From positions 1 to 58,036 of the forward strand of contig JADIIX010000140.1 in assembly GCA_027604505.1 (NCBI GenBank): a stretch of 58,036 bases of DNA. Reading direction: 5' to 3'. Shown piece after piece: positions 1 to 58,036 of this stretch (position 1 is its first letter; each line of letters opens with the position of its first letter). Source of the DNA: Gonapodya sp. JEL0774. Its lineage: Eukaryota. The position numbers and the translations under genes were made by a program. The notes below the pieces were generated by a model. It ran no database searches. It worked only from the letters and a program-made list of their open reading frames with translations, and was not told the origin of the DNA.

Positions 1-99
1 GCCCAGGGCGGTGTCCTCCCCAACATCCACTCTGTTCTCCTCCCCAAGAAGACCCCCGGCATTCTCCCGGGCGGCAAACCTGGCAAGGGTGACGCTTAA
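1..99 (+). CDS. H2A: Histone H2A, C-terminal end (5' part outside window)
   Basis: Frame 1 reads AQGGVLPNIHSVLLPKKTPGILPGGKPGKGDA then TAA at 97-99. AQGGVLPNI..LLPKK is the H2A docking-domain signature. Confidence 0.97.
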   Translation, partial: AQGGVLPNIHSVLLPKKTPGILPGGKPGKGDA

Positions 100-171
100 G
101 CGCCTTCCTCTTCCTGAGATTGATAAGGATTGATACAGTCGGGTGGAGAAACCAGCCCGCTGCTTGCAGAT

Positions 172-195
172 AACGGAATTTTTAAATTCCACCTC
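172..195 (+). promoter_or_regulatory. Histone 3'-UTR stem-loop-like element
   Basis: AAC-GGAATT(175-180)-TTTA(181-184)-AATTCC(185-190)-ACCTC, about 75 nt after the H2A stop. Perfect 6-bp stem, 4-nt UUUN loop, GG/CC base, U-A closing pair, AAC and ACC flanks. Confidence 0.75.
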
Positions 196-329
196 CTTTT
201 TAAATGCAATACGATTTTGAGTACCCTCATTTTGTTCCTCGTTCATATGTACTAGTGCACTTCATTGCAGAAAATACGTTCGGTGAATCCTATCAATATG
301 AACCCATGTACTTCTGCAATTAATTAACT

Positions 330-1900
330 ATTTGCTTCCACTTCGTGTACTCTTCGTGTGCAGCAAATGCCCTGTGGTGCCTTGTGAAACCTTGGGTCAT
401 GCGCGCTCCATGCCTTTAGCATACCAAACTACTGATCTGATGACCTTGGGCCTATCAGCTTTCACCAATCCCAACACCTCACAACACATTTGCGCGGCGG
501 CTTTGAACAACTCCCAGCGTGGCCTTGCAAATAAAAGGCGACACTAACTATCCACACCACGCGTCCAGCGCCTTGTCTGAAAGGTGCTTCAGCGAATGCA
601 GGTGATCTCACGCAGGCTGCTTTGACGGCTGCACTGGAACAACAAATTGCAAAATTTAATTATTGCACATTTGACATTGCATTTGTGTGATGCCACAAAA
701 TCCTGTCTCCACTTTGACATGTGACTGTGATGACTCTTGAAAAGCACGATGACTCACACGCGGCTTTGGGGGGCCGATGAATTATAAATACCTGCAGAAA
801 TTCATTCGAACCAGAAATGCTTGCAACATCTGAATATACGCATCCAACTGAGTCCAAAGACACAGAAGGTCCCAAAACTGTGGTGCTGGCTTTGTAAGTC
901 CGCAGTGTCTGCCGGTGCTTTGATTATGTACAACCTCATCACAACCCGTGGGAGTGCAGAAGCCTTAAAGCAGAACATCATCCTGACGATCCCGCAGATC
1001 ACGCTGGTACGAAATACCGGGCAGTAAGGGTACCTTCCCCGGACGATCGTCCCCTCTACGTTAGGGAGCCTGAGGTATGTATGATTCTTAAAGAAGTCTC
1101 CGGCATTGGTTGTTCCATTTTGACATCGACTACTATTGCCCAAAATACAAGGTGGTCTTTCATGCTGCGATCCAGCATCTGAACAAAGGGGATACGCTCG
1201 TTCTGTACAACGCACAAAAAGTATCCGGGCTGAGTGAGTAGCGAATTCACCCTTATTTAGTTTCAATGTTACATCAGATCACGATTCATGACTTTTTCAC
1301 ACAATCACAGCCCACACAGGCGATGATGCCGACCACGAGTGAGTGCAGCCATTTCTCTTGCCCGTTTTGATCATTACAATACATGCCTTCGCTTAAATAC
1401 ACGCCTTCGCTTAAATCCCCAGTCTATTTGAAGATAAGCAACGTCTCCGAGCTGTCGCTGAAGTTCTCAAGAAAGATATGACACAGGACCTTGCGGAGGT
1501 AAGTTGGTGATTGAAGGTGGAGTCGGGGGAGAGCTATGAAATTGATTGATCTGACCTAAATACCAAAGTCTATCAACTTCCAAGTTGATGCAAGTGTTGT
1601 ACCTCACGTAGCCACCGGAATACTCAGGTGAGTTTTGCCCTCTGCGTCCTCTTTCATGATCTGCAACCTCACCATGTTCAACTTGAACCAGATCGGTCAT
1701 ATCCAACTCTGCCTCGCTCCTCATCCTGCACGGTAAAGCCATTCGAAAAGGACATGGTAGAATTCTGGAAGAAGTGCTTGCTGCGTGTCCCCAAGGCACC
1801 GATGTGGTAGAGGTTCGGGGTGATGGGAAGTGCGTGCGGTGGTCGAAGAAAGCTTGAAAAAATTGTAGTTGTTTGAAAGCATATGCTTGATATTGTAGAT
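330..1900 (+). mobile_element. Possible decayed non-LTR (L1/Tx1-like) retrotransposon relic
   Basis: AT-richer region with broken frames. Fragments PKLWCW (~871-890) and LLPKIQGGLS (~1133-1162) resemble the SKLWY and LPKxxGGLG motifs of L1-type ORF2. Many stops. Confidence 0.3.
1381..1416 (+). repeat. 18-bp tandem duplication
   Basis: acatgccttcgcttaaat followed directly by acacgccttcgcttaaat (1 mismatch). Confidence 0.8.
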
Positions 1901-2247
1901 ATTCTTGGTTTGTGGAGTAATAATGATGGAATTTTGGTGTGAGAATTTTGTCCCTTGACCACTGCACCTCCAACAATTCAATCAATGTAGCATCAACTAC
2001 AATTCTAAGGACGAAATACCAATATGTTTAGCATTCTATCAGATGATCGAAACTCCGATGTGTGATGATTGATTGATGATGCCATGGTTCAGAGGGGATC
2101 CCATCTCTCCCAAATGTTCCCCGACGACGAGTAACGACTCCAATCATCCAGATTCTGCAAGTGAACATTCGAATTTCGAGTGAAAACGCGATTACGCAAC
2201 CTGCGGGAGTTGTTGAACACACCACGACACACTCTTCCACGGTCATT

Positions 2248-5200
2248 TCAACACCTTGTATCCACCGTCACCGCAACCGCCCCCGCGGGCAACCCATTCG
2301 CACTACCGTTCGCCGCACTCCTCTTCCTTGCTTCTCCCTGTCCCAACCCCGCAGAAATGTTCCTCACCCTCCTCCCTGTCACCTCCACCACTTCGCCCCC
2401 GGAAACCGCCACAGTTCCCGCACGACCGATATCCACCTCAACCTCTCCATCGTCCCACCCAAACACCCCCCCGCGGCGACTGGGCTCATCCGCGCAAGGA
2501 TCTCGCGCGGGTGGACCGACATGCAAGGGCGTGAGGGACAGCGCGATGGTTTCAGGTCTCGTAGGCACCCTGACGCGAACCTGAGCCGGGGTGGATGGAG
2601 ATCCCGGAAGAGTACCGGATACGGACACGGACACGGGCTCGCACGGTTCGAGCGGCGAAGCGGTGTCGACATTCATGGCGGCGATGGCGGCGAGGGAATC
2701 GTGGTGGGGGAGGCGGGGGCCTGAGTTGCCAGCGCCCCATTTGCCAGAGTGTTTTTCGGGTTCGGCGGAGTGGTGCCAGTGGTACCTTGTGGAGCACAGA
2801 GGTGGGACGTCGCAATGGGACATTTTTCAGGGTGTTGCATTTAACACTCAAACCATCATCAGTGTTCGCTTCCGAAGGCATCCTCAACTCACATGAAGTA
2901 CTCAGACCCTCCAATCAACAAACCACCCCCGATAATGTTTCCCAGTACCACCGCGGACTGGTTGTACCAGAACCCCGCCCACCTGGAAGTGGCCGAAATC
3001 GCGGTTCGAACACCAATCACAAGTGTGTGCCATGAGGGAGGGGGACGGAGTCGAGGAAATAAAAATAGGGATAAAGAAAGCGATGAAAGGCCGTGTCAGC
3101 TCTGGCCAAACGCTGGTATTGAACAACTACCGCTCAACACAACCACGGCAAACACCATAGCAACGCCCCCATCCTCCATCCAACACAAATAGGAGACACG
3201 TACGACACATTGGCCCCGTAATAGATCGAAATCGGGATGAACATCATGTTGGCGACGCAGTGTTCGTAGCCGATCACGGCGAAAGTGACCTGTCAGGTGC
3301 GAGTATGGAGAATGCGGTAGCAAGGGTTCGCGAAAGCGAAAGGGGAGCGAGGGTTACCGAAAATATGTGAGACGGCACGGTGAAGTGTCAGTTCGTTCCG
3401 GCGCACGCTTGTGCTTGTGATGGGGTGCATATTGCAAAACTCACTATCGGACTGAGAAAGGACCCACAAGTGCATCGACGGAGCCACACGAATACGGGAC
3501 GATGGCGATGGCGAGTCATGTAGAAGAGGGGGAAGGGTGCACAAGAGCACGCACGCGCAAGTTAGATCGGGTCCGTCCCCATTTCCACAATGGACCGAAC
3601 GTTAAATAAAAACAGTCCCGCTTGCCACAGCTGGCACCATCCCACGCCGCTTGCGTCACTCACATCCACATGGCGACGATCTTCCCCGTCACATCTCGAG
3701 CGGCCAGTCCGAGGAATATGGAGAGACACACGAGGGCGTTGGCGGGTATGCCGCGGAGGAAGAGGACGTGCCAGGGGAGGGTAGTCTGGTGTCGAAGGGG
3801 AAGAAAGCGGCGAAGCCGGCACGGGTGGTGGATCGGTGCGCAAAGTATAAGTATATTAGTCGAGTTGACGAGCATTCAACATTTATGGACTGCGCCGCAA
3901 AGGGAACCGCTCCGGCCCGTCCATCTCACCTTGAGTACCCCAATGGCCGATACGTAGGTCAAGTACGGCTCGTTCTTGAAGATCTCCGTCTGGTAGGCGA
4001 ACAAGTACCCGCACAGAAGACACGCGGCGAGGTTGGAGAGGTACACGAGCAGCCAGTTGCGGAGAAGACCTAGGATGGAGATGCGGCGATTGAGGAGGGA
4101 GACGACGAGGATCACTTTTTGTAGGGCGAAGGAAGACGGGGCAAGGAGGGGGGCAGGATGAGCCGTACGTACGTACTGCACAGACGTAAGCGAGACTGGA
4201 ATACATACTGGTGTTCCCGGTGAAGAGCTCTCCTCCAAAGAGCACGATATAGAAGATCCCGACTGAGCAACCGAGCACCGAGGTCGTGCGCAGAATGGAG
4301 CAACCAAACCCGAGGAGAGGGAGACGGAGCGAAAAAACCAGGAAGCGTACAGTGTTTCGTCAGTCCACCCCACGTTCGTCCCCCCATCACGTTCCCTTAT
4401 CCCCCATGAAACTCACCCGGAAACGTCACCCCCAACAACACCTTGCTCACAGCCGGGTACGCCGCGCGCACCTCCGGCGGTAGCCCGCCGCCGGCCGTAA
4501 GCGCAAACAGGCATCCCTGGGAGACGAAGAAGCCGGCCAGGAGGCCGAGAACTTGGATTAGGAGAGAGCGAGGAGGGCGGTATGAGGATGGGAAATGGAG
4601 AGGGTGCGGGCAGGAGGGCGAAGGAAGGTGAACGTACATATGGTCTTGTCCCACGGTATGTCGTTTTTCTTCACCCCGAGGTTGGCGACGATGGTCTGTG
4701 GTTGGAAAGGGGTGGTGGGAGGTGGTGAGAAAAGTGAGATAAGCGAGTGCAGAGCGCCACCAGCAACAGCGGTGGTATGTGGCGGTGGGTAATATTCGGG
4801 GACAGACATCACAACAGCACACCCCGACCACCACACCACAGCCGACGTGGAAGGCGGGGAGCGGGACGGGCAGGCAGGTAGGCCGGTACACCGGCGCGGT
4901 GGGGAAACGGGGCCCAAGCAGTCCGTTGGCACCACAACCCCGAGTTACGAAGCACCGAGACGCGAGTCAATTCTCGCACCGACCTCGTATGCCCCGCTCG
5001 GATGACGGCGTTTTTGTCCCTCCCCCGGCCCATGGGACATTTTGTGGCCCCCGCGTTCGGTGACACTCCACGTGCCATGCCCGCCGCCTCCAACCTCGAG
5101 ACCCCGGCCGCCCCAACCCACCTCCAACGCCTCCCCCTTATTGATATCGTCGATTTTCCCCTTCTCCCCCCCTGCCTTGTGGCCAAACCCCGCCTCTTCC

Positions 5201-5975
5201 TCGGGCTCCTCGACCAGCACTCCTCCACCGCCGCCACCGCCCGCCGGGTCCGCGAGCAAGTCATCTGGCCAGGACGAGGGGTGGTACGAGGATGCAGAGG
5301 AATGGGAGGGTGTTTGATGGGCGAAGTGTGGGGCGGGGGAGGGGGGGGCTGAGGGGTTGGTGGGGGGCGTGTTCTGGTAGTCCGTGGGGGGTGGGGGGGT
5401 TTTCCAACCGGGGTTGGGGGGGGGGGGGATGGACATGGTGGTGCGGGCGAGGGACGATGAGGAGGGGTGTGGGTGGGGAGTGGAGGAAGAGGGTGAGTGG
5501 TGGGACATATGTGAGACGTGCTGGTGGGAGTGGGAGTGGTGGAGGTGGAGGGGGTCGGACGGGGAAGAGGTAGACGGTGCGGGGGAGTTGGTGTGTGTCC
5601 CGCGGACGAGGTCGACGAGGTGGCGGGATGAGAGCGAGGGGTGGATGTGAGGGGTGGGAAAGGCTGTTGAGTTGGGTTGGTGGTTGATCGACGTAGAGGA
5701 GGACACGACGTGGACAGGGAGGGAAGAGAGCGGGATCGGTGCAGGCTCGAACACGGGCTGCGTGTCTGGAGTCGGCGGTGAAGGCGACGGCGGAGAACTG
5801 GTGGAGAAGTGGACCGGAGCGAGTGAGGGGCGGCGGGGTGTTGGCGATGCGAGCGGGGCGGGAGCGGGGGCGGGGGCGAGGGGGACTGAGGTGTTGGTGT
5901 GGTGCGTTTTATGGTAATAGGAGGGGGGCGCAAAGCGTAAGCGAGTACCCGGGTTTGTTGGGTGCCCATCGACAA
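2248..5975 (-). CDS. Formate/nitrite transporter (FNT family), multi-exon, start approximate
   Basis: Spliced exons give TIVANLGVKK, LAGFFVSQG, GGELFTGN, LLRNWLLVYLSNL, FLRGIPANALVCL, VTFAVIGYEHCVANMMFIP and VLGNIIGGG, all FNT signatures. Long Pro/His-rich N-terminal tail and a C-terminal tail ending at 2248. Confidence 0.92.
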
Positions 5976-6819
5976 GGTGAGTTTCCGTGTACAATCGAGA
6001 GGTGATGTATGGAAGCCAAAGGCACCAAAAACAGCGACGATTTTCGAATGAATTTGGATTCAACAGAATTGGCGTCGAATGAAAATCAAAGACGAATATA
6101 TCAACGAAATTCGAATTGTTTGGTGCGCTAATGCGATGGTAACTTGAGCGAAATGGTCACGTACGCTTTTCTGTGTCTGCGGTGTCGTCCATTTGGGGTG
6201 AGGAGGTTGAAGGAGACAGAGGAGTCTGGAGGCAACGAATGCAGAAAGCACAGAGCTCGAATCAGATGAAAATCAACGCGCAAACTGAGTCATTTTGTGT
6301 TTCGCCGGATCCGCCATCGCCGCCCTCTCGCCCTGTCCCCCGCTGCCGTCGCGGCATGAGCCAGCTCGGGGCCCAGACTGGGGGACGTGGAGCCACTGAC
6401 GTCGGGGAGCGGCAGCCAGCCCGTGGACACGGGGGAACACGCACCGTGAAAGCGAGTTTGACAAGATAAGCGGGATGGCGTCCACGCGTCGCGTCCTCTG
6501 CAGCTCTTCTGTCGCTGTCGCTATCGCTTTTGTCCGCTGTTGCTGCTGACCGCTGTCCGCACCACCGTTGTCCGTTCTGGCTGGGGTGCTTGACTACACG
6601 TTCTCTCGTTTCCTTGTCCGTGCTTAATCGACTTCAATTAAACTTGACCTCCTGTCCGCGTTCGGTCCAATACCCCGTGTTCTAATATAATCGCGTATGC
6701 AGGTTCAAGCGGCTTCCCGGTTCAGCTCCCCTCTCCGCCTGTGACTCACACAATGCCCCGCCTGAGGTGGCAGTCGCAATCGCTCGGCCTTTTTTTATTT
6801 CCGATTCTCTAAATTTCCA

Positions 6820-8140
6820 AGCATTCTTGATGTGATGCTGTGCTTTGTATTGGTGCTTATACCTGTTGTCCTGTATACTTGACTAATAGTCCGCCCGTCC
6901 ATTCTCCATGGCCCAACTCCGTCATGGAACGATTATGTGTGATACAATTCCCTCTGAACCATTTCTCCCGCATCCAAAAAGTCTGTTTGAGTTTCCTTGC
7001 TGGACCGGCCTCCAGCCTAATATACCATAATAATGAAAGCCCCAGGAGTTGCTGCAAACACGTGCCACCGGCCACATGATGACAGGACCGGGCATATCCT
7101 ACTGAAAAAATCGCCATCAATGTCTCCCACCATCCTGTGCACGGCCCACTCGTCGCATCACCGTTCCCTATTTTCTTTTGCGGGATTTCCGTCTGGTGGC
7201 TGCAGATTTCAACTGTTGTTGGTTCAACTGGCACGTCCCAGTCAGCACCCCCCAAAAAGCGATCTTCAGCGTTGCGGAGCATGAGAGCATCCCACCACGA
7301 CCATGATCACTAGCTGGTACCAAGACGTACCACTCTATGCTCCCCCTGTGCACACATACACGTGAAGGGGAGCTGACGTCACCGATGTCCCACCGGCATA
7401 CCCCATTCCTCCATTCCTCCATTTCCACACGGGCACCAACACATTTCCGCTTTTTGTACCAATAATACCCAGCTGGTGTCTCTCCTCCTGTTGCATTTTT
7501 TTTTGACACTACACAGGAGCATCCAGGGTCTTTTGTCAACCCTCGTGTCTCATGCTGTTTCCCAAAGTGTAACACAAATTTTTCTCCCTGAGAGTACTAC
7601 AGGGCACGCAGTAGCTAAAACCTCCCCTGTTCCGTGGTCCAGATGCAGTCAAATACCTTGACTGAACCCCACTTCGTCGTTCACGACCACAGATCACTGA
7701 CCATCGTGTGGTCTGAAATACTAAATGACTTGGGGAACGGGCGAGTGGGGTACTGCCAACACCTTACTTCATTTTGGGCATCATCTGATATGTGGCCGAC
7801 TTTGGCTGCCCTGTTGACTGCCAAGTAGAATTCTAAACGGTTTCTTGCGATGCCCTCCTCTCAGTATCATCCCTCTATCTTTCCCACCCCACCCATTCAC
7901 TTTGTTGGTCCAATCTCCCGCCCTTTCTTGTGAACACTCTGTTGGGTGTCTCAGAATCCTGGTTTACACCTTTGGAATCCAACACTAAGTGCCCAGAGTC
8001 CCCGTTTTGTTAGAGTACATATGGTGGGCCAGAAACCACTTGCGCTTGGGAATGCGATGGGTGTGTACATTCCATGAACTAACGACATATTGCTATTCCA
8101 AATTACCTCGCACTCGCTCCGCCAGAAGCCTCCTTTTCTT
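6820..8140 (+). mobile_element. Possible decayed L1-like LINE 3' relic
   Basis: Broken ORFs. IWWARNHLR (~8019-8045) resembles the IWxxRNxxxF motif of L1 ORF2 C-termini, preceded by a degenerate C..H..W segment (~7625-7720). CpG looks sparse. Confidence 0.3.
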
Positions 8141-11100
8141 TAAAACTCTCCCACTAACCCTGCATGTTGCACCATATAGCAATAATCCTCCCAATGGTCG
8201 AACATGGCCGGATAAGCATTGTTCGCAAGAGGTGTCAGAGGTTCAATTTGGATATACTTGGCTCGTCGGATGAGCGTTTCGATGATAAGGAGGGATTGCG
8301 GGCTAAACGGAGGACAATAGGCGCCGGGGAGTGGGAGGATGGGGTGGACGGAAGGAGAGGTTGAGTGGTCATAAGCAATGGAAGAGTAAGGAGAGGTAGG
8401 AGACGTCGTTCGAGGTGAGGGTGATTTGATTTGGTTCAGAAAAACGATACGCACGATCCATTGTGGACATCAAACCGCATCAAAAAGGATAGAGTAACAC
8501 ACCTCTTATATGGATTCACCGTCTCCTCTAAATGTTTGAGCCATTTGTACATAGTGGAGAAGTTTGGATCCCCCGATCGCATTACAACTTTATCCAAAAT
8601 ACGATCGGCGATGGAGAGAGCTTTGATGCGTACTTGTTCAGAACGGGTGTTATGCCAGATGCGCTGATGCAACAGTGGAGACAGAGAATAGGAGTGTTCC
8701 GATTTGTTTGTCACCAAGGGGGGCAAGAAAACCGTGGAGGTCGGATAGTAGCGACGTCACTTAAATGATGATCAAAACTTCAGTTCCCGATTCTCACGCA
8801 CTACCTACCCTTAGATTGTAAATTGTCTCCTTGGTGACCTCGGGCTCCAACCTACAGCTATGGAACAACCTCTCCATTTCGAATATACTCTGTGGGCGAT
8901 TCTCTGAGGTAAGGTCCTTCATGACTCGAACCAAGTCGGCAGAGGTGTCAATCCAAGGTTGAGTTACAGAAGATGTGAGAATACGGTGGAGTACTTGGCG
9001 ACGGAGAGTCTCGAGTTTCTTGGACTAGAGCGGTGGCGTGACGTGTTTTGGGCACATGATGGCAGTGAGGTTGGCTGATTGCACAGTTAAACACCCGTCC
9101 ATCAAAGAACGATCAACACACCAATATTCCTTTCACGTATTCCTTCTCTCCAACAGGCCCACATCCTATCAACCCCCCGATGATACCAATGAGCTTATCC
9201 TTCTCATCCGCTGAAAACGGATAGAAACGAAAAACCTCTCGTCTGGTAAAGAGAGCAAGATGGTGCCAGATAGGCTTCTGAGTGCTGTGATGTCGAGCGC
9301 TCGATGCGGTGTTAGTGTTCGGGAGAGGTCGGCCTGGAGTAGCTCTGGTGGGATGGGGTGCACGATGGCAGGGGCCGGTGGAGAAGCGAAGTACTGTAGA
9401 GAATCTGAAAACCGGAGTTGCAAAGTTCAGACAGCGACAGTGTTGACAATATTCTTTGGATTTATCACTTACTTCTGCCGCAGAGCCTCTCTCAGCCGGC
9501 CAGTCCCAGAAGAGTCTCCGCCGGCGTCCTTCCTCTCCCTCCCGTACCACACAATCTCGTCCCTTGTAACCACAAGAGCACCCCATGCTGTTGAAACGAG
9601 AACTTCCTTTGCAATGCAAGCAAAAGCATTCGCCTGTTGGCAATGTTTCTACATCTGTCGCATCATGGCAGATGACCTACCTCCATTTCCGCACCCCCGG
9701 TGCTTTGCACAGCAGCAGATGGAGTCGCACCGGCTACAGTGGTTGCCGGCGCCAGCCGCTCCGTGATAGGATCTACCTGCATAAAAACACGTTCCAACAC
9801 TGCAAAAATTTCCGCAGGTGGCGTCGGATCAAAAGGATGTGGTGGGAGGTGAGGTGGCGGCGGTAGAGGAGATGAACTTGTGAGCGGTGCCTGTGAGAGA
9901 GAACGAGGGTCAGAGCAAACCTGCCACCTTTGGCCGGGACGCGACTCACGGCAGACGACTGAGCACCTCCCATCTCACGCGCTAACTGAGCTCTTTCCTC
10001 TTCTTCCCGGGATTGTTTGGCGCGAATGAGCTATGTGCACGATTACCGAGTCACTTGCGAATCTGTTCAGTTGGATGTGCAACGCTGCAACTGACCTCCA
10101 TTACCCCCGTTCTTCCCTCTCCGACATCTACCACCCATGGTGGTTTCGGATTGCCTTCATTTGCCCCAATCGTTGCCATTTCTGCCCTCCCAATCTTTAT
10201 AAGAGCAGGAGCCCAGCTTCCTATCACAGCTGTCAAGTCCCCATTTTGTTTGGGAACAAGACACGCGAGGCGACTAAGGAGTGCCAGGTGGGGGTACAGT
10301 GTTCGAGCGATGGAAGGCGGTGGTGAGTACATCATGAGGTAAGCTGCCACAAGGTGCCTTCAATTTCAGGCAATTTCGGAAAACACAGCTCATGTAGTTT
10401 TGCGCTCACGTTCTAGTAGCTCCATGCCCCGAGTCACTCTTCTCGCTGCATTCGCAGCCTCCTCTACCAACTCCGGGGCAGCGACCGCCGCGACACCAAC
10501 CTCCGCGGTTGTTTTAATCCACGCGAACGCCGCACACCACGCGGCCGTGCGAGTTTGAGAATCGGAAAAAAATTGAGAAGGGTTAATTGCGGCACTTTCC
10601 GAGACGGGCAGGCACGCCAATTTGCGTTTTGCGGCCGGCAGGTCTGAATTTGTTGGTTCAGGTACTTCCGTGGCCAAAAACTCTGTCAGTCTAGCCAACT
10701 CTCTCTTGTCAGTGGTAGCCAACGCAAGAACAACCTCTACTGCCGATGCGCTGTTGGGTCGACCAAGGGAAGAATACACTGCGCCGCCGGGGTGTGGTGG
10801 AAGGAGAGCAAACATGAAGGACAGCAAGACAGAAAAGTAGGGTGGCATCTGCGAAATAGCAGACCGAGGGCATTACTTAGCAGGGCGACGTAACACGTTA
10901 ATGACATCGGCATTGTTTGTGAGTGGCTCACCCGTTGTCCGCTATCCGCAACCGCCCGCTCTGCCTCAGCCACCTCTTTCTCAACACTCCGCCACACATT
11001 GTCGTCGGACATGTCACCTTCGAGCCAAACGAGTGGCAATCGAGCGAGTGCTGCGCATAAACGTGCAAGCGAAGGTGTTGGATCTGATGGGTTCGGAGAG

Positions 11101-12680
11101 ATGGATTCGAGTATCGGACTTTGCAGGGGCGCGGACGGGGTGGGAGTGGACGCGGAAACGGGAAACAGCTCTGGGTGCGACCGCACTGGTGAAGGAAAAC
11201 TTGGTGCTGGACCGATGTTGGAGATTGACGAAATTGTAGTTTTTGCCTGAGCAAATTCTGCGAGCGATGAGATTTCAGCTTCCACTTGAAAACGAGATAT
11301 TTGACCCTCTTCTTCGCCTTTAAAAAGCTGTCTGTGGCCCGGGACGACTGGAGGTTGTTTCGGTTGTTCCCCCAAATGGAGGCCGCCCACAGGGTTGTCG
11401 ACAGGTTGAGAAAGCTGCGATTCCGAGTAGCGATCTTTATCCGCGACTGAAGATTCCGCTTGCTCCACGATCTGCGGCTGTGATGACCCAAACACTGGAG
11501 CGATCATTCGTTGTGTGGGTTTGAGCGATGGAATGAGCAATGCTTGTATGGAACCAGAGCCAAATTTGAGATCAACTGATACCGGACTGGTATCGGTGCT
11601 TTCTTTTCCAGGAGAGTCCCGTAGAAGCGGTAGAGCTCGTTTCACGTCGACGGGGTCGCGCGGGTCGCCGCCTCCTGGGGTGGAAACACTTTCACGCACA
11701 GTCTCAGATTCATTGAGCACAGGTAACTTCATACTGCTTTTTATTGCACGAGGCAACGGGTCAAGTACCACGGGCTTCGCACGAATAGGTTCCATTGAGA
11801 GAGCTGTGAAAGTAGAATTTGATGGAGGATATGGCCCAGATGTTTTCGGAATTGGAGCTGTGGGAATGATAGATTCGGAGACAAGTGGTTCTGAGGATAA
11901 GTTTCCTGGATGTATTGATGGGGGGATGTACGAGGCGGCGGATTCTACCCCTTCTTGGACGTCACGCTTCGGGTGGTCGGTGGAGCCGAAGTTTGGACCC
12001 CGCCATTGCGGCAAGCGACCCACGCTTCCATGGTCCCGCTGTGCTTGCATAAGTCCAGCACCGGCATCCGGCTCGTCACTCGGGTCATTCTCGCCCTCTT
12101 TCATTTCGCTGTGTTCGGCACCTCCACCGTCGCCTCCCATCCGTCCGCCCGGTTCATCCACCACCCACGCTGATGAGCGAGCGCTAGCTTTCCCCGCTTT
12201 CAATTGTGTTTCTGCGGAAGAACCAGTTCCCTCCTTTGGCACAACGGCCAGTTGGACTCCACCAGAAATTGAGCGCCCTGTGACTTCTCTGGACTCCATG
12301 CCGGTCTTGGCATGTGGCTGAGGAACTTTCCTTCCGCGAAGAAGAGCACCAGCTGATGTGGGCCGTGATTGACTGGGTGGATGCGGAGCGACAGGGGAAG
12401 AGACACCGACATCCCCCGGCAACGATGGAGAATAGCGGCCCGCTGCAGCTTCAACGCCTGTATTCTGCCCATCCCTCAATATTTCCGTTATTTCTGCGAT
12501 TCCGGCTCTCCCAAGCTGAGACTGGGTCGTGTTTTCGTCCAATTGACCCCAAGCTCCCCTTGCAGAGCTGGGCGGGCCAATTGAGTTGGTGGGGCCACGG
12601 AGAGCATCACGGTCGCCCCGAGATAGCTCATCCTCGTCAGTCACGGGCAAGGGGTCGGGTGGAAGTGAGCGGCGTGACAT
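8140..12680 (-). CDS. Large multi-exon hypothetical protein: disordered N-terminus then helical domains, possible RhoGAP-like segment
   Basis: 647-aa Ser/Pro-rich ORF 10737-12680, then spliceable exons near 10390-10850, 10050-10350, 9113-9300, 8810-9025 and 8436-8750. LYPHLALLSRL...VIGSWAPALI weakly resembles the RhoGAP C-terminal helices. 3' end uncertain. Confidence 0.6.
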
Positions 12681-12785
12681 GGTGCTTTCGTCTCATGCAA
12701 CTTACTTCGTGTTTATCAAAACAACTTCTATCATACTGCATTATCACATAAGCATCAGATTGGACGTAGTTCTCTATTTTAATAA

Positions 12786-15700
12786 TTAAGCACAGTTGTA
12801 AGACCGAGCAGAAGCTGGGTTGGGGATCCACCCTTGAGCAAGACCAAGTTGATAATCCCATTCACCGAGTTTTGTTTCAGTTTTCCAAGTCCAGAAGATC
12901 CACCCCTTGTACACATGGAGCACAAGTAAGAATCCATGGCTTGAAAGAGTAGACACGGCGGAACTCACAATGCCATTCTTCTCGAATGAACTCATTTGAG
13001 CCTCAACAAACTTTCGAATGAAAGCTTTTTTGGCGGAATTCCAGTTTCGGTAGTCATAGATTTGTGGATCCGTGCAGGAACAACCGCAAATATTGGGTAT
13101 CGACTCTGCCAAATACGATCCATCGTAGCGCGCAAACTCGTTAACGCCTTGTACAGCACCAGAACCGTTCAGTGTTATGTTAAAAATGAAATGAGATGAA
13201 TCACTTATCGATTGAGACCAGACTTACCGTTCAAATAAGGAGCACAGTCGCTGTACGCCGCCGAAAACTCCCCCACCATTGTAGGTGCAATATTGGCATT
13301 CGTTCCCGATAAACTAGATCCCCACGCACTGCAAGCTTGGCTGACGTGTCCCTGGAACACATTGCACCGTAATTGTTGGAAAATCATTACGCCACCCCTG
13401 TGAACCACTTACATCATAGCTCAATTGCAAGTCCGATTGAGTGAAGCAAGAGTAATAGTGCAAATCTAACAACGTAGAGCCAAGAGCTTGATACTGAAGC
13501 GATGAGCCTGCGTAAACTTGATCTCCTAGGAATCCGTCATGGATCACGAAAGTGGGTCCCCCATTGGGGAACGCCGTCTTGTCGGCCGTCAGGTTCCGGA
13601 TCGTGCGCTCAACGTCACGATACCAAGATCGAACTAAAGTGACCTGAGAATCACTTATCCCACTCTACAATTCGCCATACGCGTCATTCAAAAGGCTGAA
13701 GATCCAAAGCAAGCAACATGACCTACCCAAGATGCCAGGGCAGGCTCGTTGACAAGCTGCAGGGCTTTCACATTTGGGTACCCGGCACTTCTCTTGACCA
13801 TCTCCACAAGAGTGGCGGTGCAGCGATCCTTGTATGCGTTGACTGTAATAACACACGAGGTGAATAGCGACATATAAAACTCAGCGCCCGTTGACTGAAG
13901 CTCACAATTGGTCTTCCAGTCAAAAAATTTTTCTCTTCCTGCGTGGTTCCAATTGTTCTAAAAGCGGTTGGTCAGCAACGACTTTTGTACAAAAACCGTG
14001 CGGAGATTGCTTCACCTGAGCGCCAGGTGCAGCATGTAAGTCCAGCTCAATTGTGAGTCCATTGTTTGCGGCCCACTGAATAGCATTCTGAACATACGGC
14101 CAGCCAATGTTAGCTGGGTATGGCTCCCCCGAGCCAGGGTTCACGGCCCAGTAATTGATGGGTAGTCGAACGTAATTCAAGCCAGCTGCTGCGATTTGTC
14201 GAAAATCATCCGCAGTAATGAAGGTCGCATAGTGATTCTGGATTCTTGCAGAACATGCCGAGGTGCCCATGGCAAGACACAGCTGATAATTGTCCTCGTA
14301 CACCTTGCCATTGTATGTAAAGACTGACGGAGTTATGAAGGGCTCCAGATTGATCCAGCCACCCAAGTTAACCCCTCGAATGAGACCAAACGGATTCGAT
14401 CCAGTTCCACCAACAGAGTTGACGCAGTTGTTCGAGTTCCACTGTTGTGCAACGCGCAGTCACATGCAACTTTCCACACAAGGAGAAAAAAAGAAGTACG
14501 AGTACGTCTTGACTCACCCAGTTTTTGATAGCGGTGTTTGTAAGTACGCCATATCCACCAGGAACAATTCCAAACGCCAACTGAAGTCCCTTGCACGTAT
14601 AGATGGTCGGGCCGGTGCAACTGAGCGTCGCCCACAAGAGGTAGTCTGACTCGGTCATGTATTTCCCCGAGTTGAAGGCCAAGGAGAGTGCAGAGCACCC
14701 TGACGTCGTCGTGGTGGTGGATGACTTGGTCGATGTGGCCGATTTGGTAGTAGACGCGGTGGTGCTGGACGTGACAGTCGAAGTGGCGCTCTTGGTTGTT
14801 AACGTACTTAGCGTAGAAGTTTGGGGAGCTGCAGTGACCGTCGAGATCTGGACCGTGGTACTATATAAGGCAATGGACGTCGTTACCACGTTGGTCGATA
14901 TGATCGGTGTTGTAGTGGATGTGGATATCGTCCCTGGTGGAGATGTGCCTGCAATGGTGCTTGTCACGACCGTGCTCGTTACAAAAGTGAGTGTTGCTGT
15001 CTTCGTGGCTGTGGTAGTAGTTGATGTCTTGACGGTGAGAGATGTCGTACGGGCCGCGGTTGAAGTTCTCACTGTGCTGGTGGACGTGGATTTACTCGTT
15101 GTAGCGCCTTGAGTTGTGGATCTTGAAGTCGTTCTAGGCGTGGTCCTGCTTGTTGTTCTACGGGTGGTTGTGCCGGGTGACCCGATGCCCGCAGGGAACC
15201 AGGTATTACAGGACCTATGGGAACGCAGGGTGAACGTGTCCTGACTGTTACTAAAGCGTGATCAGAAAATTACGCACCATGCTGCCCAGTCACTGTAGTC
15301 CTGCGCTGTCATTGGGACGCCTGCCTGCTTGGCTGCGTAAATGCTGAATGCAAGGGAAAAGGGAAGCCAGGGTGTTATCGTCCCCATACGAGGTAGAGAG
15401 GGACCACCCTCCCACTTTTCGTAGGTGGTCGCAAACTCATGCACACCTGTCACAAGTTCTTGTAACGCCCGAGCCGATCCCTCCAGGATACCTATGGTAA
15501 ATGACGAGTGATGTCGGCGGACTACGATATTGAGTTCGCCTGAGCCCCACCAGGTGTTGCACTGCCATGCAGCCCAATCGGAGTAGTCTTGAGCAGTCAT
15601 AGTGACGCCTGCTGCATAAGCTGCGTGGATACTTTGATTGGATGAAGAGTCATTAGTGTCTCCCAACTTCCACAACCCCCGCGAGCTTGCGAGCAGCCAC

Positions 15701-15923
15701 CACGGACCTATCACAGGTCCGTGTCTGCCGTTTTTGCACATCCCGAGCTGAAGCTTCCGATGAGAACAGAAGGAGCACGGCAATGCAAATCAAGGCAACG
15801 GGGGCCCTTCATTGCAGAGATTCCCCGAAAGTGATTGGAAAACAAATCAGCATGTGCCCAGGCCGGTCAAGGGGACGCTTTCAACGCTGCATACTTCGCG
15901 ACATCCAAGCCCGTTGAGATCAT
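12786..15923 (-). CDS. Secreted GH5 exo-beta-1,3-glucanase-like enzyme with Cys/Trp modules and Thr-rich linker
   Basis: IRGVNLGGWINLEPFITPSVF, VRLPINYW, DLHAAPGAQ, acid/base LVNEP, nucleophile VGEFSAA, WIFWTWKTE. Start ATG at 15923 splices to a signal peptide (APVALICIAVLLLFSSEASA) and a KR site. Confidence 0.92.
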
Positions 15924-16413
15924 TGTGTGGAATTGAATTCAGGATCCCTTCCGGTTTGAGGAGAGGCATCATTCCCCAACGAGCCTCTCCGTGTTTGCTC
16001 CAAAACAGGCACAGAATTACGTACGTTTGGGGAAAAGTAATTCGCCCACAGGTAAGCATGAATCAGAAAACAGTAAAATCTTAATTTTGACTATGGCGTG
16101 GGTGGAATGATCAGAATGAACGAGAATCAAATAGGGACAACCATACCGAGTCGAAGCGCACACAGTGAAGTCACGAGTGCATAATTGTTCGCGGCTAATC
16201 TGTATTCCGTGGGTTTGCTTATTGTAACAGAACAAGAGATTATGGTAACAGAAACAAGGGAAAGGGGTGCCCTGGCCGATTCTCCACCTGGGGGAGCTTC
16301 CCGAATTTGTTCAGAATCGCCCCACATCGATTTCAAACTTGCCAATATCCGAATGGAAACTGCTTGATGCTTTGACACAGATCAGTTTTTGATCCTCCAA
16401 ACAAACCATCACG

Positions 16414-16824
16414 ATGGCCTTTCTTGGTCCCATCGGCCCGGTCGATATCGTCCATCAGCTGCCAGGACTCACGGCCTCGCTTGAGCGCATCACAGCAAAG
16501 GGGCAACTTATTGTGGACCGGTTTTCAAAATCGATTGACGCGGCGACGCAAACGGCACGATTTGCCCTCATTGTGTTTTCGGCAGCGGCATGCTTGTTGG
16601 TCGCGGTGGTGTCACCTGGCGATATTGGCAAAGCCGCCCTTTTTCTCGTGGCGGTCGGAGCCGGGTACTGGTGGGTCAACGAGCGTGAGCAGTACTGGAA
16701 GGATGCACTGGAGAGGGAGAGGAACGCGCTCGAGGTCAAATGGGCTGAACTGGCGATGATGAGGGGACAGTTTCGGAGGGCCGTGATGGAGGCCGCATTA
16801 CTAGGGGGTCGAATAGGTTGGTAA
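16414..16824 (+). CDS. Small hypothetical membrane protein (2 TM plus coiled coil)
   Basis: 136-aa intronless ATG ORF with two hydrophobic helices and a charged helical tail. Confidence 0.55.
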   Translation: MAFLGPIGPVDIVHQLPGLTASLERITAKGQLIVDRFSKSIDAATQTARFALIVFSAAACLLVAVVSPGDIGKAALFLVAVGAGYWWVNEREQYWKDALERERNALEVKWAELAMMRGQFRRAVMEAALLGGRIGW

Positions 16825-17209
16825 ACCTAGGTGAAGTCACGGCGAGGACAGGGGGCTGCAGTGAGGTGTGCAAGACCTGGTGACGTGGCCCAGAGATATA
16901 AACCTGAATTTCAATGGCAGTAGTCGAATTGCCGAACTGGGCAATGCAGCAGGACCAAAAACATCGCTGGGACACCCAAGAGCCTGTGTGCGGATGACCT
17001 AAGTTTCGGATTGCTGGGAGCACGCTCAGTCTTCCTCTGAACTTGAATCCCGCACTCGTCCACCACTTCTCAAGAATATGCTCACACTTGATTACCACTT
17101 GGGACGTCCTGGGAACACCAACGATCAAACACCTCGTGCATTGCTCTTGCCTTGTTCTATCCCTGGCATCGACTCATGGCAGGCACCATGGATCTGTACT
17201 GTTTGCGCC

Positions 17210-19251
17210 ATGTCTGTTGTTGGTTTCTTTACTAATCATTGTCCATCACCCACAACGGCACCGCCCAATCGCTCCCAACAAGAGGCTCCCTCCCCTCCAA
17301 TATTCTCCCTCCCTCAACGGACTTCAAAATCTGCTGAGAAGAGGTTGAGCTTGCAAGGTGATTCTTCGAGCTCCACTCCCTCACTCTTCCCTCATCCGTC
17401 TCATTCCTAACCCTTTCTCACACCTCCGCACAACAAAACATCACTTGCCTCCGCTGCCATCTACCGTACGTAGGATCTGCGACCTTCACCACCCTCTACC
17501 CCCCTTTCCCGCACACTCCCCGTACCCCCACCCTCCTCCTCGCCTCCTCGTGGCCCTCCGACCGGGGATCCGCATTCCTTCATCAACCCGTCGACCTTCA
17601 CATGGGGTTCGTCACCGAATTCGCCTTCCGGATGTCCGACGGACATGGTGGCATGGGTGGTGGCGGGGATGGGTTCGCGTTCGTGGTGCAGAGGGAGAGG
17701 GTGGAGGCGTTGGGTCAGGGGAGGGGTGGACTGGGTTATGAGGGGATTCGGAATGGGTGAGTTGCTGGAACAGGATGGGCTGAATTAGGCACGGTCACAC
17801 TTGGTTGGAACTAGGGACAAGTGAACGACGGAAGAGCTCGGAGCAAAGCAACGGACTGCCCGGTGCTGACACCTTGATAAACCACTATTCTGACCTTAGT
17901 TCTATCTTGCCTAAGCATCGCTCTCGAATTCGACACCTGGCGGGACCCCTCCCCAACCGCCGATCCCACCTCCAACCACATTTCCCTCCACCACCCTTGC
18001 ACATCCTCGCACATCTCGTCCATCGCCTGTACATCGCGGGTCCCCTTGCTCAATTCAGGAAAGGCCTTTCGATGCAGAGTGGCCTATGTCCATTCGGAGA
18101 AGAATGTTAGGGTCTACCTCCTCCCACCTGCGAACGAGGGTGCCGCATCAGATATCGTGGATGACCTTTCAACTACAAACACCACGTCCTCTGTCACGGA
18201 AGTACCTCCGCTACCACCTGGTGGAGCGTGGTCTCGCGTCTTGTCTGCACAGGCGGATCTGCCGAAACTCTTGGGAGGGCGCCACGCTTACGTGGGGTTC
18301 ACAGCATCCACAAACGCCGCCCCACAGCGCCACGAAGTATTTTTGTGGACGGTGTGGGGAGGCACCGACAGGATGGCGGAAAAGGAGGGAGAGGAAGGAG
18401 ACGACAATGAAGAAACCAGTGCGATCGGTGCGGTGGTGGTGCAGGCGGGGCCCAGGTTCAGGGGAGATGAAAAAGACGTGGTAAAAATGGATGGGCGGAG
18501 TAGGGCGGGGAGGAGGGACGACGATGATGGGTTTGGATCGATGTATGTAGATGCGCCAGAGGCACCAGCGACACCCGGTGGGATTGGCGGGGCGACTGTT
18601 GGAGGCACGAGTGCCGGTGCAAGGAGGAGGGTTGAAGGTGCGCAGGATGCGGGTAGGAATGGGGTAAGCTTAGGAATGGGCGGGGACAGAACGCCACAGC
18701 AGGAAAAAGTCCTACCTGGAGGTGGAGGTGGAGCTGGAGGGAGTCCTGGTTTGGGCAGCGGAGCTAGCCCCAGCTTTCCGACCGGGTCGAGGAGAACGAG
18801 GGGAAGGGATAGGGAGAGGGAAGGCGCGGCGGGAGCGGGTACGGGAACAGTAAAGGAGATTGGACATGTCCATGGCTCTGCAGTAGGAGGAGGAATTGGG
18901 GTGGGGGCAGGCGATGATGATGTTGGGGAGAGGAATGGGCCACTGGGAGATGGTAGTTCAGTCGGCACTGAGGGTTCTGGATCCCCTCGTGCTCGTCATG
19001 GACAAAGTCATATTCATGAACCCACAGACCCGTCTCGTGGTCGTGCGAGTGGCGCTAGATCGGGTAATTCATCGCCCCATCATACGTCTTCTTCGTGGGA
19101 TATGGATTCGTTGCGGAGAACGGGCGAAAGCACAGGACAGACCCAGGCTGGTGGTGAGAGTGTGGGGCCGACAACCAGGGAGAGGGACCCAGACCGGCAG
19201 AGACCCGAATTATCAGTATTGGGAGTCGGAAGTATTGGGGGCGTGAGCTGA
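17210..19251 (+). CDS. L-type (legume) lectin domain protein with long Gly-rich disordered C-terminus
   Basis: Spliced motifs LSLQGSATF, RGSAF, GGDGFAFVVQ, GGLGYEGI, IALEFDTW, NHISLH and AYVGFTAST. Start approximate. Confidence 0.88.
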
Positions 19252-19422
19252 CAATAATATTGCCTCGAGTGTATGGACACCGGATTGGAACATTTATGAC
19301 TGATGTACGGAATCCTTTATACTATGTCCTACGTGAATCTTGATCTATAAATAGTGTGGCTACCTCGCAAGACTGTCAAATGCCGACCAAAATTCATCAC
19401 TCATGTACCGTGTCCGTCCGGG

Positions 19423-22290
19423 TCATTTTTTGAAAACGAAGTACAGGGCGACTCCCATGCCTCCAAACGCCAGTATCAGCACCAAGAAAATGTATGCCCA
19501 CCGTCTCACCGTAAGCTTCGGTGGTTCACTTTTGTCCAGTTCAACGTCCAAGTCCGCCCCATAAACGTGTGAACCGTGATTAAGTTCCTCGGCCTCCATA
19601 TCTGCCATTCGTTTCCCCCTCTTGGGAGCACCGAGCACCGAGGCGGCTCCAGCAACAACGCTTCCACCCAGTCCCCCACTCCCACTCTTACCGCCAGGAC
19701 CACCCAATCGAGGTGGTCCATGGTTATCCATTACAACCCACGTCGACGATGCGGGGGCATGTATATGTCCGCCGGCGTGACCATTCCCTTCCGTCTCATG
19801 TCCTAGCTCAAGTCCTCCCTGTTGCATGGAGACACCTCGCCTCTGTCCCTGGTTATGCAGCGCTTTAGCACCAGAGCTCGCGGATTCGTCTTCAGGTCTC
19901 CACTCCTCGCCGCTATTCAGCCTACCATAGTGGGAGTTACGTGGTGTGGGAGAGAGTGCACGGGAGGGTGCGCGGGAAGTGTACGAGTCTGGTTGCCCAC
20001 CGTATGGTGCCGGGGAGAAGGCTCGACTTGGTGGACGGGACCCATGGTAGTCGAGTCGATCGTACGGGTTGCCCATGGAAGGTGATCGTGCTCGAGACGG
20101 TGCACGAGGCGGTTGGCCGTCGGGTCCTAAAGGGCCTTCGACAAGTTGTACAAGTTCGGAATACGCTTTGTAAAGGTTCTTTAGACTACGGGCGGGAGCG
20201 AGAGAGGCGGGAGCGAGAGGGACGCCTGCGCTGGAGTTGGGATCAATGTCAGCGGAAGTCGTTTGGGTAGGAGTTTGTGGCCCGGCGGCAGGTATGGGTG
20301 GAGTAGGGTATTCATCTTTGCGGGACCCTTTAGCGGTTTGTTTTGATGGCCGGGATGACGTGGGCGAACCCGCCCCCCGTCGATCCACTCCAGCCCCACC
20401 TGGCAAGGCAACACCCTCCGCTTCTCGGCCTCCGCTGCCACCACTAGCCATCAATTGTCCTCGTGCCCCAGCTGAACGTCCCGAATCGCTAGAATGCGAC
20501 GATGTCTCAGGCGATGGAGGAGCAGGAGATGGGTTCCCGGCTGAAGGTTGTCTTTGGAACTGGAGCAGGGGAGGCTGTGATTGATTTTGCGTCGGCATTT
20601 GCCCCGATGAAGCTCTAGAAAGAGGCTGAAGCGCTGTTGGCCCCAGCCCGGGCCCTGATCCAGCTGGGATGACTGCTTGTGTGGCACCAGTTGCTGGAGT
20701 CACTGATGCCGCCCCATGCGTTAGAGTCGTAGCCCCGTACCCTGTCGTTGCGGGATATGGGATTGGAGATGCATCGGAGGGCGATGGAGACGACGAAGGA
20801 AACTGGTAAGCTAATTGGGAAGTAGAGCCGGACCTGGAATGCGAGCGAGGGTTGCGGAGATCGGCTGCGGCGGTGCCCGCCGGGGTGGTTGGCACGTTGA
20901 AAGAAAATGGCAGGCCCGAGGCTCCGGTGTATGATGTGGCGCCAGGGGTAGAGCCACCAATGGAAGGAGGCCCGCGGGAATGGGATCGAGAGCGATCGCG
21001 ATCGCGGCCACCAGGGACAGAACCATCTCTTCGGTCACCACGCTCTGCTATCCCGGAAGAACCAGACGGTTCTCTCCTATGCCCGGTTGGCTTCTCCTTT
21101 GGTCCTGCTCCTCCTGTGGACCGTTTCGCCGAGGCCATCGTCTCAGCACTTCCTTCCAAATCCACGCCGGCCACTTTGGCCAGCCCCTCCCCCCCTCGTC
21201 GCGCCCACGCCACCATATCCGCAGCTGTCAGTTCCAACGCGTCTCTGTCCGTTGGCGCAAGATTGGGATCGGTTGCGAGCGCTTGGCAGAGATGGAGGAG
21301 AAGGGCGCGAGAGTGGGAGAGGAGGTGGAGTGCGGTGGTGGTCGTATTTGCTGGGGAGGGTGAAGTATTGGGATCGCGGACGAGCGGCAGAGGGGGAGAA
21401 AAGAAAGATGAGCGAGCATATCCTTGCACACATACCTTTGCGACAGCGACTCAAGGGTAGACCATCAAGGACGTGGGGCGAATTCAACTTACTTCCATCG
21501 ATTTCATCCGCGTCGTACGGTACTTTGCCTTCTTTGAGCGCCTGCAAGTGTGCTACCAGTTCGTCGAGGTCGGTCAGGTGTGTCGAGATTGTGGAGAGCT
21601 AGACACGGGGTAAACGAGGGAGAAAGTTGAGATAAAATTGGAGCAATTCGAGAGACGACGAAAGTAAGGTGCGTTAGCGGTACACGAGAACGAATTCCAA
21701 GCTTTGTCGCGACAAGACAAACGCTAAGACGCAGGTCCCCAGAGTCGCACACGTATAGCAGCTCCATTGAGTCACCTCATTATCCGGCGTTCAAATAACA
21801 CTCAACGTACCTGCTCAAGATACCGCTTCCTCACTGCCTCTGCGTTGGCAGCACGGCCTCGATCTCGGTCGGATTCGGACCTTGACATCGCACGCGAACC
21901 AGACGACGCACTCGCCGTACCGGATGTTGGAACGACAACCCGTGCAGCGCCAATCATGGCTGCGGGACCAGCATCAGGTCCAAAAACCATTCCGCCCACT
22001 GCAGAAGCACCAGGCAGGGGAGGCTCCTCGGCTGCGACGGCAGCAGCAGCGACAGCGACAGCGATAGCATAAGAGGAGGAGGAGCTAGGGTGGGAAGAAG
22101 TCGTGGAAGCGTTAGGGGGTAGGGCAGGGGACGCGGGTCTGCGGGAGGGGGAGCGAGCTTTGTTGGGTGCGGAGGTGGCGCCACGAGACGATTGGGCAGA
22201 GCGCGCCTTTGAAGAAGAATTGCGAGATGCAGGGCGGGGCTGATTGTTGGTGGCGGTGGGAATTGTCGTAGTGAGGTTGGAAGACACGTT
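19423..22290 (-). CDS. Hypothetical tail-anchored membrane protein
   Basis: Exons near 21805-22290, 21490-21600 and 19423-21430. Helical N-terminal part, long disordered middle, single C-terminal TM (WAYIFLVLILAFGGMGVALYFVF-KK). Start not resolved. Confidence 0.7.
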
Positions 22291-23463
22291 GTATGGTTGG
22301 ATAAGGTTGTGTAGTGGTAGGTGTCAGGAGCGACGTGGAGCGAGTCAAGGACAAGTCCGCATTCGATAATGATCAATGGAAAGAAGGAGGGCAACGTGGA
22401 ATTGTCGAGGCACAGGGAGTACCCGTACGGCATCAAGGAGAATCCCATCGGGGTTTCACGAGAAGGAGAGGCGACGGCAATTACGGTAATCACCCAATGG
22501 CCGCCACGGTGAGACCAATACAGCGGATGGGTCGAGAACATCGACAGGTCAAGACCAACCGTTGTTGCAGATTTTCCCTGCTGGGAATGGGATTCCGGTC
22601 CAAATCTAACACCCACCTCCTCTCCTGGTCCCGCGAGTTCCATTTCTTCCAAAAGTCGAGTTCCGATTACCAGATCCGCGGATTTCCCAAGCGAAGTCCA
22701 GCTCCACCACAGCGATGTATGAATTATCCAACTATCGGTTCCAAGGGGATTCCGGTGTTTTCGTCACTCTTGTAGCCGCTCCTTTGCGCTCTTGCTCAGT
22801 CCTCGCGCTCTAGATTGCTGAATTTCCTGTCAATCTCAAGCGGGCTTTTGTAGTTTTTGTGCAATAATCAAAGTTCTGGTTCCACGGTTTTGATTTTGCC
22901 TGAAAAGGGTCCGAGTGGCGACTCTCATACAACCGCCGGTGAGACCGAGCGTACATAATGTCTTGAAGACACACACAAAGTAAGCTATTTCCGTCGCTGT
23001 GACTCTTCACTCGGCTATGTTATCGCAGGCACTCCCGAGGGGCACCTTGCTCTCCGTCTTGTGGGGCATATTTATTCTTATGCCAGGAACCGGTGGAAAA
23101 TGTTGATTGAAATGTTGAGTAAAGTATACTGCAATGAAATGCTAACGGAGGGCTGAAGAGAAGGGGGGAAATGAGAGGGAAGAGGGAAGCTACCTGGAGT
23201 TCCTTTATTGAACACTGGTATTAAGAAATGCTCCAACTTCTATGTACTCTGCACGCTTCGACGCGTTCGGTGAACAGAAATCCCCGACTCGGCTGATTTT
23301 GTCACAGCACCCGACTTCACGACAATCGCGTGCTCGAACATACCATATCCGTGCAGAACTAGAGTCTCTGTCATTCTTGCAAAACTACACAAGGGCATGC
23401 ACTTTAAAACAATTAAATTAAATCTAAACTCCGTGCGTCGCTTCACACAGTTGTGATGATCCT

Positions 23464-25409
23464 CTACCACGGGCGCTTCTCGAGTGTCACCTGCGGGACA
23501 GTGCAGTTGTCCTTCAGAGCAGCCTTGTACTATAGGTTCGACGAGGTGAAGAGAGAGGAAGTAGGCTGTTAGACTCGGTCACTTTGGTTGACAACAACTC
23601 CATTGTGAACCCACCACAGCGCTGGAAGTGTTGACGCACGCAATACCGATGTCTCCCTTAACACCGTCACAGCCAATGACAGGGGGTCCACCGCAGGGGC
23701 TCTCAACCTTGAAGTTGCTGAAGGTGATGTTCTCGCACACGGCGTTGGGGCTGGTGCTGCACTTGAGGGCACCGACGACGCGACCGTTCTTTCCGGAGCT
23801 GGTGCCAACAAAGTTCTCAAAGCGAACGTTGGTAACGTTGACTTGAGACGGGTAAGCAGCGCAAGTGGTGGCGTTGATGTTGAAGTAGCAAGAGTCGACT
23901 GAGAACAGGAAGACGGTCAGATTAAAAGAGCGATCAAAGAATCCGCAAAAAGGGACGCACTGAGGACAGTCTGGTCGAGGTGGCCAACGTAGAAGTTGCG
24001 GAAGGTAACGTTGTTGACGTAACCGTATCCAACGTTCGGTCCGGCCCAGGACTTAATGCGAGCACCGTTCTGATTTTCAATCAAGAGATTAGTTAGCAGT
24101 AGAAATCATTTACGCAATTGTTTTCAAGAATACCCACGTCACCGTTCAGGAGCCAGATGTTCTCAATGAGGACATCTTCGATGATGGACTTCTCACCAGC
24201 GTACTGACCGATCGAGCCCATGGATTGACCGTGGGAACCTAAAAAATCAAGGATCACTGAGTATGGGTTGTCGTGCTTTGCAACGAACGTCACTCACCGT
24301 TACAGTACATTGTGTTGACGTGCACCAACGACGCGTTGGACTTGGGGGAGCTGAAGGCCACCGCCAAACATTCACACTTGGAGTACACTCGGATTGGAGG
24401 ACGGGAAAATCAAGTTCTAACTCACAAGCAGTCGTCACCAATGTTTACCCAGACGCGTTCAACTGTCAAGTTGTAGACGTTGAGGGAGTCCCAGAAATCG
24501 GTGTTTTTGGGGAGCGCGGAGGCGTTTGTGGACTGGGCAACGATAGTAAGGTCGTGGAGGTAGATGTGCTTGGCTGAATTGAGTGAGAGTAGTGAGGATG
24601 GAGATGTGGGATTACATTTCGCAGTATTTCGGTTTGGACAGTTGTGGGCTCACATGTGACGATGAAGTTGTTCCAAACTGGGGAGTTCCTGTAGTTGATA
24701 CCCTCAATAGCGAGGTTGGTACAGTTCTCAGCGTAGAAAAGAATGGGGCGGAGGTAGGTGTTGCTGGTGGAGAGGATCTCCAGGCCAGCTGCCGAGTGAG
24801 GAGCAGGGTAGTACAAATTCACCAAAATGCTCCGAAAACTGAAGTTTAAATTTGGTACGAATCACTCACCGAATTCGTTATACCAGCGTTGACCGTTACC
24901 ATCGAGGTATCCAGAACCGTAGATTTTAATGTCTTTACCGCCCCACCTGAAGTTGCGAAGAAGGACATTGTTCAGCAAGGTGTTTTTTGATTCCGACACA
25001 CAGTCACTCACTTCCAGAACATGAGCGACTTCTGGAATGGGTGGTAGAAGGCGTTCTTTTGCCAGAATTTAGTGTCGTTGGTGAACTTGATGGTACCCTC
25101 GAGCCGGACGTGGACATCGTTCAAGAAGGTGAGGTCCAATGGTTGGCCAATCATGTACGTCTTGCCCTCCTCGAGCCAAAGAGTTCCCCCGTTGTTGGCA
25201 ATGCGGAGTCCAGCCTCAAAGAAGCTCGAAACATCGTGGGTGTCATTGAGCGAGTGTGGGATCTGAACTTGCCACCTTCCTTCTTCGCAATCCGGGAGGG
25301 TGTAGACGTGCTTCTGTCGGAACTCTTCAGGCGATCTGGGAGCTCCGTGGAACGCGGCAACGCTAGATGCGGCGGCCAGTAGGGCGACAGCGAGGGAAGA
25401 GATTTTCAT
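23464..25409 (-). CDS. GH28 exo-polygalacturonase (PgxB-like pectinase), secreted
   Basis: Signal peptide MKISSLAVALLAAASSVAA. GH28 motifs KNTD, GDDC, GSHG and ARIKSW are present across about 10 exons. Confidence 0.93.
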
Positions 25410-26690
25410 GGCGAGCCTTTGCGGTGTCAAGAAAGAAAGTTGACGGACACAGTGAGTCTCGGCGGAAAAGTTGTAACGATGGAATGATGGAGTCTCACGG
25501 ATACTGATGCCTGATTCAGATGAACGATGAAACAATCTGATGGCTTTGTTGAGTTTTTGTCGAAGATATATTTGAAGGCGGCGACATTTCATCAGGTAAA
25601 GGGAGTTCGGTCGTGAGGCAACCAGGTCCAACTCGGGGATCTTTGGACGGAGAGTCTCCCACTAAACACGCTCTTTTGTTATTTCAAATTCTCTGCGTTT
25701 TCCCTCGTTGCCTTCAAAGGAATAATCCGAAAACATTGGAAGTGTTTTCTACCTCTGATTATCGCGCTTTTCCAAATGGGGAATGATTTCCATGAAGAAA
25801 TCCACCGAAAGCCCTTGCAGGCAGGCCGGTGGCCCGGGTGGGGCACTGAATTTCATTTACACTAACTCCACGATATATCACTACTGTATACGCTGATCTT
25901 GCTGATTGATGGGAAAAGTAGATGATGTCCAGTCATCAAAGCCACTTCGACAGCCGAATGCATTCAGTTACCTGATGTGTTTGCGGTCACTTCATACTCA
26001 GATTACCCTACACGAACACTGAGTTCTCTCACAGATAACTGCCCGGCGCTGATGTACATGTGGAGTACCAGACGGAGCTCGAGACCGACATGCCGTTGCC
26101 CCCCGGTCCTTAATATCAATGTCTGTTCACAAGAGTTTCAAGACAGCATCGCAGCATTTGGGCAGCAGACGCTATAGGTGTAAGAAAGGTCTTCCGTTCG
26201 TCTCCCCATCCATGAAACGTCCAACACAGAAACAGGAAAAGCGAAACATGAATTGAAGTGAGCTAGTCATTCAGTAAAGTATGTGAGGTGGAAGATCAGG
26301 TCAACTCGGTGACAACGACAACTTTTGCCCCACCTGACCGCATTTACAATTGGTACCTTCCATTCGATGTAATCACAATGAAGCCCTCTCTGTGTTACGA
26401 CGTAACGCTTCCCTTCCGTACCCAACACGGAGACCCCACACGCCTATACATCCGCAATATATTATTTACGAGATTTTGCAAAAACGGAAGAGGGTCATTC
26501 ATATCAGCACCCTCCAGTTCAGTGCATGACAGGACGAAATCACGCGACATTGTAATGGTAGTTATACCATTGTATTTACTTTAATGTGAACAAGCTTTGC
26601 TATGTCGGTGGTGTGCTTCCATATGTATTCTTTGGGTGAAGAGAGGTCATATCCGACGAACTACCACACCACATACACCGAAAACTGTCC

Positions 26691-29600
26691 ATGTCGGATT
26701 CGGACTCGGATTCGACCTCATTTTTTGACCGCTCGAAGAAGGCAACGTCGAAATCCAAGAATGAAACCAGTTCTTCAACTCTCAAAAACTCTAGCAGCAC
26801 GAACGCGACACGATCTCCCTATCGTCCTCCGAACCATAATATTCATCCTGTTGTGGACTTGACGGGTGAACCCAGTGATCCGGACGAGCCGAAGCCAACT
26901 TCTGTGAAGGTGATGGGGGGATCAGGCAACAGGAAGCTCACGCGAAAGCTGGCGGTTAGTGACTCCGATGATGAAATAGAGATGACTCGCGGCAGGAAAA
27001 TTGGAGTTTCCAAAGTTGGAGATGACGGCAAAGGAAGAGGATCGAAAGGCGAGAGTGACGGGCCCGCTCCTGCGAAGAGACAAAAGTTGACGAATGCGAG
27101 AAGCCTAGAAAAAGATGGCGGCAGTGGCAATGACAGTGATGCATCTTTGATGCCAAGACACCGCCGCCGGTCATCCACGGGCAGCAAGTTTGGGAATCGT
27201 GCAGGGAGTACAACTCCATCCGATGACGACATCAACGAACTTTTGGCCAGCGAGTCGGATTCAAATGTGAGCACCAGCATTCCTAGATCATTATCACGTC
27301 GATCCAGTCCCCTTACTCGAGGACGGAGAGGTGCGCGAGGCTCACGAGGTCGGGGAAGGGGTAAACCCGGGAAAGGACCTCTCAAGTCAGTGTCAGTCGA
27401 TGAGGAACAGGACATAGAATCCGAAGAGGACGGGCTGCGCAGGTGTTACAGGTGCAAGAAGAGAAAACCTAAGCCCGGAACAGCAATAAAGTGGTATTCC
27501 GGAGCGGAGGGACCGAACAGGTGAGTTTTCCAATGGTTCTAGTGTGCAATCATCTTTGGAACGACATAAAAGGGATTGTGCTTTTGGCATCTTATTCCGT
27601 GAATTCATTACCAAAACTTTCTCATTTCATTGCTGTTGAACATACTCACGGACCTACTTGATTCCATACTCTCTAGCATATGTGCCGACTGCCATAAGCG
27701 GAAGCCTGGCACGAAGTCTATCAACGGGACTCAGAAGAGCGATAACCGCTCTTCCTCGCCGATCGGGACGGATGTATCCGTTGAGTGGACTCCGGAACCA
27801 GCCTTACCCTTGAACCAACCTCCTGCCCCGGCGCCAGCGCCACGACAAGATAGTTCAGTGCCTGCTCAGAATCGCTCATCGAAAGACCCCACAGAAGTTC
27901 GATCATCGTTTCCGGCGGCCTTGCCAGTTCCATCTAACCCACCATCCGCAGCATCGCCCCCCGCCTCTCTTGGGAACCGTTTGAAGGATCTTCCTTCCAT
28001 CAAAAAACGCAGAGTCGACGTGTCATTATCGTCAATTTTTTCCCCACCTCCAACTGGACATTCGGATCCTCGGAACAATCCAATGTCAGATCACCCCAAC
28101 TCACTTCGAAATCCTCGCGGCTCTCCATCATCTCCTCGCCGTCCTCGAAGATCGGCTTCTGTGCATGCTGGCACCCGCCAATCCACATCGAATGTCACAT
28201 CAGTGGAAGCAGAACGTGATGTTAGAGATTCTCCTTCGCGAATCCGTGTTACGGAGAGAAGGAGGGGCTCTGTTGAATTGACGGCATCTGCTACTGATGG
28301 CGGTGATGGGTACGGGGGCGGTCGGACACGAAGTCGATCTGTGGGCGCTGGAGCAAGGAGTCGCTCCGTGGATCCGGGGCCAAGAGCACGAAGGGGTGGA
28401 TACAGTGGCGGAAGGAGAAGCAGCTCACCACCAAATGCAAGAGATGATTTTCAGTGAGTATGGCCTCAAACCACGCGAAGAGAAAACAAAACACTCTGAA
28501 AGCAGAAATCGTTTTAGTCCGCCCCCGCCTCCTCCTCCAGGCCGAGATTCCACAAACCGCAGCATTTGGCAAGGGCAACTTTTGCTGCAATATACAACAC
28601 AAAACGGAGGACAGGCGGCCCCGCAAGATGCGGCGCCAGGTTGCGAATTCCACATCTTCCCCGCATTTGAGGCGGATGTCGATGCTTTGAAGAGCGTTTT
28701 CACGTAAGATCTTTGCTCCATTACTCCGTTCTCGCATCCCCCTATCCCACACCATTTTTTCTTTTATACAACCTACTCCGTTTCTCCAATAAGGGACCCC
28801 ACTTCGCCTCTGATCTTTCTTCCCCTTACCCTGCCATCCCGTACATTGTTTGCTATACTTGATCGTCTTGAGCCGCCACCTGGTTCTGGTCGACAGCCCC
28901 CGTGGATCCCGTTCTCTCTCAGCCCTACCTTGAGCTCGCCTATACCAGACGAGAGGTCTCTGTATCGTCGGGCTATTGGTGGATTAACTGCAAAGGCTTC
29001 AGCCCTAGTCATCGGGATAGGGAGCAGCAGAACAAACTTAACACAGCCTCCTTACTTCGGTCTGTGCGTCCCGATGCTCAGTGAGGCGGGCGGGAAGATT
29101 GTCTTGCGTGCGAGAATGCGATCGGCACATTCCGAAATTGTGCTGTTGGTTGTTTTGGTGAGGGTTATTGATTTGGAGAATTGTGGCGTGGAGGTCAGCA
29201 CCATTGACCAATTGTGAGTGCGGCATGAGGAGTAGTCGTCCCCGATATGTTATAAGTTGAACGGAGCTTATCCTGCGGTAGGAGTGCTGCCGCCCGTCGA
29301 CAAATGAGTCCAGTAATACCCGATCTCGATATTTCAAAGGTCGAGAATTGGGAGGTGGAGGTCATCATGCGTACGCACCCAATTTGTAAAGAGGTGCGTA
29401 TATCCGGTTTGTCCTGATGCTGAACTCGATTTCATGAATTTGAATCCATGTATTTGACTTCTCGAATGAAGTTTTCTGACCTCATGGCGAAGAGTGTTCG
29501 GTACACCCTGATTTGCGAGGACTCTGAGCCTCGGGACCTGAGTATGTTCAAAAAGATTCTGCGGAGATGTTGCAAAGACAAATGGGAAGAAGTAGTGTTG

Positions 29601-32600
29601 CGCAATCCCTTGCAGCGTGACAAAATGCCGGAAGTAGATGTGGTGATTGTGAGTATGGTACATTGATCTGAGATCACAACAATCACGTAACACTCTCGTG
29701 ATAACTAGATTCATCGTGGCTCACTTCTCGAAGTAGCACCACAATTTGAGGATTCATTGGGTGCATTACTCGCAGCTCGCAAAGTCACGTTTTTCGAGTT
29801 TGGTTATGGCAGTGCCTATGATCTCCACCGCGTGCTCCAACGAAAAGCGAAGTACTTAGATGTGATGTGGCCCACAGGTGAGTTGTCTTTCTATTCGACT
29901 GGCAACCGCGATCAGCTGTTTACCATCGCGATCACAAATCCTGTTGATTCCAGATGGAGGTGGTTTTGTTGGGATCTCATTGAAGGCGCTGGTCGCTTGC
30001 GACGATTTGCTCGCTGTTTTGAATCTGTTACACCGGCTAGCGATGCAGGTGAGAGATCGTACACTGAAAGTATTGGAATGCCCGCCATGTTCCTGTTCAT
30101 CCTGTCGGATTCCGCATGTGTCCCAAGCGCCAATTGGAGAACGAAGACAAACCATGGCGATTCGTCGCTACATCAAATGTGCTTGGGCGGATGAAACTTC
30201 TCGCAAGTGAGCAAGCGGGGAGGGGACATGATCGGAGAAGGTGTGTATCTCGCACAGTCTGCGATGAGGGAGTTCGCGGTGAAGGTTAACCGACTGCTGA
30301 AATAGATACCTCAATGCACTTTCTGTATTTGAAACAGCTGTGCTGGACCCCTCACTTCTCAAGGGAAATGTATTCAGCTTCAGGTCGTTTCTATCCGCTT
30401 ACTTGGAGGACACCGCTTCCTACGATCCATCGCTTCCAGAGAACAATCCATTTAAGTGCCTTGCCTCGGTTGTAAAAAGCGATCCCAGCAAGTTCGTGGA
30501 CGACACATATCAGCAGGTGGAGTTTGCAATGCTGACAAATCGCTCGACTTTGAGGAGATCTGCTGTTATCGTTACGGCGGATGAACAATCACAGCTTTCT
30601 GGTGGATCTATCTCTGAATATGGTACTGAACTTGTAGGTATCCATAATCTTGAGTCATGGGTTCGCAAGGAGGTTGGCGGTGACGGGAAGCTCTACACAT
30701 GGGAAGACGCCAAGCCTGACAAAAAAGACAATGGCGCCCCGCATCTGTTGCCCCAACCAGTGCACAAGCCGCCGCAGCAGCACCCAGTTCCTCCAACCGT
30801 GATGCCAGGGTTTCCACAACAATTCATGGGTGTCACACCTGGTATGGGTATGGGATATCCGCAACCCGCGCCAAACTTCCTACCTGTTGGACACATTCCC
30901 CAAAATTATTATGGATCAACGTATCCGATGGCCCCGGCGGGATCTGGTGTTCCGAGTGCGTTTGGGATGCAGCCGACCATGCCCGGTGTGACTCCTGGCG
31001 GCCCATCTGTCGGTGGACCTCAAGCATTTATGTCAATCAGCGGAGTTCATGGTGGGCCTCCTGGACATATTGCAACTCAGATACTGGGCGCGCCTATGCA
31101 AGGCCAATACTATGGGAACCCAGCGATGGTGAATCCCGGACAGTTTGGCCAATTTGGCCAGAATGGAGTTGTAACTCCAACGGTCGCTCCGCCAACATCC
31201 CAACAACCACAGCTTGTGGCGACAAACTCCGAGATGCCCGTGTACGCAGAGCCACCGACGGCAAGCCTCGCTTCGCAAAGTGCTCCGACGGACCATAGTC
31301 CGACCGCACAACAGTCGTCAACACGACAGGAGGAAGTACCTGCTGATGTAGCGACGATGAACTCAGCGCAATTATCATCTTCATATGGACGAGCGTCGCC
31401 GGGAGTACCTCAAACACAATCGGTGGTTCTTTCGCAACCTGTTACAAACGGTGTGCCCTCAGGACCAGTAACAATTGCCGTGCCCTCCCCCGCTGGACAA
31501 GAATTACCAACCAACACGTCATCGACAAGCGGAATTCAGCGAATATCTGTCGAACCAACGATGGTCGGTGCTCCACAGCCGGCGACCGGCGCTCGACAGC
31601 CTGTGACTAGCACGGTGCAAGGGATCCCAGGAATGCCAGCAATGGCGCACATGCAGTCAATGCCGGGAGTGCAAACTCCACCTTCACTGCAGCCCACTTC
31701 TGGAATGCAGTCAGTTGGTGATCCGCAGTTCTCGCTCGTGACGCAAGCCGTGCCTGTAACCGCCATCCCAGCGTTGCAGGGAATGCCGACAATCCAGTCG
31801 CAACCTGGTGTGCCCATGCCGTACAACATGCAATACATGGCGCATCAAGGTGGCGCTCATCCGATGGCAGGTCCCCAAATGCAACCTTATGTGACGATGC
31901 AGCCGCATGGTTTGGCGGGCTATCAAGTTCCAGGTGGAGCGGCATACTTGGGCCCTAATGGAATGCATGCACAGATGCAGACTCTGCAGGGGATGGCGGG
32001 CGGCTACCAAGGCCCAGGTGGAGCGGCGTACGCGGACCCTATTGCGATGCAGGCGCAGATGCAGGCGCAAACGCAGGTTCCGCATGGGGTGGCGGGCGGC
32101 TACCAAGGTCCAGGTGGAGCGGCGTACGCGGACCCTATTGCGATGCAGGCGCAGATGCAGGCGCAAACGCAGGCTCCGCAAGGTATGGCGGGTGGCTACC
32201 AAGGTCCAGGTGGAGCGGCGTACGCGGACCCTATTGCGATGCAGGCGCAGATGCAGGCTCCGCAAGGGATGGCGGGTGGCTACCAAGGTCCAAGTGGAGC
32301 GGCGTACGCGGACCCTGTTGCGATGCAGGCGCAGATGCAGGCGCAAACGCAGGTTCCGCATGGGGTGGCGGGCGGCTACCAAGGTCCAGGTGGAGCGGCG
32401 CACGCGGACCCTATTGCGATGCAGGCGCAAACGCAGGCTCCGCAAGGGATGGCGGGTGGCTACCAAGGATCAGGTGGACCTGTGTATCAGGACTCTGCCG
32501 CATTGCAAGAGCACGTGCGGCAGTTGCAATTTCAGATCAGCCAAATGCAACAGCTGCAGCCACATTGGGGAGGCATGTATCATCCAACACAAATGGGTAT

Positions 32601-32913
32601 GCCCCAAATAGGTGCTGGTGGGGCTCCAATAAATGGACCAGGTATGGCGCCAATGATGAGTATGTACAACATGGGTCTACCAGGAACATTTGTACACACT
32701 GGTGGACCGGGAGCCTTCATGAGCGGCGCTGGCGGACCGGGACCATTTATGACTGGTGCTCCCCTCCAGGCCAATTTGGCGATGCATGGGCAACAGCCTC
32801 AGATGCCCGCCGCAGCAGCACCAACGCCGGCTGCGAACCCTCCTGCGAATGATCCTATTGGAGATCCTGGGACCGCCGGAACTTCGACACGGGAAAGCGT
32901 CCCACCATCATGA
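26691..32913 (+). CDS. Large nuclear protein: GATA-like C4 finger, SPOC domain, PIN-like region (Chp1/TASOR-like), Q/G/M/P-rich tail
   Basis: Frame-consistent splicing links ORFs 26691, 27630, 28297, 28846, 29448, 29757, 29878 and 30340. Motifs: CYRC-x23-CADC; IWQGQL...GLTAKASALVI...LLVVLVR (SPOC-like); VVIIH...LGALLAARKVTFFEFG, WPTDGGGFV, LRRSAVIV and GTELVGIHNL (Chp1/TASOR C-terminal-like). Confidence 0.7.
31909..32480 (+). repeat. Coding tandem repeat, 84-96 bp units
   Basis: Units start at ~31990, 32086, 32182, 32266, 32362 and 32446 (last partial), plus a degenerate copy at ~31909. They encode G(M/V)AGGYQGPGGAAYADPIAMQAQMQAQTQ(A/V)P(Q/H). Confidence 0.95.
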
Positions 32914-33927
32914 AATATCCACATCTCATTGAAATGATTACCGTTAGAGGCTTTTAGGCATACCATAATTTCATCATTTTATACACTGTCACGCACATAA
33001 TATTGACTTGCACTTAGGTCTCGCTCCGGACTCACGAAAAGGCGGTTAGTACGAGGTGGTGCACCAGCCCATTCATTCGACGAGGGAGTGCGGCAAAATC
33101 AGCCCTTCTCAACCAAGCAGCTTGTTTGTGGTGAGTGACCGGAACAGTCAACGGAGGCCAAAGTGTGGAAAATGAAACAATCGTGGAGCGTGGGGCGGCT
33201 GGACCGAGGAGAAAGGATGAGCAGTCCAACGGAAATGTTCCGCAATGGGAGCTGCGCATTGTCGGTAGAGCGCGGATAGAAGGGCAGATAAACGGAAAGA
33301 AAATTCCTTCCATCTATTTATGGCAACTGCATTGTCTTGTGCGGCAATTCAAGGTGGGAGTTGTGCGTTGTCCGGATTTGCTATGTCGATCTCGTTCTCC
33401 AACTCCACCTCGAAATCAAACCGCTTCGACCCCACCATTTTCCAATATCACTGTTAATGTTTTGAACTTAATCGATAAGGACGAGCTGGTGTGGAACGGT
33501 TGTATCCTCAATTGTGTGTTCTCTCTGCTGTACTCGTATCACAAATGTACGAGCGCAAGCCGTTTGTATGAGATGAGGGTATGCACTGTATGTATTTTCG
33601 CTCTACGCGGTGTACTATTCTGCTCTGGCGTTGTTTTGCTCGTCGCTCTCCATGTAACCTGTTTTGAATATTTTAAGTTTTTTTTCTCGATTCAATCAAG
33701 TCCCTATCGTTGCATTGTCTTCACTTCTCGGGAACTCAGCTTTTGGACTCTGTTGGGAATGTTTTCAGGACCATTCCGTCGCCGCCGCCCCTGTCTCTTG
33801 CTGCGGGTGTGGTGTCTACAGGTTTCTCACGGCAGAGCACGCCACTCACGATTGTTTCGTTCTATTTGCCCCACGTGAAGCGCCACATTAATTATCTGGC
33901 TTACTTTGGCCGCCTACCTACACCAAA

Positions 33928-35440
33928 ATGGCGGAAGAAGGGTCCTACGACTTGTACGGAGACGACGACGATTTCGTGAAGGTTTGCTCTTACTTGGAGT
34001 GTTGTACTGAAAGCTTAACTTTTGCATATTCATCTCTTGCTGTTGCGGCTTCGTTTCCCCAGCGCGAAGGCAGTGACGGGCGAGACCGATCTCGCTCTCC
34101 GAACCGAGTGAGTCGCTCCTCCGTGCCTTTCATCTCCGGACTTTCTGGCCAACTCCCTTTCGTGCTCTGACTCTCTTCCTGTTCCCCGATTTTGTTCTGT
34201 GTAACACCCAGCCTGACCGTTTCGCCGGTCCCAACAACTTCCGCAACGGTGGGCCCCCCTTCCGTCCTGGAATGGGTGGCCCGGGGTACACCGGTCCCGC
34301 ATTCAACCCCATGTTCATGGGCCGAGGTGGACCCATGGGCGGCCCCATGGGTGGTCCGATGGGACCTATGGGTGGCCCCATGGGACCCGGTGGACCGATG
34401 TCGGGCATGCCACCACTCCCACCGGGTGCCATCATGAACCCCGCGATGCTCAGCATGATGAACCCCATGATGATGGCGATGGCGATGGGGGGTGGTGCGG
34501 GGTTACCCGGGAGTGGCACGATGGGTGGTGGCGGTGGAGCTCTTGCGGCAGGAGCGGGAGGATCGATGGGGGGAGGGGGAAGGGGTAGTTCAGGTGGTGG
34601 TTATTACAATCCCGCGAGTCAGCTCAAGAGTGATTCGCCTGGCCCCATGTACAGGGGTTCGTTGAGCCCCGTGGGACCTGGAGGAGTGCGAAGTAAAGGA
34701 TTGTTCGTGGGGGAGTTACAGTGGGTGAGTTGTTGGTGGAAGTACGATGTGGCTGCAGAGCGAGCTGGCTCTTGCTTTTTTTTTTTGTTCGCCTTCTGTC
34801 TTTGTGTTTTTCGCTGCTCAGCTCTTGTAGTTTTTGTTTCTTTTCCCTTTGGACGTTGGAAAAGTGATGGGGAGTCACAGACCATCGGAGCGATTTCTGA
34901 CACCATATTGTTCGTTGCCATGACAGTATACCTCTGACTCGGATATGCACGCCGTGGTTGGTGCGGCGGGGTTGGCCTCCACTTACCTCCCGAAGGAAAC
35001 CACGTTCTTCGAGCTCAAAGCTAACGGGAAGAGTCGAGGAGTCGCTTATTTGGAGTTCACAGATTCTGAGAGCGTGATCAAGATGAAGGAATTCTTGGAT
35101 AAAAAGTGAGTGGCGGACAGTAGGCTTTCTCTTGCCGGTGTCGCTTATCGTTTGTTGTTTGTGACGCGCGCTCAAACTTCTCACCAACCCACCTCAAACA
35201 CCCAGTGAGATCCACGGTCGCGTTCCTGAAGTCAAGTACGTCCCCGGCACGCAACAAGGCAACCCTTTCCGTATCGTTCCCAAAGATCCCAAGGAGATGC
35301 GAGCCGAGGCTCTGGCAAGAGGGGAGAACCCCGACGGGGGCGGTGCCGGAGGCGGTGGGGCAATGAGAAGAGGTGGTGCAGGAGGCCCGGGGGGTGGAAG
35401 GTTCCAACCATATGGTGGGCGGGGCCGAGGGGGGATGTGA
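33928..35440 (+). CDS. CPSF6: Cleavage factor Im large subunit-like RRM protein (CPSF6/CFIm68)
   Basis: N-terminal DLYGDD. RRM LFVGELQW-YTSDSD...FFELKANGKSRGVAYLEF...EIHGR matches the CFIm68 RRM pattern. GPMG-rich and RGG-rich regions. Confidence 0.82.
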
Positions 35441-35827
35441 ATTGGGAGGTGGCACAACGCCTTTCCGTTCTAGCCAAAGAGTATTGGAAAATGTATCGCT
35501 ATTTGTGACTTTGATTACTGAGAAATGCATTTTGCACTGCATTGCGAGTGCTGCTATCGGAGGGGAGGAAGAAAAAACGAAAAGCATGGCAGTGTTGTGT
35601 TTTTGGGCATTTTCTACCAAATGGAGTTCGTCGTCAAACCGCAATGGGTGCAATACCGAATAAAGTTAACCCTGCTGAGTGTCAATATTATTTGTTTGAT
35701 CTTGTTGCGCATTTTGAGGCGTCCACTCCGCGGAGGGCATCCGGAAAGTCGTGTGAGTTGATCCAGCATAAAAACCAACCAAACTCATGTAACCCACCGA
35801 AACGATCATTTTCATAGTTTCAGCAGA

Positions 35828-37560
35828 ATGGATTCATCCGATGCCGTTGAACCCCTTGAGCCTCGCTTTCTTACCATCAAAGAACTCAGTGTACCCCTGG
35901 CAGCAACATTCGCAGCCCTGTTCCTAATCCTGGCCGTCGCCGTGTTCTCTCGGGTGTTTACGATCGCTAAATACCGCCTTGTGAATAATGCGGATCCAAG
36001 GGAGCAGTACACGAGGATTGCAATTGATTTCTTGGGCAGTGAGTACCCCCACATACCTCCTCACATTACACAAAGCACCAAACATCTGTCCCACCGTTCT
36101 CCTCTCTAGCCCGCACTGCCGTCTTCATCATGCATGCAATATTTATTCGGAATCCGACTGTCGCCTTTTTCCGCGTCGTTGGACCGATGACTGCCGCCAG
36201 TATTATCGGGCTGGCCATCCAATGGACCGACCTGGTAAAATTTCACGCATTGAGGGCTGCTTCATGGGGGCTCGTCAAACCAGCTGAAGGGTTGAGCAGG
36301 CCAAAGAGGGTCGGAATGATCAATGTTGTACCATTCAGTGAGTTCCATATCAAACTGTCATTAAATAGCACGTGAAGACACTCCTCGACCATCACGAAAT
36401 ACTTCTCCCTCTCACCTCACCAACCCAGTTCTTCTCATCCTTCTCCTCCCCGTCTCACTCCCCCTCCGCATCGTCTCGGCCGTGCGCCTCGTGTCAGATA
36501 ATCCTTCGACACCGTACTATGCGGGACTGCTGGCCATGCGGTATTTCACGGACGCTATCCTGGTGTTAACGTGTCTGTGGAACGTGTGGATGAGCTGGAA
36601 GGCGTTGAAAGTTACCGAGTCGGTGGTAGCGGATGGTGGTGTGGAGAGTATGGTGAAGGAGGTAGAGAGGGAGAGACGTGCAGAAAGGGAGCGAAGGAAA
36701 GAGGAGAAGAAGGCAAAGGAGGAGAAGGAGGCGAAGAAGCGGTCAGAGGGCAAGGTGGAGGGTGGATGGCGGAAAGTATTTCCTTTCGGTGGAACCTCGA
36801 ATGAGACCACCAGTGCCGAAACCGTGGTGGTCCCGATCCACACCATAAAATCAGCCAATGACAGTCAGGGCAAAGATCTCAATGGCGCGGCTTTGTCTCT
36901 GACTGCAGTGGAGTCCGACGCGGATCCCGCAGCCGAGACCGACGAGGATCTGGATCAGGAGTACCCCGACTTGGACTACGGCAAAGCTCTCAGCGATTTA
37001 CATGATGTGAGTGTTTAAGAGGACTCTCAGAGCCTAATTGTTGCTCCACTAACGCTACCCGACTCTCTGCACCACCCAGGGTGCCCTTTACTATCTTCTT
37101 CCTATCTCCCTCCTTCTGCTCTTCCGAATCGTGGCCGAGATGTGTATCGTACCTGGTGATTCTTTCATCTTTGGCGGGTACACAAAGGTGACGGAGGGCG
37201 TGTGGTATGGACTTGTGATCGTGCCTGGTGAGTTGCAGTAGTGGGGTTATTGAAGCGCGGCAATTCTGCCCTCACCTGTGTCGATTTGGCCCGACAATGC
37301 ATCCTGTTTTCTGGCACATCGACGACTCCTCTTCAATCCCCTCCCACCACCTCCATCACCCGACCCTCCACCACCGCCCCCCAGAACTCCTCGTCGCGGC
37401 TTTACTATGCTACCCTCGAGGGAACGCGTGGATCGCCATTCCGGACACGTTCAGTTCGAGGCGTAAACCCAAGAGTGCGGGCAAAGCCAAGGGGAGCGAC
37501 GAGGAGAGTGCACAAAGGAAAAAGGAAGGTCGGAAGTGGTGGTTTGGGTCGCGGAAGTAA
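35828..37560 (+). CDS. Seven-TM membrane protein (RTA1/GPCR-like topology)
   Basis: About 7 hydrophobic helices over 5 exons, a long charged loop before TM6, and LLLFRIVAE and EGVWYGLVIVPE motifs reminiscent of RTA1-like proteins. Confidence 0.65.
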
Positions 37561-38095
37561 GGGGGAAGGTGTGAAGAAAACCTGGTTCCGTGGGAGGGGT
37601 GGCATTGATGTGATGTCCATTTTGATAGATTATATTGTTGAGATTTCTAGCATACTGTCATTCATTAGATTGGAGTAATATTTGTAACCGAAAATTCAAT
37701 GCTTGATACTATTACCAGTGACATTGAGTACCATCAAAAGACTTAAACGTGCCCGAAGTAGACTTCATTTCCGCCATGCTTGAGATCGTGCTGGTGATTC
37801 CTGCGAATTTGGGATTGTTGGATTGGATGAGCAGAGGGGGGTGGGACTGTATTGCTCAGAATCAAAGAGAAGGACAAGAGTAAAAAAAAAACTCAGATTG
37901 ACATAATACCTAATTCAGTCGTCCAGTTATTACATAAAATTTTGCTCACATTAAGTTCGGGGTTTCTTTTCAAACCACACCGTCATCCTCGGTCGTGAGG
38001 CGTGGACAGAAACAACAGAATCCAAAGCACAACCCAACATCGGCTCATACGGGAGGGCCTGTTGAGAATTTTTTCAGCTTTCAGATACGGCAACC

Positions 38096-39518
38096 ATGTC
38101 GGATCAACGCAAGGACGCCGACCTGATCGAAGCAGTCGAGACTGGCAGTCTGGCTCTTGTCAAAAAGGCTCTCGCGGAAAGCGCAGACCCGAACGCCAGG
38201 AAAAGAATCACGTTGACAGTCACACTCGACAAAAATCGATCCGGACAAACCAAAACCGACACAGTCCTCGCGGAGTCAGTGATCGCAATCGCCGTCATCC
38301 ACGCATCCCCAGAAATCGTCGAAACACTCCTCCAGGCGGGCGCTGATGCGAGTCGTCCAGTCGAATGGAGTCGCACGTGGGCGCCAAGCCAGTACTGGAG
38401 CGGTGGCAACTGGTCCGGTCGCTGGCAGGCCATCAGAACGTTTCGGTCGGCACTTGCCTTGGCATTAACAAATGGAACACTTCTCATGAACAAGAAGGGT
38501 GGTCATGTCCGCATCGACACACCACTCGCAGATAGCGATGCTTTTGTCAGAGTTACTCACCAGCCTCGTCTCGATGTTGTCGCGGTATTGCTGCGGTATG
38601 CCCCAGGTGCAATCGACGCTGACCTCTTCAGCAATGCCAAGGCTCTTGGCGACAACCGTTTCGCAGCTCTCATCGAGAAACGCCTCGAACAAGAATACGA
38701 AACTGCTGTCACCACGGTGGCCACCTCACGTGGAAACGCAGAAGACTTCAAATCGCAGGTCGAAGCGCTCGCGACTCAGGTGGAGCAGCTGACGACGAGG
38801 TTCCTCGCTGACACCGACCGGCTCCAGCAGAGGGTGAAGGACCTCGAAGGCCGCAACGCGGAGCTCGTGCGGCGTGTAGAAAGCACGTCACAACAGACTG
38901 CAAGGATCGACCAGGCGACGGTTCAACTTTCGTCCAAGTTGGACCAGACCAGCGCCCATTTGTCCACGAAAATCGAACAGGCCACATCCCAGTTCGGGCA
39001 ATCGGCCACCCAAACGTCCACCCGTCTTGCCCGCCTCGAGCAGCAGGTGGCGGCCCTCCAGGCCCACCAGCCGTCGAGCCACGCCCACACGCCTCCGATC
39101 GACGTAAAGCGGCTGATGCACGTGGTGGCCAATTTCGTTCCATATGATACGGATGAGATCGCACTCAGTGTAGGGCAGATGGTGTTTTGTAACTTGGAGT
39201 ACCACGACGGCTGGGGGTCGGTGAGTTGGCAACGTTGATGAAAGCCGTACCTCCTTCCGTCTGTGCATTATTCACATATGAATCATTCTCTTTGCTCCCC
39301 GATCGCGCTAGGGTCTCAACACGTCCACGGGGCTGTCGGGCCACTTCCCCATGGTGTGCATTTCCGACTCCACAACGACGATCCAATCTCCCGTTTCCAT
39401 CAGCGCACGAACATCGTCAATCATCCCATCTATGAGGATGGCGCCGCCCCCCCCATCGGTGGCGAGGGACGTGCCCAGCACCAGGGTGTTTGGTGACGTC
39501 AGGGGACCCGGCGCATGA
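38096..39518 (+). CDS. Ankyrin repeat, coiled-coil and SH3 protein
   Basis: Ankyrin-like LIEAVETGSLALVKKAL..SADPN and EIVETLLQAGAD, heptad coiled coil, and SH3 VVANFVPYDTDEIAL...DGWGS-GLN...GHFPMVCI split by one intron. Confidence 0.88.
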
Positions 39519-39772
39519 CTCTTTAATCTCTTCGCTCGTCTTGTTTTTAAGCCTGCTTTTCGATTCGATTCAGTCAAATTGGTGGACCATACTAATATCA
39601 TAATATACTAGCACTGAATAATTTTTTCCCCCACACTTGTTGGACAATAAATGTGACACAATACCTGTGCACTGATTACTTCTTCCCGTCTTCGCTTTCA
39701 TTGACACATACATCAGCACGCCCCGGTCCCGCCATATCACCAGACACGGACACATAGACACTTTATACGAGC

Positions 39773-42553
39773 ATGCGACTGACGCTCGATGACGTCGTTC
39801 GGCAGTACCCTACAGCGGATCACACCAAACTCGATGCCATCACGTTCCGTTCGCATTCACCCGCGAGGATCACCTCGGTCGGCGATTTGTCCGCGCTTTC
39901 GAATTTGCACAAGGTTGATTTAAGAGGGAACAACTTGTTTCTGGAAAAGAGGGACGGGTCGGCGTTGCAAGGGTTGAGCAAATGTGCGAACATTACCCTA
40001 CTCAATTTGGGCGGCAACGGTGGGCAGGGCGAAGCTGGAGAGGAGGACGGTGAAGGTGCCGGTGGGAAAGTGGCCGGAGGTGGACTCAAAGACGGCAAGA
40101 CCAAGGACAAGTCGAAGAAGAAGGAAAGGAAATTGAAAATGAACCCCTCCAAGGCAGGTGATGTCGCAGAGGATGGAGTTTCGTGTCCACCCTCATCCGG
40201 CGTGCTAACGGGGCTCGCTGGAAGTCTTCTCGGTGAGTCTCACCGTGTGTACAGGTGAAGGAGCTCGTTGGGGTGTGTGCGTCGTTGCTTGACTCTTTGG
40301 ACTGAGTGGCAAACTTTGAGCTTGAAAATCACCTCGCAACCTGGACTTTCGAGTTGGCAAAATGAATAGTAACTCGTTTTGGGAGATCCATGGGTTGCTG
40401 TGACGTAATTTGGAGGACGCAAGTCGACAAGGAAACACGCAATTCGTGCCTCTACAAGAGCTTTCAGCTGCTGTCTTTGGTAATTTAGAAACCCAAGTAC
40501 TTGCGTCCTCTGGACATATTTCCACATTCGTAAAACAAAATTCGCAGTGCCTACTCACCACTCACATTCCGCTCCTAAAAGTCATAAACCTCTCGTCCTG
40601 TCTTGTCAACCGCACTACCCCCCAGCTGTCCTCCTTCTCCAACCTGCGCGCCCTTATCCTCTCCCACAACAACCTCAGCGCCTCCTCGCTCAACCCCGCC
40701 GCATTCACCAATCTCTCGATGTTAAACACCTTGGTCCTGTCTCACAATAAACTGGGACCGGTGTTCCCCTCCGCCGTGCTAGCACCGTTAGTGGCACTGG
40801 AGAAGCTCGCGCTCAGTCACTGTGGGTTGGACGAGTTTCCGGATCTGACACTTCTCACAGAGGCCGTGCTCCAGCATAAGCGAGGCGTGCCAACCAAAGT
40901 AGAGGAGAAGGTGTGTGGTTCATGTGTGTGTATGCATGCGATGGAGTCGGAGCGAATCGGATCAGACCTTGCATTCGTCCTTTTTTGAATCTCATGAATG
41001 CTCTCATCGCTCTTTCCTATTCCCCCATGTCCGCACCTCCCCCTCCATGGCACTGCTTGGAATTCTGACGCGGAGCCCACTCGCCCTGGCCGTCCCACAC
41101 GCCCCGTCAAGTTCAAACCTGGCTTACCCTCCACCACCACCACCTCTCCATCCACGACACAGTCACTCGAACCTACACTTCCCATCCTTCCCACACTACG
41201 CGAACTCCGTCTCGCAGACAACCCGGGCATAACGAGTGTACCGAAGGAGGCAGCGGTGTGGTTGGGGAGTGGGGAGATATTGGACATAGGGGGAACGGGA
41301 ATCACGTCGCTCGAGTGGGTGTCGTCTTGTTGAAATCTAGAACGGCGGTGTTTGTCTCACACTCGTCCCAACACGGCTAATTCGGCCACACATCTGTTGT
41401 CTTCTGTTTGCTCTGCAATGTCAGCCAAATCGTCCCACTCGCCATGACTCCGATACACAATCTTACTCTACATCGAACACCAGCCAGCCAGACACCAGAT
41501 TACACGGAAACCGTGTTGCGTATGTTCAGCAAAGCCATCGTCGATTCGGGCGACGAGGATGCAAGTGGAAAGGAAGCAAGAACAGCCGATTCTGGGGATG
41601 AAAACGCGGAGGCAAAAGGTCCGAACGGAATGCGACGGGGCAGGGGAGCTGGGGGATTGAGGGTCTTTGATGGCAAGCGCGTCGACGAGCGTTACGGACA
41701 GAGGAAGAAGAAGAGGGAAGGGATGGAGCAGAGGCGATTGGGAAAGGAGACGAAATCGAGTAAGCGAGAGAGCGAGGGTCGGGTCGGTGAAGAGGAGGGA
41801 CTGGGAGCCGGCAGAAAGTTGTTCAGGGGATTGGGGCCGAGGCCAGTGGAGGTATTGGAGAAGGTGCTGGAGAGGACACTTGAAAGTGGGGACAAGAGAC
41901 GGAAGGGAAACTGGGAGAAGGAGACGGGGAAGCGGAAAAGTAAATTCGGTGAGGAGGAGGAATATGGACAGGATGGTGGCGCGAAGAAGCGGAAGCGCGA
42001 AGGCAGTCACAAGGTAGAGGACGGTAGTGAATCGGCAGTGGTTCAACCGCGGTCGATGGCGGGGGTGAAAGTGGACAACACCGACAAGCCAGACAAACCC
42101 AGCAAAACAGGTTCCTCCACGGGACCATCAATCAATGCAATGCTGAAACTCACGCCTGCAACCACGCCATCTATTACCGCACAATCACACGGGCAGCCAG
42201 ACCCTTCAATCATGAATGACCCTTCGCCCTTCGCCGCAGCGTTACTCGCCAAGAAATCCGGCGCTGGGAAAAAGGCAGGAGGGCCTTCATCGGAGGATAA
42301 GCAGAGTGCGAAAGACATGAGACTTGATTCTGGTGTTGTGGCTATCATCGATGTCCGCGGGAGTGCTGAAAAGGGTGCGAAGGCTGGCAAGGGTAAGACG
42401 GCACACAAAGCCCGTGCAGCTGCAAGTGAGGCTGGTGCACCGAAGCCGTCACACGGCGCCACGGCTCCGATAGCTGTGGCTATGGATGTGGACTTGGAAA
42501 AAGCATTTGGTGCAGAGGGAGGTGATGAACTTTTTGTTGGAGGATGGGACTGA
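39773..42553 (+). CDS. Leucine-rich repeat protein with Lys-rich tail
   Basis: LxxLxLxxNxL repeats (LHKVDLRGNNL, LRALILSHNNL, LNTLVLSHNKL, LRELRLADNP), an LRR-cap-like segment and a basic C-terminus. Confidence 0.85.
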
Positions 42554-42647
42554 AGCTCTAAGCTGGAACATTCCGGTCGCTACATGCATTTCAATACTGC
42601 TCATTGGGACAATATGAGAGAGATTTAGAAGGGGGAGGAGCAGGTCA

Positions 42648-44461
42648 TTACAATTCTACTCTATGGATTTTTTCGCCCGCTAAACCATCCTCAATCATCA
42701 GTTTTATAAGATCGTATCCAACCTCAGCTGCAGCAAGTGTGGTTTGCTCGGCTTGAGTGCTGATGTTAATGTACTATCAGCAAAATACATCAACGACAGT
42801 GAAAATTGACGAGACTCACTCAAAAGGGGGTGACACTTCCACCACATCGGCACCGATTACCCTCAGGCGACCCCTCAGTCCACGTAAGATGGCTCTGACT
42901 TCTCGAGTTGACCAACCCCCCACCTCAGGAGTGCCGGTTGCTGTTGATCCAGTAGTTACATTTGTACGGCAATTGAAAAACAAAAAAGAACATTTCACCA
43001 TTCACCTGGGGCAAACGCGGGATCCAAAACATCGATATCCAAAGAAATGTAGACCAAGGGAGGTTCACCTCCGACTTTTCCTCCCGCTACCACCTCAACT
43101 ATCCTGTCTATTATACCCCGCACTCCGAGTTCGTCTATATCAGGAGCATGGATTCGCTTGAATCCAACCGCATCATCCGTCGCATAGTCGCCCATATCAA
43201 CGAGCTTGCCGCGGAGACCAACATGTAAGTTCCGCCCATCAGCGGGGATAAGGCCCTCATTGACTGCGTGCCAAAGGGGAGTACCGTGATTCAACCCGAG
43301 CATCGCCGAGCTAGAAACAGATGGGTAGGGGCTGCTGTCAGAGCCTTTGGGGTCATCGGCAGTCTCCGAGCCACCCAGTGCCGCTGGTTCCCATGTGTCT
43401 GACAGTGAATTCCGTGTATTTTAGCAAGACCGACAATTTTCTGAAAGAAGCGAAAATTTCTTCTAGCCCACCGATATGACTGTCAAAGTGGATCACTATT
43501 TTCTGCATGGATTAATGGGTGTTCTCATCGACACCAAGCCGGATGAACACATACCATGAAATGTCTTGCCATATACTTTATTGAGAACTCTCAAAATCGG
43601 AAGCACAATCGTGTGGTCACCGCCTAGTGTCAGGACCCGCGGATGACCCTTGCGGTGATTCGTTGAAACATGACGTCAGCCCTCGCACAGACATATTTCA
43701 TGGCAAACACCGTACTTTGCTCCATGTGGGATTCGAGTCCGGATCCGCTGATTTCCGGGAAGCAATCTCTGACAGATATGCCCCCATTTGCTCGACTGCA
43801 ACTCTATTGTCGGAGTACGCCGTAGGTATGTCCCCACAATCTACAATGGTAGCCCAGTTACTCAGTGGGTTGTCACTGATTATGGGGTCAAAAGCCTGGT
43901 TGGAAAATAGAATTTTGATGAAGGAGAACGAGAGGTGGAAACAAAGCAGGCTCACAAAGACTGGAGACAATCGCATGCTTGCAGAGCGAATACCACGAGG
44001 ACCAAACCGTGCACCGGGACGGTAGGTGACGGAAGTATCTGGCGTTTCAATGAATTGAGACATGAGTAAGAACTGGGGAGCCCCTACCCGATCTCACCGA
44101 ATGGAATTCCAACCACTGCGATATCAAACTTGGGATACAGAAGATTTTCGATCACGTTCGCTGCGTCCGCTCTCACGTCCTTGATTCCCACAATCGTTTG
44201 ACGCTGAGAGGCGGCCGTCCTTCCAAGTTCGATTAACGATTCTGCAGCCGCGTCTTCGGCCAGGGACTTGAAGCAAGATGCAACATAGGGCAAATGTGCA
44301 AAGGTGGCAACGCCAGAGAATGGTTTTGTTGGTTGTTCGAACACGGAGTACAGGGGGTGCGTGGGATCACGTGTTGCACCGACAGGAAGTGAGTTTGCGG
44401 GAGTCGCAACGAGAGCCCCCAAAGCTAGCGAGGCAACCAAAATATAGAACGATCTTGGCAT
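42648..44461 (-). CDS. Agmatinase/guanidinobutyrase-type ureohydrolase (arginase family) with signal peptide
   Basis: [57 protein letters not shown] and GADVVEVSP. Ends in RVEL then stop. Confidence 0.95.
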
Positions 44462-44906
44462 CTTTGCTGGGACTGGTTCTCCAGCGTCTGGTTAATCGAG
44501 CTCGACCCATTGATCGGGAAAACATAGGAACCTTCGGCGGGCCGTAACATGCATGTAATGCAGCAGCGCCGGACCGATCGCTGATATATAACTTCACAGG
44601 GAAGGTCCAATTTCAGCGGAAATCAACGGCGTCGCTCCTTTCAAAGTCGCAAGAGTCGCAAGGGTGCGACAATTTTGGCATGACAGGATCGTGTCCACAA
44701 ATACACCACAGGAGCTGACCCATTTCATACTTTGTAGCCTCGTAAATTGCATACAACCAATAGTGCACCTCGAATAGTGTATAATTCCAGGACACAACAG
44801 AAAGCATTGACTTTTGTCAGCCCCAGAGCATTCGGTAACCTCGCCTTTTTACTCTTTCTCCCTTTCAAGTTCACTTTCAACTCCAGCTGCCTGCTCAAAT
44901 TGCCTG

Positions 44907-45608
44907 TCAACCATTTTGGAGCTGCTTCAATTTGCTTGGAACAGGTGCAATTAGCCGGCGACAAAACGCCTTGTGATATTTCCGATGTCCCTTTGGGCAG
45001 GCCGCAGAACAATATCTCGCAGATCGACATCCGGAGCAGAGCTTCAAGATTGTAGGGTAACTTGGCCCGTGTCCGAACACGTCCATCTTTTTCGCCAGAG
45101 CACAAGAAAGGTACGTGCATCGATCCGCTTCAAAGCGGTACATTGTCGAATCCCTGTTAATAAAACTATCATGGAAGCCGTCCTCACAGTCCGTGAATCC
45201 CGTAACCCCGACACGGGAATCCCCTAGTTGGTGGGTCTCGTCGGGAAGAGGGAATCGAGCAGTTCCCAGCTCCTCGAAGAAGCTCGCATGGTGGGGAGAA
45301 AATAGCTCAGTACGAATCGCGAAACGGGAAGGGGGGTGCGCGGCAGTGAGGAGGAGGTCAAGAATGCCCCAGCAATCACTGGCGCATCGAACCACCAAAT
45401 CGTAATTCTGTGTTCGCACATAGTGCAACACTAAATCCATAATGTCCGACAAGTTCTGTGGGGTGATGCTCCGAGCTAAAGCGGCCACCAAGTCCCGGTG
45501 TGCTTGGTGAAGTGGCTTTGGATGACGAAAGTGAAACCAAATTGCATAAAATCGGCATCGTTTCTCATGAGCTCGTTTGTAGTTAACATCAGTGGGGCAT
45601 CGGCTCAA
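44907..45608 (-). pseudogene. MYND zinc-finger protein, probably truncated or degenerate
   Basis: LKLCSGCRSARYCSAACPKGHRKYHKAFC is a MYND finger, but the consensus Q and W are replaced by P and R. No ATG at the ORF start, and the 5' end abuts the divergent gene at 45697. Confidence 0.55.
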
Positions 45609-45696
45609 TAAATATCCGCGGATGCAAGTTGGCTGTGTTGGCCCTGAGTGTCCAAGCTTGCAGCTCTGGTTGAATCAGTTCTCGCCTTTCCCCAGG

Positions 45697-48150
45697 ATGA
45701 TGGAGCCATCAGAGTCCCCGGAACATCCGCTCGCAACATCGCCTGAGCTTCGTGGATCAATCTCACCGCCACCATTCGTTGATGGAGCATCGGCGACTGC
45801 ACAGACACACAACAGCGGCCCTCAATTCATCAAACTGATCGGGGCACCACCTCCAAACAAACCCGAACCGTTCGCAGTACCTTCGCCCTCACGAATAATT
45901 GTGGAGCCTGTCGTGGATGTCTTGGACGCAGGGTCCGACGAACCTTTCACGTTGGAGCCGTTCTTGTCCCTTATAAAGGCACACGCTTTGGCGGGCAAAG
46001 AGTTCGTCTTGGCCCGCGTCAACACCGTGGATCCTTCGAATGAATCACGTTCTTACTACTCATATTACTCCGCACATTTCATCAACAAGGTGCTGTTTAG
46101 AACACAGCCGGAAGCAGGACTGTTACATAGAATGAGGGCACGAAACGTGAGTTCATTTTTGGGGGGAGGCGGTGTTGAGGCTTTGTCCAAGAAAGAACAA
46201 ATGCTATTATTGCTGGCAAGTCGTGAGAGAAGTTCTGAAAGGTGGTCCGTGGTGCTCATTCTCAAAACCTTTCCCATCCACCCTCAAATCTGTGATCATC
46301 ATACGGACCACAGCCCTTGACCAACACTGTGATCGTCGGTGACGTTCATTATTTTTCCATAACACCCGAATCAGCTCTTGCGACTCTTTCCCTGACAAGG
46401 GACTCTCCCTCTCGAGACAAGCCACCTTCCCCGTCTCGACCAACACTCCACGACATTCTCAGAACCGCAACAGGCCGGTCTCCCACCAGCTTGCATCCAC
46501 CTCTGGGCCAGCAATCTCAAACGGATGAAACTGTGGAGCTACCACCCTCCCCACTGACTGATTCAAGCGCTTCGACGGGCTCACCATCGGGTTTCGGCAT
46601 CCACGACAATGCCCCGCGTGGTCGCGCTGACGGGCTCACAGCTATTTTCACTCACGGGAACTTTTCATACGACAATATCTCTGCCTACGTGCACGGATTC
46701 CTCCCCCTTCCCGCCAGTCCCTCCAACCCCCGTAGTCAAGGGAGACCCCCCAGTCCCGCTCGCTCACTGTTCACGTCTGGCTTCTCCTCATCATCATATC
46801 ATTCTCGACCCGGTAGTCCGGATTCATTTCGATCTACTGACACCCGAGTTGCTCGCGTCAGATTCACACTCAAGCCTTCGTTCCAGCTTGCTACAGCCAA
46901 GGAGTCGGCTCGGATGGCAAAAATGGCGAACGGAGAGTTCGAGCTGAATAAAATTGACCTCGGCTGGCGAAGAATGAATCCTGACGGAACGTCAATGAGC
47001 GACGATGTGCACCGTGCAGCACCAGACGTGGCACATCGCTACCCACAACACACCTTGGCGAGGCGAAATCTCTACTCACACTCGTTCGCAAACTCGCCGG
47101 CGGCGGCTACGTCCCCAGGCGAGTGGATGAGAACGGAAGGCCGTGATCTTCTCAGAGAGACGATGGTGGGGAATGAAACGGGGGCACATTCGCGGCCAAC
47201 GTCTGGTGTGATCAAGCGCGCTCCCCGTAAGGCGTCGGGTGTGGGAACTCTGCCACCCCCCGTACTAATAGTCAATGAGCAAGACAAGGCACCTCGTATG
47301 CCAAAGTCCAAACTCTCTGACAATGCTCTTTCTGCCACTGCCAATTCGTCTTCAAACGACCAAGCTTCCCCGGTGACATTCAACCTCCTCTTCCACTCGA
47401 CGGACGACGATTTTCTCATGCACGCCTCTATTCGCGCATACTTCAAGGCCAACGCGCTCGACCCCAACGACGCGGTATTGTTCACTTTGAACTCGACAAC
47501 ATCACGTCCCACGTCCGAAGCCGGCGACCAGGGCACAGACCACCCGCTTTTGGATGGGATTCAAGTGTATGAGTTTGAAGATGGGGACTATTTGGGGGGT
47601 GGGCCTATACCGGTCCCCGAACCGGACTTTGGATCAGGCCTACGGGGTTTGATCAGGAAGAGCTTGTGGAAATTTCAAAAGCTCAGCACCGGGGTCAAGT
47701 TCCTCATGTTCATATACTTCCCTCTTGGGTTTTTGTTGGTGAAACTGTGTAGGTGACACTTTTGATGAGGCATTTCCATTGATTCTCGACGCACTTCTAA
47801 CTGTCTGTTGTCCCGTTTGTCCGTTCTCCGCCCCCACGACTTCAGTTGTCCCGGATGCTATTTTCTACATTGTTGGTGAGTATGCGGGCTCCAGTTTCAT
47901 ACTGGAATCGCCCGATTAAACGATCGCTATTTGCTCTTTTCAGCATTCTTTGTCGTAGTAACCATGGTGACCTTGGCTATAATCTGCGCGATGTGACGAA
48001 GAACCTGAGAGTATCGTTGTACGTGTATCTCGGATCACTCGCAGGAGCACTAATGAATTTCATCGCACTGAATAATTGTGAACGTGATCTTCCGTGCTCT
48101 GCTATATGTTCGCCTTTGATGATCCACAGACTGCACAAGTCCCCGTGTTC
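45697..48150 (+). CDS. Conserved hypothetical protein (DUF5092-like) with C-terminal TM helices
   Basis: EPFTLEPF...FVLARVNTVDP...YYSYYSAHFINKVLFRTQPEAGLLHRMRARN-PLTN..VGDVHYF resembles a family I recall from microsporidia and early fungi. 3' end approximate. Confidence 0.7.
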
Positions 48151-48426
48151 CTAAGCCCACAAAGAAGAATTGAGATTCCGGTACGTCGATCGACTTTACA
48201 AATCTAGAGGACCTCTACTTGGGTGACTCTACATAAGACCACGGGCCGTTTTTACATAAAACACCAATGCGGGTTCAGAATACTGTCCAGTTATGCATGG
48301 TTCACCCACAACATGTCCGTATTTAGTTGGTAGGAGAATTAGTTGAAAGTTCCTCGGGAATCTGGACGCAGCAGTTGATATGAATCACACACGACCTGCA
48401 CAATGTAAATGCCCACTCCTCCACAA

Positions 48427-50316
48427 TCACACCCGACTTACCTCTTCACCCTTATTGAGTCCTTTCCACCCCATCTGACCACCTCTATTCAGTCTCTTCA
48501 CCCTGCTTCTCAAGCCCACTGATGGGTCGAACAAAAACCAGAGCAGCATGCCCGGCCAGGACGTTACTTTGGGCAACGGCTCGTAGAATTCAGGTGCAAT
48601 CTTTCGGAGCTTTGGGAGATTGCTCCAGGGGACGGAAGGAAAATCGTGGTGTTCAACGTGGAGGCCGACGTTCCAAGCGAAACTGAATTGAGGAGGGACG
48701 ATATAATTCAATCGTGAGGGTCACTGAACGTTAGTTCGAAACATAGGGGAATGACACCTAGACCGTCGTTTCAACGTACAAGTTCCACATCCCATAGTAT
48801 GAATATGTCTCCGTGATGGCCTCTTTGTCCGTAACAAAGTGTTCGGCGATGAAGTGTCCAGCCATCGGGTGCAAGCTCGCACCCAAGAACACGCTCAGAA
48901 GAAGGTATAGAATGGCTGGCCAACCCCAGGCTCGCCAGACAAGGGCCATGGAGGCAGCCTGGAACACAACGGACGACAGGTACCAGTTCATGGGAGTGCG
49001 GTAGGAGATGGGGTTGGCTGCGATGAGAGGGCGGAATGCTGCGCAACCGACATCAAGCAGAGTGCGTGGCAAGTAGACGAATGATTAAAATATTAAACAG
49101 AACCCACACAGCCTAATTAACACAAATGTGGACTCACCGTAGAAGAAAATCTGAAATGTGAGGAAAAACAGCTTCCCGAAAAAGTTATCAAGCAACCATG
49201 CCTCCAGCTCAGTTGGTATATCCCCATCAATACCATCGACACCTTGGAACCGGTGGTGGTCCATGTGAAATTTCTGCGATGAAAATGATTGGAGTTTGTG
49301 AATTACGGACAATGGAGGAATCAGTCGGCAGCGAGAGTTCGGTGAGGATGGCAAATAACTTAGAACAGCAACATGGGTTGCCAAATCCTGAGAAGAGACT
49401 CCATTTGAGGAGTGAGAGGTCGAATGCAGATATGCGGCTCCTAATGAAATTGCCTGCTCCATCTGCAGCCAACACTGTTGTTTGTCTTCAAGGGATTGCC
49501 ACAGCTTCGATACGTTGGCGCTTTCTAGGCACCAGTACCAACCTTGAACTCTACGCAGAAAGGAAATACTATGGGAATGTTTGCAAGCATCGCCAATGCT
49601 TTGTTCATGTTCGGGGACTTGAAAGCAAGGAAGTGCGTGACCTCGTGAACTGCTAAAAGGAGCGAACCCGAAGCAATTCCTCCAACGACGTAGGTCAGTG
49701 CCCAAAATCGCGAAGACCAGAGGAATCCAGGGGTTATGGAGACATAACGAGCGAAGTATAGTTGAATGGCGACAAGGATGACAATGATAATGGCAGAGGA
49801 AGGCTCAGGTCGCATAAGGGATTTGATTTCGGGGTATCTTTGGGTGCCCGGGAAAGGTTGATAGCAGGATGCGACCGATGCGTCCAACGGTTGGTAAAGT
49901 GAGGTAAAGTGAGTCATGGTGAAGTGGAATTGAATCGTGACTTTGACGCCGACATACGACCGTGAAACGCTCCGTATAACCGAGACTCGCGGTTCTTGAG
50001 CGCAGCACAGTTCAGCGCGGTAAACTCACTTTTTGAGCATGGCTGTTCTCCTCGCTGCATGCGGTTCAGGGTACCCAACCCATATGAAATCGCGCAACCG
50101 TCCGTCAACATTTATGTGAATGGGATTCTCATCACGATTTGTATCGTCTTTTGATTCGCAGACTTCAGCTGCATGAGCTATGGTGTCGGCGAGCCGGTTC
50201 GATGCTCGAACATCCTTGCGTTCGAGTTTTTTGCCATTCGCGGATTCAGCGCCTGCAAGCGGCGAATTGCGCTTATGGATGTCAGAATCTCGCGAAGCGA
50301 GCACGGATGCTGACAT
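48427..50316 (-). CDS. DES1: Sphingolipid delta-4 desaturase
   Basis: DFIW...EPHAARR..MLKKYPEIK N-terminus, His boxes HEVTH, HMDHH and HVEHHDFP, and HPMAGHFIAEH. Confidence 0.96.
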
Positions 50317-50614
50317 TCTCGAAGCAAAGGAAGATGTGCCTTTGTTTTGGTTTTGACAATTGGAGGCGCATCACATGCACACAGGCGGGGCTTGCAACAA
50401 ACTGAAGCAGATACATAATACTTGACTCCGATCACGTATAAATAATTCGGACGTATTACTCTTCAACTGAAATCTTGTCGATTGTTCAAATGTGCGTGTG
50501 TGAGATCCCCTACTTGGCCTTCATGTGAAACAAATACAGTTGGACCCAGGCGGCACAGTCTCGCGGCACGGTGATGACCGGGCAAAAGGTGACAACTCTA
50601 TGCGCACTAGCACG

Positions 50615-51706
50615 ATGAGTGTTTCCTCTTTCTACGGTAAGTTACACAAGTCCGTGGGCGATTGCAGATTTCCTGCAACTGTTTGAGAAATCAGTTTAGA
50701 CTCCATCGCCCCGCTGTATCAGTCAATCTACACCGATTGGCCAGCATCTGTTCGCGCACAGGCAAGATCAATCGATGCTCTGATTCGTGCACACTTCGCT
50801 TTCGCTGATGCTCTAGTGGAGCGAGAGAAAATTACAGTGCTCGACGCTGCGTGTGGGATTGGAACGCAGCTTCTTGGATTGGCTGAACTAGGGTACACCA
50901 TGCAAGGGTCTGACCTGTCACCCGGAGAAGTGGAGCGATGTAGAGTTGAAACTAAACGCTGGGGTGTTGAAGGGAGAATCAAATCTCTTGAAGCGCTAGA
51001 CATGAGACGTGTGCACAACGGTGACAAGGTTGACGTTCTTGTGGCATTGGACAACGCGGTCCCACATTTACTGGAACGCAATGTGAGTTTTTTTGCGGTT
51101 GAATTCACGTTTGTCACTTCACGCCAATTTGTGTATAAAGGATCTCCTCCAAGCGTTCCAAGCATTTCACACTCGACTGAAACCAGGTGGTCTCTGTCTC
51201 GTTTCTTTGCGTGACTACGAAAAAGAGGTGCCCACTGAGGAGCGAATAATCGGAAAGGAGGTTGGCAAAACTTAGTGAGTTAATTTGCTTCCGTTTTCAT
51301 CTTATTCCCCGCCCCCTTAATGAACACCAAACCTCCTTTCAGTGGATCCCGCAACCTCAACGGCACTCGCTTGGTCGTCTTTCAGCTCTGGGAGTTCGTT
51401 TCGAACCCCTCCCTCACTTCCAATGCCGTAGCTCCCCCCAAAGATGTACACCACGCCACCACATCCGACGTGTACCGCGTTTCTATGTATTTTGTGCAAG
51501 ATCCTCTCGGTTCACCTTCACCAAACTCCTCTTCTGGAGATTCGGTTGCAGAGGTCCTTCAAACCCGCGTATCGCGAACATACTATCGCGCTTATTCGAT
51601 CCCTGAAATTGAGCAAGTGATGCGCGAGGCAGGGTTTGAAGAGGTTGGCGTGAAGGCGGAAGGGGCCTTCTTTCAACCAGTGGTAGCCGGAGTGAAGAGG
51701 ATGTGA
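50615..51706 (+). CDS. Class I SAM-dependent methyltransferase, bacterial-type
   Basis: FYDSIAPLYQSIYTDW, motif I VLDAACGIGTQ, GSDLS, LDNAVPHLL and LKPGGL. Three introns. Confidence 0.9.
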
Positions 51707-51888
51707 GCCACTGCGCACCTCAAGGATAACCATCTGTTCTGAAATGTGTTAGTGTTTAAAATGGGTTGTCTCCAATAGCACGTTACTTTCTGCGCACGTG
51801 ATCGCACGTGATGAGGTTCGGGCTTTTGTTAATTAATTGTACATTGCAAATGGCCAATATGATCAGAATGCCCCAAACAGTAATCTCC

Positions 51889-53435
51889 TCAAAGTTGTGC
51901 AGACAAGACAGGTTTGTGGCCAGCGCTCTCCAAAAGAACTTTTCCATAGTCCCCTCTGTTGGGCAGTCGCGCCGTAGTGTGAATGTGGCAGCGGGCAGGG
52001 CTAGTGTTGGTGAGGAAGACTGAGGAGGAGCAAAGAATGAGCACATTCAGGGTGACCACACAGAGCTCGGTCCAACTCACTCCCGCAGTGGAAATCAAGC
52101 TCCAAGAAGGACACGGGACTGTGAATACGGTAGTAGTACGGGTCGTTATCCTTATGGGGACCAATCCATGCAAAGAACGTCTCGCCAAGATGTCTGCGGA
52201 AATCCTTCACGCGGTACTCGAGAACGCTGGCAGGGTAGTACTCATTAAAAGATTTGAAGATCTCCACGATGATTTCCTGTTTGTCAACCGGCATTTCGGT
52301 GACGCGCAAGCCCTCTGATGTTTGGGAGAAGTCGAAGCATTGTTAGTTACAACACATTCATTGGTGGAGCAAGAGAGCTGCCTCGAAACTAACCATATGG
52401 CACAATCCGATTATCCTCTCTGGCGCCCCCTAAATGTCGCTCATCAAACGGGTTCCAACGTCCAGGGGGTAAGTCCTTTCCGTCCATGGATTTGAAAAGG
52501 GTGGCTTTCTCCTGAAGCTCTGGCGACAGAGATTGCATGAGCTTGAGCGGCGCGATTTCCTGGAACTCGAACAGACGCAGTCCTTTGTGTGGGCCTTCGT
52601 CTATGACATCAGGTTCTGCCCCCATGAAACACGGACCAATGACCTGAAAGAGAGGGAAAGAACATGATAATCTTACTGATATGAGAGCACAAGTATGAAT
52701 TCTCACCATTTGGCGCCCCACAAAAATTACCGCAAGACAAAGATGGTGACCGAAAAATGTATAGCCCCAAGGTTTATTACGATCGTCGCCATAGGAGGAG
52801 GGGTCCGAGGAGACACCAAAGAGGCGGAAGTTGTACGAGTGCTCATTTAAGACGGCCCGCCCATTCACCAGGTGACCGAGAAAGCCGTTGGTGAGACAGC
52901 ACGCCCATGTCTTCTCGTAACCTTGGGGACTCAAGCTGGCGCGCAGGACGTCGTGTACGGCATTCTGGACCTCCACTGGCTGTTCATCCATGCGAAGTCC
53001 ACCCGGGTTGATATAGAGCTCCGGGTTCGACCATAATCGAAAAGCGTCACCGGCAACGTTCCCAGCGTACACTGCCTCTCTATTCTCCGGAGTCAACGCC
53101 GAAAGAAGCGCAACGACTTTTTCTCCCGACTGGACAGATGGGGCGCCTTCGTCGAGGTTGGATAGATCGTAGACATTGGGGCGAACCACACCGTCCGAGG
53201 TGAATCCCTGGTATGGAGTCAAGTTCTTGGCGTCCAAACGGTCGATGAGCCACTTGACGGCCGCGATCTCCTTTCGGCTCTCTACCCAAGACAAAGCGGT
53301 GTGGTTACAGATGCCCAGAATCCGGGGATGATCGGGAGAAGGAATGAGGTCTCTGAATGGAACCTCAACATTGGTGCGAATACGTGTGGGATCACCAATT
53401 GCGTTGAGGCCCGAATTCAGAGGAACGTGCGCCAT
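51889..53435 (-). CDS. DUF3500 domain protein
   Basis: WSNPE..GGLR, WGYTFFGHHLCL, PCFMGAEP, FAWIG..YYYRIHSP..ELDFH and HIHT..RLPNRGDYG. Ends in AQL then stop. Confidence 0.88.
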
Positions 53436-53921
53436 CGATCAATATATGTGTGAATTTACTTGCTTAATGAGAATGAGTACCCAGCAGCGGTGAATGGAGC
53501 AGAATTCAGATGGGGTGAGAAAACTTGGTTAAGAATAGATTTAACAGAAGTGAATTCCTTACCGGGAATAGGCAGAGGTGAAACGGTGATCCGCGAATGA
53601 CTGTGTATTATATACACAAGGAAGTTTTTCTGTACCGGAATCGTAGAGCTTTGGTATGCGGATTGGATATCCAGCCGAGCTCCGAAAACCTTTCAGGGTC
53701 CTGGCCGGAGCAGCTCACAAACTGTCTCATCCACAGCAGCGGCGAGATTGCATCCTGTCATCAACGTTCTAGAACGATCCACAAAAGTCGCCATCAAACA
53801 TTCTCATGCGCACAGTTTGTAAATGGTCAAGGTGTATGGTGCTGCTGCTACTGACAATCCTATAGCCCTAACTTACGTCACTTTTATTCGTATTTTAACC
53901 GCCATCTATCTGTACACAAAT

Positions 53922-56152
<2,231 letters not shown>

Positions 56153-56251
56153 AGAACGGATAATTGGAGGAAATCGTGTAGTTGAATTCGAATACGGAAC
56201 TCGGGGTCATTTCGTGATCCGAACAGGAGGAAAGCCAAATCGGCATTTAGT

Positions 56252-58036
56252 ATGGAGAAACGGAGAAGAAGCTCTCAGTCTGACAACAATGAAGACTTAG
56301 TGGAAACAACTGCAAGGAAGACAAAAACCCGGAGAGTGAGGAAAGGTGAGACTCCTGTTCAGATTTTGCTGGATGCCACCCAGGTCCTAAACCTTCTTTG
56401 CGGGGGAAAGCGTGCGATTACTGCAGAGGAGAGCATCAACGATGTGATGGAATCGAACCTACTTGTGGGAGGTGCAGTGGGAAAGGTCTCGTTTGCACAT
56501 GGGGTAAGTCATGTCCTCCGTGAATGCATTCCACTCCGATGTCCCCCATCATCATGATCCTTACAACTTCTCCGCCATATGAATCACCTCCCCGAACCAC
56601 ATAATCTCCGATATACCCCGCTCGTAATTGTCAATTTCTTTTTGGAATCGTAGGATTTGAGCGACGGCAGAATGGCCCCAGAAAAGGATGGATAGAAGAC
56701 CTTCGTACCCGGGTGGAATCGCTCGAAGCTCGACTGCTCGAAACAGTCATCTTGGAAGTCCCCTCGCACTCGGCCGCTATACTGTCTCGGCTTACTGAAG
56801 AAGACATCAGAGTTGGAACGAGAATGGGAAACGGTCCCAGGAACTATATTGACGACTCCCTCTCACGTCTTCACGCCACCCTGGAAAGTTTTGCGGAGAT
56901 TTTGGAACATCGGAGACAATATTCGGCGTCGAAAGCGGCTTTGGAATGTCCACCGAGCGTGCCGTTGGAGTACAGCACCCGTGACGATCCGGAACCCGAA
57001 CACGTGACACCAGTCGTCCATTCACATACAACAGCAGAATTAGATATCCACACAAAAGATGAATCCCACCGTCAGCGCGATATTCCTGGTCGTCGATTGT
57101 CCATGTTGAACAGGAATCCGCCAAGTCTGGACACGCATGCATCACCAAAACTCGCGATTCCACGATCAGTAGATATATTTCAGGACTTGGAACCTCTACC
57201 GCCGGTGGAGATATTGAACGATCTTATCGGTCGCTACTTTACGTTCATATGGGAGTTCCCCGATGTTCAACCCGGGTACCGTATGATTGATCCTGAAGTG
57301 TTCTCGTCGAGTTTCTCGAAGCAACATCCCCTACTTATTTACTCGATGATGTCGACATCAGCTGCTGATCGTGGCTTTTCACAGTGAGTTAATTCCTGAA
57401 CGTCTGAGTTTCTACTGGGAAAACGCTTCCCTTTTCTCGTTCTTGTTGCAGTCCCGATCGACTGAAGATTTCGGCATCTTTGCTGGCGCGATGTAAGCGA
57501 GTCCTCGCGGATTCTCTTGAAAGTCCTTATCGAGGGGTCTCGGTAGTACAAGCACTTTTGGTTTTCTGTCGAGGATTACATGCCCAACATATTGAACGGT
57601 TAGTGTTGCCAATCCACTGAAAACGGCAATTGTGTGCTCATACATACCACATGTAGCCACCTCTGGTCAAGTGTATTTGCTATCTGTGTCAGTAAAGCGA
57701 AAGAGCTGGGATTGACGAGCGAGTTTGGATCTCCCGAAGGGGTCCTCCTCTGGCCTCCTCACGATAATGCAATCAGTAACATGGAAGAGCGCGAGCGCAC
57801 AGGTACGGACTCCCTTTTAACCGATTAGGCCCAAATCGATGTCGTTTTTTTAATTCCCCCCCCCCCCCCCCCTGAAATTTCAAACATTTCAGCACGAGGT
57901 AAGAACTGTTTGAATTGCGGACATAATCCGTTCTTTATCTGGTAATGTTGTTCACACACTTCATTCAGGTTTATATGCCTTCGACTTGATTTCCTCCCTT
58001 CTGTCTCCAAACTCTCATCCGAGTGCTCTTTGGGAC
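56252..58036 (+). CDS. Zn(II)2Cys6 fungal transcription factor, runs off the window
   Basis: Spliced ACDYCRGEHQRCDGIEPTCGRCSGKGLVCTW (~56411-56503), then a middle-homology-like region (LIGRYF...PLLIYSM; AKELGL). Confidence 0.93.

Follow-up and report, generated by a model that had tools for sequence, protein, structure and literature searches.

Histone stem-loops with a dedicated binding protein, SLBP, have recently been described in early-diverging fungi, and these are the closest known systems to the locus treated here. Zhao, Bond and Ni Leathlobhair (bioRxiv 10.64898/2026.10.14.759114, below the fungal preprint) report SLBP in 124 fungal species, and describe, for Cryptomycota, Chytridiomycota and Blastocladiomycota, this protein as well as stem-loops and poly(A) tails. 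The fungal transcripts that they surveyed end in poly(A); for Allomyces H2A and Catenaria H4 the tail follows the stem-loop, in the Catenaria gene without a poly(A) signal, and GLD2-like enzymes are proposed for such tails. The same preprint reports hairpins in fungi that have no SLBP, and decoupling and erosion in Chytridiomycota. According to its survey, Lsm10 and Lsm11 never occur together in one fungus, and Rozella has Lsm11, a FLASH-like domain and a U7-like RNA. The survey took in all fungal histone records of NCBI, and its supplements may include Gonapodya; its main text has no occurrence of Gonapodya or of any name in Monoblephar-. We found no paper on Gonapodya and SLBP in the literature, where this preprint was the one work on fungi that our searches gave.

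In animals the stem-loops fold with −7 to −10 kcal/mol and lie at a median of 30 nt from the stop, by the figures of the fungal preprint. The structure of the human SLBP complex, as presented in PMC10388802, has base-specific hydrogen bonds only at the G of the second stem pair, and the minimal human site described there consists of the hairpin, two adenines on its 5' side and one on its 3' side. The CC of the stem is described as invariant (PMC4604434).

We analysed a 58,036-nt contig of Gonapodya sp. JEL0774; this whole stretch is called the window, and features are on its forward (+) strand unless marked otherwise. The hairpin that it carries behind a histone H2A gene is a real and well-preserved histone stem-loop, and its host is a monoblepharid fungus. 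The phenomenon is already reported for early-diverging fungi, with monoblepharids unnamed in the main text of that preprint. A preliminary description of this DNA had left room for the system being unreported, and that suggestion lapses, early-diverging fungi being already covered by the fungal preprint; its idea of SLBP combined with polyadenylation would, for Gonapodya, match what the preprint reports for sister groups.

With the early-fungal loci classed as SLBP-SL or SLBP-SL-PAS, the Gonapodya locus shares a stem of 6 bp with G as its second base, a loop of 4 nt with U as its third, a variable distance from the stop, the lack of a clear U7 element and a zoosporic fungal host. It differs in belonging to Monoblepharomycota, which like Gonapodya itself goes unnamed in the preprint's main text, and in a core that lies nearer to the animal consensus (10/16 positions) than the early-fungal mean does (5.8/16, a figure obtained with another reference). 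As poly(A) hexamers are absent from the 300 nt past the stop, it would represent the SLBP-SL rather than the SLBP-SL-PAS state, if SLBP is present. The locus alone overturns nothing. It contributes one monoblepharid case to a recent claim, not yet peer-reviewed, by which zoosporic fungi retained the ancestral stem-loop and its loss came later, in Dikarya.

The H2A gene end and its hairpin

The window opens inside the H2A gene, whose last 32 codons and TAA stop occupy positions 1–99 (stop at 97–99; Pfam PF16211, Histone_H2A_C, E 2.2e-10, on the translation); the 5' part of the gene is truncated by the contig start. NCBI taxonomy places Gonapodya in Monoblepharomycota, within the clade chytridiomyceta, and the host is thus a zoosporic early-diverging fungus outside Dikarya, as had been supposed for this H2A. 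We rejected an intron beginning at the GT at 89, which would excise the stop or the hairpin: all 11 of its acceptors lead to tails of 17–54 residues after LLPKK, with ends that are not those of a histone.

The translated H2A tail (55–99) terminates in GKGDA, and the SQ motif is absent from it. Yeast H2A bears an SQ phosphorylation motif, and animals and algae have canonical H2A and H2A.X as separate genes. Gonapodya may likewise encode canonical H2A and H2A.X separately.

From the stop to the first base of the stem there are 75 nt in total, comprising a 3' UTR spacer (100–169) and the 5' flank AUAAC (170–174), which has A at −2 and −3 and C at −1, where the consensus of the Rfam alignment has A. 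Then come the 5' arm GGAAUU (175–180), the 4-nt loop UUUA (181–184), whose first and third bases are U, the 3' arm AAUUCC (185–190), which is the full complement of 175–180, and the 3' flank ACCUC (191–195). The ACC of this flank is the Rfam consensus and is invariant in the comparison hairpins introduced below (17/17 aligned). G176 is the second-pair G, the base read by Arg181 of SLBP in the human complex (PMC10388802). The element GGAATT-TTTA-AATTCC-ACC (175–193) thus lies 75 nt past the H2A stop exactly as the preliminary description had it.

All six stem pairs are Watson-Crick, and the closing pair is U-A. Folding of 100–260 gives pairing probabilities of 0.93–0.96 for five pairs and about 0.70 for the closing U-A, and the predicted folds of all contexts tried, from the 16-mer alone up to 100–260, contain the hairpin. 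The fold is weak, at −4.7 kcal/mol for a 26-mer containing the hairpin, and the region 97–215 as a whole (119 nt) folds no better than its shuffles (z −0.52).

The hairpin agrees with the Rfam consensus core at 10 of 16 positions, and the six differences all fall within pairs 3–5. Each of these three pairs is altered on both sides (A-U, A-U and U-A in Gonapodya; C-G, U-A and C-G in animals), yet each is still Watson-Crick. It had been proposed that the central pairs diverge from the animal consensus while still pairing because structure is under selection; the divergence and the pairing are as described, and selection is likely. The diagnostic positions are all present: a G-C second stem pair, U as first and third base of the loop, the U-A closing pair and the 3' flanking A. 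The two adenines that belong immediately 5' of the stem in the minimal human SLBP site are not there, the sequence at this place being AAC. In sum, the likeness to the animal stem-loop (RF00032) lies in the GG...CC stem, the U-A closing pair, the UUUN loop, the ACC flank and the site past a histone stop, whereas the Gonapodya element differs in its weaker fold, its 75-nt spacing, the C adjoining the stem, the lack of an HDE and an Rfam score of 24.7 bits that is below gathering.

Two minor features were seen nearby. The 9-mer TTTTTAAAT at 179–187, from the loop and 3' arm, is repeated 18 nt downstream at 197–205, past the ACC flank; it is of low complexity, and the repeat may be fortuitous or left by a local duplication. 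A second hairpin, GC-rich and imperfect, is predicted at 136–162, between the stop and the stem-loop.

Chance, homology and the green-lineage loci

The full-length model of the Rfam family Histone3 (RF00032) matches positions 170–216 with a score of 24.7 bits and E 6.5e-4 when 1–3000 is searched and E 6.5e-5 when 100–400 is searched, both values being corrected for 4227 families. The Rfam gathering score of 34 is not reached by this match, and an Rfam scan of the whole window, which uses stricter filters, does not list it.

The null model consisted of the 300 nt downstream of the H2A stop in 20,000 dinucleotide-shuffled versions. A perfect hairpin with a 6-bp stem and 4-nt loop, of any sequence, appeared in 1448 of them; with G at stem position 2 and U at loop position 3 also demanded, the count fell to 80, and with stem G1, U6 and loop U1 added, to 0. 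The window itself contains 15 perfect hairpins of this geometry, and the one at 175–190 alone passes the strictest tier (G1, G2, U6 and loop U1/U3). Together with the Histone3 match (E 6.5e-5), the 0/20,000 at the diagnostic tier upholds the earlier assignment of the hairpin to the histone type.

For comparison we assembled histone loci from metagenomes. A search with the Gonapodya H2A tail found 10 proteins; at 32 residues the tail was too short as a locus query, and a similarly tailed H2A, P0136, served in its place. The P0136 search, in which the best 80 of 477 were confirmed, gave 79 metagenome loci. For eight loci (seven of them in the collection) named relatives were looked up, and these were mostly green algae and land plants; one of the clusters carries no organism names, and one entry is labelled bacterium. 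Among the 79 loci we recognised no relative from fungi, as judged from the eight looked up by name. The comparison loci carry no information on conservation inside Gonapodya.

Hairpins are frequent behind the histone genes of these loci. By a relaxed rule they follow the stop in 49/75 H2A, 10/12 H2B, 3/4 H3 and 16/16 H4 genes, counts that omit genes with less than 120 nt downstream. We also formulated a strict rule, after the comparison loci had been seen: a perfect 6-bp stem starting GG, a loop of 4–5 nt, and CC then ACC. It finds a hairpin behind 78 of 106 histone stops, at 23–96 nt, and in 16 of these 78 the distance is at least 60 nt. Across the 79 loci (937,688 strand-bases) the strict rule has 84 matches; 80 lie no more than 300 nt past a histone stop, leaving four in the remaining 906,170 bases. 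In the window, both strands included, its one match is the hairpin at 175–190.

Histone3 matches were obtained in three of eight comparison loci, at 19–27 bits, all sub-gathering. The 75-nt spacing and the sub-gathering score of the Gonapodya hairpin are therefore ordinary outside animals. Its AAC 5' flank also has counterparts, as AAC and AAU flanks occur in the comparison loci. Green-lineage stem-loops thus share with it the GG...CC-ACC frame, a variable but paired middle, the flank AAC or AAU, a position within 23–96 nt of the stop and sub-gathering scores. They differ in that their stems begin GGU and their loops, of 4 or 5 nt, are variable and frequently lack U3, whereas Gonapodya has GGA and the animal-like UUUA; at pair 3 the Gonapodya stem is unlike all 11 of the 11 comparison stems. 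A frame of GG...CC-ACC in which the middle positions are free but paired is common to animals, the green lineage and Gonapodya. The label "metazoan-style" given to the hairpin earlier is too narrow, since green-lineage histone genes bear the same design.

A covariance model built from 17 comparison (green-lineage) loci, with the window excluded, ranks the hairpin second of 25 weak matches in the window (E 1.5, not significant); within 100–400 it ranks first (E 0.008). This result agrees with homology without deciding it. In the alignment of comparison hairpins, four of six pairs show double changes, against 0/500 shuffles, a figure that is circular (the rows were chosen for pairing) and is not evidence. 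Taking the Histone3 match, the shuffles and the background of the strict rule together, we consider it very probable that the hairpin is a true homologue of the histone stem-loop, retained by selection.

Several observations on the comparison material stand apart from the Gonapodya locus. Clustered green-lineage histone genes (L009, L025, L052, L060 and others) have a common stem-loop with a 5-nt loop, ATTTC or ATCTC, and such hairpins would escape a screen for 6-bp stems with 4-nt loops such as that of the fungal preprint. A viral contig of 911,622 nt (L080) has H2A-like and H2B-like histone sequences, and a stem-loop after its H2B is absent. A short degenerate SLBP motif gave no match in viral contigs and none in prokaryote genomes; a looser motif gave 14 matches, none of them SLBP-like on reading.

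Ending of the H2A message

Downstream of the hairpin lies a U/A-rich region (196–350) with no HDE and none of nine poly(A) hexamers, which presumably holds the cleavage or poly(A) site. The preliminary description had noted that no purine-rich U7-binding element follows the hairpin, and the sequence agrees: the HDE-type words AAAGAG and AAGAG do not occur in 1–900, and purines make up 9 of the 20 bases at 196–215. The AAA at 202–204 would satisfy the very lax HDE rule of the fungal preprint. None of the nine types of poly(A) hexamer is found within 300 nt of the stop; the first downstream AATAAA, a candidate distal poly(A) signal, is at 530–535, 430 nt past the stop. UGUA words occur at 248, 307 and 346, three where composition predicts about 1.5, which is not an excess. 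The absence of hexamers says little, because fungal poly(A) sites are frequently without them.

The explanation that we favour, with some reserve, is an ancestral histone stem-loop to which a fungal SLBP binds, in a message polyadenylated downstream without U7. The stem-loop behind the Gonapodya H2A gene would then be a likely inheritance from the eukaryotic ancestor, and a putative Gonapodya SLBP would be likely to bind the hairpin at 175–190; that the hairpin is so bound we regard as probable. The H2A RNA would include the hairpin and end by polyadenylation further downstream, not by U7 cleavage, and such a poly(A) end is, overall, somewhat favoured. The tail may come from a non-canonical U/A-rich signal or from a non-canonical polymerase, and the hairpin may act on stability, export or translation.

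Several findings speak for this explanation: the Histone3 match, the shuffles and the strict-rule background already given; the pairing preserved through all six differences in pairs 3–5; the second-pair G, which is kept; spacings of at least 60 nt in 16/78 comparison loci and sub-gathering scores in 3/8; and the fungal SLBPs, the tailed stem-loop transcripts and the lack of any fungus with both Lsm10 and Lsm11 in the fungal preprint. Against it stand the weak stem (−4.7 kcal/mol), the 75-nt spacing, the C at −1 and the want of a hexamer in 300 nt; further, the sub-gathering Rfam score, the absence of the match from the whole-window scan and the E of 1.5 under the green-lineage model; and, finally, the hairpins that the fungal preprint reports in SLBP-less fungi.

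Some of these same points would suit a relic, that is, a true descendant of the stem-loop that has lost its SLBP partner and its role and now sits in an ordinary polyadenylated mRNA. The weak stem, the long spacing and the C at −1 all fit, as do the decoupling and erosion described for Chytridiomycota in the fungal preprint. However, all six pairs are intact despite three having changed on both sides relative to the Rfam consensus, and the diagnostic positions and ACC are intact as well; an element long unselected would be expected to have decayed. We think a relic unlikely.

A further alternative is that the stem-loop forms the mature 3' end, made without U7, so that the RNA stops a few bases past the hairpin and either has no tail or has one that a non-canonical polymerase adds directly. 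Both the HDE and, within 300 nt, the poly(A) hexamers are missing, although, as noted, hexamer absence says little in fungi. Precedent comes from Drosophila oocytes, which are described as showing SLBP-dependent, U7-independent polyadenylation at the stem-loop (PMC11997800), and the GLD2-like enzymes proposed in the fungal preprint could be cited on the same side; the fungal transcripts in that preprint, however, bear poly(A) tails. We give this ending a small chance.

Canonical cleavage by SLBP and the U7 snRNP, with a diverged U7 RNA, would accord with the canonical geometry of the hairpin and with the Lsm11, FLASH-like domain and U7-like RNA of Rozella, but the purine-rich HDE is absent and the fungal preprint has no fungus with both Lsm10 and Lsm11, so we hold it to be very improbable. 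Equally improbable is that the hairpin is a chance A/U-rich structure, or part of a foreign (algal) fragment fused to the contig end: perfect hairpins of the same size do arise in 1448/20,000 shuffles and 15 times in the window, and the H2A gene is at the very contig edge, yet no shuffle reached the diagnostic tier, the strict rule has a background of at most 4 in 906,170 bases, the stem differs from 11/11 comparison stems at pair 3, and no sign of a join was seen.

The Gonapodya locus is a clean test case for a U7-free message ending, because the hairpin is well kept while the HDE and any nearby poly(A) hexamer are absent. If, as in the alternative given a small chance above, an SLBP-bound hairpin itself sets the monoblepharid 3' end without U7 or a poly(A) signal, this would be a third route to histone 3' ends, and one in a fungal phylum so far undescribed for the SLBP/stem-loop pathway.

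Other genes of the window

A TATAAA at 783 is followed by a spliced gene, at about 783–1800, which would limit the extent of the H2A transcript. On reading, the exons of this gene resembled a universal-stress-protein domain; none of five fragments from it had a Pfam match. Far from the histone gene, an ORF of the DUF3500 family (PF12006; 52392–53438, minus strand) has ascomycete and basidiomycete proteins as its top named matches, at about 60% identity, and no zoosporic fungus is named among the 120 matches listed; this distribution may reflect patchy retention or horizontal transfer, and the ORF was uninformative as to the host lineage. An ankyrin/SH3-type ORF at 38096–39235 has six matches, all of them from Gonapodya, and one of these (P0121) is 100% identical. 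A DUF5092 match lies at 45583–46317 (Pfam, E 2.3e-15).
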